Positions 1 through 64,000 of a DNA stretch of 64,000 nt are shown one piece after another. The position numbers and the translations under genes were made by a program. The notes beneath the pieces were generated by a model. That model saw only the letters and a list, made by a program, of their open reading frames with translations. It did not search any database and was not told the DNA's origin. How positions within the stretch are numbered: position 1 is the stretch's first letter; each line of letters starts with the position of its first letter. Where the stretch lies: positions 32,001 through 96,000 of the forward strand of contig DAHWIF010000011.1 in NCBI GenBank assembly GCA_027345565.1, read 5' to 3'. Origin of the DNA: Candidatus Micrarchaeota archaeon. GTDB taxonomy: Archaea > Micrarchaeota > Micrarchaeia > Micrarchaeales > Micrarchaeaceae.

Positions 1-23
1 GCTCTTAGCCAGGAATAGATCCA

Positions 24-947
24 ATGGAAAAGATGGTAATAGCGTTTGGCGGCAATGCGCTTGAGCGGCCTGGAGAGTCCCCTAAATACGGCTTGGAGGC
101 AAGAAATGTAGAGAAAGCGATAGGAAGCATATCTCATGTCTTCAAGAGCCGCACCGGCCTGCTCCTAACGCACGGCAACGGAACACAGGTCGGTGTTGAA
201 TACCTTAGGAACAGGTACGCACATAGGTGGGTTGCGCCACTGCCGTTCCAGGCGCTGAATGCAGAGACTCAGGCTACTATAGGAACGCTAATCGAGACGG
301 CTGTTCTGAAGAGGCTTAAGAGCATGCGTGTTGGCAGAAGCGCGGTCGCCCTTCTAACCCATGTGCTAGTAAGCCCTAAAGACAGAGCATTCAGGAATCC
401 ATCGAAGCCCGTAGGCCCAGTGTATTCCAAGACGGCGCTGAGAGACGCTCACAAGCTTGAGAGATTCAGGTATGTAAGATACGGAAACGGGTACAGGCGG
501 GTCGTCGCTTCGCCTTTCCCTAAGGCGGTATCTGAAAGCCGGACGATAAAACACCTTGTTGAAAGCGGGCGCATAGTGATAGCTGGCGGCGGAGGCGGCA
601 TACCGATAATAGACAGCGCAGGCACATACCCGAAAAGCGCTGCCGTTATAGACAAGGACCTGACCGCCGGGCTGCTGGCGACGTCGATAGGCGCCAAAAC
701 GCTCGTCATACTTACCTCTGAGGATTACGTCTACCGCAACTACCCGGACAATAAAGATCCAATAAGGAGGGTTCACGCTAAGGAGTTGGATCGCATGCTA
801 AACACTTTCGATGCAGGAACTATGAGGCCAAAGGTACAGGCGTGTGTGGAATTCATAGAGCACGGAGGCAAAAAGGCGTTCATCGGACGGCTCTGGGGAT
901 TCGAATCCATAATACGAGGAACATCGGGCACCATGATCGTCAAGTGA
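24..947 (+). CDS. arcC: Carbamate kinase
   Basis: Motifs VIAFGGNAL, THGNGTQVG, PSKPVGP, YRRVVASP, GGGGGIP, AVIDKDL and GTMRPKV are typical of carbamate kinase. Confidence 0.93.
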   Translation: MEKMVIAFGGNALERPGESPKYGLEARNVEKAIGSISHVFKSRTGLLLTHGNGTQVGVEYLRNRYAHRWVAPLPFQALNAETQATIGTLIETAVLKRLKSMRVGRSAVALLTHVLVSPKDRAFRNPSKPVGPVYSKTALRDAHKLERFRYVRYGNGYRRVVASPFPKAVSESRTIKHLVESGRIVIAGGGGGIPIIDSAGTYPKSAAVIDKDLTAGLLATSIGAKTLVILTSEDYVYRNYPDNKDPIRRVHAKELDRMLNTFDAGTMRPKVQACVEFIEHGGKKAFIGRLWGFESIIRGTSGTMIVK

Positions 948-1284
948 TCCTTTGGCGCATCATATTGCAAAATGATAAAGATTTGCCTGCCTTCCTCTCC
1001 CTTATTCTCCTGAAGAAGTTCTGGTACGCCTTCAATAGCCTGAACTTTATCCCGCATCTTGTCTGGGAATACAGCAGCAGGTATTTCCTGTCCTTCTCTA
1101 TCTCCTTTGCGGACCTGTTCAATACCGCCATCGATATTGCTGTGTTGCCCTCCTTGTAGGACTTTATCGTCTTCTCAAGGAGGAGGTTGTAGAACTCCTT
1201 TGCAAGGACAAGCCTCTCGTCTATCTCCCTCTGCCTTTTGGCATCGGGGTAGATGCTGAATTTGTAGGCCCTCATAATGTCCAT
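940..1284 (-). pseudogene. tnpB: Truncated TnpB (IS200/IS605 OrfB), N-terminal ~100 aa only
   Basis: MRAYKFSIYPD...FYNLLL...YSQ...LLKAYQNFFRR matches the TnpB N-terminus; the ORF ends before any RuvC or Zn-finger region. Confidence 0.85.
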
Positions 1285-1385
1285 AAAACAAGTATTATAG
1301 TTCATATTTATATACTTTACTACATGATGTGATTCATGCGGCTCAATCCATCCGCCGCCTTGAAAGGCGGGGATTTCTTGAACCA
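940..1385 (-). mobile_element. IS200/IS605-family relic with subterminal hairpin
   Basis: Hairpin ATCC-G-CCGCCT-TGAA-AGGCGG-GGAT at 1350-1374 lies upstream of the tnpB fragment and resembles IS605 end hairpins. Confidence 0.7.
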
Positions 1386-1495
1386 CAGCCTTTTAAATAT
1401 CTGCGCGGCCACTCTACTTCTGAGGGACTGTGCATATGGAATCATCCGGCATTGTGCGGGCAGGTGCGCCTACAGATATCATACCTAGGCGGAGC

Positions 1496-2005
1496 ATGGC
1501 CAGCTCGCTAATGCAAAAGATAGGGGATATTGGCAGCTACGTGGGCGACGAAAGAGGAATTGCATTCCTGACTTCCATGAGGGTGCTGATCTTTGAGAAT
1601 TCCTACCCGGATGACAAGTTCTCTGGAGAGAATAGCAGGCCGATTGCTGTTGATAAGATATTTTATGTGCCTTGGAGCGAAGGGCGGCTGCAGTCGCTGC
1701 TGCGCATGGACAGGGAGGGCTTGCTGGGGCTTTTGCGGAAGGAGCCGCCTTTGGTTGTTGAGATAAGCTTCTTTGACGGATCATCTTTATACGTTATCGG
1801 AACCAACGGCAACCACAGGGTTGCGGCTTCTGCTGCGATAGGCATCCGGGATGTGCCTGCAGCGGTTGAGGCGCGCTGGACGTGCGGTTTGGAGGGCAGG
1901 CACTTGGAGTGGCTTGTTGGGGAGGCAGAAGAGAGAGCAATGCGCTGGCTTGAGCGCTCCAGAGCCGCTTCGGGTACGGCGAATGTGGTTAATGCACTGC
2001 ATTGA
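1496..2005 (+). CDS. ParB/sulfiredoxin-like domain protein
   Basis: YVIGTNGNHRVAASAAIG resembles the ParB/Srx xDG(H/N)HR motif; ATG 1496 chosen as start (track gives 1430). Confidence 0.5.
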   Translation: MASSLMQKIGDIGSYVGDERGIAFLTSMRVLIFENSYPDDKFSGENSRPIAVDKIFYVPWSEGRLQSLLRMDREGLLGLLRKEPPLVVEISFFDGSSLYVIGTNGNHRVAASAAIGIRDVPAAVEARWTCGLEGRHLEWLVGEAEERAMRWLERSRAASGTANVVNALH

Positions 2006-2555
2006 GCACGCTTTCCAGTATCTTCCGCTCCTCTTCCGCGAATATCTTCTCTTCCTTGATGCTTTTTCTCTTCAGAGTGAAGTCCAGCACTAAAAACCTA
2101 TCGTCCTCTTTACCGTGGATTGTTGATACGAGTATCTTCACTGGGTCATCTATGTCAGGTATGCCCTCTATCTCCAGTATCCATTCCTCTGTAACCCTCC
2201 TATAGTGCATGAGCGTCGATATCTCCTCTACGGCGAGCATCAGCTTCTTTGCGCTTTCTATCTTCTCTACCTCTTCCGGGCTTATTCCCGGTTTCCCTTC
2301 CCTATCAGCGATGTATCTGCCGTAGTCGCGCAGCATTGTCGCGCTATCTTTTGCTATCTCGTTGGCTACAAACAGGTCACGCTCATCGTCGCTAGGCACC
2401 TCAGAGGATACCAGCCTGCCTTCGACCTTCATCCTGCCTGCCTTTACCTCGTTCTGTAGCGTAAGTATCGCCTCGTTCGCCAGCTCGGCCTTCACTTTCA
2501 CGAGTAGGTCCTCGCATATTATCCATGCGGCGATTCCGTCATGTTCTGCCATCAA
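1989..2555 (-). CDS. Hypothetical acidic helical protein
   Basis: 188-aa ORF whose start overlaps the thrC-like stop, so it is translationally coupled. Confidence 0.7.
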   Translation of the reverse strand: MMAEHDGIAAWIICEDLLVKVKAELANEAILTLQNEVKAGRMKVEGRLVSSEVPSDDERDLFVANEIAKDSATMLRDYGRYIADREGKPGISPEEVEKIESAKKLMLAVEEISTLMHYRRVTEEWILEIEGIPDIDDPVKILVSTIHGKEDDRFLVLDFTLKRKSIKEEKIFAEEERKILESVLNAVH

Positions 2556-3589
2556 AGATTGCCACCACTTATTATTGCGACCACCTTGTCGCCTCTTCTG
2601 AACCTGAGTTTCCCGTATGCCGCGATGCTAGCTGCGCCAGCAAGCTCCGCCCTCACTCCATCGTTTTTGTAGAGCGCCTCCTGAGCGGCCTGCATCTCAC
2701 TGTCGTCTACCGTAACAACTGTGCCGCCGCTCTCACGTATTGCACGTACGGCTTCCGTGCCATATGTTGGCATTCCAACCGCTATCGCATCCGCCTTTGT
2801 GCGCGGAGTCTCGTATCTTACCGGTCTTCCTAACCTGAACGACTTTGCAAGCGGGCTGCACCCTTCTGCCTGGACCGCTATTATCCTTGCTTTGGCTCTC
2901 ATCTCATGCAGCGCCTTCGCGATGCCGCTTAGAAGCGTCGCATTTCCCACAGGGATTATGATATGAATAAAGCCTTTTAGCTGCGCCGCGATCTCATAAG
3001 CTATTGTCCTCTGCCCCTCTTTCCTGTAGCAGTAGTCGCCTGCGAGGAACGCGCCGGTCTTTTCTGAATACTTTATTGCTGCAGCCTGCGCTGCCGAGAA
3101 ATCCTTATGCGCGCGATATATTTTTGCATCATGGGTCATCAGTATATTCCTCACCTTATCCGGGTTTGCCGCACCTCCTATGAAGGCTATCACCCTGGTC
3201 CCTGACGCTTTTGCATAATAAGCGAGCGAGTACGCCATGTTGCCTGTCGAGGCTACGGCTATCTCCTTGTATCCATACTCATTAGCTTTTGCTATCTCTA
3301 TTACAGAGCCCCTGTCCTTGAACGACCCCGTCGGATTGCAAAGCTCGAGTTTCAGGAATAAGCCGCTATGAGAGTTGCTCTCGACCAGGGCGGTGCCGCC
3401 AAGAGCGTAGCGGGTGTATTCAGAGTCTGGTAATACGCTCTCATAATCCCAAAAGCTTGCGCTCTTTGGGATTTTCAGCCTTCCCTTGTATATGACATCG
3501 AGAATCCCGCCGCACCTGCCGCATAGCTGTCTATCATAGTCGCTGCTGAATCCAGAGCCGCACTTAGTGCATTCGAGGTAGTAGTCCAT
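2552..3589 (-). CDS. thrC: Threonine synthase-like PLP enzyme (fold type II)
   Basis: N-terminal CxxC..CxxC, NPTGSFKDRG (PLP lysine), ASTGN, IPVGNA. Confidence 0.8.
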   Translation of the reverse strand: MDYYLECTKCGSGFSSDYDRQLCGRCGGILDVIYKGRLKIPKSASFWDYESVLPDSEYTRYALGGTALVESNSHSGLFLKLELCNPTGSFKDRGSVIEIAKANEYGYKEIAVASTGNMAYSLAYYAKASGTRVIAFIGGAANPDKVRNILMTHDAKIYRAHKDFSAAQAAAIKYSEKTGAFLAGDYCYRKEGQRTIAYEIAAQLKGFIHIIIPVGNATLLSGIAKALHEMRAKARIIAVQAEGCSPLAKSFRLGRPVRYETPRTKADAIAVGMPTYGTEAVRAIRESGGTVVTVDDSEMQAAQEALYKNDGVRAELAGAASIAAYGKLRFRRGDKVVAIISGGNL

Positions 3590-3593
3590 ATTC

Positions 3594-6386
3594 TTATTTG
3601 GACAGCAATTTCTTTATAACGTAGTTAAGTATGCCATTTGACCTGTAATACTCCATCTCTATCGGCGTATCTATCCTGCTCATGATCTCTGCATCAGCCT
3701 CTGCCCCGGTATCGCTTCGAGTGTATCTCATTTTCACCATGTCTCTGGGCTTCATACCGTCATTCAGCACTATAGTGATCGGTTTCGAGAAGTCCACCTT
3801 TAGCGTCTGTGCGTCTTCTCCTGCCTTGAACTGCAACGGGATTATGCCCATCCCTACGAGGTTGCTCCTATGGATCCTTTCGAAGCTCTTTGCAACCACA
3901 GCCTTCACCCCGAGCAGCATGGGCCCTTTCGCGGCCCAGTCGCGTGAGCTTCCTGAGCCGTATTCCGATCCGGCAAGAACGATGAGCGGCACTCCTTCAG
4001 CCTTGTACCGCATCGCAACATCGTATATCGTACCCTTCTGTGCATCAGGATAGTGCAAAGTGAAACCCCCTTCCTTGCCAGGTAGCATGATATTCTTTAT
4101 GCGGCTGTTCGCGAATGTGCCCCTCATCATGACCTCGTGGTTGCCTCGCCTCGACCCGTAGCTGTTGAAGTCTGCTGGCTGCACCCCATGCTCAATCAGG
4201 TACATGCCTGCCGGGCTAGCTGCGCTTATCGCCCCTGCAGGCGATATGTGGTCCGTAGAGATGGAGTCGCCGAAGGCGGCAAGCACCATTGCGTTCTTTA
4301 TAGGCTCGACGCTCCCTTTGCTCCTTGGGTCGAAGCCCTCGAAGAACGGCGGCTGCCTTATGTATGTGCTGTCTCGCTCCCATGCGTACATCTTGCCTGC
4401 CGCTGCCGGCAGCTTGTTCCAATACGGATTGACATCGTATATGTGGCTGCCATACTCCTTCTCGAATATGTCCTCGCTTATGACCCTATCCATGACCTCC
4501 TTTATCTCTGCCTGCGTAGGCCAGATGTCCTTTAAGTAGACATCCTCCCCTTTGTCGTTCTTCGCCAACGGCTCCTTTGTGAGGTCCTTGAGCACGGTGC
4601 CGGCTATGCCGAAAGCCACCAGTAGGGGCGGTGACATCAAGTAATTCGCCCTCACATCCGTATGTATCCTCGCCTCGTAGTTCCTGTTGCCGGACAACAC
4701 CGATGCAACGGCAAGCTTGTTGGCGTTTATCGCCTCGCTCTGCTTCTCGATGAGTGGGCCGCTGTTTCCTATGCAGGTTATGCAGCCGTATCCTACCAGC
4801 TCGTAGCCTAGCTTCTCCAGGGGCTCTATGAGACCTGCCTTCTGCAGGTATCTCGTGACTACCCGCGAGCCTGGGCCCAGGCTCGTTTTCACCTTCCTTG
4901 TGTCGACCCTGAGACCCTTCTCAACCGCCTTCTTTGCGAGAAGACCGGCGCCTATCATCACCGATGGGTTACTGGTATTGGTGCAGCTGGTTATCGACGA
5001 TATGACGACATCGCCATCCGACAGGGTAATCTCGTAACCGTCATCATACCTTATCTTCACAGATTTTTGGTTGTGGTGGAGCGGCGCGTCCTTCATATGG
5101 CTGCTTCCTACCGCCATGCTCTCGTCAGACCATCTCGTATAATCCTTCGCATTCATCCTATTTGGGTCGCCTTTGCCATCTTCCAGGAATATTCCTATGA
5201 ACTCCTCTTTTATCCTGCCAAGCGGGATCTGCTCCTTCGGCTGCGCGGGCCCTGAGACGCTCGGCTCTATCGAACCCAGGTCAACATCGAGAGTATCGCT
5301 GTATTCGACTTTGCTATAGTCGATGTCAAGCATACGCTGCTCTGTATAGTACCTCCTGATGAGCTCTATCTGCTCCGCGCTCCTGCCGGTCACCCTCATG
5401 TAATGCAGCGTCTCTTCATCCACCGGGAATATCGCAATGGTTGCGCCATACTCCGGGCACATGTTAGAGAGCGTTGCGCGGTCTGGAAGCGACAGATTCC
5501 TTAACCCGTCTCCGAAGAACTCAACGAACATGTTGACAACCCCCTTATCCCTTAGCAGCCTTGTCAGCGTTAATGCGAAGTCTGTCGCCGTGACCCCGTC
5601 CTTAAGGCTGCCTGACAGGCGCACACCGAGCACCTTCGGAGTTGTGAACGAGACGGGCTGGTCAAGGAGCGCCGCTTCTGCCTCTATGCCACCTACGCCG
5701 AATCCGACTATGCCCAAGCCGTCTATCATCGTGGTGTGTGAATCGGTGCCGACAAGCGTGTCCGGATAAGCCACATAGTTGCTGCCGTCCTGGCGCATTG
5801 TGACGCACGTCGCCAGGTACTCTAGGTTCACCTGGTGGCATATGCCCGCAGAAGGAGGGAACACCCTGAAGTTCTTAAGCGCATGGCTCGCCCATTTCAG
5901 CAGCTTATACCTCTCCGCATTCCTCTCTATCTCCTTCTCCTGGTTTATCTCCAATGCCTGTATGACATTGAATGCATCGACCTGCACGGAATGGTCTATT
6001 ATCAGGTCTGTCGGTATTATTGGCTGTGCCGCGTCAGGTGACCCGCCATTTTTCGTTATGTAGTCCCTTATCGCCGCTATGTCAACCACCGCAGGCACAC
6101 CCGTAAAGTCCTGCATCAGTATCCTTGACACCTTGAACGGCACGTCCCTGTCGTCTGGGATCTTTGCATTCCAATTGGCTAACGCTTTCACGTCCTCTTC
6201 GGTGACCGCCTTGCCATCGAGGTTCCTTATAAGCGATTCCAATACAATGCGTATGGAGAACGGCAGACCCGATGTCCTGCCTATCCCTAGCTCCTCCAAC
6301 GCCGGTATCGAATAGTATAGCACCCTTTTCCCATTAAGGTCGAAGCTTCTCAGAGCCGTTTCCTTCATGTTGCCGATACCAGCCAT
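3594..6386 (-). CDS. acnA: Aconitate hydratase A
   Basis: MQDFTGVP, GTDSHTTM, ITSCTNTSN, GCITCIGNSG, GSGSSRDWAAKG. Confidence 0.97.
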   Translation of the reverse strand: MAGIGNMKETALRSFDLNGKRVLYYSIPALEELGIGRTSGLPFSIRIVLESLIRNLDGKAVTEEDVKALANWNAKIPDDRDVPFKVSRILMQDFTGVPAVVDIAAIRDYITKNGGSPDAAQPIIPTDLIIDHSVQVDAFNVIQALEINQEKEIERNAERYKLLKWASHALKNFRVFPPSAGICHQVNLEYLATCVTMRQDGSNYVAYPDTLVGTDSHTTMIDGLGIVGFGVGGIEAEAALLDQPVSFTTPKVLGVRLSGSLKDGVTATDFALTLTRLLRDKGVVNMFVEFFGDGLRNLSLPDRATLSNMCPEYGATIAIFPVDEETLHYMRVTGRSAEQIELIRRYYTEQRMLDIDYSKVEYSDTLDVDLGSIEPSVSGPAQPKEQIPLGRIKEEFIGIFLEDGKGDPNRMNAKDYTRWSDESMAVGSSHMKDAPLHHNQKSVKIRYDDGYEITLSDGDVVISSITSCTNTSNPSVMIGAGLLAKKAVEKGLRVDTRKVKTSLGPGSRVVTRYLQKAGLIEPLEKLGYELVGYGCITCIGNSGPLIEKQSEAINANKLAVASVLSGNRNYEARIHTDVRANYLMSPPLLVAFGIAGTVLKDLTKEPLAKNDKGEDVYLKDIWPTQAEIKEVMDRVISEDIFEKEYGSHIYDVNPYWNKLPAAAGKMYAWERDSTYIRQPPFFEGFDPRSKGSVEPIKNAMVLAAFGDSISTDHISPAGAISAASPAGMYLIEHGVQPADFNSYGSRRGNHEVMMRGTFANSRIKNIMLPGKEGGFTLHYPDAQKGTIYDVAMRYKAEGVPLIVLAGSEYGSGSSRDWAAKGPMLLGVKAVVAKSFERIHRSNLVGMGIIPLQFKAGEDAQTLKVDFSKPITIVLNDGMKPRDMVKMRYTRSDTGAEADAEIMSRIDTPIEMEYYRSNGILNYVIKKLLSK

Positions 6387-6393
6387 GATACCA

Positions 6394-7326
6394 TCAGAGC
6401 ATCGAGTCCACTTGCTTTGTAAGCGCTTTAACCTTCTCTGCGGACACTTTCAGCGCCGTGTTCTCCTCCTCGGAGAGCTTTAACTGTATTATGCGCTCCA
6501 TCCCATTGCTGCCGAGTACAACCGGCACACCCATAAATATGCCGCTCATGCCGTATTCGCCGTCTAGGAACGCCGCGCATGGCAGCACCTCCTTCTTGTC
6601 CTCCAGCATCGATGTTATCATCTGGAGTAACGAGGATGCCGGGGCGTAGAATGCGCTTGATTCCTTCTCTAGCCTTATTATCTCGGCTCCGCCGTCCCGA
6701 GTTCTCTGTATGAGCTGGTCTATCTTCTCCTTCGGCATAAGCTCCGTGATCGGGGTGCCGTTTACCGTTGAATTGGCCGGCAGCGGCACCATGAAGTCGC
6801 CGTGTCCGCCCAACACCGCTGCGGACACGCTTTCCACGCTAACCCCCAGCTCCTGCGCTATGAAGGTGCGGAACCTTGCAGAGTCCAGTATGCCTGCCAT
6901 GCCGACAACGCGCTCCCTTGGGAACCCTGTCACCTTCTTCGCCAGGTAGACCATCTCATCGAGCGGATTGGTAAGCACTATGAGCTTGCTCTCAGGCGCG
7001 TTGGCCTTAACCTGACCGCATATCCCGCCAACTATCTGGGCGTTTGTCTTGAGCAGATCGTCCCTGGACATCCCTTCTTTCCTGGGCATCCCTGCCGTTA
7101 TGACCACTATCTCGCTGCCCTTTATGTCGGCATAATCCGATGTTCCTCTCACTTTTGTGTCGAATCCATCGATAGGGCCGCTCTCCATTATGTCTAGGGC
7201 TATGCCCTTCGCTGTGCCCTCGGTCCTGTTCCAAATCACTATGTCGCAGATGTCCTTCCTCGCTAGAAGCTCCGCTGTAGTTGAGCCTACCCTGCCCGCG
7301 CCTATGATAGTCACCTTCTTCCTCAA
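6394..7326 (-). CDS. mdh: Malate dehydrogenase (LDH-like)
   Basis: GAGRVG, TAGMPRKEGMSRDDL, LDSARF, GGHGD. Confidence 0.95.
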   Translation of the reverse strand: MRKKVTIIGAGRVGSTTAELLARKDICDIVIWNRTEGTAKGIALDIMESGPIDGFDTKVRGTSDYADIKGSEIVVITAGMPRKEGMSRDDLLKTNAQIVGGICGQVKANAPESKLIVLTNPLDEMVYLAKKVTGFPRERVVGMAGILDSARFRTFIAQELGVSVESVSAAVLGGHGDFMVPLPANSTVNGTPITELMPKEKIDQLIQRTRDGGAEIIRLEKESSAFYAPASSLLQMITSMLEDKKEVLPCAAFLDGEYGMSGIFMGVPVVLGSNGMERIIQLKLSEEENTALKVSAEKVKALTKQVDSML

Positions 7327-7330
7327 TCGC

Positions 7331-8482
7331 TCATCTCTGGTCTATTGGCACGTATTTCAGGCCTGTCTGGCCGGTGTACTGCTCAAGAGGCCTTATCAGC
7401 TTGTTCTCCTCCCAATACTCCAGCATGTGGGCGCACCACCCCGATATCCTGCTTGCGGCGAAAAGCGGCGTGAAAAGCTCCACCTTTATGCCGGCGCTCA
7501 CATAGACGGGCCCTGCGAAGAAATCCACGTTCGGCCAGATTCCGTGGCTCTGGCCGAGTTTCTCTATCATGAGCCTCTCGCCTCTCAGCGCTATCTCCGT
7601 TAGCCTGCGCACCTCCTCCGACGAGCTGTTCTGCAGCGATAGCAGATAGCTCTTTATCACCCTTGCTCTTGGGTCGTACGCCTTGTAGACCCTGTGCCCG
7701 AATCCCATTATCCTCTTCTTGCCTGCGAGCGCATCGTTTATGTACTGCTCAGTGTTGCCCGGGTCGCCTATCGCATACATCATCCTCAACGCCTCCTCGT
7801 CAGCCCCTCCATGTAGCGGCCCTTTGAGCGTCCCTATTCCTGAAGTGACAGAGGAATACAGGTCAGAAAGAGTAGACCCGGTTACAAGCGTGGAGAATGT
7901 CGAGGCGTTGGAGCTGTGCTCCGCCTGCAGGATGAACATCATCTCGACAGGCTTGTGTTGCTCTGGTGTAGGTTTCGTCCCGTTAAGCATGTATAGGAAG
8001 TTCTCCGAAAGAGAGAGGCTGGCGTCAGGGCTGACGTAGCTCCCTCCATTCCTGTAGCGGCCTATCGTAGCCACGATGCTCGACAGTTTTGATATGAGCC
8101 TTGCCGTTTTCCTGAGATTGGCTTCCTTTGATGAATCGGACGCCTCGTTGTCATAGAGCGATAGCGATGAAACTGCGGTCCTTAGGACATCCATGGGGTC
8201 CGCTTTCGCAGCGTTGCTTGCGATCATCTCCACGATGCCTTTCGGCAGGTCCCTCTCTGCCTTGAGTTGTGCGGCGAAACTGTCGAGCTCTGCCCTTTTC
8301 GGCAGCTTCCCATATATCAAGAGGTATGCGACCTCCTCGTAGCTCGAGCTGCCTGCGAGCTCCTCTATAGGATAGCCACGGTAATAGAGTTTCCCAGCTA
8401 CGCCGTCGACTTTGCATATGCTGCTCTCGGCGACGTATACGCCGTCCAGTCCCTTGTGCACTATCGGTGCCTCGTCGGCCAT
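7331..8482 (-). CDS. gltA: Citrate synthase
   Basis: GKLYYRGY, GPLHGGA, MGFGHRVYK-DPR, NVDF. Confidence 0.95.
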   Translation of the reverse strand: MADEAPIVHKGLDGVYVAESSICKVDGVAGKLYYRGYPIEELAGSSSYEEVAYLLIYGKLPKRAELDSFAAQLKAERDLPKGIVEMIASNAAKADPMDVLRTAVSSLSLYDNEASDSSKEANLRKTARLISKLSSIVATIGRYRNGGSYVSPDASLSLSENFLYMLNGTKPTPEQHKPVEMMFILQAEHSSNASTFSTLVTGSTLSDLYSSVTSGIGTLKGPLHGGADEEALRMMYAIGDPGNTEQYINDALAGKKRIMGFGHRVYKAYDPRARVIKSYLLSLQNSSSEEVRRLTEIALRGERLMIEKLGQSHGIWPNVDFFAGPVYVSAGIKVELFTPLFAASRISGWCAHMLEYWEENKLIRPLEQYTGQTGLKYVPIDQR

Positions 8483-8594
8483 CCCTCCACAACATTATAT
8501 GGCACTAAACGCATTTATTCTTTGGTGTTATTATACCGAAATATTTAAATATTTACTTGTGTATAATATATTTATTTAAGTATAAGGTGCTGGG
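8483..8594. promoter_or_regulatory. AT-rich divergent promoter region between gltA and the pilin operon
   Basis: Several TATA-like boxes (ATTTAAAT, TATAATATA, TTTATTTA) between divergently transcribed genes. Confidence 0.55.
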
Positions 8595-8954
8595 TTGGGT
8601 TTGATTAAGGTAGCTAAGTGCGTGCTTGTGCCGATGACTGTGGCGCTGATCCTGCTTGGGACGGCTCACGGCGCATCACCACAAATGACACTGCAGATCG
8701 TTACAGAGCTTGGGAATGTGAAGAGCATACTGGGGCAGGTTGGTCCGGTACTCAGCGCCGTGCTTTTCATAATAGCCGGCGTGTTCTATGCCATTGGACA
8801 GGTGATGCCGCCGGACAAGAGGGCCAACTTCCACAGCACCGCCATAAACATAATTATAGGGGCGATTGTGGTCGGGGTCCTGAGCGTGGCTTCTACCTCT
8901 CTTGCGACAGCCTCATCGCACCTGCTCAGCAACATGACCTCGAACTCGCTTTAG
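8595..8954 (+). CDS. VirB2/TrbC (CedA1-like) pilin
   Basis: Signal-peptide-like N-terminus ending AHG-A, an amphipathic helix, then two hydrophobic helices separated by a short basic loop (MPPDKRANF). Confidence 0.65.
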   Translation: MGLIKVAKCVLVPMTVALILLGTAHGASPQMTLQIVTELGNVKSILGQVGPVLSAVLFIIAGVFYAIGQVMPPDKRANFHSTAINIIIGAIVVGVLSVASTSLATASSHLLSNMTSNSL

Positions 8955-8961
8955 TGGTGGA

Positions 8962-9987
8962 TTGTTAGGGTATGACATAGCCGTCAGCGTGATAGCCATA
9001 ATGATAAGCATAGGCGGAATAATCCTGGGCCTCGGCTATGCGATGGACAACAGCAGGCTCAAAAACTTTGGGAGGGACGAGCTTATCCAGTCCTTCATCA
9101 ACGGTGCGATGGTTGGTGCGCTCTTCCTCTTCTTTAGCCCGGCTGGGCTCGGCACCGGCATCATAAACGGGATTATTTCCGGCGCGCATGCCAACGCGTC
9201 GTGCAGCAGCTATATGAGCACTAACTATGCAATATGCTTCGCATACAACTATCTGGTCGGAATAAAGCCTGTCACTATAAACAACGCCAGCTATCCCTCC
9301 CTGCTCGACTCGTCCCTGGAGCTGCTGCTGCCTGCATCCGGGATATATGTCACGCTGGGCCTCATATCCTCTGTGCAGCTTGGATTCGGCGTTGCATCGA
9401 TATCTTTTGCCAACATACTTACACCCGTGTTGTCGCAAGAAGACTTCATAATAACCGGGCTCACGTTTGCGATAATAGGCATATATGCGCAGTCTGTGCT
9501 GCTGGGCGTAATCGCCGTAGTGGCGGTGCCGTTGCTCCTGCCTGTAGGCCTGGTGCTTAGGACCTTCTATCCTACAAGGAGGCTTGGCGGCACGGCCATC
9601 GCGATAGCCATAGGCCTCTTCGCCATTTTCCCTTTGACCTACCTGCTTGATGCGCAGATAACGGCCAACTATTCCGGTGCGATAAACCAGGCGGCGCTGA
9701 GCGCATTCTCGGTGCAGGCGAACAGTTTGGAAGGCGGCGTGTTCTCGCTAGGTGCGCTATCAGCAAACGCGCTATCCGGGCCGCTTCAGGGGCTTGCATC
9801 TGGGATATCGGGGCTGGTAAGCTCCTTCTCGGGCTTGATAAAGGAGCTGCTGAGCTGGCTTGCCCTCCTTATAGTGCAGGTTTTCTTCTTCCCTGTGCTC
9901 AGCGTCGTCCTGACAATAACGGCGATACGCGAGCTCGCCAAGATATTGGGCTCAGAGGTATCCTTTGGCAGATTTGATGTGTTCTAG
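8962..9987 (+). CDS. Polytopic membrane protein, VirB6/CedA-like
   Basis: About 6-7 hydrophobic segments; LLPVGLVLRTFYPTRRLGGTAIAIAIG is reminiscent of CedA/VirB6; lies between the pilin and the ATPase. Confidence 0.55.
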   Translation: MLGYDIAVSVIAIMISIGGIILGLGYAMDNSRLKNFGRDELIQSFINGAMVGALFLFFSPAGLGTGIINGIISGAHANASCSSYMSTNYAICFAYNYLVGIKPVTINNASYPSLLDSSLELLLPASGIYVTLGLISSVQLGFGVASISFANILTPVLSQEDFIITGLTFAIIGIYAQSVLLGVIAVVAVPLLLPVGLVLRTFYPTRRLGGTAIAIAIGLFAIFPLTYLLDAQITANYSGAINQAALSAFSVQANSLEGGVFSLGALSANALSGPLQGLASGISGLVSSFSGLIKELLSWLALLIVQVFFFPVLSVVLTITAIRELAKILGSEVSFGRFDVF

Positions 9988-9994
9988 TGAGCAG

Positions 9995-10738
9995 ATGAGA
10001 TTAGATATAGACAGGTACATGCCGCATGCCCTCGTAGTGGCGTGCTTTGTCGCGATGGCCTTGGGTGCCGCAACGCTAAACCCATACGTGGTATCATTTG
10101 CAGCTGCAGTGTCACTGTCAGCGCTCATTGTTCATAAGATGTGGGGGATAATAGAGGCGAGGATCTTTGAGGGCACAAACCTTGTGCAGGTTTTCGGCGG
10201 TTTTGAGATCAGCGGCAACAGGTCGGCTATAATCTCGAGGGCGGCGAACCGCTACACAGCCACGTCGGCAGCCAGAGTGGTGTCGCTGGGTTCAACAACA
10301 ATAGACAGGGACAAAATAGAGAACATGATAGCGCACACGAACTTCCCGTTCAAGCTCGTCATGCACGTAGAGAGGGTAGGCGTGGCAAGGCTGCTCGAGC
10401 GCCTCCAGACAAAAAAGGGCATGAGGGAGATAGAGCTGTCGCGGATAGAGAGGCCGGGATCTGGGAGGGGGCTCGTAGCTGCTAACAGGCTGAAGAATGA
10501 GATATCGCTTCTGGAGCATGAGATAGAGGGGATAAAGAGCGGTGGCATGCCGCTGCGGCTCGCTTACTACATAATGACCAGCGCTGTTTCCGAAAGCAGG
10601 CATAGGGCAGAGGAGGAGGCGCTAATGCAGATAAGGGGCCTCTCGTCAGAATTCGATGCTGCGTTCGGGGCGAAGTCGTCTTTGCTATCTGGGGAGGAAA
10701 TGGTAAAGATGATGAGATTTGACTCGGCGGTGTCATGA
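9995..10738 (+). CDS. Membrane-anchored protein resembling VirB3 plus the VirB4 N-terminal region
   Basis: Two N-terminal TM helices, a coiled coil, and YYIMTSA-S..EEALMQIRGL..LLSGEEM; ATGA overlap with the ATPase. Confidence 0.45.
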   Translation: MRLDIDRYMPHALVVACFVAMALGAATLNPYVVSFAAAVSLSALIVHKMWGIIEARIFEGTNLVQVFGGFEISGNRSAIISRAANRYTATSAARVVSLGSTTIDRDKIENMIAHTNFPFKLVMHVERVGVARLLERLQTKKGMREIELSRIERPGSGRGLVAANRLKNEISLLEHEIEGIKSGGMPLRLAYYIMTSAVSESRHRAEEEALMQIRGLSSEFDAAFGAKSSLLSGEEMVKMMRFDSAVS

Positions 10739-11847
10739 TTATCAAAACAGACTCGAAGGCGGTTGCGCTGCAGTGCACGGTGATCAGCCAGTCGGAGCCT
10801 GAAGCCGACATGCAGTGCGATGGAGTGTACTTAGGAAAGACGCTGAAGTACAGGTTGCCCTTTTTCCTTGACAACACAAAGCTGGTAAACCCGCATGTAT
10901 CTGTAATCGGAATGACAGGGTCTGGGAAGACCTACCTGGTGAAGAGCCTGCTCGCAGGGCTTAACATATGGCGTGATTACAGCGTACTTATCATCGATTG
11001 GAATTCTGAATATACGGATGTGGTGGAGTTCCTAGGCGGGAGGGTATGGAAGGTTGCGTGCGTTGCGGACCTGCCGGCGATAGAACATTTGGTAGAAGGA
11101 GTGGAAAGCGTCGACCTCTCGGCCGCGCGCGGGGACACAGAGAAGGTGGAGATTGCCAAGAGCGTACTGTCCGCGGTGAGGAGGTTCGTTCTTTCCCTGA
11201 AGCCGGGCTATGATACGAAAAGGGTGCTTGTGGTTGACGAGGCCTGGAAGCTTGCTAACCTGGCGCAGGACCTTGGGAAGCTCTTCAGGGAGGGCAGGAA
11301 GTTCGGCCTTATGGTCGTAGCCGCGACGCAGCTTGTCGGTGACGTGAACAATGAGGTGCTGTCCAATGCTGCGTGCAGCTTCGTGTTCAGGTTGCAGGGA
11401 TCAGATAACTTGAACGGATTGGTGTCGTCTGGACTTTTGGGGCAGGACTACACATTAGCGGCGCAAACGCTCGACAGGGGCAGCTGCATCGTCTCTTTGA
11501 TATACAATAAGGGAAGCTCCCCGAAAAGGTTCATGATTGGGAGAGTGCACGGATTTGATTTCAGGACTTATGCTATATGTGGTGGTTCAATGACTGTGAA
11601 AGTAAGCGTGAGGAAGCTGAGTTCGGTTCTGGAGAGCATGGGATTTGGGAGTGACACCGCGATGCGCATAGAGAAATTCTTCGCAGAGAACTCCGGCGGA
11701 GTCGATATCGCGCAGCTCGTTGGCTTCCTGTTCGGCGCAGGGTTGGCGCGTGCGGATGTGTTTGCTTTCTTAAGGTCCTTAGGAGTGAGGGATCGCTCCA
11801 TAGCGATTGCCATAGAGTCTCTCAAGGGTGTTGCGCTTGAAAAGTGA
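10735..11847 (+). CDS. HerA/VirB4-family ATPase (DUF87 type)
   Basis: NPHVSVIGMTGSGKT (Walker A), IIDWNSEY, VLVVDEAW (Walker B), REGRKFGL..ATQ. Confidence 0.9.
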   Translation: MIIKTDSKAVALQCTVISQSEPEADMQCDGVYLGKTLKYRLPFFLDNTKLVNPHVSVIGMTGSGKTYLVKSLLAGLNIWRDYSVLIIDWNSEYTDVVEFLGGRVWKVACVADLPAIEHLVEGVESVDLSAARGDTEKVEIAKSVLSAVRRFVLSLKPGYDTKRVLVVDEAWKLANLAQDLGKLFREGRKFGLMVVAATQLVGDVNNEVLSNAACSFVFRLQGSDNLNGLVSSGLLGQDYTLAAQTLDRGSCIVSLIYNKGSSPKRFMIGRVHGFDFRTYAICGGSMTVKVSVRKLSSVLESMGFGSDTAMRIEKFFAENSGGVDIAQLVGFLFGAGLARADVFAFLRSLGVRDRSIAIAIESLKGVALEK

Positions 11848-12466
11848 TGGTCATTTCTGCTCTGCGTTCAACGTTGACGCCAGGCTAAAGTGCAGCATGC
11901 AGCAGCTCAGGGGCAGGATGGAGAACAATGCAGCGCTCAGGCTTCTGAGCCGCGGTACGCGCTTAAGGTACGAGGTTATCGGCGTACCAGAGAAACAGCT
12001 GCTGGAGCTGGGCCAAGACGGGATAAGGTTCATTTTTTACTTCTCGAAGCCCACCGATATGGTTTTCTCTGCGGGGCTTATGCGCCTGTTTGCCATCCTG
12101 GCCATGGTCGATGACCTTTACGATATAAGACTGGGCGCGGTGTACAGCTATGTTATAGATGCGCTTGCCAGGCATTATCCTGTATATGAATTGGACAGGA
12201 GGGATAGCGGAGATGTCAAACGCCTGTCAAAGGAGGTAGACGCGCTGACATTTGCGAATTCACGCCTATCACACGATATTTACAGCTTGGAAGAGGCGAA
12301 GAGGGAGCTCGCTGCGGAGCTGGGCGCTTGCAAGGAATTCTGCGCAAAGGTCATAGACACAATGTCGCGCAGGGACAAGGACGCACCGGACAGCATCGGC
12401 AGAGCGTTTGGGATAGGCACGGGGCTTGCAGAAAAGGTAAGTGCAATCGTTAGGGGTGGGAGATGA
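11828..12466 (+). CDS. Hypothetical protein with C-terminal coiled coil
   Basis: Overlaps the ATPase stop; heptad pattern in VKRLSKEVDALT..LEEAKRELAAEL. Confidence 0.7.
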   Translation: MLRLKSDGHFCSAFNVDARLKCSMQQLRGRMENNAALRLLSRGTRLRYEVIGVPEKQLLELGQDGIRFIFYFSKPTDMVFSAGLMRLFAILAMVDDLYDIRLGAVYSYVIDALARHYPVYELDRRDSGDVKRLSKEVDALTFANSRLSHDIYSLEEAKRELAAELGACKEFCAKVIDTMSRRDKDAPDSIGRAFGIGTGLAEKVSAIVRGGR

Positions 12467-13107
12467 TGCAGTATGCGTTTGGCCTATTTTACACTCTGGC
12501 TGGAGCCATTGCATGCCTTGCTTTGGTAGCCGTTTCAGACTGGGGATATTCGCGTGCCTCCATCTTCATCTATGAGGACGCGGACGTGGTGAAATTAGAA
12601 AGGTTCTCTCTGCGCGACCTTATGGAATCAATAAGGTTTGCAAGCACATGTCTTGATGGCTGCTCGGTGGTGAAGCACATGGCAGTGACAGAGGACGATG
12701 TAGCGCGTTCGTTGCATAATCGCTTTGCTTTTGCTGCAGGAGCCAAAAATCTTTCCAGGGACGAAATCCGCTATGCATTGAGGGTCGCAGAGGGGCTTGG
12801 GCTGATAGGGCTTGATGGGCGCTACATAGAGTGCGATGGTTTCGGGAGGCATTCTTCTCTCGCGAGGCACATGTATGAAGAATGGGTGCGCTCTGGTAGC
12901 GGGATTCCACCAGGCACAGCCGGAAAGCTGCTCAAGGAGAATAGGGTATTGATGCCTAATGGCTGGCTTGGGCATGGAGCTGGCGTGATGGCACTGGTAG
13001 GCGATGCAGATGAGCGCTTGGATTCTTTGCTGCGCACATTTTCGAAGGACAGAGCTGCATTACTGCTTGACCTTATAAACTGCAACATAATGGTGATAGT
13101 GTGCTAG
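12463..13107 (+). CDS. Hypothetical protein with N-terminal membrane anchor
   Basis: ATGA overlap with the upstream gene; hydrophobic first 25 aa. Confidence 0.65.
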   Translation: MMQYAFGLFYTLAGAIACLALVAVSDWGYSRASIFIYEDADVVKLERFSLRDLMESIRFASTCLDGCSVVKHMAVTEDDVARSLHNRFAFAAGAKNLSRDEIRYALRVAEGLGLIGLDGRYIECDGFGRHSSLARHMYEEWVRSGSGIPPGTAGKLLKENRVLMPNGWLGHGAGVMALVGDADERLDSLLRTFSKDRAALLLDLINCNIMVIVC

Positions 13108-13289
13108 GCGTGCTATCGTTTGCTGTAAGGATCGGAATCCTATGCGGTGTGGTGCTGCTTAATGCGGCTTGTATATCATGCTTGGTGCCATTTTTTGTAG
13201 GCTCTGGTGCACATAGGAGATTCGGCATCGCAGGGGCATCGCTTTTGGTTTTTTCGTTGACCGTCGGCATGGCGTTTAAGGTCGTCTAG
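13101..13289 (+). CDS. Small 2-TM membrane protein
   Basis: 62 aa with two hydrophobic helices; overlaps the upstream stop. Confidence 0.45.
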   Translation: MLGVLSFAVRIGILCGVVLLNAACISCLVPFFVGSGAHRRFGIAGASLLVFSLTVGMAFKVV

Positions 13290-13600
13290 ACCTCAACCAT
13301 TACATCGTCGCCGTCTATTTTCGTCCTGTAGGTCTTCACTTTGAAGCTTTGGTCCCAGGCATCAGGAGCCGCTTTGCCGGTAGTTATGTCGTAGGTCATG
13401 CCATGCCACGGGCACATTATAACATTGCCATTGAGGTCGCCATCAGAAAGCGGCCCGCCTTGGTGTGGGCAGTGATCCTGTATTGCATAAACCTTTCCGT
13501 CTATCTTGAAAAGGGCTATTTCCTGGTCGTTTACAGATACCATTCTACCCTTTCCGTCCTCAAGCTCGCTCACCTTGGCTACATTCACGAATCCGGCCAT
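13286..13600 (-). CDS. Rieske-type [2Fe-2S] ferredoxin
   Basis: CPHQG and CPWHG Rieske motifs. Confidence 0.93.
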   Translation of the reverse strand: MAGFVNVAKVSELEDGKGRMVSVNDQEIALFKIDGKVYAIQDHCPHQGGPLSDGDLNGNVIMCPWHGMTYDITTGKAAPDAWDQSFKVKTYRTKIDGDDVMVEV

Positions 13601-13632
13601 TTATCCACAATGAGATATGCTAGAGGTGCTTC

Positions 13633-14379
13633 TTAAAGTTTTGTGCTTGCATCTGGTAAAGGCGTTCCCATATTTCTTTCTACGATCCCCCTGAAGAATA
13701 TCAACGGCCTGCGGTCCTGTTGCACCGATGCCCGTAGCTCGTCATCTGTTAGCCGTATAAGGTTCCTGATGCTTCCATCATTTGGTGCGAGCGTGCTCTC
13801 GCTGACCAGCCTATGCACATCCATATTCATGCACATTAGGGTTGCATGCCTATGTGCATCGCTAAGGTACCTTATCGCGGTGTTTCTGTCGACTCTCTCT
13901 TCTGACAGCTCCATCTCTATAAGATGGCTGGCGGCTATTGCTGAGCCCCATCTTGGGTCTATTTTAGTCACCCCGTAATGGAGCATTAGGAATGCCGTAC
14001 TTAACGGGGCGAGCAGCACCTCGGTTATCCTCTGTGTTCCCCTTCCGCGGTTCGGGTATGACAGTTCAGTGAAGTGATTTACGTATGCAAATGCGTATGC
14101 GGCCAGCGCATACATGACAGCTGTTTGGGGCAGTGCCTCGATGGTCGACTGCAAACCTGCAGGCTCTGCAGAGCTGTTCATGTCCCGTATGCTAGATACG
14201 CTCTGCTCAACCCTCCTGTATATATGATGCATCTTTTTAGGGTGCTCGCGCAGCATTCCTGCAATGCTTGATGCGACGTTTTCCTGATTGGCTATCCTAT
14301 GATATGGAGCGCGTGGGGTGGTTGGCTCTAACACGATGTTATTATAGAGGTCTGTGAGATAAGCGCTTGCTGCAGCCAT
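13633..14379 (-). CDS. Hypothetical helical protein (orphan-like)
   Basis: 248-aa ORF filling the gap in a run of minus-strand genes; no motif recognised. Confidence 0.65.
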   Translation of the reverse strand: MAAASAYLTDLYNNIVLEPTTPRAPYHRIANQENVASSIAGMLREHPKKMHHIYRRVEQSVSSIRDMNSSAEPAGLQSTIEALPQTAVMYALAAYAFAYVNHFTELSYPNRGRGTQRITEVLLAPLSTAFLMLHYGVTKIDPRWGSAIAASHLIEMELSEERVDRNTAIRYLSDAHRHATLMCMNMDVHRLVSESTLAPNDGSIRNLIRLTDDELRASVQQDRRPLIFFRGIVERNMGTPLPDASTKL

Positions 14380-14410
14380 CTACCCGGATTTTGATAAATA
14401 ACGCAAGTAT

Positions 14411-15310
14411 TTAAGCCTTGTCCCGTTTACGGTTTTGCATGTGCCGTGACCAGAATCCGCTGTGCTTTATTATCGGCGTAAATACGGAGGTTATCGGCCT
14501 TTTGCGCACATTAAACAAAAAATTGTTTATCTCCGATATCTCTTCTTCGGTGAACCGCCACCCAGATGCCTCTGCATTCTCTATCGCGTGGTGGCGATCG
14601 CTAGCCTTGGGTATCGCAACAACCTGCTTTTTTGAAACCAGCCAGTTAAGAGCGACCTGAGCCGCGCTCTTGCCGTGATCCTCGCCTATCGATTCCAGCT
14701 TCGCCTTTAGCTGCTCATACTTCTTGCTGAAAATGGCGCCCCTCGCAAGCGGGCTATACGCCATGATGGTTATTTTTTCCCTTGTACAGAAGTCCATCAG
14801 CTCCTCCTCTATATCTCTGACCAGTATACTGTACTCGACCTGGTTGCACACTATCTCGCCGCTCTTCAGGGCGCCCTGTGCCTCCTTTAGCTCCTTGACA
14901 TCGAAGTTACTAACACCGATGTGGCGTATCTTTCCGTCTTTCTTGAGCTGCTCCATCGCACGCATCGTCTCGGCTATCGGGATGCTGTGGTTCGGCCAGT
15001 GCAGCTGGTACATATCTATTTGCTTTACGCCTAGCTTCCTGATGCTCGCGTTGCATGAGCGTATGACATCGTCATACCTGAAGTTATGTGGTGACACCTT
15101 TGTGGCGATGAATACGTTTTCCTGTCCTTTTATCGCCTCCCCCACCATTTCTTCGTTGCCGTACATCTCTGCGGTGTCGACGAGGCTGCTCCCGTGCTCT
15201 ATCGCTGCCCTTATGGCTTCGATGTCTGAAGCTCCGTTAAGCATCTTCCACGTTCCGATGCCTATTTCAGGTACCTTCTCATCGGTGGTGCCGAGTTGCT
15301 TGTACTCCAT
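14411..15310 (-). CDS. Aldo/keto reductase
   Basis: IGIGTW, DTAEMYG, ATK, LHWP, IGVSNF, AYSPL. Confidence 0.95.
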   Translation of the reverse strand: MEYKQLGTTDEKVPEIGIGTWKMLNGASDIEAIRAAIEHGSSLVDTAEMYGNEEMVGEAIKGQENVFIATKVSPHNFRYDDVIRSCNASIRKLGVKQIDMYQLHWPNHSIPIAETMRAMEQLKKDGKIRHIGVSNFDVKELKEAQGALKSGEIVCNQVEYSILVRDIEEELMDFCTREKITIMAYSPLARGAIFSKKYEQLKAKLESIGEDHGKSAAQVALNWLVSKKQVVAIPKASDRHHAIENAEASGWRFTEEEISEINNFLFNVRKRPITSVFTPIIKHSGFWSRHMQNRKRDKA

Positions 15311-15327
15311 ATCATGCCTCTATCGAC

Positions 15328-17025
15328 TTAGTGTGCGCGTGCCATTACCCTTCCATTTACGCCATGTTTGAGCGTTATGCCTCTAGAGGCCACTGAAAGC
15401 CTTAGAGAGCTGTTATAAGCTTGCTGCGCCCCTTGCGTGGGATATCTTCCGGTTATGCATCCTGTGCAGATCTCATCCCCAAGTCCGATCGCTTGGTGCA
15501 GCCCAGCTACAGTCTGGTAACATAGGCGGTCTGCGCCTATCAAGTTTCTTATCTGCTCGTTGTCCATATGCGTGGCAATCAGCTCCTTCCTTGTTCGCAT
15601 GTCTATGCCATAGGGGCAGTATCCTATTACTGGAGGCTCTGTGATCCATACCTCGACCCTTGCTGCGCCTGCCTTCCTGAGGAGGTTTAGTGGCACGTTT
15701 ATTGTTGTGCCCCTTACGATGCTGTCATCCACCAAAATCACGGACCTGCCCATCACTGCATCAGGAACTTCGTAAAACTTCAGGTCTACCGCCCTGTTTC
15801 GCTCTTCCTGCGTCGGCAACGTGAAAGTCCTGTGTATGAACACGTTTCTAGTCAATGCCGCAACAACGGGAATCCCCAGCTCATTGGCTATCCCGTCCGC
15901 TGCGCTCCTTGCACTTTCTGGTACAGGCACGACAATCCACTCCTTCTGGTTTTTCTTCATGGATTCTGATCCGTATTCTACCGCCATTTTCTGTCCGGCC
16001 GCAAACCTGATCGCGTACATGCTTTTGTGCCCCTCAGGGCCGTATGAGAGCGGCGCGGCGCTTGGTTTGTCAACCAGGCTTGACGGAAGGCTGAAGTATA
16101 TAAGTTCGAAATGGCAGTGCGCCGGCTTTTGCGCGTTTAATACCTTTTGAGTAAACCTTGCTTGCGATGCCCCATCCACAAATATCATTTCTCCGTTTGA
16201 TACCATCCTTGAGAATTCAAACCCTGCTGAATGGAATGCCACAGTCTCTGACGCGAACATTACGCCGTTGGTCAAGGTAGACAGCCCCATCGCCAGCGGA
16301 CGTATGCCGTGCGGATCCCTGAGAACTGCCAGCTCGCCTTGCCCTCTTGAGGTCAACACAGCAAGGGCATATCCGCCTTCGAACTGTTTGGTTACCTCCG
16401 CAAGCGCGTACTCGAGATCCTTGCCGCGTTTTAGGTGATTGGCTATGAATGCGCCAAGAATCTCAGTGTCAACCTTGCTGTGGAACTTATGACCCTCTTT
16501 CAACGAACCCCTGTGGGCTTCCGGATCTACAATCGTACCGTTAAAAGCTATTGCCATCTGCCAATCGTTGATATCAAACACCATAGGCTGCGCATCCCTC
16601 ACCCCCGGAGAGGCTGACGTCGTGTACCGCACGTGTCCTATGCCCATAGTGCCGGATAACCGCTCGAGAGGGCCTTTTTTCCTAGCACGCTCCTCCATTT
16701 CACTGAACTTTGTGACCAGCCCTTTGACCAGCTCTACGTTTATCTCGTGCCCACCATTATTATCGAAAGTTGCTATGCCTGCCGAATCCTGCCCTCTGTG
16801 CTGCAGCCTGAGCAGCGCCCTATAAATCTCGTATGAGGCGTGACCGTTCTCCGGAGGGAACATGTAGTATTCGAGCTGGTCGGCTGAGCGTTCCCTGCGC
16901 ATCCTGTTGGTGTAAAGCTCATCTCCGAATGCTACTCCTACGACACCGCAATGGTCCTTAGGGGTGTTTCCATCTTGCCGGTGGGTGTTTGCTCCCGCTC
17001 TCCGGTCTACAGAAATTCGTTTCAT
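15328..17025 (-). CDS. purF: Amidophosphoribosyltransferase (divergent, Fe-S type)
   Basis: HCGVVG (Ntn cysteine after a propeptide), LQHRGQDSAGI, GHVRY, RDPHGIRPL, VDDSIVRGTT, CPYGID, CTGC. Confidence 0.9.
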   Translation of the reverse strand: MKRISVDRRAGANTHRQDGNTPKDHCGVVGVAFGDELYTNRMRRERSADQLEYYMFPPENGHASYEIYRALLRLQHRGQDSAGIATFDNNGGHEINVELVKGLVTKFSEMEERARKKGPLERLSGTMGIGHVRYTTSASPGVRDAQPMVFDINDWQMAIAFNGTIVDPEAHRGSLKEGHKFHSKVDTEILGAFIANHLKRGKDLEYALAEVTKQFEGGYALAVLTSRGQGELAVLRDPHGIRPLAMGLSTLTNGVMFASETVAFHSAGFEFSRMVSNGEMIFVDGASQARFTQKVLNAQKPAHCHFELIYFSLPSSLVDKPSAAPLSYGPEGHKSMYAIRFAAGQKMAVEYGSESMKKNQKEWIVVPVPESARSAADGIANELGIPVVAALTRNVFIHRTFTLPTQEERNRAVDLKFYEVPDAVMGRSVILVDDSIVRGTTINVPLNLLRKAGAARVEVWITEPPVIGYCPYGIDMRTRKELIATHMDNEQIRNLIGADRLCYQTVAGLHQAIGLGDEICTGCITGRYPTQGAQQAYNSSLRLSVASRGITLKHGVNGRVMARAH

Positions 17026-17119
17026 TCGCTCCCCCTAACCAGAATGCAATGGCAAATCTCAATTCAGATATTTATAACTTGGCTTGATTCTTATTACATT
17101 GAATTCTGGTGCGCCTAAG

Positions 17120-18448
17120 ATGATACCTGTTATCGATTTCGATAGGTTTTTGATGGCCTTCTCGCTAGGCGTGCACATAATACTCGCTTCTGTCGGCATA
17201 GCGCTTCCGGCGATAATAGTCGTAGCGGAGATAATAGGCATCAGGAACGGGGATCGGCAGTATTCGGTCATGGCAAGGCGCCTTTCCATCGTGCTCGTTG
17301 TGCTCTTTGCCGTCGGTACAGCCTCTGGCACCCTGGTGGCGCTCGAGCTCTTCCTTCTGTGGCCTGGCTTTATGGTCCTCGTCGGCCAGGTGGCCATATT
17401 ACCACTCTATATAGAGGTCTTTGCGTTTTTCCTTGAAGCGATTTTCCTTGCAATATACATATACGGTTGGGACAAGTTCAGTAATAGGTATGCGCACGCA
17501 CTTGTAGGCGTAATTGTAGGGATAGGCGCAACAGCCTCCGGAGTCCTCATCACCATGCTCAACTCATTCATGAACACTCCAAATGGGTTCAATATAGCCA
17601 CTTATCTCAGCACCGGAGCGATCACAGATGTAAACCCGGTTGCCGTCCTATGGACACCGGCAACAGGGATAGAGGTCCTCCACGTCATAGCCACAACGTA
17701 CTTTGCAGGTACTTTCATATTCGTAGCCTATATGGCATTCAGACTGCTGAGGAGCGGCGGCATGGAGAAGGCCTATTACATGAAAGGGCTTAAGCTCACT
17801 TTTGCGATATTGGTTATAGCAACGTTCGCGTCAGTCTACACCGGGATACTGTCAATAAACCGCCTTGCCATCATACAGCCTGAGAAGTACGCTGCACTCG
17901 AGGCAAACCTGCAATCTATGCCAAATGCGCCAGAGGTAATATTCGGCTATTTATCGAACAACAGCGTAAAGGGTGCCATAGTGATATCAGGCCTGCAGAG
18001 CATGCTGCTCGGAAATGCCAACATAGTGGTACCCGGGTTGCTCCAGTATCCAAAGGATACGTGGCCGCCGTTTTTCGTGCATGACACCTTTGATATTATG
18101 GTTTTCCTAGGCTTCGGGTTCGCTGGGTTCATGCTCCTTGTGCTGCTTCTGGCCGTTCTAAAGAAAAGACCATTTGAACGTCGGCTAATATTGTGGCTGA
18201 CAACCGTTGCCGGTGTATTTGCGGTAATACTACTTGAACTTGGTTGGGCGACGGCGGAGATAGCCAGGCAACCGTGGATAATATACAATGTCATGCTAGT
18301 TAGTCAGGCTGCGAACTATTCACCATCGGTCATACCTATAGCGATCTTGTTCATAATCATATACGCAGTGATCATACCGGTGACTTTGCTGATACTTAGG
18401 CTTCTTTTTAGAAGCAGGCCGCTATCAAACGACTTGGTTGGAACATGA
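17120..18448 (+). CDS. cydA: Cytochrome bd quinol oxidase subunit I
   Basis: LGVHII, EVFAFFLE, LHV, Q-loop QPEKYAALE, DIMV, GWATAEIARQPW. Confidence 0.93.
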   Translation: MIPVIDFDRFLMAFSLGVHIILASVGIALPAIIVVAEIIGIRNGDRQYSVMARRLSIVLVVLFAVGTASGTLVALELFLLWPGFMVLVGQVAILPLYIEVFAFFLEAIFLAIYIYGWDKFSNRYAHALVGVIVGIGATASGVLITMLNSFMNTPNGFNIATYLSTGAITDVNPVAVLWTPATGIEVLHVIATTYFAGTFIFVAYMAFRLLRSGGMEKAYYMKGLKLTFAILVIATFASVYTGILSINRLAIIQPEKYAALEANLQSMPNAPEVIFGYLSNNSVKGAIVISGLQSMLLGNANIVVPGLLQYPKDTWPPFFVHDTFDIMVFLGFGFAGFMLLVLLLAVLKKRPFERRLILWLTTVAGVFAVILLELGWATAEIARQPWIIYNVMLVSQAANYSPSVIPIAILFIIIYAVIIPVTLLILRLLFRSRPLSNDLVGT

Positions 18449-19386
18449 ACGTAATTTATATGCTGAACTATGCTGTTTTCGCTGCCTTCTTTACTTTATT
18501 CGTTATTGAGATAGGCATCGCGGTCTCTTTCCTCATATCATATCGAGACAAGGATAGGCTGAAACGCTATCTAATGCCGATATGGGAGATAACGGGCACG
18601 TTTGCCGTATTCTATTTGGTCAACTTCGAGGCCTCCTTCCCCACTGCGATAAAGATAATCGGCAACGCCTATTTAGTGCCGTTGCTCATCGCTGCGATGT
18701 TCTTCATATTCAGGAACGCTTTCATAGCGTACAGCGAATACATAAGCAACGCGCCTTCAGAGCGCGCGTTCCTTAGAGTCTACAGCATGGCCACAATAAT
18801 AACTGCATTCCTCGTGGTAGCCGTGCTCGGATCAGGAGTAAGCGGTATTGGGATAAACGTACAGGCATTGTCTGCTAGCATATACGCTATGCTGCTTAAC
18901 CCGTTCGTGCTGCTTCTTTTTGTTTCGGTAGCACTAATCGGCATATTTGTGATATCAGTATTTTTCGACTTGGACCACCTTAAGAGGCTCGGATATGCAT
19001 CGGCGCCAATAGCAATTTTGCTTGTTTTTGCTGCGCTGTACTTTTATGGTAGGTACGCGCTGGCCAATGCAGCTGCATATTGGCCCCTTTTGGCATTAAC
19101 CATTGCCTTGCTTGCCGTAGTGATGTACCTTGGCATTAGGGCTAAGAGGGCCTCAAGATACGCGGCGGTTGCATGGCTATTCTGGGCCATCCTGTATTTC
19201 GGAACGATAACATACCCGTATTGGTTTGGCGGGACGGTAAATTCGCAGTCTTACCTAGTGAACGCAATTACTGGAGGATATACGGTTGCCATAACGATCA
19301 TGGGAGGGATATTCCTTGTAGGAGCGCTTACATACTTCATTTATATAGCATACTTGAAGAAGTCTAACGGATCGGTGGGATATTGA
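18445..19386 (+). CDS. cydB: Cytochrome bd subunit II
   Basis: PIWEITGTF motif, about 8-9 TM segments, ATGA overlap with cydA. Confidence 0.85.
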   Translation: MNVIYMLNYAVFAAFFTLFVIEIGIAVSFLISYRDKDRLKRYLMPIWEITGTFAVFYLVNFEASFPTAIKIIGNAYLVPLLIAAMFFIFRNAFIAYSEYISNAPSERAFLRVYSMATIITAFLVVAVLGSGVSGIGINVQALSASIYAMLLNPFVLLLFVSVALIGIFVISVFFDLDHLKRLGYASAPIAILLVFAALYFYGRYALANAAAYWPLLALTIALLAVVMYLGIRAKRASRYAAVAWLFWAILYFGTITYPYWFGGTVNSQSYLVNAITGGYTVAITIMGGIFLVGALTYFIYIAYLKKSNGSVGY

Positions 19387-20042
19387 CGTCTATACAAACA
19401 ACTGTTGCTCTATCCACAATAGTGATATTCGTACTCGCGTTACTGCTTACCTTATTCATAACAAGGGATTACGCGGTGAAGAGGGCACGCGCGCTCCTTT
19501 TCTGGAGTCTTGGTCTTTGGCTGTTCGTTGCCGGTGTTGGGCTGGAAATCGCTTTTGCATTAGGCGTATACAGCGGGTGGCTTGCAAATTCATACATAGT
19601 CGTAGTGACGCTCCTTGTCCAGTTCCTCGCGCTCGGCTCCATGCAGCTCATAAGCTCTGCAAAGCTGAAGAAGGCGTATTACGGATTCTGCATCATAACT
19701 ACTGCGATTCTATTCTACTCCGTCATTGCATTCCCGGCCGTGTACATACTCAGCAGCGCCGGCGTAGCAATAAAGTCGACATCTTTGGCTGCAACAATAG
19801 CGTCGTTGCTGATCACCTTCCCGGCTGCAGCCATACTGGTGGCGGTGGCAGCGTTGACATACGTAAAAACGCGGAGCCCGAAGATGCTTTCAATAATAGC
19901 TGGCGTTATAGTAGTGTCAGCCGCTGGGACTCTTTATATAGTGTCTTTCCCGGCGTTGCTCTACTATTCCGAGTTCTTCGGCATACTTCTGCTTTGGTTG
20001 GGCTTCTTCGACATGCGAATGCTCAGACTAAAAGGAAAATGA
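19383..20042 (+). CDS. 7-TM membrane protein co-transcribed with cydAB
   Basis: About 7 hydrophobic helices; overlaps the cydB stop. Confidence 0.75.
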   Translation: MTSIQTTVALSTIVIFVLALLLTLFITRDYAVKRARALLFWSLGLWLFVAGVGLEIAFALGVYSGWLANSYIVVVTLLVQFLALGSMQLISSAKLKKAYYGFCIITTAILFYSVIAFPAVYILSSAGVAIKSTSLAATIASLLITFPAAAILVAVAALTYVKTRSPKMLSIIAGVIVVSAAGTLYIVSFPALLYYSEFFGILLLWLGFFDMRMLRLKGK

Positions 20043-20703
20043 GCCATACGAGGATTGAGACTGTAAGGTTGTCGAACTTTCCGGGCGTTATCCCCTCTGC
20101 CACAGCCCCAACCGCAGATGCCAGGACGGCTATCCTCGATACTCGAACGGTGAAGCTGCCAGGAAGCAGGATTGATGTGAAGATGAAGATGCTGAATAGG
20201 CTGGCTACAAAGAAGGCTAGGCTCCCCTCAATGCTCTTCTTCCCGTTTGCATATTTGGCGCACGCATACTTGCCTGCGATTGGGGCGATTCCATCGCCGA
20301 ACGACACCGCGCAGATTGCAGCCACCCCTGCTATGCTCCTGAATGAAAAAACGGTGAAAAATATCAGCATTGCCATCAATATCAAAGGCCCGTATATGAC
20401 GTCTGTTCGCGATCTCTCCCTAGCGAACCGGAAGACTTTTGTCGCGTGAGGTGCGCGCTTTGGGAGTGCGGTGAGCATCACCGCAACAAATGCAAGAATG
20501 GGTATGGAGAATATGACTTTGGCGTATTGGCCGGTTGGCAGGAACCAGAATACGATCAGACCCCCCATCCAGAGATGGATTACCTTCCTCGCAGCGCTCT
20601 CAGATATCCTCCTCTTCGAGACCAGCACATCCATGGCCACGGCTATGGCAAATATGTATACAAGTTCGCCGATCCCTATAATGGCATTATATGGGACTGC
20701 CAT
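20023..20703 (-). CDS. CTP-dependent polyprenol kinase (dolichol/phytol kinase, SEC59/VTE5 family)
   Basis: ARKVIH, GDGIAPIAG, KKSIEGS, DNL motifs. Confidence 0.88.
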   Translation of the reverse strand: MAVPYNAIIGIGELVYIFAIAVAMDVLVSKRRISESAARKVIHLWMGGLIVFWFLPTGQYAKVIFSIPILAFVAVMLTALPKRAPHATKVFRFARERSRTDVIYGPLILMAMLIFFTVFSFRSIAGVAAICAVSFGDGIAPIAGKYACAKYANGKKSIEGSLAFFVASLFSIFIFTSILLPGSFTVRVSRIAVLASAVGAVAEGITPGKFDNLTVSILVWLIFLLV

Positions 20704-20716
20704 CAGAGCACATCAT

Positions 20717-21238
20717 TCATTTGACTCCAAGGTGCTCCAATATAGGATTAAGCGATTCCTCAAGAGCGCCAGAGCTCTTCACGGTTATCAGGTTGTCGTC
20801 TATCTCCATGTTCTTATCGGTGGGTATTCCGTGGAATAGTTGGATTGCCTTCTTCACTTCCGCATCTTCCGGCACAGCCATCTTCTTGCCTTTTATTATA
20901 TTGGCCTTTGCCAGCACCTTCTGCGAGTTTCCTACCGCGCCGATGTACTTCTTGCTGCCATTGAACTTCATAATCAGGTCCAAAAGGGGCCTGAAATCCT
21001 GGAGTTTATATGAATCTACCCCTGCTCCATCCACGAACATTATGCCATCGTAGCCCGATGGGTCGACCCTGTTTGCGTTTATATCTGGCATGCAAGTCGC
21101 ACCGTGCATGCCGTTGCATTCCTTGTTACTGTAGCTAGTCACCTGGTAGCTCACATTCCACCTGTCGAAGAACATCCTTATAGTGGATAACGACTCGTCC
21201 CTGAAATCATTTGGAGGTATGAAGATCAGGAATTTCAT
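20717..21238 (-). CDS. DJ-1/PfpI family protein
   Basis: FRDES, YDGIMFVDGAG, EIDDNLIT; the nucleophile cysteine appears absent. Confidence 0.8.
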   Translation of the reverse strand: MKFLIFIPPNDFRDESLSTIRMFFDRWNVSYQVTSYSNKECNGMHGATCMPDINANRVDPSGYDGIMFVDGAGVDSYKLQDFRPLLDLIMKFNGSKKYIGAVGNSQKVLAKANIIKGKKMAVPEDAEVKKAIQLFHGIPTDKNMEIDDNLITVKSSGALEESLNPILEHLGVK

Positions 21239-21242
21239 TTAG

Positions 21243-21992
21243 TCACGTTTCCATGTACGGGGCCAAAAAGTAAGCGATTGTTGCATCGCCTATCTTGTAA
21301 TTTATCCTTATAGGTTCTTCCGTCTTGAGTGAAAGGTCTATCGAGTTGCCTGGTGGGCACGTTCTAACCATCCTGTCAAGCATGTTAAGATTGAACGTTG
21401 CAGAGGACGCCTTGCTGACGTTTATCTTCTTCACGAAGTCCGGGTTGCTGTGTTCCTCCTCCAGTTCCGCAGCATCGCCTTTGGCGAATATCTTGAACAC
21501 CTCCTTCTCTGTCTTGAAGCCTATCAGCGATGAAAGCAGCGTTGCATCCTTGAGCACCTCCCTGAATGGGTCGCTTTTTACCTCCACTGAGGATTCGAAC
21601 TCTATCTTCGGCTCCTTGTCGGCCTCTTTCTTTATGTCTATCATCGGCAGCCTGTACCTTCGGCGGCTGTTGTCCCCTATGAACTCTATTGCGAGCTTGT
21701 TGCTAGAGTCCTTCATGCTAAGCTGCTCATTGTTCCTCGCCGTTGAGAGTATCTTGCTGAGGTTCTCGAGGTTCAATCCTATCGATACCGGCTTCTCAAC
21801 ATCGTATTTCGAGAACGCCTTGCCAGGTATGAAGAATGAGACCATGCTTATACCTGACGGGTCCATAGCCTTCAGGGATATCCCCTCCTTGGATATGTTG
21901 AATGTGCCCTCATCCACAAGGCTGACTATCGAGTCAACGCAGCTTCTCCAGTACCTAGCATCATCTATCTTTATGTCAAACATAGAAACCAC
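21243..21992 (-). CDS. pcn: PCNA sliding clamp
   Basis: LKAMDPSGISMV, GLNLENL, FLAP. Confidence 0.95.
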   Translation of the reverse strand: MVSMFDIKIDDARYWRSCVDSIVSLVDEGTFNISKEGISLKAMDPSGISMVSFFIPGKAFSKYDVEKPVSIGLNLENLSKILSTARNNEQLSMKDSSNKLAIEFIGDNSRRRYRLPMIDIKKEADKEPKIEFESSVEVKSDPFREVLKDATLLSSLIGFKTEKEVFKIFAKGDAAELEEEHSNPDFVKKINVSKASSATFNLNMLDRMVRTCPPGNSIDLSLKTEEPIRINYKIGDATIAYFLAPYMET

Positions 21993-22084
21993 ACAGTAAT
22001 AGTATATCTATTCTGTCGTAAAGGAATAAAAATATATGCAAAGCGGCTTAATACGGGAATATTAGGCCTGTTTCGACTGCAAGC

Positions 22085-23488
22085 TCAGACCTGCCTTTTG
22101 GGGTCAAGGAGCCGATCCAGCGTCTTTCTGTCCATTACACCAATGTCCAGGCATACCTCCTTTAGGCTCTTGCCTGTCAGATATGCCGTCCTTGCTATCT
22201 TCGCGGCCTTGGCATAGCCTATGTATGGCGTCAACGCCGTCACCCTAGACAGGTCCATCTTCAGGTGCCTTTCTATTTCCCGTCTGTTGATTTTTATGCC
22301 AGATACGCATCTGCTCGAGAAGGTGTTTATCGCGTTTGTTAGTATGTTTATCGAAAAAAGCGTGTTGTACGCTATCAGGGGGGTGAACACGTTCAGCTCC
22401 AGCTGCCCGGATTCGAAGGCTATGTCAGTCGCGCGAGAGAGCCCGATTACCTCAAAGCACACCATATTCAACATTTCTGCGATGCTTGGATTCACCTTGC
22501 CAGGCATTATTGATGATCCTGGCAGCACCGCGGGAAGTATTATTTCCCCTATCCCAGCGCGCGGTCCAGATGTCATGAGCCTCAGGTCGTTCGCTATCTT
22601 TGACATCACTATCGATACCTCTTTGAGAACATCGCTAAGGGCGAGTATGCACTGCTGCCCCTGCATCACCTTAAATGTATTCTTTGTTATGGAGAACTTC
22701 GCCCTTGTCATCCTATTTATCTCATTAACGGCTTCTGCCGCATAGCGCCTGCTGGCATTCAGTCCGGTCCCCACGGCCGTGCCTCCAAGAGGCAGCTCGA
22801 GGAGTAGGCTGCTTACAGTAATTAGCCCATCTATCGCGTATCCTATCTCTCCTGCGTATCCATAGAATTCCTGTCCCAAAGTCATCGGCACCGCATCCTG
22901 CAGGTGCGTCCTCCCAACCTTCACCACCTTTGAGAACTCACGCGTCTTGTTCTTTAAGGAGGTTTCAACGCCTCTGAGCGCCGGAAGCAGGTCTTCCCTT
23001 ATGGTGAGGTAACATGATATCTGAAGTGCCGAGGGGAAGGTATCATTGGTCGATTGGCTCATGTTTACATGGTCGTTCGGATGCACTATCGCATAGTCCC
23101 CTTTGTTCCCTTTAAGCAGCGTTATTGCCCTGTTAGCCAGGACCTCGTTGACATTCATGTTTATGTTAGTGCCGGCGCCCGCCTGAAAAACGTCAGTTAC
23201 AAATTGGTCTGCAAACTTGCCGCCGAGAACCTCGCTACACGCTTTGACGATTGCTGTGCCCCTTCTCTTATCAAGAGATCCTGTGCGCATGTTGGCTATG
23301 GCTGCAGCCTTCTTTATGGTCACATACGCCTCTATAAGCCTCCAGCTTATCCTTTCCCCAGATATCTTGAAGTTGTCTACGGCGCGCTTCGTCTCTGAAC
23401 CATAATAGGCATCTGCAGGCACTTTCACCTTGCCGAGAACATCAGACTCTGTCCTGTATTTCATATTCTCACTCTTTCTTGTTGCCAA
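22085..23488 (-). CDS. fumC: Class II fumarate hydratase / aspartase family
   Basis: HPNDHVNMSQSTND, GRTHLQDA, GSSIMPGKVNP; lies in the sdh operon. Confidence 0.85.
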   Translation of the reverse strand: MATRKSENMKYRTESDVLGKVKVPADAYYGSETKRAVDNFKISGERISWRLIEAYVTIKKAAAIANMRTGSLDKRRGTAIVKACSEVLGGKFADQFVTDVFQAGAGTNINMNVNEVLANRAITLLKGNKGDYAIVHPNDHVNMSQSTNDTFPSALQISCYLTIREDLLPALRGVETSLKNKTREFSKVVKVGRTHLQDAVPMTLGQEFYGYAGEIGYAIDGLITVSSLLLELPLGGTAVGTGLNASRRYAAEAVNEINRMTRAKFSITKNTFKVMQGQQCILALSDVLKEVSIVMSKIANDLRLMTSGPRAGIGEIILPAVLPGSSIMPGKVNPSIAEMLNMVCFEVIGLSRATDIAFESGQLELNVFTPLIAYNTLFSINILTNAINTFSSRCVSGIKINRREIERHLKMDLSRVTALTPYIGYAKAAKIARTAYLTGKSLKEVCLDIGVMDRKTLDRLLDPKRQV

Positions 23489-24473
23489 TTATATTACTTT
23501 TCATCGTATCTTTCTTCATAAGCTGTATGGCCGTTGCGGGGTCTACGCCTTTCGGGCACACCTTTGAGCACGCCCCGGCGTATTCGCAGCTCCATAAGCC
23601 CTCCAGCACGTCGACCTTTTCTATGCGCTTCGCCCCCGCCTGATCCCTCGAATCGGCGTAATACCGATATTCTTGGGCGAGCGCCTGAGGGCCTATGAAG
23701 TCCTGGTTCGTATTTACAACTGGGCATGCGTCCAGGCATAGCCCGCACATTATGCAGTACGAATACGGAAGGAACTTTTCTATCTGCTCCTGCGATTGTA
23801 CGTACTCCTTGCCGGCTGCGTACTGGGCATTTTTATCCTTCCTATAGAGGTACGGTTCGATTGCCTTGTGCTTATCGAAGAAGTCGTCGAAGTCGTTTAC
23901 TAGGTCCTTCAGCAGCGGATGCCCCTCCATCGGCGCAACCGTTATGGTGCCGTCTTTCGCGCTCTTGAAAGCATTGGCCTCGCATGCTAGCGACGGCTTG
24001 CCGTTTATGACCATGCCGCACGACCCGCATATCCCCATCCTGCAGCTATACCTCATCGAGAGTGTGTTGTCATTCCTCTCCTTAACGCTCTGCAGTAGCT
24101 CAAGCACGGTGGTGAACCTATTTGCGCCGACCAGGTATATGCGCGATTCGATCGTCATTGTTGCGGGGTTGAACCTGGCGATTTCCAAATTTATCTCTTT
24201 GGTCCTGCCGCCCAGTGCCACCTTCTCTGAATGCACATGCTCTTCTGCATCATTTTTTGCTATCTTCATCAGCCTCCAGGGCGATTCACGCCTGGCAAAG
24301 TAAACTTCATGCATGCCGGATATGCCGAAAACTAACAGGCCTAGCGTTATCAAATAAAAAAGCGGCGTAGTGGCAGGCTGGTAAACAAAATAGGCAATCG
24401 CAGACAGGACCATAAGCACCGGCACGCCTATCATGGCAACATACATTGGTGCGAACTTTACTGATTCCTTCAT
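23469..24473 (-). CDS. sdhB: Succinate dehydrogenase Fe-S subunit with N-terminal 2-TM extension
   Basis: SCRMGICGSCG..LAC, CIMCGLCLDACP, CEYAGACSKVCP; start at 24473 forms an ATGA overlap with the upstream gene. Confidence 0.92.
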   Translation of the reverse strand: MKESVKFAPMYVAMIGVPVLMVLSAIAYFVYQPATTPLFYLITLGLLVFGISGMHEVYFARRESPWRLMKIAKNDAEEHVHSEKVALGGRTKEINLEIARFNPATMTIESRIYLVGANRFTTVLELLQSVKERNDNTLSMRYSCRMGICGSCGMVINGKPSLACEANAFKSAKDGTITVAPMEGHPLLKDLVNDFDDFFDKHKAIEPYLYRKDKNAQYAAGKEYVQSQEQIEKFLPYSYCIMCGLCLDACPVVNTNQDFIGPQALAQEYRYYADSRDQAGAKRIEKVDVLEGLWSCEYAGACSKVCPKGVDPATAIQLMKKDTMKSNIIGNKKE

Positions 24474-24886
24474 GCGAACCACACATAGAGTATTGCGATT
24501 AACCCTGCGACCCATATCGCCAAGGACGCATATGGCAACATCTTATACATCGGGGTGAGCGGATGGCGCTTGTACTTCTCAGCTATGGTAAGATATGATT
24601 TGTTTAGGTAGCCGTGGACGAACCCTTCTGTGGCTATTACAGAGGCGCCCTTCGCCGTCTCGTACACCTGCGGCGTGAAAAGCACCCACACGACTATGAA
24701 TGCGGCCTCGAACGCCCACGATGGCAGCAGCCCTACATACTTCGCCACAAAGATTACGAACGCGATTAAAGAGAAAATTATCAGCACCCTGTAGAAAAGC
24801 ATGTGGACGTACGCCTCCTTGTCGAAGCCGAGCAGCCTGCCTATGTTTGACTGCTTGCCGCGTGGATCATACACCCGTTTCTCCAT
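24470..24886 (-). CDS. 3-TM protein, putative non-canonical SDH membrane anchor
   Basis: Lies between sdhA and sdhB; three hydrophobic helices and histidine residues. Confidence 0.6.
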   Translation of the reverse strand: MEKRVYDPRGKQSNIGRLLGFDKEAYVHMLFYRVLIIFSLIAFVIFVAKYVGLLPSWAFEAAFIVVWVLFTPQVYETAKGASVIATEGFVHGYLNKSYLTIAEKYKRHPLTPMYKMLPYASLAIWVAGLIAILYVWFA

Positions 24887-24893
24887 ATTACCA

Positions 24894-26630
24894 CTAGTAA
24901 GTCCTCGCCTTTGGCTGCCATCTGGTTATTGTGACAGGCGCGTACGATATCTCTATATTTCCTTTTACAGCCTTTGCTATTGTGTGTTTTAGCCAATGCT
25001 TGTCATCGCGCTTTTTATAGTCGGTCCTTGCGTGTGCGCCCCGGCTCTCCATTCTGTTCAACGCACACTTTGCGACCACCTCAGCAAGTTCCACCATATT
25101 CTTTATCTCCAATGCGTCCCTAAGGTTCGTATTGAAGATGTTGCCTTTGTCTGACACGCGTACTTCCTTGTACATCTCCTTTATCCTACGTATGGCCGTT
25201 AACGCCCCTGCCATGCCTCGCCTATCTCTGTATACATAGAGATGCTCGCCCATCACGTTTTGTAGCCGCTCCTTTAGCTCGTACGGGTCGTTTGTCCCGT
25301 CGTTGTCCTTGATGCTGTTCAGCCTTTCCTCTGCGTCCTCTCCCATCTTGACCACCACATCTTTCGCAATGGAAATGCGTGTGTGCCTTGCCGCAGCAAT
25401 GCCGGTTATCCTTCCCCAAACGGCACACTGACTTAACGAGTTCGAACCTAGCCGGTTTGACCCGTGCACGCTCACACATGCGCATTCGCCGGCTGCCCAA
25501 AGCCCGTTAACCGTGCCTGAAAGCACGCTGGATACCACGCTGCCGTTTATATCGGTGTGTATGCCCCCCATTGTAAAGTGTGCTGCTGGCCTCACAGGAA
25601 TCTGCTCTTCGACCGGATCCAGGCCCAACATCTTTATTGTCATCTCCCGTATCATAGGGAGTCTTTCATCGATTTTTTCAGCGCCAAGGTGCCTTAGATC
25701 CAAATGCACGTACTTCATGCCTGCCTCTGAGTCGTCCACGCCCCTGCCTTTCTTTATCTCGGTGATTATCGCTTTAGATACTATGTCCCTTGGCGCAAGC
25801 TCCATCACAGACTTCGCATACCTTTTCATGAACCTCTCGCCTTTCGCGTTTCTCAAATACCCGCCTTCGCCTCGCGCCGCCTCTGTTATCAGTATGCCGC
25901 TTGGCACAAGTGCAGTTGGATGGAATTGCACAAACTCCATGTCCTTTAGCGGCAGTCCGGCCCTGAGAGCGAGAGCCGTGCCGTCCCCGGTTGCTGAGTG
26001 TGATGTGGTGGTGAACGGATACATCCTCGAATATCCGCCCGTGGCGATTATGCATGCTCCTGCACGGAAGAGTTTTATGCCACCTGTCGCTAGGTCTATG
26101 GAAAGCAGCCCTGCAAAACCGTTTTTGTGGAGCAGAAGATCTGTGACGAAGTGCTCGTGGAATCCATCTACATTCTCGGATTTGAGTACGGTATCGTACA
26201 GCGCACGCATCAGGAAGAAGCCGGTTTTGTCAGCGGCAAATGCGGTTCTCTTGACGCTCATTCCTCCGAACGCCCTGAACAGTATCCTCTTGTCTGGCTC
26301 TCTAGACCACGGTACGCCGATGTGCTCGAAGAACCTTATCTCTTTCGGTGCATTATTGACAAGTACCTCTATGGCGTCTTGATCCCCTAGGTAATCCGAT
26401 CCCTTGGCGGTATCATAGCCGTGCAGGTCATATGAGTCATTATGCATCTCTGGGTAAAGGACTCCTGATACGCCGCCTTCGGCCGCTACAGAGTGGCTAC
26501 GCATCAGGTGCAGCTTTGATACGACTGCGATGCGCCTGCGCGGTCCGATTAGCCTGCTGGCGTGTATCGCTGCTGCAAGTCCTGCTATGCCGCTGCCGAG
26601 AACGACTATGTCATAATCAAGTATCTCCAA
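24894..26630 (-). CDS. sdhA: Succinate dehydrogenase/fumarate reductase flavoprotein
   Basis: [16 protein letters not shown] (covalent FAD histidine), [30 protein letters not shown]. Confidence 0.96.
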
Positions 26631-27950
26631 TCACTCATACCTTTTGTCCAGCTTTTCTGTCCATTTCTCCTTCTTCTTATAAAGCGAGAGCATCCTTTTT
26701 GTCTCATCCCTCACAATGTTCTTATCCACATGTGCGCTTGCGACTCCTGAGCTGACAGCGGCCTCCGCGACCCTTGTCGCTATCCTTACATTAAGAGCTG
26801 TATACTCGTTCAGGTCTCCGAACCTCGGTATTATGTATTCTGCGGATCTTTGCCTCCTTTTTATGAAAGTGGCAATCGCATCGCTTGCTGCAAGTGCCAT
26901 CTCATCGGTCACTTTTGATGCGTGCGCTGAGAGCATTCCCCTGAAGAAACCCGGAAACGCAAGGTAGTTGTTGACTTGGTTGGGCTGCATGCTGCTTCCT
27001 GTTGCGACTACGGTTGCACCTGCATCCTTTGCCTCATGGTAATCTATCTCTGGATCTGGGTTTGCGAGCGCGAAAACTATAGGGTCTCTTGCCATGGATG
27101 ATATCATCTCCTTTGTGAAAACCCTTTTCTTTGATACACCTATAAGCACATCAGCTCCGTTTACGATGTCAACCAACGCACCGCTTTCCTTTCTGCTATT
27201 GGTGGCCTCGGCAATCCATTCCTTGAAAGCGTTCATGTTTTCCTTCCTGCCCTTGTATATTGCTCCTGCTGTGTCGCACACCGTCACATTACTCGCTTTC
27301 GATGCGCACAAAATCTCGGTTATCCCGAGCCCTGCGGCTCCAGCACCGTTTATCACTATCTTCGCAGACCCAAGGCTTTTGCCGACAACGGCAAGAGCAT
27401 TCATGAGAGCGCTCCGTACCACTATTGCCGTGCCGCAACGGTCATCGTGGAATAGCGGCAGCCCAAGGCGTTCCTCCAGCCTCCGCGTTATGCTGAACGC
27501 TTTTGGTGTTTCTATGTCTTCTATGTTCACGGCAGCTATCGATGGCTTTATCATCTCCACGAACCGAACTATGTCGTCCTCGCTTTTAGACCCGACGCAT
27601 ATAGGTATGGCGTCTACGCCGCCGAACTTCTTGAAGAGCAGCGCTTTGCCCTCAAGGATAGGCATCTCCGATTCCGGACCTAGGTCGCCGAGGCCGAGCA
27701 CGCGGGTGCCGTCGCTTATTATTGCAACCGTATTCGCACGGTTTGTATATTCGTAGGATAGCGCTGCGTTTTCCCTTATTGCGGCAGCGACATATGCGAC
27801 CCCAGGTGTGTAATAAAGGGATAAATCGTTCTCATCTCTTATTGCGACCTTGCCTGCGATCTCCACCTTGCCGCTCCTTTTCCTGTGCGCTGCCAACGCC
27901 TGCTCCTTCAGCTCTCTTTCGCCAGTTTCCCCCATAAGCCTATTATCCAC
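26631..27950 (-). CDS. NAD(P)-dependent malic enzyme
   Basis: YTPGVA, DGTRVLGLGD, EGKALLFK, NIED, HDD, GAGAAG, ALANP. Confidence 0.92.
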   Translation of the reverse strand: MDNRLMGETGERELKEQALAAHRKRSGKVEIAGKVAIRDENDLSLYYTPGVAYVAAAIRENAALSYEYTNRANTVAIISDGTRVLGLGDLGPESEMPILEGKALLFKKFGGVDAIPICVGSKSEDDIVRFVEMIKPSIAAVNIEDIETPKAFSITRRLEERLGLPLFHDDRCGTAIVVRSALMNALAVVGKSLGSAKIVINGAGAAGLGITEILCASKASNVTVCDTAGAIYKGRKENMNAFKEWIAEATNSRKESGALVDIVNGADVLIGVSKKRVFTKEMISSMARDPIVFALANPDPEIDYHEAKDAGATVVATGSSMQPNQVNNYLAFPGFFRGMLSAHASKVTDEMALAASDAIATFIKRRQRSAEYIIPRFGDLNEYTALNVRIATRVAEAAVSSGVASAHVDKNIVRDETKRMLSLYKKKEKWTEKLDKRYE

Positions 27951-27991
27951 ATAAAGGTTTTTATGAACCGTGCTGTAATTTTAATGATTGG

Positions 27992-28153
27992 TTGCGGGCC
28001 AGATGCGGGCTATGCGGCGGCATATTCGACTGCCAGGGTGCAGACTGGGGAGTATGCTGGTGCGCATTCGTGAAACCTGGAAGGGGAAGGATGGGCAAGA
28101 TTAAGAGGCTATCAGATTCATGCGTTTGCAAAGAATGTCTCCGGCGAAGGTAA
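27992..28153 (+). CDS. Cysteine-rich CWC family small protein (not in the ORF track)
   Basis: Translated by hand from TTG: MRARCGLCGGIFDCQGADWGVCWCAF...SCVCKECLRRR. Confidence 0.75.
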   Translation: MRARCGLCGGIFDCQGADWGVCWCAFVKPGRGRMGKIKRLSDSCVCKECLRRR

Positions 28154-28193
28154 GTCTTTTATATATCAAAAACAGAGCCATTTGTGTGATGAG

Positions 28194-28370
28194 ATGGCAA
28201 AAAGATTCGCATGCAAGGACATAGGACTGTCATGCGGCTTCGAGGCAAGAGCCGAAACTGAAGAGGAATTGATGGGGAAGATAGCCGCGCATGCAAGAAC
28301 GGCACATAACATGCAGAGCATAGACGCAGCAACCCTAGCAAAGGTCAAGGTTGCGATAAAGGACGCCTGA
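28194..28370 (+). CDS. Small metal-binding protein (DUF1059-like)
   Basis: FACKDIGLSCGFEARAETEEELM..HARTAH pattern. Confidence 0.85.
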   Translation: MAKRFACKDIGLSCGFEARAETEEELMGKIAAHARTAHNMQSIDAATLAKVKVAIKDA

Positions 28371-28383
28371 TTCTGCATTCGGA

Positions 28384-28456
28384 TGGGGCTGCCGAGATTT
28401 GAACTCGGATATCCAGCGCCCGAGGCTGGAAGTCTGCCAGGTTAGCGTACAGCCCC
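28384..28456 (-). tRNA. tRNA-Pro(CGG)
   Basis: Acceptor GGGGCTG/CAGCCCC, anticodon arm CCAGC-CTCGGGC-GCTGG, T arm CCGAG-TTCAAAT-CTCGG. Confidence 0.92.
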
Positions 28457-28499
28457 GCAATAGGAGTTGTTGCCCTACTTATAATAATGTTGGCGACTC

Positions 28500-29477
28500 C
28501 TACACATTTAGGATCCCATCAACAGAGAGAGGCGTGAACCTGAACTCGTTGAATCTCGCTTTTGCGTCCTCTATGGCGATTTTTGTGATTTCCGATGCGC
28601 GCTCTCGTAAATTCCAAGGTATAATGTATGTATTGGTGGGCTGCTCCTTATCCGTTCTTAACCTCTCTTGAAACACGGCCCCATCTGGCATTTTCTCCAT
28701 AGCAATCGTTTGCGCAAGAACGCTGCAGTCTCCCAATGCCTTTGCCCGAATCCTCCTGCTAACTCCTGCTTCTTTCAAGACCACCGCTGCCGTTGCTCTC
28801 AATTTTAGTGACCTCTTCACGGCTTCGATAGGATCCTGCACCTCTACGACTACCTCTCTCGAGGCTAGATCGTAGTTGTCTCCTGCGATCTCAAGGAGCT
28901 CCCTGCGTGCTCCGGTATGCTTCCTTATTTCACCGTATTCGCTTATTACAACAATGTCGTTTTTGTGGTCCAATATCCCCTGTAGGGTCACCTGCACGAA
29001 GTTCCCTCCAGGTTTTAGAAATTCTGCAGCGACCTGTCGTTCTATCACGTCTAAGATTTTCGCTGCCCTTTCTAATGTATGCGCAGCCATCTCTGCACTT
29101 ACGGCCGCTTCAAGATGCATTGCGTTTCCCTCTGCAGACTCGCATCTGTATTTCAATAATAGAGCCAGCTGGCCTACTGCGCTACCTACCTTATAAAGGT
29201 CTACAACTCCTGGGAAATCCTCAGTTGCCGACACGAGTGAATCTACAGCTTTTAAAGTAGAAAAAACATTTTCCTCGAGTAATTGGTGGTCTGTCGCATT
29301 GTTGATTTCGGTTACCAGTGCAGATGCTCCGTGACCGAACAGGAGCTTTGAAAGCTCTGCTGTATCCGTGGTAACCGCAGTGCTATTGGCGTCTATCAGC
29401 GCTGCGTTAATTCTATCGGTTAGGGCCCTTATCGACTGTGTGTCAAACTCCTGATACCTTTGGTTCGCTAGTCTCAT
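28500..29477 (-). CDS. Hypothetical helical protein (orphan-like)
   Basis: 325-aa open frame, Ala/Glu/Leu-rich; no motif recognised. Confidence 0.65.
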   Translation of the reverse strand: MRLANQRYQEFDTQSIRALTDRINAALIDANSTAVTTDTAELSKLLFGHGASALVTEINNATDHQLLEENVFSTLKAVDSLVSATEDFPGVVDLYKVGSAVGQLALLLKYRCESAEGNAMHLEAAVSAEMAAHTLERAAKILDVIERQVAAEFLKPGGNFVQVTLQGILDHKNDIVVISEYGEIRKHTGARRELLEIAGDNYDLASREVVVEVQDPIEAVKRSLKLRATAAVVLKEAGVSRRIRAKALGDCSVLAQTIAMEKMPDGAVFQERLRTDKEQPTNTYIIPWNLRERASEITKIAIEDAKARFNEFRFTPLSVDGILNV

Positions 29478-29601
29478 TTAACCACTTTGCACGTGAGAGC
29501 CTTCGCTGGGCGAGATATTTATATGTTTCTTTTGGTTTTGCGCGGGGGTTTTATTCCGATTGTACATCAAGCTCTTTATATTAAATTGCTATAGATATAC
29601 G

Positions 29602-30552
29602 ATGGCAGCAGACGATGCGCTTGCATTCGCGTACAAATATCCATTTTCGGAAGAAGCTAAGGTCTTGATACGCTCCAGGGAAGCCGACCTACGAGGGTCG
29701 ATGGATAAGTACCTTGCACTTGCTGAGAGAAGGCTCGAGGAAGCGTTCTCCAACGGCAAACTCGAGTACAAGGACATAGCGTACGGGAAGCTTGACCATG
29801 TGATAAGCTACGTCTACGAGCGGATGCTGGTAAGTGCATTAGGCAACAGAGCTGCCGTCCTGAAGTTTGCAGCCGCAGAGGCGGCTAGATCTAGAGATGC
29901 ACTGGACGTCAGCGGCAGCCGCGACCTGCTACGCCTATCAGAAGAGCTTGGCATTGCAATATCGCCCAGTAGCCTGAACGAGTATAAGGTAAGCTTCCTC
30001 GCCGTGCTGAGATACATGTCGTCCGTACCGGGCTTTTCGCTCTCGAACTTCAGGCTTCATGGAGGCGATGTAATAATGAGCAGGCGCGATGCTGCCGATC
30101 TCCTTGAGAGTGTGATCTTCAGGCGGATACTGCTAGGGCTTCCCATAAAACATAGCGACCTTCCGCAACAGGTGATAACCAGGTCTAAGACGATAGTGCA
30201 GCCAATTGTAACAATAAAGCCAGTAGCTGGTGGAAACCGAGCATGGATAGACCGCCTCCTCGAGACACCCATACCCGATGTGCGCCATAGGGTAGTCAAC
30301 CTTGTGCTTGCGCCATATCTGATTAACGTCAGGGGGATGACGGAAGACGACGCATTTAAGGTGATATCGTCTTATATAGAGCGGTGCAAGGCGCTTGACC
30401 CAAACACAAGGATAAACGACTCATACATAAGGTACCAATGCTCTTATGCGAGGAAGAAGGGGCTGCGCCCACTTTCACTGGTGCGCGCCAAGGAGCTGCT
30501 TGGTGATTATGTTGACTTCGACATGCCGAAAGAGAAGGTGGTAATGAAGTGA
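29602..30552 (+). CDS. priL: Primase regulatory subunit: PriL N-terminal domain fused to a PriX-like domain
   Basis: N-terminal AYKYPFSEEAK..ERRLEEA (PriL); C-terminal WIDRLLETPIPDVRHRVVNLVLAPYLINVRG..YARKKGLRPL (PriX-like). Confidence 0.78.
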   Translation: MAADDALAFAYKYPFSEEAKVLIRSREADLRGSMDKYLALAERRLEEAFSNGKLEYKDIAYGKLDHVISYVYERMLVSALGNRAAVLKFAAAEAARSRDALDVSGSRDLLRLSEELGIAISPSSLNEYKVSFLAVLRYMSSVPGFSLSNFRLHGGDVIMSRRDAADLLESVIFRRILLGLPIKHSDLPQQVITRSKTIVQPIVTIKPVAGGNRAWIDRLLETPIPDVRHRVVNLVLAPYLINVRGMTEDDAFKVISSYIERCKALDPNTRINDSYIRYQCSYARKKGLRPLSLVRAKELLGDYVDFDMPKEKVVMK

Positions 30553-30698
30553 AGGTTACGCTGTTGTGTGATATATGCGGGATGCTTGCAGAGAGCACAT
30601 GCTCCCTATGCGGCAAAAAAGTATGCCGCAGACACTATAACAGGAGGGCAGGCATATGCAGCGCATGCATGCACGGGAGAAGATTCGCAAAAGGGTAA
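30549..30698 (+). CDS. Small zinc-finger protein (not in the ORF track)
   Basis: GTG start overlaps the priL stop; MKVTLLCDICGMLAESTCSLCGKKVCRRHYNRRAGICSACMHGRRFAKG. Confidence 0.75.
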   Translation: MKVTLLCDICGMLAESTCSLCGKKVCRRHYNRRAGICSACMHGRRFAKG

Positions 30699-30732
30699 TA
30701 ACCTTTTGCACCGTAATATTACCAGTGAGGAT

Positions 30733-30948
30733 ATGCCTGAAATGAGCAACTGCGCGTATAACGTGCACAAACAACTAGTCAAGAGGCTGCAGTTCCTGTA
30801 CCATGCTGACCGGTATATAAAAGAATCAACAGCAGATGGCCACTCAAAATGCGAAGCCATGTGGCATCAGATAGTGGAGAACGAGAAGAAGAACGTGCGC
30901 CTGCTGCAAGAGGCGACAAAGAGGGATAGGGCGAACGAAGGCCTTTAG
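30733..30948 (+). CDS. Small two-helix ferritin-like protein
   Basis: YNVHKQL..LQFLYHADRYIKES..GHSKCEAMWHQIVENEKKNVRLL; preceded by a GTGAGG SD-like sequence. Confidence 0.6.
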   Translation: MPEMSNCAYNVHKQLVKRLQFLYHADRYIKESTADGHSKCEAMWHQIVENEKKNVRLLQEATKRDRANEGL

Positions 30949-30983
30949 CTAAGATATATAAATCTTGGATTGTATATCATATC

Positions 30984-31097
30984 GTCAAACGGTAATAGGA
31001 TCGGGGAAACGCCCAAACCCATTCCGAACTTGGAAGCTAAGTCCGATCACGACACATGTGTACTGCCTACGGCGGGAAAGTGTGTTGCTGTTTGGCA
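30984..31097 (+). rRNA. rrf: 5S rRNA
   Basis: CCCATTCCGAAC-TTGGAAGCTAAG signature; terminal helix GTCAAACGG/CTGTTTGGC. Confidence 0.92.
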
Positions 31098-31113
31098 CTT
31101 TCTTTTTGGTGTG

Positions 31114-31425
31114 ATGTTGGAAGGTAGGAGGGCTCTGATTAACAGCATAGCTAAAGAGCGTATCGAGATACTGTTCGACTTGGCGGAGAAAGCGCTGCCG
31201 AAAGACAAGAATCTCGCTGGGTCTTATTTGTCAATACTCAACAAGATAAGGACGCATTACAAGGTAAAGGTGCTGCCAAGAATCAAGAACAGGATATGCG
31301 GCGGCTGTTTGTCGTTGCTCATTCCGGGCCTAAATTGCAGAACGATGATCGTGAGCTCTGGCGGCTACATTATCTACAGATGCTCGGCTTGCGGCATAGA
31401 TAACCGAATCCGCTACAGGACCTAA
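31114..31425 (+). CDS. rnp4: RNase P protein component 4 (Rpp21)
   Basis: IAKERIEILF, KNRICGGC..LIPG, RCSACG. Confidence 0.9.
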   Translation: MLEGRRALINSIAKERIEILFDLAEKALPKDKNLAGSYLSILNKIRTHYKVKVLPRIKNRICGGCLSLLIPGLNCRTMIVSSGGYIIYRCSACGIDNRIRYRT

Positions 31426-31500
31426 TGGGCCCGGTGAGATTTGAACTCACGACCTACGGCTTATAAGACCGTCGCTCTAACCAGGCTGAGCTACGAGCCC
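31426..31500 (-). tRNA. tRNA-Ile(TAT)
   Basis: GGGCTCG..GCTCAGCCTGGTTAGAGC, anticodon arm ACGGT-CTTATAA-GCCGT, T arm GTGAG-TTCAAAT-CTCAC. Confidence 0.93.
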
Positions 31501-31536
31501 CGATTTGATTTAAACATTGGAATATTAAAAGTTGTG

Positions 31537-34500
31537 TCAGCCAGGCATCGTGTAGTTGTTGCTGACGTATGAGGGCTTCGGCGTCTTCGGTGGCAACGCC
31601 CCCGTGAAGTTGTCCAGTTCGTATATCCTTACACCGTATGTGCCATTGACGAAGTTTATTCCTGTTGCGTTCGCAGGGTATACTTGGGTGAATCCTGGCA
31701 GATCGCCGAGTATGAAGCCTTTGTAGTAGTTGGAGCCGTAGAATGACGATGGTGCATCGGTTATCGTGTCGTTCGGCCCATTTGGCAGGTATATCATCAG
31801 GTATTCCACGAACGGTATGCCGCTTACCGTTATGACACCTTCATAGGAAGCGGATTGTATCACCGCATTAAGCTTGCCGCCCGATTGGTTGAATATGCTG
31901 AGCACCCCTTTTGCATTGGGGACAGAGTCGACGCATACGGTTTCATTCGAGAGAGACATCCCTTGAACTATGTATGAAGCTATCAGTGGCGTTGTGCTAT
32001 TTGATATCTTGCAGTAGTAGGATATGCTCTGCACCGAGGAATTCGTCGGTATCAGCGCGGGCAACGGCACCAATACGAATTGCGGGTCATGCGCTATCTC
32101 GCATGGTGAAGTACCTAGCACGTATGGGACTGGTGGGCTTTGCGCCTTGCCCTGCGCTATCGCGTAGGCTTTCGATGTCGCATTGATGTCTACGCATGCA
32201 AGGAAATCGAGAGCCTGCCATTTCGGTATCAGGTCCTGGTCCATCAGCACGTACTTTGTCTGGTTTCCATTCATGAATGACGCCAATGACTGCGGTCCAT
32301 ACCCGTCTGAAGACCCAAGCACATAGTGTGCCGCAGTGGCATAGTCCTCTGTGGGGGCAGAGTTGTCTCCTCTCAGCACAGCCGGCGAGTTTCCGAACCA
32401 GTTTATCCAGTCTCCGTAGTCCCACCATGCGAGCACTCTGTAACCGAAAGGCCCGACGTTATCCTTTATCCACGCCATAGCGTTGAGCCAGTACGCCGGC
32501 ACAAGGTTGCAGAACATGTCGTCAGCGATGGAGTTCACGTGGTTAGCTATTATCGAACATGCGTTAACGGGGTTTGTAGCGTAGGTGTACGCTCCGGTGA
32601 ACGCCTGTATTATCGTACTGCTTTCCCCGAGCATTACTTGATGGTTTATGGCTACCGCAGCGATCTCTATTATTATGAATAGGAATAGGAGCCCGTAGAG
32701 ATAGCTCCTGCTTCCGCTTGGCTTTATCAGGAATATGATGGCCAAAAGCATGATTATCGCGAGGACTGTGGAGATGAAGAAAAGGCCGATTGCAAGCACA
32801 GCGTAGACTACGTTCGCATGCTTCTGGATCGCATTTTTCAGCTCGTTCATAGACCCTGCGGCTACAGCTAATTTCGCATATTTCTTTATGCTGAAATCAT
32901 TGTCAGCAAGAAGTAGTATCTCGCCGATTATTATGCAGAAGAGCATTATGAAAGCTACGCCGAAGTGCGGCAGGTATTTCACCTCCGAGAAGCCGGCGAC
33001 CATCAGCGGCAGCGCTATGGCGGCGTATAGTATACCGGTCTTGCTGTTCCTGAAAGCTATGCTTACGATTATCAGCAGGAGCGCCACGGCGGATATAACC
33101 CACACCAGGATCGGTATTCCTCCTATGCTAGAGCCTATCAGGCCAAACCCTGCTGTGCCGAAGTTGTAGAGCAACCCAGTCGGTATATACTCTTCTACTG
33201 TCATGAATAGGGGTATAGAGGGGGTTGTGTAGTGCGCACTAAGGTTGATGTAACCCTTGAACGGCTTGCCAAGCGGTGTGAAGAACACGGCTATTATCGC
33301 GATAGTGAAAATAAAGCCTATCCATACAATTCTTGTGAGGGTATGGGGATCGTACCTTCCATGCCTCCTTGCATAGGCGTAGATTAGGTATATCCACGCG
33401 AGGACATTGCCGAGCACCACTGCGGCTATGATGCCGAGCCCTCCAAGCCTTTCCTTGAAGGAGAGCTTGCTCTTTACCAGCCATCTGCTGCAATAATCCA
33501 GCACTGCTACAGTAACAATTGCTATTATCGGGAATGCGATGGTGGTCGGCACGCCTGCAATCTTCGGTATCGCAGATGTTATCGATGTGCTATATGCGTT
33601 ATATGCAACAAGGAATATCCCTATCACGACTATGATGATTATGTTCATCTTGTAGAAGTACTTCGATATATCTCCCCGTATCACGCTTATGGTGCCCTGC
33701 AGCAGTATGTATGCAGCGAAGACGCCTGCATCCACTGTATAGTAGTGCGCGCCGAGGAATGTGGATGCAAACGCCACACCTGCGAGTATCGCTAACCTCG
33801 AGTTCTTCATGTCCCTTATGGCCAAAACATACATTGCGAAGAAGAAGAACAGCGAGAATATGCCCCATGGTTCAAGCAGCTGCTCGCCAGCCACGAAGGT
33901 CGTGAATATGACGGGCATCGATGCGGTCAGCGACGCCCCTATCAGCCCAACATACTTTCCGTATTCCCTGTAAAGCAGCACAAACACAGTGAACACGAGC
34001 AGCGCCGCAACCATTGGTGGGTACACCGACCCGACATAGCTCATGAGATTTGTACTGAAAGTGGTGCTGTTCTTTGGCCCGAAGTAGTTTGCCAGGCTAT
34101 ACCAATAGGCTTCGAGATACGGGACTAGCGGCTGTATCCTCATCACCGAGCCGCTCGCCTCTATCGGCCACGCGGCGTGAGATGTGTAAAACTGCTGGCC
34201 GTAAACAAGTATGGATTGCGCAGCCATCATGTCATAATACGGATCGAACTCGTAGAACTGCGGCGACGGCCCTATGCCGAATATCCTTGTGGCGAACGTA
34301 AGCAACATTATGGCGAGCAGCAGGATCCACGGCCATGCGGTCTTGATGTTAAATGAAGATTTTGCTGGGCCCTCCGGCTTGCTAAGCCTGTTCAGGAGCA
34401 TCTCCTCCTCGCGCTCGTGCTGCTCAATTAGCTTTTGCTCCTCTTGCGCATGCAGCTCGGCTAGTTTTGCCCTATCTCTCTCATCGAGCTTGCCGGCGAG

Positions 34501-34989
34501 TCCCTGCTCCTCTTTGTGCTTCCTGGCAAGCGCACCCTCCTCTGCTTTATGCGCCTCTATTATGCTCCTGGCGCTGTCGAAATACGAAAGCCTTGTGCGT
34601 ATCTCGTCTAGGGACCTTTTCGATGCCTTCTGCATCTCGTTTATCTTCGCCTCCTCCTTGCTTATCGCCTGGCTTCTCGTCATGCCCGACAGGCTGAATC
34701 CACTGAATACCCCTTGTTGGAAACACAGTATCACGCCAGCTACCGTAAGGACAAGCGCATTGATCTCGAAAAGCCCGAGAGAGAATATGAAGGCTGTTGA
34801 ATATGGTATCAGGAAAGATTCGACCCATGTGAGCGCTGCGGGGGCTATGAGCCCGAATATGAAGCCTATGACCACGATCTCGAAAAGATGCAGGTCTGTC
34901 CGCTTGTAGAGCAAGGCCAGGGCAAGCAGCAGCCCTGGCACGAACATGGATATGAACGCGACCAGGCTAGTTGCTATTATTCCCCCCAT
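31537..34989 (-). CDS. aglB: Oligosaccharyltransferase (STT3 family) with N-terminal extension
   Basis: EFDPYY, TVEEY, WWDYG; many TM segments and a large extracellular C-terminal domain. Confidence 0.92.
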   Translation of the reverse strand: MGGIIATSLVAFISMFVPGLLLALALLYKRTDLHLFEIVVIGFIFGLIAPAALTWVESFLIPYSTAFIFSLGLFEINALVLTVAGVILCFQQGVFSGFSLSGMTRSQAISKEEAKINEMQKASKRSLDEIRTRLSYFDSARSIIEAHKAEEGALARKHKEEQGLAGKLDERDRAKLAELHAQEEQKLIEQHEREEEMLLNRLSKPEGPAKSSFNIKTAWPWILLLAIMLLTFATRIFGIGPSPQFYEFDPYYDMMAAQSILVYGQQFYTSHAAWPIEASGSVMRIQPLVPYLEAYWYSLANYFGPKNSTTFSTNLMSYVGSVYPPMVAALLVFTVFVLLYREYGKYVGLIGASLTASMPVIFTTFVAGEQLLEPWGIFSLFFFFAMYVLAIRDMKNSRLAILAGVAFASTFLGAHYYTVDAGVFAAYILLQGTISVIRGDISKYFYKMNIIIIVVIGIFLVAYNAYSTSITSAIPKIAGVPTTIAFPIIAIVTVAVLDYCSRWLVKSKLSFKERLGGLGIIAAVVLGNVLAWIYLIYAYARRHGRYDPHTLTRIVWIGFIFTIAIIAVFFTPLGKPFKGYINLSAHYTTPSIPLFMTVEEYIPTGLLYNFGTAGFGLIGSSIGGIPILVWVISAVALLLIIVSIAFRNSKTGILYAAIALPLMVAGFSEVKYLPHFGVAFIMLFCIIIGEILLLADNDFSIKKYAKLAVAAGSMNELKNAIQKHANVVYAVLAIGLFFISTVLAIIMLLAIIFLIKPSGSRSYLYGLLFLFIIIEIAAVAINHQVMLGESSTIIQAFTGAYTYATNPVNACSIIANHVNSIADDMFCNLVPAYWLNAMAWIKDNVGPFGYRVLAWWDYGDWINWFGNSPAVLRGDNSAPTEDYATAAHYVLGSSDGYGPQSLASFMNGNQTKYVLMDQDLIPKWQALDFLACVDINATSKAYAIAQGKAQSPPVPYVLGTSPCEIAHDPQFVLVPLPALIPTNSSVQSISYYCKISNSTTPLIASYIVQGMSLSNETVCVDSVPNAKGVLSIFNQSGGKLNAVIQSASYEGVITVSGIPFVEYLMIYLPNGPNDTITDAPSSFYGSNYYKGFILGDLPGFTQVYPANATGINFVNGTYGVRIYELDNFTGALPPKTPKPSYVSNNYTMPG

Positions 34990-35015
34990 CGAACCAATCT
35001 TCGCTCATATCCCAT

Positions 35016-35645
35016 TTAACTGTTTAGTATTGACTTAGGCACCTCTATGGGTTTCATCGTAACCCCAGGAAAGACGGTGCCTGGCGGGACTATCCGCACC
35101 TTCACGCCTATCGCGCCGTATTTTGGATATGCGGTGGCGTGCGCCTCCCTGACCATGTTTGTCACGTCTCCCGCCTTTGGCATGTAGCCTACGCTCTTCC
35201 TTATCGTTTTTGCCCTGGCGCCCTTAGCGGCGAGCTTCCCGCTTGCTATTATCTCTGCGCCTATCGCTCCGTTGTCCAGTATGGACTTGAGCATCGATTG
35301 GATGACCCGCCTTGCGTTTATGCCGCGCTCGAATTTCTCCGCTATCTCCCTCGCTACGAGCATCGGCTCCAACATCTTGTTCTCGACCTCCATGACATTT
35401 ATCTGGGGGTTGTCGACCCTGAACATGTTCTTTATGTTCTCGGTAAGCGTGTCTATCGTCTTGCCTGCCCTGCCTATCACCCTGCCTGGGCTCAACACAT
35501 ACACAGTTATCCTCGTCAGCACGGGTGTCTTCTGTATTTCTACCCTGGAAAAGCCCGCCCTGATCAGTTCCCTGCTCAGGTACTTTGATATGTTGTTCTT
35601 GATTATAGCATCGTCTATGAATCTTCTTTCTATCGCCATGATCAC
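35016..35645 (-). CDS. rps3: Ribosomal protein uS3
   Basis: PGRVIGRAG KH domain, GAEIIASGKL, GAIGVKVRI. Confidence 0.96.
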   Translation of the reverse strand: MIMAIERRFIDDAIIKNNISKYLSRELIRAGFSRVEIQKTPVLTRITVYVLSPGRVIGRAGKTIDTLTENIKNMFRVDNPQINVMEVENKMLEPMLVAREIAEKFERGINARRVIQSMLKSILDNGAIGAEIIASGKLAAKGARAKTIRKSVGYMPKAGDVTNMVREAHATAYPKYGAIGVKVRIVPPGTVFPGVTMKPIEVPKSILNS

Positions 35646-36274
35646 GCCTTCGTCTGTTGTGCCTCCTGTTTTGCCTCTGCCTTCTGCCTTTTCTGCTTTA
35701 CCTGCTTAGTGTCCTTAACCTTTTGTACTGGCATCTCTTTGAACCTTTTCTTTTCTTTCGATATCGCGGCTGCCATCCTGCCGCTAAGCCCTTCCTCTTC
35801 GCCATATCCGAGCGCCAGCTCGACTCTCGCGAACTCCACGTCAGCCCTTCTTGCCGACCTCCTTCCCATGTTGTGACCTAGCCACAGCACTCCTTTTGGC
35901 GCCGTCCTTTGCAGTATCATGGTTTTGTTCGCTGCCGCATGCACGACATACATCGACTGCGGGTCGTCGCCCTTGTTTTCGGCATTAGCCATCGCATTTA
36001 CGAGGACCTTCCTAACAATGGCCGCGCATTTCTTCGGATACCTCCCCTTCCTGCCGCCGAGCTCGTGCCTGGATCCCATGTGGGCGTTGTGCCGCCTGTA
36101 TAGCACAGGCATCCCTGCGGCTACCGAATCAAGCGTGGATAGTGCGCCTTTTGTGCTCTTGTACCTTATGGCGTCACACACTATACACAGGTCCTTGAAG
36201 CTCGCGTTTATGTCCTTCATGCTCGCGAAGACAAGACCGTCGCGCTTCCTGTTGAACGAGTACTCAGCCATCAT
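35642..36274 (-). CDS. rpl22: Ribosomal protein uL22
   Basis: GRYPKK..NAMANAENKG; operon position. Confidence 0.95.
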   Translation of the reverse strand: MMAEYSFNRKRDGLVFASMKDINASFKDLCIVCDAIRYKSTKGALSTLDSVAAGMPVLYRRHNAHMGSRHELGGRKGRYPKKCAAIVRKVLVNAMANAENKGDDPQSMYVVHAAANKTMILQRTAPKGVLWLGHNMGRRSARRADVEFARVELALGYGEEEGLSGRMAAAISKEKKRFKEMPVQKVKDTKQVKQKRQKAEAKQEAQQTKA

Positions 36275-36663
36275 TTCTCACCTATGAACTTGCTGCCTCT
36301 TGTCGCCTTTATTCCAGGGGCGGAGTGCACAACGCTCTTCGTTGTATACGCAAATTCGCCAAGCCTATGGCCCAGCATGTTCGCCGTTATCTGAACCTTC
36401 TGGAACTCCTTTCCATTGTGCACCTCGAACATCAACCCTATCCATGATGGCAGTATCACAGCCTCGCGTACGTGCGTCCTAATCGGTTTGTTTTTGCCCT
36501 TTGTCTTGTAAAGCTGCACCTTTTCCATAAGCTTCTTGTACTCCATGCCTGCGCGCTTCATGCTCCTTCTCTGCCTGGCCTTTACCATCTGCATGTACTG
36601 CTGGTCTCCCAGAGCACCAAGTTCCGATGGTAGCTTGCCCCTAAACGCTGGTCGTTCTGCCAT
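36271..36663 (-). CDS. rps19: Ribosomal protein uS19
   Basis: IRTHVR, VHNGKEF, MLGHRLGEF. Confidence 0.96.
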   Translation of the reverse strand: MAERPAFRGKLPSELGALGDQQYMQMVKARQRRSMKRAGMEYKKLMEKVQLYKTKGKNKPIRTHVREAVILPSWIGLMFEVHNGKEFQKVQITANMLGHRLGEFAYTTKSVVHSAPGIKATRGSKFIGEK

Positions 36664-36664
36664 A

Positions 36665-37378
36665 TCATCCCTTCTTTCTCCTTCCGGTCCTGCTTGCCGC
36701 TATGTGGCCGACCTTCCTTCCTGGAGGCGCATTCCTTGACGTCATGCTGCTCTTTCCTTTGTGATGTTGCTTTCCTCCGAACGGATGATCAACCGGGTTG
36801 CTCTTCACTCCACGTATTTTAGGCCACATCGTGTTTGTGGCGTGCATTATGTAGTGGCTCTTGCCTGCCTTGACAAGAGGCTGTTCGGTCATGCCGCCTC
36901 CTGCAACAGCGCCTAGCTGCGCCCTGCAATCGTCATTAAGGACGATGCTGGCTCTTGACGGAAGCGTTACATTGGTGGTGCCGCCGAGATGCGCGGTCAC
37001 GTATGCGGTGCTGCCGGCGCTCCTCACTAGTTTGCCCCCGTCACCCGGGGTGGACTCTATGTTGTATACCGGCATGCCTTCTGGTATTTCTCCTAGCCTG
37101 TGCACGCTGCCCAACGTGAAAATCCCCTTGCCTATGTGTATCTTGTCATGCACCTTTATCCCTTCTGGTGCTATCAAGCTTGCGCTCGTGAAGTCATCGT
37201 ATTCAACCTCCATGAGCGGCGCGGTGTGCCCAGTATGGTTGAACAGCCTTGTAACCTCGCCCTCCATGCTCGCTTTTGTGTTGTAAGGGTAATTTACACG
37301 GATGTCGAATGTGCCTGGTCTCTTTGTGTAGGCTTTTGACCCTTTCCCCCTTCTCTGCTGCCTCAATCTCTTTCCCAT
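36665..37378 (-). CDS. rpl2: Ribosomal protein uL2
   Basis: MGKRLRQQRRGKGS, RGVKSNPVDHPFGG. Confidence 0.97.
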   Translation of the reverse strand: MGKRLRQQRRGKGSKAYTKRPGTFDIRVNYPYNTKASMEGEVTRLFNHTGHTAPLMEVEYDDFTSASLIAPEGIKVHDKIHIGKGIFTLGSVHRLGEIPEGMPVYNIESTPGDGGKLVRSAGSTAYVTAHLGGTTNVTLPSRASIVLNDDCRAQLGAVAGGGMTEQPLVKAGKSHYIMHATNTMWPKIRGVKSNPVDHPFGGKQHHKGKSSMTSRNAPPGRKVGHIAASRTGRRKKG

Positions 37379-37380
37379 TT

Positions 37381-37635
37381 CTACACCAGTTTCAACCTCT
37401 TTGCTATGTCCTCTGCCTTGTATCCCTGTGCGACTGTCACAAATGCCTTCTTGCGGTTTGATGCGGTAGTCATGGTCCGTATGCCGCTGACCTTCACGCT
37501 GAATGTGGCTTCAAACTCCTTCTTTATCTGCTGTTTTGTTGCTCTGTAATCTACGACGTAAGCTATCACGTTGCTGCGCCCTATCTGGTTTATCGCCTTT
37601 TCTGTCGATAGCGGGTACCTGAGTATTCCAGTCAT
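37381..37635 (-). CDS. rpl23: Ribosomal protein uL23
   Basis: YPLSTEKA, KKAFV. Confidence 0.95.
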   Translation of the reverse strand: MTGILRYPLSTEKAINQIGRSNVIAYVVDYRATKQQIKKEFEATFSVKVSGIRTMTTASNRKKAFVTVAQGYKAEDIAKRLKLV

Positions 37636-37639
37636 ACCA

Positions 37640-38398
37640 TCACGATAGTCTCCTGCTGTTTATTTCGCCATCCAGTTTCTCGAGTGCCGCTTCGCTCCAC
37701 AGTGCTTTCCTGCCAGGCCTCCCGCCTGGTGCAAGCGCGCCGACGCTTATGCTCTGAACTCTGCATACGTCTATTCCTGGTATGTTCCTTGCTGCTTTCG
37801 CTATGCCCCTGTCCTCATCTACTACTATAAGAAGCGATCTTCCATAGCGCCTTTGCCTGGATGAGCGCCTTATGCCCTTGCGCCTGATTTTCGCCCCCTT
37901 GATCTCCTCGCCGTCCAACTTCAGGCTCTTCAGCATCTTGATCACCTCCTTCGTCCTACTGATCGATTCGACGTTTGAAGAGAGCACTATCGGCTGCTTT
38001 GTGGCTGCTATCGCGCTGCGGATCGCTTTCTGGTACTCTTTAGCATTTATCCTCTCCTCTATCCTCTTCTCGACAAGATGAGGATGCGCTCTCTTTCCTT
38101 TGACTGCGGATGGTATGCGCTTCACCTTGCCCTGTGCGCCTCCGCCGAGTTTTTCCCTCGGCCTTATAGCGATGCCCATGTGCCTGCCAGTCCTGTATGA
38201 ATTCATAGCCCCATAATATCTTGCCGTAGTCTGCATTCCTGCAAGCACGTAGTGCGCTTGCGGCTGAAGCGTCCGTGTGTTCTCGGCAACAACCGCCCTG
38301 GCTATAAGATCGGGCCTCACCGCCTCCGAGAACGCTGCCGGCAACGTCACCGACTTGAGCGTGCTGCCATCTATATTAAGGACCTGGGCATCGGTCAT
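37640..38398 (-). CDS. rpl4: Ribosomal protein uL4
   Basis: VRPDLI, GKRAHP, RNIPGID, LAPGG. Confidence 0.95.
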   Translation of the reverse strand: MTDAQVLNIDGSTLKSVTLPAAFSEAVRPDLIARAVVAENTRTLQPQAHYVLAGMQTTARYYGAMNSYRTGRHMGIAIRPREKLGGGAQGKVKRIPSAVKGKRAHPHLVEKRIEERINAKEYQKAIRSAIAATKQPIVLSSNVESISRTKEVIKMLKSLKLDGEEIKGAKIRRKGIRRSSRQRRYGRSLLIVVDEDRGIAKAARNIPGIDVCRVQSISVGALAPGGRPGRKALWSEAALEKLDGEINSRRLS

Positions 38399-39369
38399 CT
38401 GATCACCTTACCGGTCGTGGCTATGTATCCTATCTTTGGCTCCTTTATGCCTTTTGCGTCCCTGTTATCCATTGATTTTCTGATCCTGACCAGCCGCTTG
38501 GCGGGACCCGGAATGGAGCCGTCGATTATTATGAAGTCTGACACCACGTTGCCGTAATTTATGAATCCTTGCTTAGGGTTCACACTCCCTGCGTCATCCT
38601 TCTTACCAATCTTAAGGACCAGCTTGTTGTGCTCCGTCCTGTAATTGAAGCCTGTCTGGCCTGCCTGCGGCACGCTCGGGAGCACCCTTTTGGTCCCGAA
38701 CGCTCCAAGCGGGGATACGTGCCTTATCTTCTGCGTCGCCTTGTGAGCTTGCCTTGCGGTCCCGAACCTCTTTATCGGGCCTTGCCAGCCCTTGCCCTTG
38801 GATATCGAGATTATGTCGACGTGCTCCCCGTTCTTGAATATATCAGAGGGTTTTATCTCCTTGCCTAGCAGCTTTGCTGCGTATTCCATCTTCTCTACTG
38901 TGCTCTTGCCGATTATTGCAGCTTCGAACCTGTCCTGATGGCGCTGGCCGACGGCCGTGCCCCGCGGATACGCCGCCATGAGCAAAGACACGCCGGCGTA
39001 GTTTTGAGCATCCTGCTTTGCTATGTCTATCCTCTCCCTTTCAGGGGCCACCTTTTTCACGCCGACCCTCTGGGCAGCGGCCTTGTCGTAAAGCTCGTTG
39101 GCTATTTTCAAGTAGCCGGTTGATCCTTCCTTCTTATAAAGCCTTATGCCATACGCCTCTATTGTCGGCACCTCTATTATGGTACATGCCTTACTAGTCT
39201 CCGATGCCTTCTGCGTCTCTTCGACCACCATGGCGCTCGTCATCCCGACCTTGTATCCCACTATGCTTGAGAGCGACATCTCCTTCGCTCCTCTAGGTAT
39301 AGCGCGCATCCTGGGCAGCCTTCTGTACGCCCTCCGCTTCTGCCAGTATTGCATAGAGCCTCTAGTCAT
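38395..39369 (-). CDS. rpl3: Ribosomal protein uL3
   Basis: GYKVGMT, SKGKGWQGPIKRFG, GSIPGP. Confidence 0.96.
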   Translation of the reverse strand: MTRGSMQYWQKRRAYRRLPRMRAIPRGAKEMSLSSIVGYKVGMTSAMVVEETQKASETSKACTIIEVPTIEAYGIRLYKKEGSTGYLKIANELYDKAAAQRVGVKKVAPERERIDIAKQDAQNYAGVSLLMAAYPRGTAVGQRHQDRFEAAIIGKSTVEKMEYAAKLLGKEIKPSDIFKNGEHVDIISISKGKGWQGPIKRFGTARQAHKATQKIRHVSPLGAFGTKRVLPSVPQAGQTGFNYRTEHNKLVLKIGKKDDAGSVNPKQGFINYGNVVSDFIIIDGSIPGPAKRLVRIRKSMDNRDAKGIKEPKIGYIATTGKVIR

Positions 39370-39480
39370 GATAGCACTCTCGGACCTTTATTCCGACTGG
39401 AAAATCAGTACCGTAAATGCAGTTATATTGACTTTGACACATTTATAAATTTATAGCTTGCCTTGCGATTACAAGAACTG

Positions 39481-40047
39481 TCAGCTCCTCAGGTTCGCCC
39501 TTTTCGACGGCCGTCTCTTTATAGTTCCGTATCCCTTCCTAGCTATTCCGCGGTGGAGCCTTCCCGAGTATGTCAGCCCGCGATAGGACCTGCCTTTTTG
39601 CGTGACAACGTTTCTATATGCAGGATCGGCCAAAACCTGTGGTGACGACCTGTCAAGGAGTATTACCTCGTAGAACAGGTCCGTGCCGGCCTGGCCTACG
39701 AAATAGGAGTTGAGTACCTCTGTATTGGTGAACCTGGTTGCTGCCCTCTCCTCGGCTATCGAACGGGTGGATTTTGTAGGGGAGAAAAACCTGCCGCTCT
39801 TTGAAGGCTTCCTGCCGCCCCCTGGCCGCTCCCTTTTCTTCTTGCCCCCTCTGACCCGCACTCTGGCTACAATCACTCCCTCTTTTGCCTTGTAGCCAAG
39901 CCCCCTGGCCCTAGCTATATTCATAGGCCCGTCAACTCTCTTTACAGGTGGGTCCGCCCTCCACGCGGTCATCCTGTCTTTGTAGAGTTGGTTGCGTTCC
40001 TTGTAGCCTTGCGTGAACGAGGCTTTCATGTGTTTGTATAAACCCAT
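39481..40047 (-). CDS. rpl15e: Ribosomal protein eL15
   Basis: ARGLGYKAKEG, EVLNSY, RGLT. Confidence 0.96.
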   Translation of the reverse strand: MGLYKHMKASFTQGYKERNQLYKDRMTAWRADPPVKRVDGPMNIARARGLGYKAKEGVIVARVRVRGGKKKRERPGGGRKPSKSGRFFSPTKSTRSIAEERAATRFTNTEVLNSYFVGQAGTDLFYEVILLDRSSPQVLADPAYRNVVTQKGRSYRGLTYSGRLHRGIARKGYGTIKRRPSKRANLRS

Positions 40048-40241
40048 CTTATCACTGCGAGAAGACGCTGGATAAGTTGCGCGCCAAACTATAAAATACT
40101 TCGGTTCCCGGCGCGCTGGGCCGATTTTGCCCGTTTTACAAAATTACAGACTTTCACTGACATATTTCAAATTTTAGCTATGTTTAAATACTTTAAAGCC
40201 GTAATCTACCTCAGGACAAAAGCGTTCTTTGGTGTGTATTT

Positions 40242-40973
40242 ATGGCTATAAGAAGGGTATCTAAGAAGGTCTCTAGGAAGGCCCGTGCGAGGGCTTCGAC
40301 AAGGAAGATGGCTAAGAGGAAAGTTAACCGTGCTAGCACAACCCCCGCGAAGCGCAGGCGCAGCACGCAGCAGAACGCGCAGGCGAAAGGCGCGGACGCA
40401 AAGGCTGCGAGGCGCGGCGATGCACTGAACATAGCTTCTGCGGAGGAGGTGAAGTCGGCTGTCGAAGGCCTTCTCTCGGACAACGACTCAGTCTCATTCC
40501 TGAGGAAGAATATAAGCAAGTGGGCGCCGGACGTGCTCAACATGCTGGTAACCCCGAAAACCGACGAGTATCTCGCGGAGCAGCTTGGAATGAAGATAAA
40601 CGCAGTCAGGAGGATACTTAACCTGATGCAGGGATATGGGGTCACGAACTACTATGTGGCGAAGAACACCAACGGGTGGCTTTCCTTCGCGTGGTACGTC
40701 AACACAGACAAGGTGGCGCCGTTCTTCGATTACATAAAAAGCGTTTCTAGCAGGAAGAGCATAGTGACGGATGAATGCAATGATTATTTTATGTGCAACG
40801 GCTGCTACCCGAAAGACAGGCTGATTTTCACTTTTGACGCCGCTTACGAAGCAGGCTTCAAGTGCAATTGCGGACAGAAGTTTGCAAGGATAGACAAAGA
40901 TGCAGCTGAGAAGATGAGTGCTGAGGGTAATGCCGCCACCGATGATGTAGGAGTTCCGGCAGGCACGCTTTAA
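40242..40973 (+). CDS. tfe: Transcription factor E alpha with basic N-terminal tail
   Basis: TDEYLAEQLGMKINAVRRIL winged helix, GW..AW, Zn ribbon CNGC..FDAAYEAGFKCNCG. Confidence 0.88.
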   Translation: MAIRRVSKKVSRKARARASTRKMAKRKVNRASTTPAKRRRSTQQNAQAKGADAKAARRGDALNIASAEEVKSAVEGLLSDNDSVSFLRKNISKWAPDVLNMLVTPKTDEYLAEQLGMKINAVRRILNLMQGYGVTNYYVAKNTNGWLSFAWYVNTDKVAPFFDYIKSVSSRKSIVTDECNDYFMCNGCYPKDRLIFTFDAAYEAGFKCNCGQKFARIDKDAAEKMSAEGNAATDDVGVPAGTL

Positions 40974-41010
40974 TCCTTCTTTTTATACTTTGCTGCTAAA
41001 TCTTGTTGGT

Positions 41011-41097
41011 AGCGAGGTAGGGTAGTCTGGAGTGCCCGTCGGGCTCATAAAATTTTGAGAGACCCGAAGATCAGTGGTTCAAATCCACTCCTCGCTA
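41011..41097 (+). tRNA. Initiator tRNA-Met(CAT) with a 12-nt intron at position 37/38 (41050-41061)
   Basis: A1-U72 pair, GGG/CCC anticodon stem, CTCATA[aaattttgagag]A, TTCAAAT loop. Confidence 0.9.
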
Positions 41098-41220
41098 CAC
41101 TTAACACTTGACTTCCGCTAATACCGTAACCGATACAAATTGAATACTACCTTTTATAAGTTATCAATCAAAATCATATTATATAAAGCGCCGCGATTAG
41201 CGGAACTCAGGGGTGTCAAA

Positions 41221-41718
41221 TTGACTGAAAACCAATTCACATACGATATGCTCTGGCAAGCGTATCAGAAGGAGAAAAAGTCAAACGAACTACAGCTGGT
41301 GCCGAAGAGCTTTTACGAGGATTCAACCGAGCTCATAAAGGAGCTGAAGGAGAGCTCGCAGACAGAGGACGGCGTGCCTCAGAAGGAAAATGCAGCGAAG
41401 CTTCTAAATGGCACATTCGAGCGCAGGAAGCAGAAGATCATGATATACGCGGCGTACGGAAGGCAGCCGCCGGGCCCGCTGCCGCAGCACGAAGCCGAGC
41501 TCTACGACGCTGCTGTTCGGCTCATGCAAGAGAGCACGCTTGACAAGAGGGCCGATGGCGCAAAGGCAACAACGCTTAAGGCATTACAGCCCATACCGGA
41601 GATATTGCTGCCATCCGGGAGGAAGCTGGGCCCGCTTGAGAAGGACCAGGCGTTTGAAATAAGCAACAAGGACGACAGGGCATTCCTTCTGAACAGCAAC
41701 ATATGCGGGGAGACATGA
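41221..41718 (+). CDS. GINS complex protein (Gins15/51 type)
   Basis: TYDML..QKEK..ELQLVPKSFY..ERRKQKI plus a C-terminal B domain (IPEILLPSGRKLGP); conserved position before L44e. Confidence 0.8.
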   Translation: MTENQFTYDMLWQAYQKEKKSNELQLVPKSFYEDSTELIKELKESSQTEDGVPQKENAAKLLNGTFERRKQKIMIYAAYGRQPPGPLPQHEAELYDAAVRLMQESTLDKRADGAKATTLKALQPIPEILLPSGRKLGPLEKDQAFEISNKDDRAFLLNSNICGET

Positions 41719-41719
41719 C

Positions 41720-42004
41720 ATGGAGATGGTAAAGGAGATCAGGACATACTGCCCGAAGTGCAACAAGCACACTCTACACGCCGTCAGACTTTATTCAGGC
41801 AAGGCTGAGCGCGGGCTCAGCATGGGCACGAGGAGGAGGCGCAGGAAACTCAAAGGCTACATAGGCAAGGTAAAGGGCCAGGCCACCAGGATAAAAGCAT
41901 CGAAGAGGCAGAAGGTGCTGCTGGAGTGCAAAGAGTGTCATTACACTGTAGAAAGGGTAATCGGCACCCGCACGAAGAAGAAACTAGAGATAAAGGCGCA
42001 GTGA
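41720..42004 (+). CDS. rpl44e: Ribosomal protein eL42 (L44e)
   Basis: RTYCPKCNKHT..ECKEC. Confidence 0.93.
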   Translation: MEMVKEIRTYCPKCNKHTLHAVRLYSGKAERGLSMGTRRRRRKLKGYIGKVKGQATRIKASKRQKVLLECKECHYTVERVIGTRTKKKLEIKAQ

Positions 42005-42005
42005 T

Positions 42006-42794
42006 ATGGCCGACAACGAGACACCAAAGATAGGGGCACTGGTCATCGCGCAGGTGTCGAAGATAACGCAGTTCGGCGCGTACTGCAGATTGCCTGAATA
42101 CAACAACACTGAAGTCTTCCTGCCGATAAGGGAGGTATCGTCAGGCTGGATAAAGAACATACGCGAGTTCATACACGAAGGGCAGAGCCTTGTATGCAAG
42201 GTAGTCATGTATGATAGGAACCGGAACACGATAGACGTGTCGCTAAAGAAGGTCACGCCAAAGGAGACGAAGGTAAAGATAGGGGCGTACAACCTAGAGA
42301 AGAGGCTTTCCGCGCTACTACAAAGGGCAGCCAAGCAGGCAGGTGTCGATAACAAGGAGACCATACCTGGCATGCTCGCCGAGTTCGGCACCTACGCAAG
42401 CATATTCCAGCACGCGGCAGAGAACACCGAGCAGTTCCGCAACCTCAAGATACCGAAGGGCTTCAAGGAAGAGATACAGACGGCAATAGAGGCGAACAGG
42501 AAGGAGAAGAAGCACACAGTATCGTACATAGCGACAATATCCACGTACAACACAGAGTCCGGCGCAACCGAACTCAGGAAGCTGCTCGGCGGGGCTGTGG
42601 ACGACGGCGTAATGGTCTCCTACATAAGCGCGCCGAAGTACAGGTTTGTGTCAGACGGGAAGGATTATGCTGAGGCCGAAGCGAAGATAAAGAGGGCGGA
42701 AGCCGATATATCCGCAAAGATGAAGAAAGGGGTATTCAAGCTTGAGAAAGAGAAGCTCAGGAAGGAGAAGGAGGACATACTAGCACAGATATGA
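42006..42794 (+). CDS. eif2a: Translation initiation factor aIF2 alpha
   Basis: S1 domain FGAYCRLPEY, EVSSGWIKNIRE, IDVSLK, YISAPKY. Confidence 0.95.
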   Translation: MADNETPKIGALVIAQVSKITQFGAYCRLPEYNNTEVFLPIREVSSGWIKNIREFIHEGQSLVCKVVMYDRNRNTIDVSLKKVTPKETKVKIGAYNLEKRLSALLQRAAKQAGVDNKETIPGMLAEFGTYASIFQHAAENTEQFRNLKIPKGFKEEIQTAIEANRKEKKHTVSYIATISTYNTESGATELRKLLGGAVDDGVMVSYISAPKYRFVSDGKDYAEAEAKIKRAEADISAKMKKGVFKLEKEKLRKEKEDILAQI

Positions 42795-42798
42795 TTGC

Positions 42799-43593
42799 AT
42801 GAAAGACAGCACAACTATAATCCTGAACAAGGAGGTAAAGCTGAACAATCCCATATTGGTGGTAGGCCTGCCTGGGATAGGCAGCGTGGGCAAGCTGGTC
42901 GCCGAGCACCTCAAGAAGGAGTTCAACGGCGAGAGGATAGCGACGCTATACTCAAGCCACCTGCCCCACAAGGTGGTGATGCTGAAGAACGGCGGATTGA
43001 GGCTAGCCAGCAACCGCTTCTACTACATAAAGAGCAGGAAGAAGAACGGGAACGATATAGTGGTGCTTACCGGGGACGACCAGGCGCCCACGCCAGAAGG
43101 GCAGTACGAGATTAATGATAAAATAATCAGCTTCTTCAAGGAGAAGTTGAAAGGCAGATTCGTCTACACAGTAGCTAGCTACACTACAGGCGAGCCCGTT
43201 AACGGGACGCCGAGGGTTTTCGGGAACGCGACCAGTAAGCAGGTGATAGACAGCTTCAAGGGCAGCGGGGTGCTCTTCGGGAAGTCAAAAGGGGTCATAT
43301 GGGGGTCCGCCGGCCTGATAGTGGCTTTCGCCAAGCGCCAAAAGCTTGACGGGATATGCCTGATGGGCGAGACGTCATTCGTAGATCTTGACGCGGCCGC
43401 AGCCAAGTCCGTCCTGATGGTCTTGGCAGGCAGGCTGGGCCTGACGATAGACACGCAGAGCATAGACAAGATGATAGCGCGTACCGCAAAAACGATAAAG
43501 GAACTAGAGCACCAGATGACGATGGCATTCCCATCGATGCAGGGCGGAACAGGCCCTGCCCAGCACGAGCAGCACCCCACATATATACGGTAG
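42799..43593 (+). CDS. PAC2-family proteasome assembly chaperone
   Basis: VVGLPGIGSVGKL, GICLMGET; conserved location after aIF2 alpha. Confidence 0.9.
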   Translation: MKDSTTIILNKEVKLNNPILVVGLPGIGSVGKLVAEHLKKEFNGERIATLYSSHLPHKVVMLKNGGLRLASNRFYYIKSRKKNGNDIVVLTGDDQAPTPEGQYEINDKIISFFKEKLKGRFVYTVASYTTGEPVNGTPRVFGNATSKQVIDSFKGSGVLFGKSKGVIWGSAGLIVAFAKRQKLDGICLMGETSFVDLDAAAAKSVLMVLAGRLGLTIDTQSIDKMIARTAKTIKELEHQMTMAFPSMQGGTGPAQHEQHPTYIR

Positions 43594-43711
43594 TAACTGC
43601 AACGTTATTAATCTAAATTCGAGTTAGCCGGGTGTCTAACAAACACTAATTTTACGCAGATAAAAAGAGGTTCCAGACTGCGATTTAAACCTTTCCAAAA
43701 GCAGTACTCTC

Positions 43712-44872
43712 ATGAAAAGATACTTCTCTTCGGAAAGCGTCACGGAAGGACACCCTGACAAGGTATGCGATGCCATAAGCGACGCGATACTTGATGCGTG
43801 TTTGGCGCAGGACCCGGAAAGCAGGGTCGCTGTTGAGACGCTTGTGACCGCCAATTTCTGCTGCATCGCAGGGGAGATCACCACAAAGGCAAACGTCGAC
43901 TTCGAGCAGGTCGCAAGGCAAAAAATACGTGAGATAGGGTACACCGATCCAAATCTCGGGTTCTCGGACAAGGCAGAGATACTTGTCAAGATACACAAGC
44001 AGAGCCCAGACATATCACAAGGCGTCGATGCGAATGAGCAAGGCGCAGGCGACCAGGGGCTGATGTTTGGATATGCGACCAATGAAACAGAGCAGCTTAT
44101 GCCGCTGCCGATAGTGCTTGCGCACGGTTTGACAAGGAAGCTGGCAGAGGCCAGGAGGAGCAGGGCGATACCAGAGGTGCTGCCTGACGGCAAAAGCCAG
44201 GTAACCGTCGAGTACGAAGGGAGGCTGCCTAAGCGGGTGAGTGCTGTTGTTGTATCTGTCCACCACAAGGAGTGCAATATAGAAAAATTAAGGGCGGATG
44301 TGCGCGAAAAGGTGGTAGGGCCGGTGCTGGGTGGTTGGGCGGATAAGGACACTAGCATACTGATAAACGCCACTGGCAGGTTCGCATTGGGCGGCCCGGC
44401 AGCAGACACCGGTGTTACAGGCAGGAAGATAATAGTAGATAGCTATGGTGGAATGGGGAGGCACGGCGGAGGCGCGTTTTCAGGCAAGGACCCGTCGAAG
44501 GTTGACAGGTCCGCTGCATATATGGCAAGGTACATAGCGAAGAACGTAGTGGCGGCGGGGCTTGCAGACGAGTGCGAGATACAGGTCGCGTATTGCATAG
44601 GCATCGCAGACCCGATGAACATACATGTGAACTGCTTCGGCACCAACAAAGTGCCGCTTGAGATTATAGAGGAGCTGATAAGGAAGAACTTCAATTTAAG
44701 GCCATCGGCGATAATAAGGGAGTTGGGGCTCAAGTCGCCGATCTACTCAAGAACAGTGGCATACGGGCACTTCGGAAAGGGGGGCATGCCATGGGAAAAG
44801 ACCGACAAGGCAAAAATATTAAGAGAGGAAGCAAGCAATCTAACCAGGAACATAGAAGCACAGCGCCAGTAA
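43712..44872 (+). CDS. metK: S-adenosylmethionine synthetase, bacterial/eukaryotic type
   Basis: SESVTEGHPDK, GAGDQG, TGRKIIVD, GGGAFSGKDPSKVDRS. Confidence 0.97.
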   Translation: MKRYFSSESVTEGHPDKVCDAISDAILDACLAQDPESRVAVETLVTANFCCIAGEITTKANVDFEQVARQKIREIGYTDPNLGFSDKAEILVKIHKQSPDISQGVDANEQGAGDQGLMFGYATNETEQLMPLPIVLAHGLTRKLAEARRSRAIPEVLPDGKSQVTVEYEGRLPKRVSAVVVSVHHKECNIEKLRADVREKVVGPVLGGWADKDTSILINATGRFALGGPAADTGVTGRKIIVDSYGGMGRHGGGAFSGKDPSKVDRSAAYMARYIAKNVVAAGLADECEIQVAYCIGIADPMNIHVNCFGTNKVPLEIIEELIRKNFNLRPSAIIRELGLKSPIYSRTVAYGHFGKGGMPWEKTDKAKILREEASNLTRNIEAQRQ

Positions 44873-44935
44873 TCTAGCCTGGTAGGATCTGAGCTTCCCA
44901 AGCTCAATGCCCGGGTTCAAATCCCGGCTGGCGCA
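44863..44935 (+). tRNA. tRNA-Gly(CCC)
   Basis: Acceptor GCGCCAG/CTGGCGC, anticodon arm TGAGC-TTCCCAA-GCTCA, T arm CCGGG-TTCAAAT-CCCGG. Confidence 0.93.
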
Positions 44936-45637
44936 TCATACTACGAGAAGAAGCAGCAGCATCCCGACAAGGCCGCCGCATATGCTGCATATGAAGTTTG
45001 AGGTGAACTTGTTGCCCATGCCCTTTTCCTCGAAGTGGCCAAGCACGGAATCCGTGATTGTCCCTACGAATCCGCCTATAGTAATCGCAACCAACGAGTA
45101 GAGCACGAACTCAGGCCCTCCAGGCAGCATTATCCCGTTTTTGAACACGACGAAGGCGAACGGTACGCTGATAAGAAGCGCAGCGAAGAGGCCGGAGGCG
45201 AGCCCGAACGCGGTGACTCCTCCAGAAACGCCTTTCTTGACGCCCTTTAGCGTCAGTATGTCCTTTGGCTGGCCGTCAAGCACACCAAGCTCGCTGCTGA
45301 ACTTGTCAGATGTTACGGAAGCGACGCTGGCGCCGAAACCTGCCAACGCGGCTATCGCGATGCCGCTCGCTCCTCCTAGCATGGCAAAGAAGAAGATGAA
45401 GGAGAAGATAAGCGGGCCGGTGCCGTTTGACAGCACGTTAGCCACGCTCCTGCTCTTCTCATATACACCCAACGCACGCTTCCTGCCCCTCTCCGCGTTT
45501 GTAACCAGCGCTGAGAGCAGCAGGAAGTAGAGCATGAATGCGATGAAGACGATATTCAGGTCCCCAAAAAGCAGCAGTAGGAAGCCCAGCGCCAGCGCTG
45601 CTATTATGCCCTTGAGATCTAAGGTGAGGAAGGCCAT
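44936..45637 (-). CDS. DUF92/TMEM19 (VTE6-like) membrane protein
   Basis: RSVANVLSNG, SDKFSSELG, GVSGGVT..G, DSVLG, NF. Confidence 0.88.
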   Translation of the reverse strand: MAFLTLDLKGIIAALALGFLLLLFGDLNIVFIAFMLYFLLLSALVTNAERGRKRALGVYEKSRSVANVLSNGTGPLIFSFIFFFAMLGGASGIAIAALAGFGASVASVTSDKFSSELGVLDGQPKDILTLKGVKKGVSGGVTAFGLASGLFAALLISVPFAFVVFKNGIMLPGGPEFVLYSLVAITIGGFVGTITDSVLGHFEEKGMGNKFTSNFICSICGGLVGMLLLLLVV

Positions 45638-45720
45638 ATTGTTTCATTTTTATGAAATTATATTCCGCTATTAGTTCTTCTAAGAAAGCTTTTTAGAACT
45701 ATTCTTCTCTAGATTATTAC

Positions 45721-45800
45721 GGGTTCTCTACTGTAGGAAGGTCGTGAAGAACTGGTCGCCTTGCCAGCGTGGAAACACGCTGGCACTATTTCTTCTTCTC
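45721..45800 (+). ncRNA. Putative small structured RNA
   Basis: Perfect 10-bp stem TGCCAGCGTG-GAAA-CACGCTGGCA followed by a pyrimidine tract; GTTCT/AGAAC pairing upstream; TATA-like TTTTTAGA about 25-30 nt before. Confidence 0.35.
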
Positions 45801-45895
45801 TTCAGGTGCAGCGTAGCGCCTGCAAACCATTAACAGAGAGACAGGCACTTTCAGTATTAAATACTTATTTGTCGGTAATCTATTACCGTGTTCTG

Positions 45896-46843
45896 ATGCC
45901 AAAGGAAAAGACACCGCGTGAACTTGAGGACCTGCCGGGCATAGGCCCGACATCGGCAGAGAAGCTAAGAGCCGCTGGCATAGACACCATCGAGAAGGTA
46001 GCGGCATCCTTCCCTGCGAACCTCTCTGAGGTGAGCGGGCTAAGCCAGGATGCGGCGAAGAAGGCCATAGAGGCGGCAAGGGAGGCCACAACCATCAACT
46101 ACGAGACAGCCAAGGCCATACTGAAGAGACGGGAGGACATAGGCAAGATATCGACAGGATCCAAGGACCTTGATGAGCTGATAGGCGGCGGCATAGAGAC
46201 GGACGCCGTGACGGAGGTCTATGGCAGGTTCGCGAGCGGAAAGACCCAGCTGGGTTTCCAGCTCGCTGTCAACGTGCAGTTGCAGAAGAAGGAGGGAGGA
46301 CTTGGCGGCAGTGTCCTGTTCCTCGACACCGAGGGTACATTCAGACCGGAAAGGATAGTCGCGATGGCGAAAAGCGCCGGCATTGACCCGGAGGCCGCGG
46401 TGGAGAACATAGTGGTTGTAAGGGCGCAGAATACAGACCAGCAGGTGCTCACAATAGAGAGGGCAGACAAGCTTATCCAGGAAAAGAACATAAAGCTGAT
46501 AATAGTAGATTCGCTCACGTCGCTCTTCAGGGCGGAATTCTTGGGTAGGGGGGCGCTGAACGAGAGGCAGCAGAAGCTCAATGCGCATATACACAGGCTG
46601 GCGCTTCTAGCGAACAAGTACAATCTTGCGGTTTTCATAACGAACCAGGTGATGGACAACCCAGGCATGCTGTTCGGCGATCCGACCACTCCGATAGGCG
46701 GCAACGTGCTTGCTCACGCAGCCACGACCATGCTGTACTTGAGGAAGGGCAAGGAGGACAAGAGGATAGTCAGGCTTGTCGACTCTCCGAATATGCCAGA
46801 GGGGGAGTGCATCATAAAGATAACTGTTGATGGCATAAAGTGA
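45896..46843 (+). CDS. radA: DNA repair and recombination protein RadA
   Basis: HhH N-terminal domain LEDLPGIGP, GRFASGKTQ, DTEGTFRPERI, ITNQV, GGNVLAH. Confidence 0.97.
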   Translation: MPKEKTPRELEDLPGIGPTSAEKLRAAGIDTIEKVAASFPANLSEVSGLSQDAAKKAIEAAREATTINYETAKAILKRREDIGKISTGSKDLDELIGGGIETDAVTEVYGRFASGKTQLGFQLAVNVQLQKKEGGLGGSVLFLDTEGTFRPERIVAMAKSAGIDPEAAVENIVVVRAQNTDQQVLTIERADKLIQEKNIKLIIVDSLTSLFRAEFLGRGALNERQQKLNAHIHRLALLANKYNLAVFITNQVMDNPGMLFGDPTTPIGGNVLAHAATTMLYLRKGKEDKRIVRLVDSPNMPEGECIIKITVDGIK

Positions 46844-47604
46844 TAAGGATGCTCCTCCTGGTAGGGACCGGCGTGTCCTACAACGACATATCCGCACGCG
46901 CAGCCGAGGCGTGCAGGCCGTGTGTTGTTTACATGGAGAAGTATACGAGCCCGGCTGGCGCGCAACGCATAGACTATCTGGAAAGGATTATCGGAAAGCG
47001 CATAGGAACGCTGACAAGGGAGGACCTCGAGGACAGGGCAAGGGAAACGGTCTCGAGGGCTGCATCAGAAGACATAGCCATACTTATAGGCGGGGACCCG
47101 CTCACTGCAACAACCCACAAGATACTATTGATAGAGGCCAGGAAGCTGGGCATAAAGGTGAGGATATTCCACGCAAGCTCAATAGTTACGGCTGCGATAG
47201 GAGAAAGCGGCCTGGACTTCTACAGGTTCGGCCAGGTGTGCACAATACCGAGATGGGCCAGCAACTACAGGCCAGTCTCCTTCTATGAGACTATAGAGAG
47301 GAACATGTCAATGGGGCTGCACTCCCTGGTGCTTCTCGATTATTATCCAGAGAGGGAGAGCACCCTGCCTCTCAAAGAGGCGGTGGCAGAGCTCAGGGAG
47401 GCGGAAGCAGCATACAAGAAAGGAATAATAGCCAACTCAACAGTAATACTGCTTATGCAGGACATCGGCACAGATGGGCAGGGCATAAGGGTTACAACGA
47501 TAGGCGCAGCAGCCGATGAAGGCGAAGGCATGGTAACCACCATAATATTGCCTGCAAAGCTTTCGGAAGTAGAGGAAGAGACCCTAAGGAGCGTAGTGGT
47601 GTGA
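46840..47604 (+). CDS. dph5: Diphthine synthase
   Basis: EKYTS, GGDPLTATTH, GLDFYRFG, GLHSLVLLD. Confidence 0.93.
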   Translation: MIRMLLLVGTGVSYNDISARAAEACRPCVVYMEKYTSPAGAQRIDYLERIIGKRIGTLTREDLEDRARETVSRAASEDIAILIGGDPLTATTHKILLIEARKLGIKVRIFHASSIVTAAIGESGLDFYRFGQVCTIPRWASNYRPVSFYETIERNMSMGLHSLVLLDYYPERESTLPLKEAVAELREAEAAYKKGIIANSTVILLMQDIGTDGQGIRVTTIGAAADEGEGMVTTIILPAKLSEVEEETLRSVVV

Positions 47605-48761
47605 TGCTTTCAATAAGATACGATGCAAAAGATGGCGTGTACGCAACAGACCAGTCTACTGTAGACACGCTAAAAGATGGGAATTTCGGCACCTTTAAGG
47701 ATGGCAAGCTTTATCTTGAACCAGAAGAGGCGCTGTACATCATGGATGTGAGGAACACCGAATGCGAGTCAGCAACAGGATCAAACCTCACCTTCAACGA
47801 ACTCGCAACAAGGCTGATGAGGAGCAGGAAGTTAATGGCGAGGTATTTCACTTATAAGGACTGGAGGGACAGGGGCCTGATAGCAAAGAGTGCAGGCTTC
47901 AAGGCGAAGCAGAACACAAAAACGCCAATAAAGCGGTATCCGGCCTCGCAGGTGAGCCTGAACGGGTACAGACTATCGGGAGTGTTCTTCCCCGAGGACA
48001 TGACAACGATAGCCGATGAGTCAGATGACAGCAAGCGGATATACAATGACCTGTGGTTCGGCCAGTACGGTACTTATAAGCTGGGGGAGCACGGTGTGCT
48101 GAACAAGCTCGATGTGTATGAGACCGTGTACCTATCGGATAACAACGTCCTCGATGTGAGGAACAACAAGAGGAATGAAATATTCAGCACGGCGAGCAAA
48201 AGAAGGTCCGATTTCCCCAAGCTCTACCAGGTGTATTCGGACTGGAGGAGCAAGGGCTATGTTGTCAAGACAGGCTTCAAGTTCGGCACCCATTTCAGGA
48301 TATACTTCCCCGGCGCGAAGCCGGTGAGGGAAAGCCCGGCGTGGGTGCACTCAAAGCACGTGATACACGTATTCCCAAGAGACGTAAAACTGCTGATATC
48401 GGAGTGGGCTAGGGCCATAAGGGTGGCGCACAGCGTAAGGAAGACATTCATACTCGCAATACCGGGAAATAGCAGGAAAAAGAGGATGCAGATAGACTTC
48501 CTGCTCTACCATAGGAAGGGTAAGGGCACAGAGAACCCGAAGGAGGATGCGCCCAGGTACGCGATGCTCTCGATAAGCGAGGATGAGTATATAGGCGGCA
48601 GCGAGCTCTCAGCGATAATAAACGAGGCTAAGCAGAGAAAGCTCGAGCTCGTAATAGCGATAGCGGACAGGGAGACGGCAGTGACATACTATAAGGTGAG
48701 AAGGATAGAGCTGCCAAGGAGCGAATACGAATACTACGAGATAGACTGGATGCAGCCTTAA
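47601..48761 (+). CDS. endA: tRNA splicing endonuclease, single-chain multi-unit (epsilon2-like)
   Basis: Repeated endonuclease units (EEALY..YKDWRDRG; YSDWRSKGYVVKTGFKFGTHFRIY..HS..RVAHSVRK); 386 aa. Confidence 0.9.
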   Translation: MMLSIRYDAKDGVYATDQSTVDTLKDGNFGTFKDGKLYLEPEEALYIMDVRNTECESATGSNLTFNELATRLMRSRKLMARYFTYKDWRDRGLIAKSAGFKAKQNTKTPIKRYPASQVSLNGYRLSGVFFPEDMTTIADESDDSKRIYNDLWFGQYGTYKLGEHGVLNKLDVYETVYLSDNNVLDVRNNKRNEIFSTASKRRSDFPKLYQVYSDWRSKGYVVKTGFKFGTHFRIYFPGAKPVRESPAWVHSKHVIHVFPRDVKLLISEWARAIRVAHSVRKTFILAIPGNSRKKRMQIDFLLYHRKGKGTENPKEDAPRYAMLSISEDEYIGGSELSAIINEAKQRKLELVIAIADRETAVTYYKVRRIELPRSEYEYYEIDWMQP

Positions 48762-48874
48762 GCCTTCACGCGTACCCTCTTCTTGACCGTTATGTATTTG
48801 TATTTCGGCTAACCCTGACTGCCGGCACCCGGTGCAGCGGCTTTTTACGATGTAGATAATGCAGAATACATAAG

Positions 48875-48948
48875 CGGGTCCGGGGGGATTTGGACCCCCG
48901 ACCTACTGGTTAAGAGCCAGCCGCTCTACCAGGCTGAGCTACGGACCC
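48875..48948 (-). tRNA. tRNA-Lys(CTT)
   Basis: Acceptor GGGTCCG/CGGACCC, anticodon arm GCTGG-CTCTTAA-CCAGT; T loop reads TCCAAAT. Confidence 0.9.
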
Positions 48949-48973
48949 TTGCTAGAATAAGGCAACATTTCTA

Positions 48974-49360
48974 TTAAGGCTTTCGCATGAAGAAGAGGGC
49001 TAGCGAGATCGCTATAATCACATCAAGCGTGCTGCAGAAGATGCAGGCCTTCCCTACCATGTACATGGCGAATATGGAATAGATGATCCCTCCTATGCCG
49101 ATGAGCATCCAGATGCCGGCTGCATGTTTGAGCCTTCTGTGCTGAGTGAACAGCAATGCGAGAACGAACCACGCAAGCGAATATACGGCAAGCGGTATGC
49201 CGAAGACTACCGAGTAGCTGCTTGCCAGAACAGTAGCGCAGCTTATTATCCCAGCGTTAGGGCATATCAGTGCACCAGGGAAATAATGCACATAAATGAG
49301 GTACGCGGATATGACTGCGCCAATGCCGAGCAGTATTTTCAATATGTCGTTGCGGTTCAT
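48974..49360 (-). CDS. Vitamin K epoxide reductase (VKOR) family protein
   Basis: C..C-x-xVLASSYS..GIP and CIFC; 4 TM segments. Confidence 0.9.
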   Translation of the reverse strand: MNRNDILKILLGIGAVISAYLIYVHYFPGALICPNAGIISCATVLASSYSVVFGIPLAVYSLAWFVLALLFTQHRRLKHAAGIWMLIGIGGIIYSIFAMYMVGKACIFCSTLDVIIAISLALFFMRKP

Positions 49361-50688
49361 TTTCTCGTGCCGTGCTCCTTGATGAACTCGTCGAGCGCAA
49401 GGTCCAGCCCCTTGCCCTTAGGCTTAAGTTCGTAATAGACCTGTACGAACGGCTTGTTTATATTCAATATGCTTCTGAGGTTGGTGGGGGTAGCCGATAT
49501 GACTATGTCGCATTCTGCCCTGTTTATTGTAGCCTGCATATCCCTTACCTGCTTAGGGCTGTAACCCATCGCAGGCAGCTCCCTGTCGAGCTTAGGATAC
49601 TTTACAAAAGTATCCTTTATGGTTCCTACGGCATACCTCTTCGCATCTACAATCTTGCCTACCTTGTATAGCTTGGCGGCCACCGTGCCGGCGCCGAACG
49701 GCATGCCACCGTGCGTTATGGTCGGGCCGTCCTCTATAATTAATGCGCTCGCGCCCTTGATCAGCTTCGGGTTATCAGGAGTCACTATCGACTCACCTAA
49801 TAGGACCTTTGCCGTTTTATTGACAGTTTTTGCCTCAATCACAGCGCGCTCGACGTTCTTCTTTGGAGCAGAGTTCACTTTATTAACAAGGAAGATATCC
49901 GCGGTCCTTGCAACGGATTCACTCGGATAGTACGAAAGCTGGTCAACCGGCCTGAACGGATCTAGGACCATTATGAGCAGGTCTGGTTTTATGAAACTGG
50001 CATCGTTATTCCCGCCGTCCCATAGCACGACGTCGGCCTCTTTCTCAGCAGCTCTCAGTATCTTCTCGTAATCAACGCCAGAATATAGCACAAAGCCATT
50101 CCTTATATGCGGCTCATAATCCTCCCTTTCCTCTATCGTGCACTTATACCTGTCTAGGTCCTTCAGCTTCGAGTACCTCTGCACTATCTGATCCTTTAGC
50201 AGACCATAAGGCATCGGGTGCCTTATCACCACAACGCGCAGCCCCTTGGATTTCAGATACCTCGCAATGTACCTCGATGTCTGGCTTTTCCCAGAGCCGG
50301 TCCTTGCTGCGCAGACCGCTACCACTGGCTTTTTTGATTTCAGCATTGTCGCGCTGGGTGCGATCAACCAGAAATCCGCTCCTGCAGCGTTCACTATGCT
50401 GGCTTTGTGCATTACTGTATCGTAAGGCAGGTCGCTGTAGGCGAGTATGCATATGTCGGCATTGAGCCTCTTTATCAGCTGTGGTAGCTGTGATTCATCA
50501 AATATCGGTATGCCTTTGGGATAAAGCCCTCCGCTAAGCTCCTTAGGGTATGTCCTGTTCGCTATGAATGGTATCTGTGCAGCTGTAAAGGCTACGACTT
50601 CATACTCGGGGCTGTTCCTGAAGAGAACATTATACAGATGAAAGTCGCGACCAGCCGCTCCCATTATTATAATCCTTCTGCGCGCCAT
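49357..50688 (-). CDS. cDPGS-like P-loop protein, probable arginine synthetase (ArcE type)
   Basis: IIMGAAGRDFH, AFTAAQIP, RTGSGKSQ, RHPMPYG, TIEEREDYE, WDGGNND, EDGPTITHGGM. Confidence 0.75.
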   Translation of the reverse strand: MARRRIIIMGAAGRDFHLYNVLFRNSPEYEVVAFTAAQIPFIANRTYPKELSGGLYPKGIPIFDESQLPQLIKRLNADICILAYSDLPYDTVMHKASIVNAAGADFWLIAPSATMLKSKKPVVAVCAARTGSGKSQTSRYIARYLKSKGLRVVVIRHPMPYGLLKDQIVQRYSKLKDLDRYKCTIEEREDYEPHIRNGFVLYSGVDYEKILRAAEKEADVVLWDGGNNDASFIKPDLLIMVLDPFRPVDQLSYYPSESVARTADIFLVNKVNSAPKKNVERAVIEAKTVNKTAKVLLGESIVTPDNPKLIKGASALIIEDGPTITHGGMPFGAGTVAAKLYKVGKIVDAKRYAVGTIKDTFVKYPKLDRELPAMGYSPKQVRDMQATINRAECDIVISATPTNLRSILNINKPFVQVYYELKPKGKGLDLALDEFIKEHGTRK

Positions 50689-50726
50689 AGTTATCGTTAC
50701 AGTTCATGCAAATAAATAGCTAACTG

Positions 50727-51782
50727 TCAGTAGATGACCCTTATGCCCTCGTACCTGAACTTTCTTGGTGCGGGTCCAACTATCGGTATCCTGTGTCCGC
50801 ACCCTTTGCATCTTTTCTGCTCGTCAAGATGCCAACCCGTCACGTAATGCCCATTCCTTTCTATAACAACGCTGTTGCACTCAGGGCAGTATGTGTTCTC
50901 GTAGGGGTTTCCGGCCACGTTGCCGATGTAAACGTAATTGAGCCCGTTCCTTTTTGCGACGTCGTAATGCTGCTTAAGTTTCTCATAGCTCGTTACCGGG
51001 TAGTCTAGCATCTTGTAGTCCGGATGGAACTGTGTAAACTGCATCGGCGTATCGGGTCCAAGATTGTCACGTATCCACATTGTCAGCTTGTCGCAAGCTT
51101 CCAATGAGTCACCGACACCAGGTATTATCAAATCGGTTATCTCCACGTGGATCCCAGCTCTTTTCAGCTCTATAAGAGCTTCCTTTATGGGTTCGTTTGA
51201 CATCACGACTTCGTACTTGTTCGCGAACTTGTCCTCGCCGTTGCCCTTGAAGTCGACAACAGCAGCGTCTATAAGTCCCTTCATCTCTGCTACCGTATCT
51301 TTTGTCATGTACCCGTTCGTCACGAATAGCGTCTTCAACCCCGCTTTGTGCGCCAGCCTCGCCACGTCAAGAGCGTATTCTATGAATATCGTTGGCTCAT
51401 TGTAGGTGAATGCTATCGATTCGGTGTTATTCTCCACAGCAAGCTCTACGAGCCGCTCCGGCGTTATCTCAACGCCGGTTATTTCTTTGTCCTTAGATAT
51501 GTTGTGGTTCTGGCAGAACTGGCACCCAAAGTTGCAGCTTGAAGTGCCAACGCCGAATACGTAGGTTCCTGGCATGAAATGGTTGAAAGGCTTCTTCTCT
51601 ATGGGGTCTATCTGCATCGCCGAAAGCATGCCGTAGTTGACAAGGTAGAGCCTGCCGCCTATATTCTTCCTTACCCAGCAGAAGCCGTTCGACCCCTCTG
51701 GTATCCTGCAGCGCCTTGCGCACGCTATGCATTCCACCTTCTTGCCGGGCATGGCCCTCCATAGTATGGCTTCCTTCTCCAA
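50727..51782 (-). CDS. amrS: AmmeMemoRadiSam system radical SAM enzyme
   Basis: CIACARRC..GFCWVR, DPIEKKP, CNFGCQFCQN, YNEP, YVYIGN, TYCPEC. Confidence 0.9.
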   Translation of the reverse strand: MEKEAILWRAMPGKKVECIACARRCRIPEGSNGFCWVRKNIGGRLYLVNYGMLSAMQIDPIEKKPFNHFMPGTYVFGVGTSSCNFGCQFCQNHNISKDKEITGVEITPERLVELAVENNTESIAFTYNEPTIFIEYALDVARLAHKAGLKTLFVTNGYMTKDTVAEMKGLIDAAVVDFKGNGEDKFANKYEVVMSNEPIKEALIELKRAGIHVEITDLIIPGVGDSLEACDKLTMWIRDNLGPDTPMQFTQFHPDYKMLDYPVTSYEKLKQHYDVAKRNGLNYVYIGNVAGNPYENTYCPECNSVVIERNGHYVTGWHLDEQKRCKGCGHRIPIVGPAPRKFRYEGIRVIY

Positions 51783-51956
51783 ATTCCCAACCGGTAGTAA
51801 TTCTCATAACTGATATTTATCACTTTCTTATCATTTTCCCAATCAGGAGCACCGGAATCCAACCCAACCACCAATAACCTTTTAAACCTAAAAAACCAAT
51901 AATTAAAAGGGCAAAAATAGGGCGATCTGTCGTCGTAAAATTAGCGGGGAATAAAC

Positions 51957-53867
51957 GTGAGTGATAGTGAGTATTCTGCAAAGGACATAGTGGTGCTCTC
52001 CGGGCCGCAGGGGGTCAGGAAAAGGCCCGCGATGTACATAGGCTCTACGGCAAGCTCTGGTTTCATACATCTCCTTTACGAGGTGCTTGACAATGCGGTA
52101 GACGAAGCGATGGGCGGATACGCAAAGAACATTACAGTGAGGCTGACCAACGAGGATGGCGTGGATGTCGCAGAAATAAGTGATGACGGCAGGGGCATAC
52201 CTATTGACACGATGCAGAAGGAAGGGAAGCCGGCATTGGAGGTAATCATGACCTCGCTTCATGCGGGCGCAAAGTTCGACAACAAGGCGTATAAGGTATC
52301 GGGAGGGCTGCACGGCGTCGGGCTAACTGTGGTGAATTCTCTTTCGGAATACACGGAAGTCGTAGTCAGGAAGGACGGCAAGCTGTTCAGGCAGAGATTC
52401 AGCAGGGGCGTAGTGGCCTCGCCACTCGAAGAGATAGGAGTTGTGAATGAAGGAGAAAGGGGCACAACGATAAAGTTCAAGCCAGACAAGGAGATATTCT
52501 CGGTGGGCAGCTTCGACACCATAGAGCTCACCGAGCGCCTCAAGGATCTTGCGTACCTCAACCCAGGCCTCAAAATACGGCTGATAGACGAGAGGGGGCA
52601 AACACCAAAAGAGGCAGAATACTTCTCAAAGAACGGGCTTCCTGACTTCCTTGATCACATACGGGGCGACGCAAAACCGATCATAAAGCCGATTCATATA
52701 AGCAGGAGCAACGACCATACAAAATTAGAGGTGATAATGCAGTACGTCGGAACCTATAGCGAGGATGTCCTATCGTTCGTGAACAAGATAAAGACCGCGC
52801 AAGGCGGCATGCATGTCACAGGTTTCAGAGGTGCGCTGACACGCGCCATAACCACCTACTGGCAGAAGAACGGCAAACTCAAGAGAAACGTCCCGATAGA
52901 GGGCGATGACACCAGAGAAGGGCTAATAGTGATAATATCGATACTGATGCAGAATCCGGAATTTGAGGGCCAGACAAAGGAGAAGTTAGGCAACAGCACC
53001 ATCAGGACATTCGTGGAGAATACAGTATACCAGGATCTGTCAAGGTACCTGGAGGAGAATCCAGCAGAAGCGTCTAAGGTAATGGAAAAGGTTTATGCGG
53101 CTGCCGAGGCACGCGAATCGGCGCGCAGGGCAAGGGAGCTTGCGAGGAAGAAGGGGCTCTTCGAAGGCGCTATACTGCCAGGCAAGCTTGCAGACTGCAC
53201 AGAGACAGACCCTGACAAGTGCGAGATATTCATAGTCGAGGGGGAAAGCGCAGCCGGGTCAAGCAAGGAGGCGCGTGACAGGTTCTACCAGGCGATACTG
53301 CCACTCAGAGGAAAGGTTCTGAACGTCGAGAAGGCAGCAGAAGAAAGGATATTCGCCAATGCAGAGCTTCATACGATGGTCACGGCGCTCGGCACAGGCA
53401 TAAAGGACACCTTCAATCCTGACGGAGCCAGGTACAGGAAGATAATACTTCTAACAGATGCAGATGTGGACGGAAGCCACATAAGGACCCTCCTACTCAC
53501 GTTCCTCTATAGGTACATGAAACCGCTGATTGAGCGCGGCTATGTTTTCATAGGACAGCCGCCGCTCTATAAAGTGTCGAGGGGCAGGGATGTGAGGTAT
53601 GCGTATTCTGATCAGCAGCTTTCTGAGATAATGAAGGAATACGAGGGCAAGGGTGCGGTCCAGCGGTATAAGGGACTAGGCGAGATGAATCCAGAGCAGC
53701 TGTGGGAGACCACCATGGACCCCAAAAAGAGGGTATTGAAGAGGATCACCATAGGCGATGCAGAGCTGGCCAATACGATGTTTACAATACTTATGGGTCT
53801 TGATGTTGAGCAGCGGCGCCGCTTCCTCGAGGAGCACGCAAGCGAGGTAAAATTCCTCGACGTGTGA
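51957..53867 (+). CDS. gyrB: DNA gyrase subunit B
   Basis: VRKRPAMYIG, EVLDNAVDE, SGGLHGVG, EGESA, PLRGK, TDADVDG, QRYKGLGEM. Confidence 0.97.
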   Translation: MSDSEYSAKDIVVLSGPQGVRKRPAMYIGSTASSGFIHLLYEVLDNAVDEAMGGYAKNITVRLTNEDGVDVAEISDDGRGIPIDTMQKEGKPALEVIMTSLHAGAKFDNKAYKVSGGLHGVGLTVVNSLSEYTEVVVRKDGKLFRQRFSRGVVASPLEEIGVVNEGERGTTIKFKPDKEIFSVGSFDTIELTERLKDLAYLNPGLKIRLIDERGQTPKEAEYFSKNGLPDFLDHIRGDAKPIIKPIHISRSNDHTKLEVIMQYVGTYSEDVLSFVNKIKTAQGGMHVTGFRGALTRAITTYWQKNGKLKRNVPIEGDDTREGLIVIISILMQNPEFEGQTKEKLGNSTIRTFVENTVYQDLSRYLEENPAEASKVMEKVYAAAEARESARRARELARKKGLFEGAILPGKLADCTETDPDKCEIFIVEGESAAGSSKEARDRFYQAILPLRGKVLNVEKAAEERIFANAELHTMVTALGTGIKDTFNPDGARYRKIILLTDADVDGSHIRTLLLTFLYRYMKPLIERGYVFIGQPPLYKVSRGRDVRYAYSDQQLSEIMKEYEGKGAVQRYKGLGEMNPEQLWETTMDPKKRVLKRITIGDAELANTMFTILMGLDVEQRRRFLEEHASEVKFLDV

Positions 53868-53871
53868 TACT

Positions 53872-56280
53872 ATGGCTGAAAGCGAGCACCAAGATGCACC
53901 AATCGAGAAGGAGATGCAATCCAGCTACTTGGATTACGCCATGAGCGTGATAATAGGCAGGGCCCTGCCTGACGCTAGGGATGGGCTCAAGCCGGCGCAG
54001 AGAAGGATACTCTGGGCGATGTATGGGCTGGGTAATGCGAGCGACAAGCCAACAAAGAAGAGCGCAAGGATAGTCGGTGAGACAATAGGTAAGTATCACC
54101 CGCATGGTGACCTGGCAGCGTATGCCACGCTTGTCAGGATGGCGCAAACGTTCTCTATGAACTACACGCTTGTAGAAGGTCAAGGCAACATGGGGTCGAT
54201 TGACGGTGATCCCCCGGCGGCACAAAGATACACGGAGGTCAGGTTGAACAGCCTTGCAGAGGAGATGCTCGCCGACATAGAGAAGAAATCAGTGCCTTTC
54301 ATACCGAACTTCGACAATACAGAGGAGGAGCCACTGATACTCCCGGCAAAGGTTCCGAATCTTTTAATAAACGGGGCATCAGGCATAGCAGTTGGAGTGG
54401 CGACCAACATGCTACCGCATAACCTCCGCGAGGTGTGCGATGCGATTATCGCATACGTTGAGAACCAGCAGATCACCCCGCAAGAGCTGCTGCAGTATAT
54501 CACCGGGCCAGATTTTCCAACTGGCGGAACCGTCTTCTACAGCAGTGCGTTGACTGCATCGTACATAAACGGAAGGGGGTCGTGCACGGTGCGTGGAAGG
54601 TCTGCCGTAGAAGAGAGAAACAACAGGCAATCGATAGTGATAATCGAGATACCGTATGCGGTGAACAAGGCTTCCTTGGTCCAGAAGATAGCAGAGCTCG
54701 TCAAGGAGAGGAAGGTTCAGGGAATAAGCGACCTCAGGGACGAGAGCGGCAAGGAGGGAATAAGGGTGGTGATAGACCTCAGGAAGGACGCGAACGCCGA
54801 TGCAATACTCAACGCACTGTACAAGCATACGCAACTGCAGGTCACGGTGCCTATCATGAACATCGCGGTGATAAAGAACAACCTTGTCACGCTGAACCTC
54901 AGGCAGATGATAAAGGTCTTCGTGGATCACCGCGCAGAGGTGGTAAAGAGCCGCACGCAGTATGACCTTAGTGTAGCTTCCGACAGGCTGCACATAGTGG
55001 AAGGGCTTCTCATCGCGATACTGAACATAGATGAAGTTGTAAGCGCGATAAAGAAGAGCATCGACCAGAAGGAAGCGCGCACAAGCCTAATGGAAAGGTA
55101 TGGGATGACAGAGAAGCAGGCGAATGCAGTGCTTGACATGAAGCTGAGCAAACTTACAGAGTTGGAAGGCACTGCGCTGCAGGGCGAGAGATCGGACCTT
55201 GAGGCGAAGATTAAGGATTATAGAGACATACTCGCCAACGAGAGTCGTGTCTTCCAGATAATAAAGGACGAGACAAAGGAGCTAAAGGAGAAATACGGCA
55301 GGGAGAGGCGCACCAGCATCGATAAAGAGACCGACATAGGCGAGATAGAGAGCGAGGACCTCATTGTAGACGAAGATACGACCGTCATACTCACCAAAAA
55401 CAATTACATGAAGAGGATGCCGACCAACGTGTACAAGTCGCAGGGAAGAGGAGGGAAAGGAGTTATCGCCATAGAACTCAGAGAGGGCGACTTCGTCAAG
55501 CAGATATCCTACTGCAAATCCAAGGACTACCTGCTTCTGCTTACAAACAAGGGGCGCGCGTACTGGCTGAAAGCGTATCAAGTCCCAGAAGCGAACAGGT
55601 ATAGTGTCGGCAAGGCTGCAGTGAACCTCGTAAGGCTCTCTGAGGGCGAGAATGTCGAGCTGATGGTCAATACAAGGGAGGTCGCCGGGCGCTTCCTCAC
55701 CCTCATAACCAAGAAAGGCACTATAAAGAGGATAAGGGCGGAGAGCTTCTCGAAGCCGCGCTCATCTGGCATACTTGCGATGCCCCTCAACCCAGGAGAC
55801 TCGCTTGCGGACGCGTGCGTATCTGACGGCAAGGCAAACATCTTCATCGCCACAAAGAAGGGCAAGGCGCTAAGGTTCAACGAGAGCGACATACGGCCGA
55901 TGGGCAGGAGCGCCCACGGCGTCAGGGGCATAAGGCTCTCGCAAGGCGACGAAGTAGTGAACCTTCTGCAGGCTAGCGAGAACGATCTGATCACCACGAC
56001 CACCGAGAATGGCTTCGGCAAGGTCACGAAGCTCGATGAGTACAGGCTGCAAGGGCGCGGAGGGAAAGGGGTGATAAACCTGCGGATCAAGGAGAAGACC
56101 GGCAGCGTAGTCAAGTCGCTAAAGACCCCGGAACAGTCGAGCATACTGCTCATAAGCTCTACAGGAATCTCGATACAATTCCCAGTGTCTACCATACGCG
56201 TGACCGGGCGCAGCGCATCTGGCGTCAGACTGATGAGGCTTGACAGGGGCTCAGTTGTAGTCGACGCGCAGGTCATATGA
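53872..56280 (+). CDS. gyrA: DNA gyrase subunit A
   Basis: RDGLKP, YHPHGD, AAQRYTE (catalytic tyrosine), GyrA box QGRGGKG, beta-pinwheel repeats. Confidence 0.97.
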   Translation: MAESEHQDAPIEKEMQSSYLDYAMSVIIGRALPDARDGLKPAQRRILWAMYGLGNASDKPTKKSARIVGETIGKYHPHGDLAAYATLVRMAQTFSMNYTLVEGQGNMGSIDGDPPAAQRYTEVRLNSLAEEMLADIEKKSVPFIPNFDNTEEEPLILPAKVPNLLINGASGIAVGVATNMLPHNLREVCDAIIAYVENQQITPQELLQYITGPDFPTGGTVFYSSALTASYINGRGSCTVRGRSAVEERNNRQSIVIIEIPYAVNKASLVQKIAELVKERKVQGISDLRDESGKEGIRVVIDLRKDANADAILNALYKHTQLQVTVPIMNIAVIKNNLVTLNLRQMIKVFVDHRAEVVKSRTQYDLSVASDRLHIVEGLLIAILNIDEVVSAIKKSIDQKEARTSLMERYGMTEKQANAVLDMKLSKLTELEGTALQGERSDLEAKIKDYRDILANESRVFQIIKDETKELKEKYGRERRTSIDKETDIGEIESEDLIVDEDTTVILTKNNYMKRMPTNVYKSQGRGGKGVIAIELREGDFVKQISYCKSKDYLLLLTNKGRAYWLKAYQVPEANRYSVGKAAVNLVRLSEGENVELMVNTREVAGRFLTLITKKGTIKRIRAESFSKPRSSGILAMPLNPGDSLADACVSDGKANIFIATKKGKALRFNESDIRPMGRSAHGVRGIRLSQGDEVVNLLQASENDLITTTTENGFGKVTKLDEYRLQGRGGKGVINLRIKEKTGSVVKSLKTPEQSSILLISSTGISIQFPVSTIRVTGRSASGVRLMRLDRGSVVVDAQVI

Positions 56281-56353
56281 CGTAATCAGATAAATATGCT
56301 GCACAGTAAACTTATTAAGAGCACAGCACGGGATATAAAAGAAAGGATCGGCC

Positions 56354-56890
56354 GTGGGTGAGGGGTTGATATCTGTGCTTGTAGTTGGCAGGTCCAGCTA
56401 CGAAGATAAGCTTTCATTATGCATGGTAGCCAGGGCGTTCGGCGCTTCGAACATAATGTTCTGTCCCACAGACCGCGGGGCGATGGACAGGCTTGCGAGG
56501 AGGTGCCGCTCCCTCAACAGGGACTGGGGAGGAACGTTCGGATTAGGATTCACGGACGACTGGAAGAGATATGTAAACGAGAAGAAGAATTACCTGAAGG
56601 TCTATCTCACGAGATACGGACTGCCAATGAGGAAGATAGGCTACCAGGTAAGGACCTACAAGAACGTGCTTGTGATAGTGAGCGAGAATGAGTCGACGAA
56701 GCAGCTATACAAGGCAACTGACTTCAACATCAGCATAACCACACAGCCGCACTCATGCGCCTCTTCTGTAGCTGTATTCCTGCATGACTTCTACCAGGGG
56801 AGGGAGCTCGCCATGCATTTCGAGAATGCGAGGTACAAGATCAGCCCAGAGCAGCACGGCATAAGGGTGGAGAGGGAGAGATTACACTGA
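56354..56890 (+). CDS. aTrm56-like SPOUT tRNA 2'-O-methyltransferase (divergent)
   Basis: VARAFGA, WGG-F, YLTRYG, DFNISITTQPHS..AVFL. Confidence 0.75.
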   Translation: MGEGLISVLVVGRSSYEDKLSLCMVARAFGASNIMFCPTDRGAMDRLARRCRSLNRDWGGTFGLGFTDDWKRYVNEKKNYLKVYLTRYGLPMRKIGYQVRTYKNVLVIVSENESTKQLYKATDFNISITTQPHSCASSVAVFLHDFYQGRELAMHFENARYKISPEQHGIRVERERLH

Positions 56891-59638
56891 CCAGTATTTC
56901 TTTGTGCGTATGAACTGCCTCTGCGCCTCTATCAGGTCCTTGTAGAAGAGCATTGGGTCTTCCCTGTGCATCAGCAGCGCCCTTGCGGCGCTTGATGGGC
57001 CTATGCCGTATGTCGAAAGCGCAAGCGCTGCTTTTCCGCCATATGAGCTGAACAGTCCCGCCTCTTTCATTATCTCCCCCAGAACCTGCCTCTCCTCCTT
57101 CGAGAGCCTCCTGCCCGATATGCGCTTCTTGACTACCTGCGAATGCGCATCAGAGTACCTGCAGAGCATCACGCTGCTGCACGAAGGGCACTTTATCTCG
57201 TTGAGCCATTTCAGCTCATCGATTCTCCGCGTAAAAGAAAAACCGCAATATGTGCACAGCAGTCGTATGTCTTTCTTGAGGAGGAACTCGGAGAACGACT
57301 CCAAAAGCGCCTTGCTAGGGGCTATCGGCGCCATCAGCTCCCTTGTGTAGTACGCTGCATTGAGTATCTCGTAAGCAATCGGGGATACGCTGCTTTCGAA
57401 GAGCTCGACCACTTTTATCTTTCCGTTTTGGACTCCTCTTATGAGCTCCTTCAGGTTTTCAAGGTCGAAGCCTGACATTATCTCGTTTATCGTCTCCGTG
57501 TACACTGGCGTATCCTTCAGGACCTTGACTATGCGCTTAGCGAGCGACTTGGTCACTGACGCATCCCTGTCAACTACGCCAAAAAGCTTCGCCACGTTCA
57601 CGAACCTGTACCTGAATAGCTCGGTGTCCTTTATCGCCGCTTCAAGGCTTTGCTCTATCGCATTCACGTTTATCCTCATCATCAGCTCGGCGACCTTCAA
57701 GCTGGATGGCGCATCCATCATCACAAAATACGGCGATGACCTGACGTTCACGCTGCGCCAGTGGAATGCGGTGACCATGTGCGCGAGCAGGCGCGAGAGC
57801 GCATCGTTGGCCAATGTGCCAAGCCCGGTGTTTATTATCACGTAGTCCTCTACCCTCTCGACCACCAACCTGTTCCTCTCATGCGTCCCGAACCTCTGTT
57901 GGGATTTCGCGAACTCAGATACCTGGCTTACTGCATAGTCCGACAGGCATCCAATCCCTTTAAGCGCATCAGTATCGCCTACAAGCGCCATGACCTCTCT
58001 TGCCACGGCATAGCTCACCGGTATGTCTTCACCGGCCCAATCCGGTATGGCTGCGTCAAGGTGCTCGCTAGGCTCGACGCTCAGCCTGTCTTCATCTATG
58101 CTTATTACCTTCCACGGGAGCCCCTTCACTATGAAGACTGAGCCCTCCTCTATGTTCGCAGCCACGAACCTCTCATCTAGTGAGGATATAATGCGGTTGT
58201 CAGCCACGCTCTTCACCACGAACCTCTTGGTGTCTGGTATCACGCTGAGGTGCTCGTAGTAGTACATGCGCGTCTTAGATGTAGGCAGGACCCTGTGCCC
58301 GTCAAAGGCTACCAAACGCTGCCTATTCATGAAGGCCAGCAGCGGTTCCAGGTCGCTCTTCTTGAGATTGGCATAAGGCCTAGCCCTGGTGATAATGCCA
58401 AATATCGAATCTATGTCGGTTTCCTTCTTGTCTAGTGCAAGCCCGCACACCTGACTGCAAAGCACGTCAAGCGCATTCTCCCTCACCGGATAGCTCTCCA
58501 CCAAGCCGGCCTTTGCATTTTTGTATATCGCAGTTGACTCTACTGCGTCTATGTTGCTGGTAGCTATTATGATCCCTTTGGATGTGCCGGTTTCTGTGTG
58601 GCCGCTCCTGCCTATCCTCTGAAGGAGTCGGAGCGCCTGCCTTGGCGAACCATACTGTATCACGAGGTCGATGTTGCCTATGTCTATGCCTAGTTCTAGC
58701 GAGCTGGTCGCTATCAGGCACCGTAGCTTGCCCTCCTTGAACTTGTCCTCCATCTTTATCCTTTCGTCGCGGTCAAGCGACCCATGGTGCACCCCTATGC
58801 CTCCGAAGCTGTGCAGCCTGTCAAGGAGCATCAGCCTGCTGCCGAGCGCCTCGACAATCTGCCTGGTGTTGGCGAAGATGAGCGACGATCTGGATTTGGC
58901 GACGCTATCTGCTATCGCTCCAAGCCTGGCTACCGATTTGTCATCGAGGCCGAACCTGTCGCCGACCTCTTTCAGCGCGCTGCTGTATCCGGAAGGCAGC
59001 TCAACCTTGAGATCGGTTTTCTTATCCGGTTTCGTCACAGCTATCTTGAACTGCCTCTTGCCGCAAACGAACGCTCCGACCACCTCCGGGTCTGAGACTG
59101 TAGCGCTGATGCCTATGCGCCTGAAATTCGGCGCCACCTCCTCGAGCCTCTCCAAGCCAAGAGACAGCTGCGCGCCCCTTTTGTTCGAGTATAGCTCATG
59201 CACCTCATCCACCACTACGTATTCGACGTTCTTCAAGTGCTGAGCAAACGACTTTGAAGGCAGTATGCTTTGCAGTGTTTCCGGAGTTGTGATTAGGAGC
59301 ATCGGTGCGACTTTCGCCTGCTTCCTGCGCTCGCTCTGCAGCGTGTCGCCGTGCCTGACAGATACGCTTATCCCCATCTGCTCGCATATCCATGATATCC
59401 TTTTTATCATGTCCCTGTTCAGCGCCCTTAGCGGCGTTATATAAATCGCCTTTATCCCGGCCAACCTGGCCGCGTCTCCGAGCCTCTTTATTATAGGGAG
59501 CACAACCGCCTCTGTCTTTCCAGACCCTGTAGGAGCAACAACCACGCAGTTGTTCCCCTCTTCGATGATTGGGATCGCAGCCTTCTGTATGGCTGTGAAG
59601 CTCTTGTACTTGGAAAGGAAGATCTCGTAGACGTCCAT
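56882..59638 (-). CDS. lhr: Lhr-family SF2 helicase
   Basis: APTGSGKT, PLRALNRD, TTPETL, DEVH, HHGSL, SSLELGIDIG, QRIGRSGH, C-terminal Zn finger. Confidence 0.93.
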   Translation of the reverse strand: MDVYEIFLSKYKSFTAIQKAAIPIIEEGNNCVVVAPTGSGKTEAVVLPIIKRLGDAARLAGIKAIYITPLRALNRDMIKRISWICEQMGISVSVRHGDTLQSERRKQAKVAPMLLITTPETLQSILPSKSFAQHLKNVEYVVVDEVHELYSNKRGAQLSLGLERLEEVAPNFRRIGISATVSDPEVVGAFVCGKRQFKIAVTKPDKKTDLKVELPSGYSSALKEVGDRFGLDDKSVARLGAIADSVAKSRSSLIFANTRQIVEALGSRLMLLDRLHSFGGIGVHHGSLDRDERIKMEDKFKEGKLRCLIATSSLELGIDIGNIDLVIQYGSPRQALRLLQRIGRSGHTETGTSKGIIIATSNIDAVESTAIYKNAKAGLVESYPVRENALDVLCSQVCGLALDKKETDIDSIFGIITRARPYANLKKSDLEPLLAFMNRQRLVAFDGHRVLPTSKTRMYYYEHLSVIPDTKRFVVKSVADNRIISSLDERFVAANIEEGSVFIVKGLPWKVISIDEDRLSVEPSEHLDAAIPDWAGEDIPVSYAVAREVMALVGDTDALKGIGCLSDYAVSQVSEFAKSQQRFGTHERNRLVVERVEDYVIINTGLGTLANDALSRLLAHMVTAFHWRSVNVRSSPYFVMMDAPSSLKVAELMMRINVNAIEQSLEAAIKDTELFRYRFVNVAKLFGVVDRDASVTKSLAKRIVKVLKDTPVYTETINEIMSGFDLENLKELIRGVQNGKIKVVELFESSVSPIAYEILNAAYYTRELMAPIAPSKALLESFSEFLLKKDIRLLCTYCGFSFTRRIDELKWLNEIKCPSCSSVMLCRYSDAHSQVVKKRISGRRLSKEERQVLGEIMKEAGLFSSYGGKAALALSTYGIGPSSAARALLMHREDPMLFYKDLIEAQRQFIRTKKYWSV

Positions 59639-59650
59639 CAGACCGCCGGA

Positions 59651-61663
59651 TTAGCTTTGGGATTGCAGTCTCCTGTAGCGCCTCCTATGGAATATCTCAT
59701 AGAGGAGCATGACGGCAATCACGATTATTATTGGGACTGAATCTATCGGGGTTATGAACGTAAGATAGACTTGGTTGCCGGCAACGGCTCTAAACGGCTC
59801 CTTCAACTGATCGTATCTCATGTACCCGCTTACGTTGCCGAACGGTACGTCCTGAAGCGTGACAGAGCCGGTAGGCCCAAGGTAAATAGTGTAACTGGTG
59901 CCGTTCTGGAAAGTGAGGTACGCACTCGCATTAAGCGAGGCTTTGAAGAGGCTTTTCGCTGATATCCGCACGTCATATACTGGAAGCTTAACCGGTATTG
60001 TCACAGACGAAGAGATGTTTGCTGTTATGTTCGCCGTTACCAGCACGCCCTTGTAATACGCTCCCGTAATGGAATATGGGACTCCGTCGAAAAGCATGGT
60101 GCTGCTAGGAACATCCATCCCATCCACAACGAAGTATGTGGCGTTTATTTTATCGTATTCCGAGTCAAGCGCAGAGAACCTGACGAGATGCTGCCTTCTG
60201 AAGACGGCAGCCAGCGATACCGGCGAATTGACGGTTATCGTTGTAGAGCTGTTATAGTATATCCCATTCCATGAGTAGAATGCGACTCTTGTGGTGTTAG
60301 TAGAGTTGAAGTAATCATCATTCAATGATATGCGCGCGCTGCTGCCGGCATCGTACCAGCCGGCGCCAGAAGCGACGCCAAGGCTGGTGTTCAGCGATAT
60401 CAGATACTGCTCCTGCCAGCGCGCAGACATGTTCACCGGCCCGAGCACAGTGAAGCTTGTGTTTAGCGAGGAGGAGCCATTACTCCAGCCGGAAAACAGC
60501 TCCCTTGTCCCTTCCCCGGTATCGACTATGCTGTTCGATAACGATATTTTTGCCGTCGAATTCGCGGCGTACCATCCCGATCCGCTTACGTTGCTGAATT
60601 GCGACGTCGCATTTACGTAGTACTCCAGGTTCCATTTGGCGATTTCAGTTACATTGCCAACCATCTGGACAGTGGATGAGCCAGAAGCGCCGGTGTAGCT
60701 GCCGGGCCCTGCGCCCTGCCATCCGGCGAACACAGCTCTCTCAGATGGCGTTATGTATACGTAAGGCTGCTGCACGCTGAAGTTCACCGCAGAGAAAGTC
60801 GGATAGTACCCGGCGCCAATCACGTTTCCGAACGGCGAACTGAGCTGCAGATGGTACACGCTGGTCCATAGGAGTGCGCCGCTCCGTACGCTTTGCACGG
60901 CAGAGCCTACTTCAAAATAGTTAGCGTATCCACCAACCTCTTTGACCCCGTACGGATTGGCGATGTTAGTCTTGCTGCCGCTGCCGTACCCTACGTATGC
61001 GGTCGCGCTCTGGAGCAGATGCAGAGCTCCATTCTTCATGTAAGACATGTTCTTAAACATCACAGTCTTCATAAACGTGTCCGTATTGTTCGCATTAGCC
61101 AGCTCGGCGTATGCCGATGGCACATATGGTCCTGATGTCGATGTTCCTAGGTTTGCGCTGCCGATGAGCTGACCGTTGAAATAGAAGTTCCATGTATCGC
61201 CGTTTGAAGAAAACGAGTACATGTTGAATGTGCCGTTAGTGCCCGCCGAGCCGCTCGGTCCAACGCCGCCATAGAAGCCTGTGCTATTGCCCCCTATGGG
61301 GAAATACTCCCAGAACCAAGCGGGATAGCCTGCCTTTAGGAAGACAGTGCCGTTGCACCCAGAGGCAGTGCAGGTTTTGGGGTAATCTCCAGATACGTTC
61401 GGCACCTCGTAGCCTACCTGTACGAAGGCCCCATTCTGGAGGGTCTCTCCGACCCAGAAACCCAATGCGCCAGAGGACGGGCTTTGCGGCGCAATCGTCT
61501 GGATGTAAGCTCCCGCACCGTTGTTATAGGCCGCCTGGCTGCCAGCATTAGCACCGCTCTGGAACCAATACTGACCGAAAGACAGCTGCGCAAGCAGAGT
61601 TGCGGCCAGGATGGCCGCCGCAGCCAGATAGGCAATCCTAAACCCTCTCATAGTCAATACCAA
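59651..61663 (-). CDS. Membrane-anchored surface protein with a G1-peptidase-like N-terminal domain and GxGWY repeats
   Basis: Signal peptide, many N-x-S/T sequons, three repeats, C-terminal TM helix and basic tail. Confidence 0.75.
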   Translation of the reverse strand: MVLTMRGFRIAYLAAAAILAATLLAQLSFGQYWFQSGANAGSQAAYNNGAGAYIQTIAPQSPSSGALGFWVGETLQNGAFVQVGYEVPNVSGDYPKTCTASGCNGTVFLKAGYPAWFWEYFPIGGNSTGFYGGVGPSGSAGTNGTFNMYSFSSNGDTWNFYFNGQLIGSANLGTSTSGPYVPSAYAELANANNTDTFMKTVMFKNMSYMKNGALHLLQSATAYVGYGSGSKTNIANPYGVKEVGGYANYFEVGSAVQSVRSGALLWTSVYHLQLSSPFGNVIGAGYYPTFSAVNFSVQQPYVYITPSERAVFAGWQGAGPGSYTGASGSSTVQMVGNVTEIAKWNLEYYVNATSQFSNVSGSGWYAANSTAKISLSNSIVDTGEGTRELFSGWSNGSSSLNTSFTVLGPVNMSARWQEQYLISLNTSLGVASGAGWYDAGSSARISLNDDYFNSTNTTRVAFYSWNGIYYNSSTTITVNSPVSLAAVFRRQHLVRFSALDSEYDKINATYFVVDGMDVPSSTMLFDGVPYSITGAYYKGVLVTANITANISSSVTIPVKLPVYDVRISAKSLFKASLNASAYLTFQNGTSYTIYLGPTGSVTLQDVPFGNVSGYMRYDQLKEPFRAVAGNQVYLTFITPIDSVPIIIVIAVMLLYEIFHRRRYRRLQSQS

Positions 61664-62429
61664 TCCTGTTCAGTTCAACTATTATCTTTTCTCTATCCGA
61701 AGCCTTAATACTTTTCCACTCTATCATAGCTTTTTCAGGCATCGGCGAGGACCGTTCGACTGCCTGCTGAAGCATGCCAATCTCTGCTACATGGTACTTC
61801 GGCATTATGTGCGAGAATGCGCAACCTCGTTCGAAAGCTATTCTTGTAAATTTTTCAGCGTAGTGCATGCCCCCTATACCGAGCACGCAATCCGAATCCG
61901 TCTCATTTTCTGATAGCGCATCAACGACCGACCTTGCCACCAAGCCGCTATATTTTTTGCCCTCTAGCGTATCCTTTGTGCCTCCAACTTCGACGAAGAA
62001 GGACGGGGTCTTCAGCAGTGGCCCGTGGTGTGTCGCCTCATATATGACCGGGAGCCCCGAGTCGTTGTTCCTCTTCAAGCTCTCCATCACCGCAAGCGCT
62101 GCGCCTGGCGCTGCAACGCTCAGCTCCTTTGGCCTGCCTCCCAGCTTAGCATCATCCGACCAGTTGCCTTCATGATGCGTAGTAAGCGAAGCGATTCCAC
62201 TAGAGCTCGAATGGCTGCAAACGAATACGATAAAATCTGTACTTATTATCTTGTCAAGGAAGCTGCAGTCAAGGATGTTGCCCTTTATCTCTAGAACATC
62301 AATTCCCCCGCTCCTGAAATGTCTATACCCATGAACATCATCCAGCTCCTCGAAGTCGAACGAAGAGACTACGGCTTCGCCTATGTTCTTAGATGTGAGA
62401 TTGTCATCGGAGTAAACTACGAATGGCAT
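61638..62429 (-). CDS. dtdA: D-aminoacyl-tRNA deacylase (archaeal DTD2)
   Basis: SHSS, LTTHHEGN, EATHHGP, FVEVG, GIGGMHY, HIMPKY. Confidence 0.92.
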   Translation of the reverse strand: MPFVVYSDDNLTSKNIGEAVVSSFDFEELDDVHGYRHFRSGGIDVLEIKGNILDCSFLDKIISTDFIVFVCSHSSSSGIASLTTHHEGNWSDDAKLGGRPKELSVAAPGAALAVMESLKRNNDSGLPVIYEATHHGPLLKTPSFFVEVGGTKDTLEGKKYSGLVARSVVDALSENETDSDCVLGIGGMHYAEKFTRIAFERGCAFSHIMPKYHVAEIGMLQQAVERSSPMPEKAMIEWKSIKASDREKIIVELNRIGIDYERV

Positions 62430-62495
62430 TGCAACATACAGATACATAACAACAAATATAAACGTGAAAGCAGATGTAGTAGAAAGGCTGGTACG

Positions 62496-62855
62496 ATGCT
62501 GTACAACTACCTTGCGTTACTGGTATTCGCGCTTATTGCGGTATTCGTGCCGGTCTCGTTGCTTGTAACCGCAAAGCTGTTCAGACACAGGACAAGGGAC
62601 AATGCGGTCAAGACCGCACCTTATGAGAGCGCAGAGGCGACGATAGGGAAGAACAGGGATGTTATAAATGAGTACCTCCCCTTCTTCATGCTCTTCCTGC
62701 CTTTCGAGGTTGTAGCAATAGTGCTCCTCACCGGTTCGGCGGTGCTGCGCCAGCTAAGCTACACGAGCGGGATCCTTGTAATTGGGCTTGCAATAGCAGC
62801 AGTTGCGTTATCATTGACGGGTTATTTCATCATACGTGGTAAAGATGGTGGATGA
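62496..62855 (+). CDS. nuoA: Complex I subunit A
   Basis: KTAPYES, FFMLFLPFEV; 3 TM segments. Confidence 0.88.
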   Translation: MLYNYLALLVFALIAVFVPVSLLVTAKLFRHRTRDNAVKTAPYESAEATIGKNRDVINEYLPFFMLFLPFEVVAIVLLTGSAVLRQLSYTSGILVIGLAIAAVALSLTGYFIIRGKDGG

Positions 62856-63483
62856 AGAGACGTCCGCACCGTACACGAAAGATCAGTTCCTCAATGCAGA
62901 GCAGGAGATGAGCATGCTCACGGAGCAATCGCTCAAGCCCTACAGGAAGGAATACGCACCGGCGATGTTCAGCAGGCTCAGCGATATAACGAAGATAAAG
63001 ATGAAAGACATAATCAAGTGGGGAAGGTCGAACTCGCTATGGCCGCTCCAGTTCGGGCTTGCTTGCTGCGCCATGGAGCTTATGGACTTCGGAGCATCAA
63101 GAGTTGACGCAGAGAGGAAGGGGTACCTCCTTTTCAGGGGCACGCCGCGCCAGTGCGATGTGATGATAGTCGCCGGGTGGGTCACGAAGTCTGTGGCACC
63201 GAAGGTGAAGAGGCTATACGAGCAGATGTCGAAGCCGAGCTACGTCATAGCATACGGCGAGTGCGCAACATCAGGAGGCCCCTGGTGGGAAAGCTACAAC
63301 ATAATCAAAGGTATAGATCAGGTGCTGCCGGTCGACATATACGTAGCGGGCTGCCCGCCAAGGCCCGAGAACCTTTTCGGTGCGCTAATGAAGCTTCAAG
63401 AACGGATACGTGGTAAAATTGCTGGATATACAACCAGGGGACTTAGCGAAAACCTGCGCAGAGCTGAAATCGAAGGGCTTTGA
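62845..63483 (+). CDS. nuoB: Complex I subunit B
   Basis: GLACCAME, TPRQCDVMIVAG, GECATSGG, GCPPRPE. Confidence 0.96.
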   Translation: MVDEETSAPYTKDQFLNAEQEMSMLTEQSLKPYRKEYAPAMFSRLSDITKIKMKDIIKWGRSNSLWPLQFGLACCAMELMDFGASRVDAERKGYLLFRGTPRQCDVMIVAGWVTKSVAPKVKRLYEQMSKPSYVIAYGECATSGGPWWESYNIIKGIDQVLPVDIYVAGCPPRPENLFGALMKLQERIRGKIAGYTTRGLSENLRRAEIEGL

Positions 63484-63790
63484 CTACCTGAAGAAGATAA
63501 CCGCTGTAGATTACATAGACCATCTGGAGGTAGTATACCTGCTCTACAGCATGAAAGAGAAGAAGGACGAGATCCTCAGAGTCAAACTTGATCCAAGCGC
63601 GCCGGAGATACACACGGCAATGAGGATATATCCTGCCGCTGATTGGTATGAGCGCGAGCTTTCTGAGATGTTCGGTATAAGGATACTCGGAAGGGACGCC
63701 AAGCGCCTCCTTCTGGAGCTCTGGAATGGCACAGGCGCCCCGCTGAGGAAAAGCTTCATTTGGGGTAAGGACTACGAAAAGGTGAAATGA
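63410..63790 (+). CDS. nuoC: Complex I subunit C
   Basis: ITAVDY, ADWYERELSEMFGI, PLRK. Confidence 0.93.
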   Translation: MVKLLDIQPGDLAKTCAELKSKGFDYLKKITAVDYIDHLEVVYLLYSMKEKKDEILRVKLDPSAPEIHTAMRIYPAADWYERELSEMFGIRILGRDAKRLLLELWNGTGAPLRKSFIWGKDYEKVK

Positions 63791-64000
63791 TGGCGGTAAT
63801 GCGCATCAATGTAGGCCCGATACACCCTGGCACTCACGGAGTGCTGCGCCTTGTGGTTGACGTTGACGGTGACACGATAAAACAGGTGGAGCCGCACATA
63901 GGCTTCCTCCATAGGGGAGTCGAGAAGCTCATGGAGACGAGGATGTACATGCAGAATCCATCTTACACAGAGAAGCTCGACTACATAGCGCCGCTTAGCT
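63787..64000 (+). CDS. nuoD: Complex I subunit D (partial, runs off the window)
   Basis: Translated by hand: NVGPIHPGTHGVLRL..IGFLHRGVEKL..KLDY. Confidence 0.93.
   Translation, partial: MMAVMRINVGPIHPGTHGVLRLVVDVDGDTIKQVEPHIGFLHRGVEKLMETRMYMQNPSYTEKLDYIAPLS

Follow-up and report, generated by a model that had tools for sequence, protein, structure and literature searches.

What kind of machine is encoded by seven tightly packed genes, a pilin-like gene and an ATPase gene among them, in the chromosome of a Micrarchaeota archaeon? The cluster lies in the window analysed here, a stretch of 64,000 nt from contig DAHWIF010000011.1 of a Candidatus Micrarchaeota genome, and a literature search found no paper describing this operon. 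The original prediction, made from the DNA alone, had read it as a machine of the Ced or T4SS type, an interpretation that our results support in part. Our analyses indicate that the cluster very probably encodes a T4SS-derived machine. Our favoured reading, which we consider probable, is that of a domesticated and vertically inherited T4SS derivative, of the same kind as Ced and Ted but built differently.

The ORF listing of the window contains the same seven closely spaced or overlapping genes that had been predicted on one strand, all co-directional on the + strand between 8595 and 13289 (Table 1). Successive junctions from o1 to o7 are +7, -23, -4, -20, -4 and -7 nt, so that the sole non-coding gap of the cluster is the 112-nt spacer separating o1 from the divergent upstream gene. 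The AT-rich region anticipated ahead of the cluster is found in this spacer as a run at about 8530-8585, and a putative promoter can be placed there, with an AAGGTG sequence at 8584-8589 directly 5' of the TTG start of o1. At the other end, the stop codon of o7 overlaps that of a convergent Rieske ferredoxin gene.

Table 1. Positions of the predicted features of the cluster in the window.
Feature	Coordinates	Strand	Description
Putative promoter and leader	8530-8594	+	AT-rich; read from sequence
o1	8595-8954	+	119 aa, TTG start
o2	8962-9987	+	341 aa, TTG start
o3	9965-10738	+	257 aa, TTG start
o4	10735-11847	+	370 aa, ATG start
o5	11828-12466	+	212 aa, GTG start
o6	12463-13107	+	214 aa, ATG start
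o7	13101-13289	+	62 aa, GTG start

The first gene was expected to encode a pilin-like protein with a signal peptide and two transmembrane (TM) segments, and profile searches agree with this expectation. The o1 protein scores 26.7 bits against the Pfam T4SS_pilin model (cut-off 26.6) and matches TrbC/VirB2 with an E-value of 4.9e-4. Among 21 orthologues, T4SS_pilin was detected in 18 and TrbC in 13, and no other membrane family matches more than 2 of them. The top PDB match of the o1 profile is a weak one, to TrwL/VirB2 of R388 (E 0.26). Hydropathy analysis shows a hydrophobic N-terminus followed by two segments (residues 42-73 and 77-107); the protein thus has a Sec-type signal peptide and two hydrophobic helices, with the basic loop PPDKRANFH between them, and its C-terminus bears an N-x-T sequon. 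Both cleavage of the signal and glycosylation may occur. By its sequence, o1 is a VirB2/TrbC-type conjugative pilin precursor. The cluster could also make no pilus, o1 and o2 being ordinary subunits of an ATP-driven membrane complex whose likeness to T4SS reflects distant shared ancestry. The position of the o1 score at the Pfam cut-off, the weakness of its match to TrwL and the lack of a recognisable relative of known function for o2 are compatible with this explanation, as is the long-held view that T4SS of monoderm bacteria are devoid of pili (10.64898/2025.12.18.695078). It is nevertheless improbable, since the pilin match is reproduced in most orthologues, the two-helix hairpin, basic loop and Sec signal correspond to the layout described for VirB2 and TedC (PMC9905601), and no other gene of the cluster is as well conserved as o1 (51-89% identity), as expected for the subunit of a polymer.

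The ATPase is encoded by o4, which matches the Pfam families DUF87 (1.8e-15), AAA_10 and TrwB_AAD_bind. Its motifs, named here in textbook terms, had been described as intact, and they are conserved as well: G59, G62, G64 and K65 of the P-loop (GMTGSGKT), E169 (VVDEAW) and R185, E186, R188 and K189 (REGRKFG) are invariant in 19 orthologues, and D168 is nearly so. CedB is the best NCBIfam family in 19/19 orthologues (best E 2e-23), always below the cut-off, and models of VirB4, TraC and TrbE also match orthologues. All family scores stay far under the curated cut-offs; for the o4 protein of the window, CedB reaches 70 bits, against a cut-off of 700 bits, versus 24 bits for helicase_HerA. A tblastn search against plasmids returned 270 matching records, 201 of which are typed as conjugative, with the matches falling in DUF87/VirB4-like genes of monoderm plasmids. 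On these sequence data, o4 can be classified as a HerA-clade, VirB4-CTD-like P-loop ATPase. The PDB profile search ranked HerA proteins of defence and repair systems first (1.7e-19 to 1.2e-16), the VirB4 C-domain reaching only 7.3e-10, and o4 is also matched by the PADLOC HerA model (1.4e-14) and by HerA_antiphage (best 1.3e-19). These scores would fit a HerA-type defence or DNA-repair module with membrane genes adjacent by chance, an explanation that we judge very improbable. None of the six partner proteins matches a PADLOC model at E<=0.01, and NurA was not found in the assembly. In addition, o4 lacks the HerA N-terminal region (its residues 28-116 align to 133-224 of 8wiv), its N-domain is supplied by o3, which matches VirB4 and not HerA, and in every locus translational coupling ties the ATPase to membrane proteins. 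The expectation that this ATPase would group nearer to CedB/VirB4 than to repair HerA is therefore upheld by the comparison of family scores and by the failure to find NurA.

The o4 protein has no N-terminal domain of its own and ends in a C-terminal tail of about 80 aa; in hhalign comparisons, its residues 3-111 align to positions 219-327 of a VirB4-like plasmid protein of 670 aa. The preceding gene, o3, had been taken to encode a TM-anchored coiled-coil protein. The membrane anchor is retained, with hydrophobic segments within residues 18-63; two N-terminal helices are followed by an alpha/beta domain, and o3 is better read as the membrane-anchored, VirB4-NTD-like N-terminal half of the ATPase. 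When the AF2 model of o3 (pLDDT 77.5) was compared with the PDB by Foldseek, TrwK/VirB4 of R388 accounted for eight of the ten best matches, although the match is modest (best E 1.1e-3, prob 1.00, TMq 0.33). The single CedB sequence match, in 1/19 orthologues, is at chance level. The predicted complex of o4 with residues 72-257 of o3 obtained a score of 0.65, against 0.00 for the best of three controls, a mark reached by 58/80 solved complexes and 2/110 mismatched pairs. At least 48% of contacts recur between runs, and the pLDDT of the partner is at least 70. This pass may reflect remembered likeness, as VirB4 structures have been solved and o3 and o4 represent the two halves of one split gene. 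The stop of o3 overlaps the start of o4 by 4 nt, and the two were never found fused among 92 ORFs. Together, o3 and o4 look like one split CedB/VirB4-type ATPase. Their layout matches the published architecture of CedB and CedD, which consists of a TM segment, a VirB4-like NTD and a HerA-clade ATPase, VirB3 and VirB8 being reported as absent from archaea (PMC11868833), and this correspondence counts in favour of a T4SS-derived machine.

The gene between the pilin and the ATPase occupies the place of VirB6, CedA or TedA. The multi-TM protein predicted there was recovered, o2 being polytopic by hydropathy and its AF2 model (pLDDT 71.8) being all-helical with nine helices. The more specific claim that it is VirB6-like fits in position and topology only. 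No match to o2 was found in Pfam or NCBIfam, VirB6 is not among the PDB profile matches, even with a 74-sequence profile, and the model yielded no meaningful Foldseek match and no VirB6. Alignments by hhalign with plasmid TrbL and with a 471-aa transfer protein were not significant, and o1 and o2 do not show the N-terminal likeness between pilin and VirB6 that has been reported for Ced and VirB (hhalign Prob 0.2%). A search of a library of 1.84 billion proteins retrieved 2170 cluster representatives of the o2 family at E<=1e-3, and ten distant members have no Pfam match. The o2 protein is the founder of a large unannotated family. The single lead comes from the ESM Atlas, where 23% of the members of one look-alike cluster carry PF27251 CedA1.

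The last three genes had been proposed as further subunits of the cluster, and an iterative HMM search for their orthologues over 80 related loci identified them as conserved members: o5 lies directly after o4 in 65/80 loci, o6 directly after o5 in 46/80 and o7 directly after o6 in 19/80. The soluble o5 protein (212 aa) contains a coiled coil, may carry a C-terminal helix-turn-helix, and accompanies the ATPase as a conserved partner. Searches of Pfam and the PDB gave no consistent family for o5 itself. Most relatives carry a second operon, expanded and paralogous to this one, whose last gene is a homologue of o5 (hhalign prob 88%, E 3.1e-6) and has matches to winged-helix families (PCI 5.3e-5). 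The o6 protein has one N-terminal hydrophobic segment (residues 4-27), evolves fast (mean column identity 20%) and gave no PDB or Pfam match. The o7 protein has two hydrophobic segments, and strain A_DKE has a 56-aa, two-segment ORF at the same position. Any likeness to CedA2 or VirB3 would be one of size and position alone.

Synteny across Micrarchaeota had been set beforehand as a test. The comparison set comprised the best 80 related loci, from bins nearly all titled Micrarchaeota or Micrarchaeia, which supports the original assignment of the DNA to a Micrarchaeon. Of these loci 68 were informative, their sequence continuing for 3.5 kb or more beyond the pilin gene. In all 68, o1, o2 and o4 follow each other in this order on one strand within 4 kb. 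The three genes were also colinear in 20/20 loci of a first set, and the order pilin, membrane protein, ATPase is kept in the cultivated strain A_DKE. Because gene order is conserved in all informative loci, the cluster is more than a chance association. Of the 177 other genomes sampled from the order, 143 carry a strong o2 orthologue and 34 do not (counted from a table that takes in the unpublished genomes G058 and G207). Among the 34 is a genome of the same genus that is 94% complete and consists of a single contig; some lineages do without the cluster, which is therefore dispensable.

The metabolic character of the flanks, noted originally, was verified by searches for the two adjacent genes, citrate synthase upstream (E 1.3e-110) and Rieske-type ferredoxin downstream (E 7.7e-15). 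From reading the translations alone, we take the other flanking genes to be aconitase, malate dehydrogenase (MDH), aldo-keto reductase and PurF. The cluster could conceivably be what is left of a conjugative plasmid or element that had integrated, rather than a host system. This would agree with the conjugative plasmids that carry the nearest bacterial matches of o4, with the absence of the cluster from some lineages and with the variation of the flanks outside the genus, citrate synthase and MDH flanking only 6/68 loci. We consider it extremely improbable. The prediction of a chromosomal cluster free of relaxase, integrase and att site withstood all searches: profiles of Phage_integrase, Relaxase (PF03432) and the coupling protein VirD4/TraG (PF02534) found nothing in the whole assembly (600 kb, 84% complete), no direct repeats flanking the cluster were found, and no tRNA was found in positions 1-25000 of the window. 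The G+C content of the cluster (0.49-0.57) is the same as that of its flanks, and all seven reading frames are intact. Moreover, genomes of the same genus share the same flanks and an identical insertion site (L013, L014, L016-L019), and identity declines gradually with taxonomic distance across three families. The operon is vertically inherited.

Assembled into a domesticated T4SS derivative, these parts suggest the following model. The o1 precursor would be directed to the membrane by its Sec signal, cut by signal peptidase I and held there as a two-helix hairpin, while o2 would form a membrane platform or channel. The o3 and o4 proteins would make up one membrane-anchored ATPase, o3 providing the anchor and VirB4-type N-domain and o4 the HerA-clade motor. 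This ATPase would extract pilin from the membrane, assemble it into a conjugative-type pilus or a short conduit, and then drive a polymer, most likely DNA, through o2, with o5 as the cytoplasmic adaptor of the motor and o6 and o7 as membrane accessory subunits. The data show which genes are present and conserved, the family of the pilin, the superfamily and motifs of the ATPase, its split and the lack of mobile-element marks; pilus assembly, the role of o2, the direction of transport and the link to a host are what we infer in this scheme, and the import of DNA or nucleotides, protein delivery and contact dependence proposed originally are likewise inferences. DNA as the substrate is suggested by the family of the motor, no relaxase or coupling protein having been found; the chances that the machine moves DNA fall slightly short of even, and import of DNA, as in Ced, is only a tentative possibility.

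The same T4SS-derived apparatus could instead attach the cell to its host, or pass proteins, lipids or metabolites between the two in either direction, which we regard as unlikely, if worth serious attention. Neither the cluster nor the assembly was found to contain a relaxase, a coupling protein or a DNA-processing gene, and a comparable role has been put forward for the T4SS clusters of the ultrasmall Patescibacteria, which mostly lack a relaxase, are thought to be co-opted for other functions and are cited as essential for epibiotic growth (PMC12102498). The contrast between fast-evolving o6 and the strongly conserved pilin fits a partner-specific surface component, and cryo-ET studies report that Micrarchaeota and their hosts are joined by pili-like connections and protein nanotubes (PMC4110969, PMC11329633). 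However, the nanotubes are assigned to the host and not to the symbiont (PMC11329633), Ced and Ted, the sole archaeal relatives studied experimentally according to the available accounts, move DNA (PMC9905601, PMC11868833), the motor lies within the FtsK-HerA superfamily of DNA pumps, and the cluster is accompanied by no effector-like gene.

A tiny host-dependent archaeon would possess a pared-down relative of the bacterial conjugation apparatus, encoded by a stable chromosomal operon that it has in common with most related genomes, and with it a concrete candidate route for exchanging DNA or other molecules with its neighbours. Among known systems, HerA-NurA repair and HerA anti-phage modules have an ATPase of the same fold and with the same motifs, and o4 scores best on them in the PDB sequence search, but here no NurA, Sir2, DUF4297 or other effector partner accompanies the ATPase, which has membrane proteins and a pilin instead. 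The best plasmid matches of o4 are the VirB4-like genes of monoderm MPF-FATA conjugation systems. The T4SS of Patescibacteria resembles the present cluster in its ultrasmall, host-dependent cells, reduced VirB4-centred cluster, VirB2-like pilins and, mostly, absence of relaxase (PMC12102498). Both belong to another domain of life, where VirB4 is a single protein of about 670 aa; the plasmid examined also bears VirB6/TrbL, VirB8-like, hydrolase and VirD4 genes, which were not found here. In the nanohaloarchaeal SPEARE proteins, also from a DPANN lineage, a T4SS-type ATPase is proposed to act at the host interface, but its VirB4/TraG-like domain is fused to a giant adhesin-like surface protein (PMC10266531), and that study mentions neither a pilin nor an o2-like gene, in contrast to the compact seven-gene operon with a pilin reported here.

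Compared by description, the Ted system of Thermoproteales (TedC, TedA and TedB) is likewise chromosomal and has a VirB2-like pilin, whose signal is cut by signal peptidase I, together with a seven-TM VirB6-like protein and a VirB4-like ATPase (PMC9905601). In most genera its pilin and ATPase genes are located at separate places, whereas all parts are translationally coupled here and the ATPase is split and HerA-clade by sequence. The Ced system of Sulfolobales (CedA, CedA1, CedA2, CedB, CedD and CedE) is found in Thermoproteota, not in DPANN. It differs from our cluster, where anchor plus N-domain and motor are two genes, the o4 score is one tenth of the CedB cut-off, o2 has no detectable likeness to CedA, and no named Ced protein corresponds to o5 or o6. 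The Sec signal of o1 also looks cleavable, whereas CedA1 is reported to be unprocessed (PMC9905601). Ced and our cluster are nonetheless both chromosomal, relaxase-less and T4SS-derived, CedB is the top-scoring NCBIfam model for o4, and both combine a small two-helix pilin and a polytopic membrane protein with a membrane-anchored ATPase made of a VirB4-like N-domain and a HerA-clade motor (PMC11868833).

Seven co-directional genes, called here o1 to o7 in their order, occupy positions 8595-13289 of the window. Our ORF list returned them at the predicted coordinates and with overlapping or close junctions, as had been claimed (+7, -23, -4, -20, -4 and -7 nt in succession). The sole non-coding gap of the cluster is a 112-nt AT-rich spacer to a divergent upstream gene, and the 3′ end of this spacer reads AAGGTG, five bases ahead of the TTG of o1. 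The upstream gene encodes a citrate synthase (E 1.3e-110) and the convergent downstream gene, whose stop overlaps the o7 stop, a Rieske-type ferredoxin (E 7.7e-15); both matches bear out the metabolic flanks of the original prediction. Cluster and flanks have the same G+C content, and the GC skew flips sign with the coding strand. The apparent start is TTG (8595, 8962, 9965) or GTG (11828, 13101) in five of the seven genes, starts being chosen from the longest ORF and the alignment, and orthologues often begin likewise. A 31-nt direct repeat of 71% identity (9874-9904 in o2, 10184-10214 in o3) is probably due to chance.

Features of the operon, its flanks and the paralogous operon. Positions without a prefix refer to the window; L129, L130 and L131 are related loci in genomes G010, G009 and G045.
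Feature	Position	Strand	Description	Basis
o1, pilin	8595-8954	+	TTG start	ORF list
o2, polytopic membrane protein	8962-9987	+	TTG start	ORF list
o3	9965-10738	+	TTG start	ORF list
o4, ATPase	10735-11847	+		ORF list
o5	11828-12466	+	GTG start	ORF list
o6	12463-13107	+		ORF list
o7	13101-13289	+	GTG start	ORF list
TCA-cycle block	3594-8482	-	aconitase, malate dehydrogenase, citrate synthase	citrate synthase tool-tested; other two names read from translation
Second flank group	13286-17025	-	Rieske ferredoxin, 248-aa unknown, aldo-keto reductase, amidophosphoribosyltransferase-like	ferredoxin tool-tested; last two names read from translation
Paralogous operon	L130 (G009:C3:88000-107000), 18986-5917	-	also L129 (G010), L131 (G045), G041, G050, G094	o2 profile
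L130 pilin-like gene			120 aa	prob 71%
L130 o2-like genes			six, 348-463 aa	
L130 o3-like genes			two, 278 aa	prob 98%, E 3e-13
L130 ATPase			511 aa, DUF87/TraG P-loop	best NCBIfam CedD, 1.3e-22
L130 o5-like winged-helix protein			homologue of o5	hhalign
About-100-aa ORF directly 3′ of paralogous ATPase	L130:7110-7424 (104 aa), L129:5062-5376, L131:2185-2484	-		o4 profile, E 8e-10 to 7e-8

The assembly that contains the window (contig C4, 32001-96000) amounts to 600 kb in 16 contigs and is 84% complete. A single run, labelled mine drainage metagenome, contains the stretch, and no RNA run was listed for it. In the possible source run one DNA contig covers the stretch in full, and the same study's two metatranscriptome runs yielded no contig on it. 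Short contigs of that DNA run are 85-95% alike to parts of o1, o2 and o5 (window 8808-9364 and 12021-12208), so that related strains seem to co-occur in the sample.

The cluster had been expected to be conserved in relatives, and this proved correct. An alignment built on the o1 pilin gathered 159 related stretches from one-genome-per-species contigs. The best 80 were kept; their titles are almost all Candidatus Micrarchaeota, Micrarchaeia or Micrarchaeaceae, and they include a Mancarchaeum bin and the complete chromosome of the cultivated Candidatus Micrarchaeum sp. A_DKE. The original assignment of the organism to the Micrarchaeota (DPANN) is therefore correct. The order o1, o2, o4 is kept in all 68 of these 80 named loci that have enough sequence, and the citrate synthase flank in only six of the 68. 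Colinearity of o1, o2 and o4 holds throughout a set of 20 fetched loci that represent three families, and o3 was seen in 18 of them. An o4 orthologue (best E <=1.7e-19) is present in 33 of the 41 genomes of the order, that of the window counted, the other eight having a paralogue only (about 1e-13). Strong o2 matches (E <=1e-40) were obtained in 71 of 93, 1 of 1 and 71 of 83 genomes of the three families f1, f2 and f3, but in just 11 of 223 genomes outside these families; these counts cover 401 genomes of the phylum and include the unpublished genomes G058 and G207. Divergent sets of pilin and o2, sometimes with o3, occur in two other families. Identity decreases from the pilin to o2, then to o3 and o4, to o5 and to o6. 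Two genomes of the same genus lack the operon: G010, which is 94% complete in a single contig, and G001. Citrate synthase, searched at E <=1e-30, was matched in neither. The operon may have disappeared along with the TCA-cycle genes next to it, or these two genomes may constitute a distinct subclade.

These data bear on whether the cluster is, or sits in, a mobile element. In the same-genus genomes it lies at one chromosomal site, between the same citrate synthase/malate dehydrogenase and Rieske/reductase genes. A mobile-element location was rejected on this ground, together with the lack of odd composition, of an integrase, of a tRNA target (no tRNA in window 1-25000) and of direct repeats flanking the operon. 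The whole assembly gave no match to Phage_integrase, Relaxase PF03432 (the one relaxase family searched), VirD4/TraG PF02534 or NurA; at 84% completeness, this does not prove that these genes are absent genome-wide. As neither PF03432 nor PF02534 was found, no relaxase linked to a coupling protein supports a conjugative plasmid or ICE. The prediction that relaxase, integrase and att site are missing thus agrees with our searches of assembly and flanks.

The first gene was predicted to encode a pilin-like protein. The o1 protein scored 26.7 bits against PF18895 (T4SS_pilin, cut-off 26.6) and E 4.9e-4 against PF04956 (TrbC/VirB2). Because a borderline score of a hydrophobic protein needs a control, all 21 orthologues were scanned singly: T4SS_pilin was matched by 18 and TrbC by 13, the sole other families being matched by 2 and 1. 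These recurrent matches place o1 among the VirB2-type pilins. The best PDB match of the o1 profile is TrwL, the VirB2 of R388, although weakly (E 0.26), and an hhalign comparison with a CagC-family protein was not significant. In the alignment, a hydrophobic and variable N-terminus ending with small residues at -3 and -1 precedes two hydrophobic helices that form the invariant core and are linked by GQxxPPDKRANFH, and N-x-T/S is conserved near the C-terminus. By analogy with the topology of VirB2, the signal would be cut by signal peptidase I, the basic loop would be turned towards the cytoplasm at first and towards the lumen of the pilus afterwards, and the tail would face outward, possibly in glycosylated form. 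In the passages of Beltran et al. (PMC9905601) that deal with maturation, signal cleavage is described for TedC and not for CedA1; with its cleavable-looking signal, o1 resembles the pilin of the Ted system and differs from that of Ced.

The second protein is all-helical and polytopic (AF2 pLDDT 71.8) and is encoded between pilin and ATPase, the place of VirB6, CedA and TedA. To this extent it fits its prediction as VirB6-like, but homology was not recovered by profiles, Foldseek or hhalign. It has no Pfam or NCBIfam match, and its best Foldseek hit in the PDB is TTYH2 (E 0.34), with nothing meaningful and no VirB6. PDB searches with profiles of 21 and 74 sequences did not return VirB6 either; their top match was a transmembrane stretch of an ABC transporter (E 0.066, then 2.1e-5), which we ascribe to helical hairpins or serine-rich composition. 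Comparisons by hhalign with plasmid TrbL and with a 471-aa transfer protein were not significant, and that of the pilin with o2, which probed a CedA1/CedA-type likeness, gave Prob 0.2%. The sole lead to the CedA side is an ESM Atlas look-alike cluster (score 0.90, 200 shared features) named 'CedA1 domain-containing', 23% of whose members carry PF27251 CedA1. The negative result is weak evidence, since even the TedA-CedA link, at 13% identity, required profile-profile searches according to the part of Beltran et al. that treats it (PMC9905601). The family of o2 is large: a protein library contained 2170 cluster representatives at E <=1e-3, including 856 that reach 1e-10, the only source names being 'hypothetical' or 'multipass membrane protein', and ten long or distant members gave no Pfam match.

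The ATPase o4 (370 aa) matches the Pfam families DUF87, AAA_10 and TrwB_AAD_bind, and orthologues show no variation in its P-loop, acidic and REGRK residues. CedB was the top NCBIfam model in all 19 orthologues (best E 2e-23), ahead of HerA_antiphage (1.3e-19), TraC and CedD (about 6e-17), the VirB4-like family (2.9e-15) and repair HerA (6e-12 to 1.5e-14). Among these models o4 is therefore closer to CedB than to repair HerA, as the original prediction implied. No NCBIfam score came near its cut-off (70.4 bits against CedB for the o4 of the window, where the curated cut-off is 700), and by this measure o4 is not a CedB orthologue. When PDB sequences were searched, HerA proteins came first (1.7e-19 to 1.2e-16), followed by a VirB4 C-domain (7.3e-10). 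This order does not contradict a Ced-type motor, because the ATPase domains of CedB and CedD had themselves led to a HerA-clade classification, according to the relevant passages of Wu et al. (PMC11868833), which also describe the N-domain of both as a structural homologue of that of VirB4, preceded by a TM segment.

Two other functions of a HerA-like ATPase were considered. The N-terminal region of HerA is a barrel domain. o4 aligns only from residue 133 of a HerA structure, its own N-terminus lying about 30 residues ahead of the P-loop; a HerA-NurA repair complex, to which the PDB ranking might point, was rejected on this basis and because NurA was not found in the 84%-complete assembly. A HerA-based anti-phage system was rejected too, since the PADLOC models match o4 and none of the other six proteins. 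Among PHROGs, o4 alone was matched, by terminase and FtsK-like families.

The Ced/VirB4 reading of o4 nevertheless leaves the protein without an N-domain of the VirB4/CedB kind, for its hhalign alignment to a plasmid VirB4-like protein of 670 aa starts only at residue 219 of the latter. We suggest that this part is provided by o3. The AF2 model of o3 (pLDDT 77.5) consists of two long N-terminal helices followed by an alpha/beta domain, and TrwK/VirB4 chains of R388 make up eight of its best ten Foldseek matches in the PDB (best E 1.1e-3, prob 1.00, TMq 0.33), a modest match reported without aligned ranges in TrwK. HerA chains are absent among the matches listed. o3 had been described as a TM-anchored coiled-coil protein, a view that has to be revised to N-terminal helices plus a domain best matching TrwK/VirB4. 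A CedB sequence match was discounted, as it recurs in only 1 of 19 o3 orthologues, which is chance level, and hhalign of o3 with the plasmid VirB4-like protein was not significant. The predicted complex of o4 with o3 residues 72-257 scored 0.65; of 80 solved complexes 58 attained this mark, as did 2 of 110 mismatched pairs, and the best of three controls scored 0.00. The runs shared at least 48% of contacts, with a partner pLDDT of at least 70. This pass may reflect what the predictor had learned from known structures, because VirB4 structures are solved and the partners would be halves of one protein; the modelled score would thus show likeness more than binding.

A strong o4 match was found in 92 ORFs (from 101 sources, some of which are the same place fetched twice), and none of them also matches o3. 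In the corresponding loci, the o3-o4 junction is -4 in 45 cases, -1 in 9 and 0 in 11. The absence of fusions and the closeness of these junctions indicate that the split is old and that the two genes are translationally coupled. A database search gave no close fused form of at least 661 aa, forms of about 600-650 aa being checked in fetched loci only. Taken together, sequence and model comparisons indicate that o3 and o4 form a VirB4/CedB-type ATPase as a two-gene unit, with a modest match for the N-domain. Nineteen of the 92 ORFs (e.g. in L031 and L032) are 438-465 aa long instead of about 370 and carry an insertion beyond the P-loop region, at about query residues 108-119.

The three downstream genes had been proposed as members of the cluster, and their recurrence agrees with this. 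By tblastn, o5 was detected in 15, o6 in 3 and o7 in 2 of 20 loci; an iterative HMM search over ORFs of the 80 named loci placed o5 directly 3′ of o4 in 65, o6 directly 3′ of o5 in 46 and o7 directly 3′ of o6 in 19. A_DKE (locus L098, positions 5959-10692) retains the full gene order, including a 56-aa two-segment ORF at the place of o7. o5 features a coiled coil and, at its C-terminus, a G-I/V-x motif; o6 has an N-terminal anchor and a very variable sequence, and o7 is small with two hydrophobic segments. No consistent family was found for o5 or o6 in Pfam, PDB or Atlas. The paralogous homologue of o5 (hhalign prob 88%) matches the winged-helix families PCI (5.3e-5), E2F_TDP and TrmB, so that a helix-turn-helix in o5 is suggested through the paralogue only. 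We treat o5 to o7 as putative accessory subunits.

In most relatives, the o2 profile also matched tandem arrays elsewhere in the genome. These belong to a second, expanded operon, in which five or six o2-like genes stand in tandem and are accompanied by one or two genes for pilin-like proteins, a pair of o3-like genes and small ORFs. From its size and place, we take the ORF directly 3′ of the paralogous ATPase for the roughly 80-aa C-terminal tail of o4; if so, the tail would be a module able to stand alone. G010 has this operon and lacks the compact one, and in the assembly of the window the paralogous operon was not found. The existence of both indicates that Micrarchaeota carry a family of such machines. 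The paralogous ATPase of G010 is in two overlapping ORFs (L129:5610-6152 and 6143-6886), possibly through a frameshift or sequencing error, and that of G045 lies inside a 1047-aa ORF (L131:2485-5628), fused to something else. The assembly of the window also encodes a third FtsK-HerA-type ATPase, of 581 aa (contig C9:27551-29296, - strand; locus L033:763-2508), with DUF87, TrwB_AAD_bind and CedB as top NCBIfam model (5.2e-17); the proteins of relatives have about 600 aa. A 732-aa ORF nearby (C9:32695-34893) matches no family.

The operon is best placed with the domesticated type IV secretion machineries of the Ced/Ted kind, as a DPANN variant distinguished by a VirB4-like ATPase in two parts and by three or more additional conserved subunits. 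The Ced system proper imports DNA from cell to cell and is induced by DNA damage, a role that is putative for this operon. The original T4SS-like reading was right in kind, corrected for o3 and unproven for o2 as VirB6. The literature that we searched held no description of this cluster, and the A_DKE co-culture paper (PMC8975820) does not use the words pili, pilin, secretion, VirB or HerA in its main text. The relevant passages of cryo-ET studies report pili-like connections of ARMAN cells with Thermoplasmatales (PMC4110969), as well as 6.7-nm protein nanotubes, attributed to the host, which dock onto a barrel-shaped structure within the envelope of a Micrarchaeon, and thin filaments on the symbiont (PMC11329633); these passages name no genes for the connections and no Ced, VirB or ATPase. 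A more daring proposal, which we regard as improbable, is that Micrarchaeota turned a conjugation machine into a host-interface organelle: both operons would build a symbiont-side pilus or a docking channel for the protein tubes and pili-like connections seen by cryo-ET, through which host DNA or other cytoplasmic polymers would be taken up as food and gene source, and the split motor, the o2 family and o5 to o7 would define a new DPANN-specific T4SS branch.

The operon offers a defined and conserved candidate gene set for the questions of how DPANN archaea, at genome sizes of 0.6-1 Mb, acquire compounds that they do not produce themselves and of what their host connections consist; since it is present in the cultivated A_DKE, these questions become testable. 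A natural VirB4-type ATPase split at the border of N-domain and motor, and a large unannotated membrane family tied to such motors, both bear on the minimal build of type IV systems in single-membrane cells. Related ideas are found in the parts concerned of papers on nanohaloarchaeal SPEARE proteins (PMC10266531) and on the T4SS of Patescibacteria (PMC12102498). With this operon, domesticated machinery of the Ced/Ted kind would extend from Thermoproteota to DPANN, where the operon parallels the T4SS of the likewise ultrasmall Patescibacteria.
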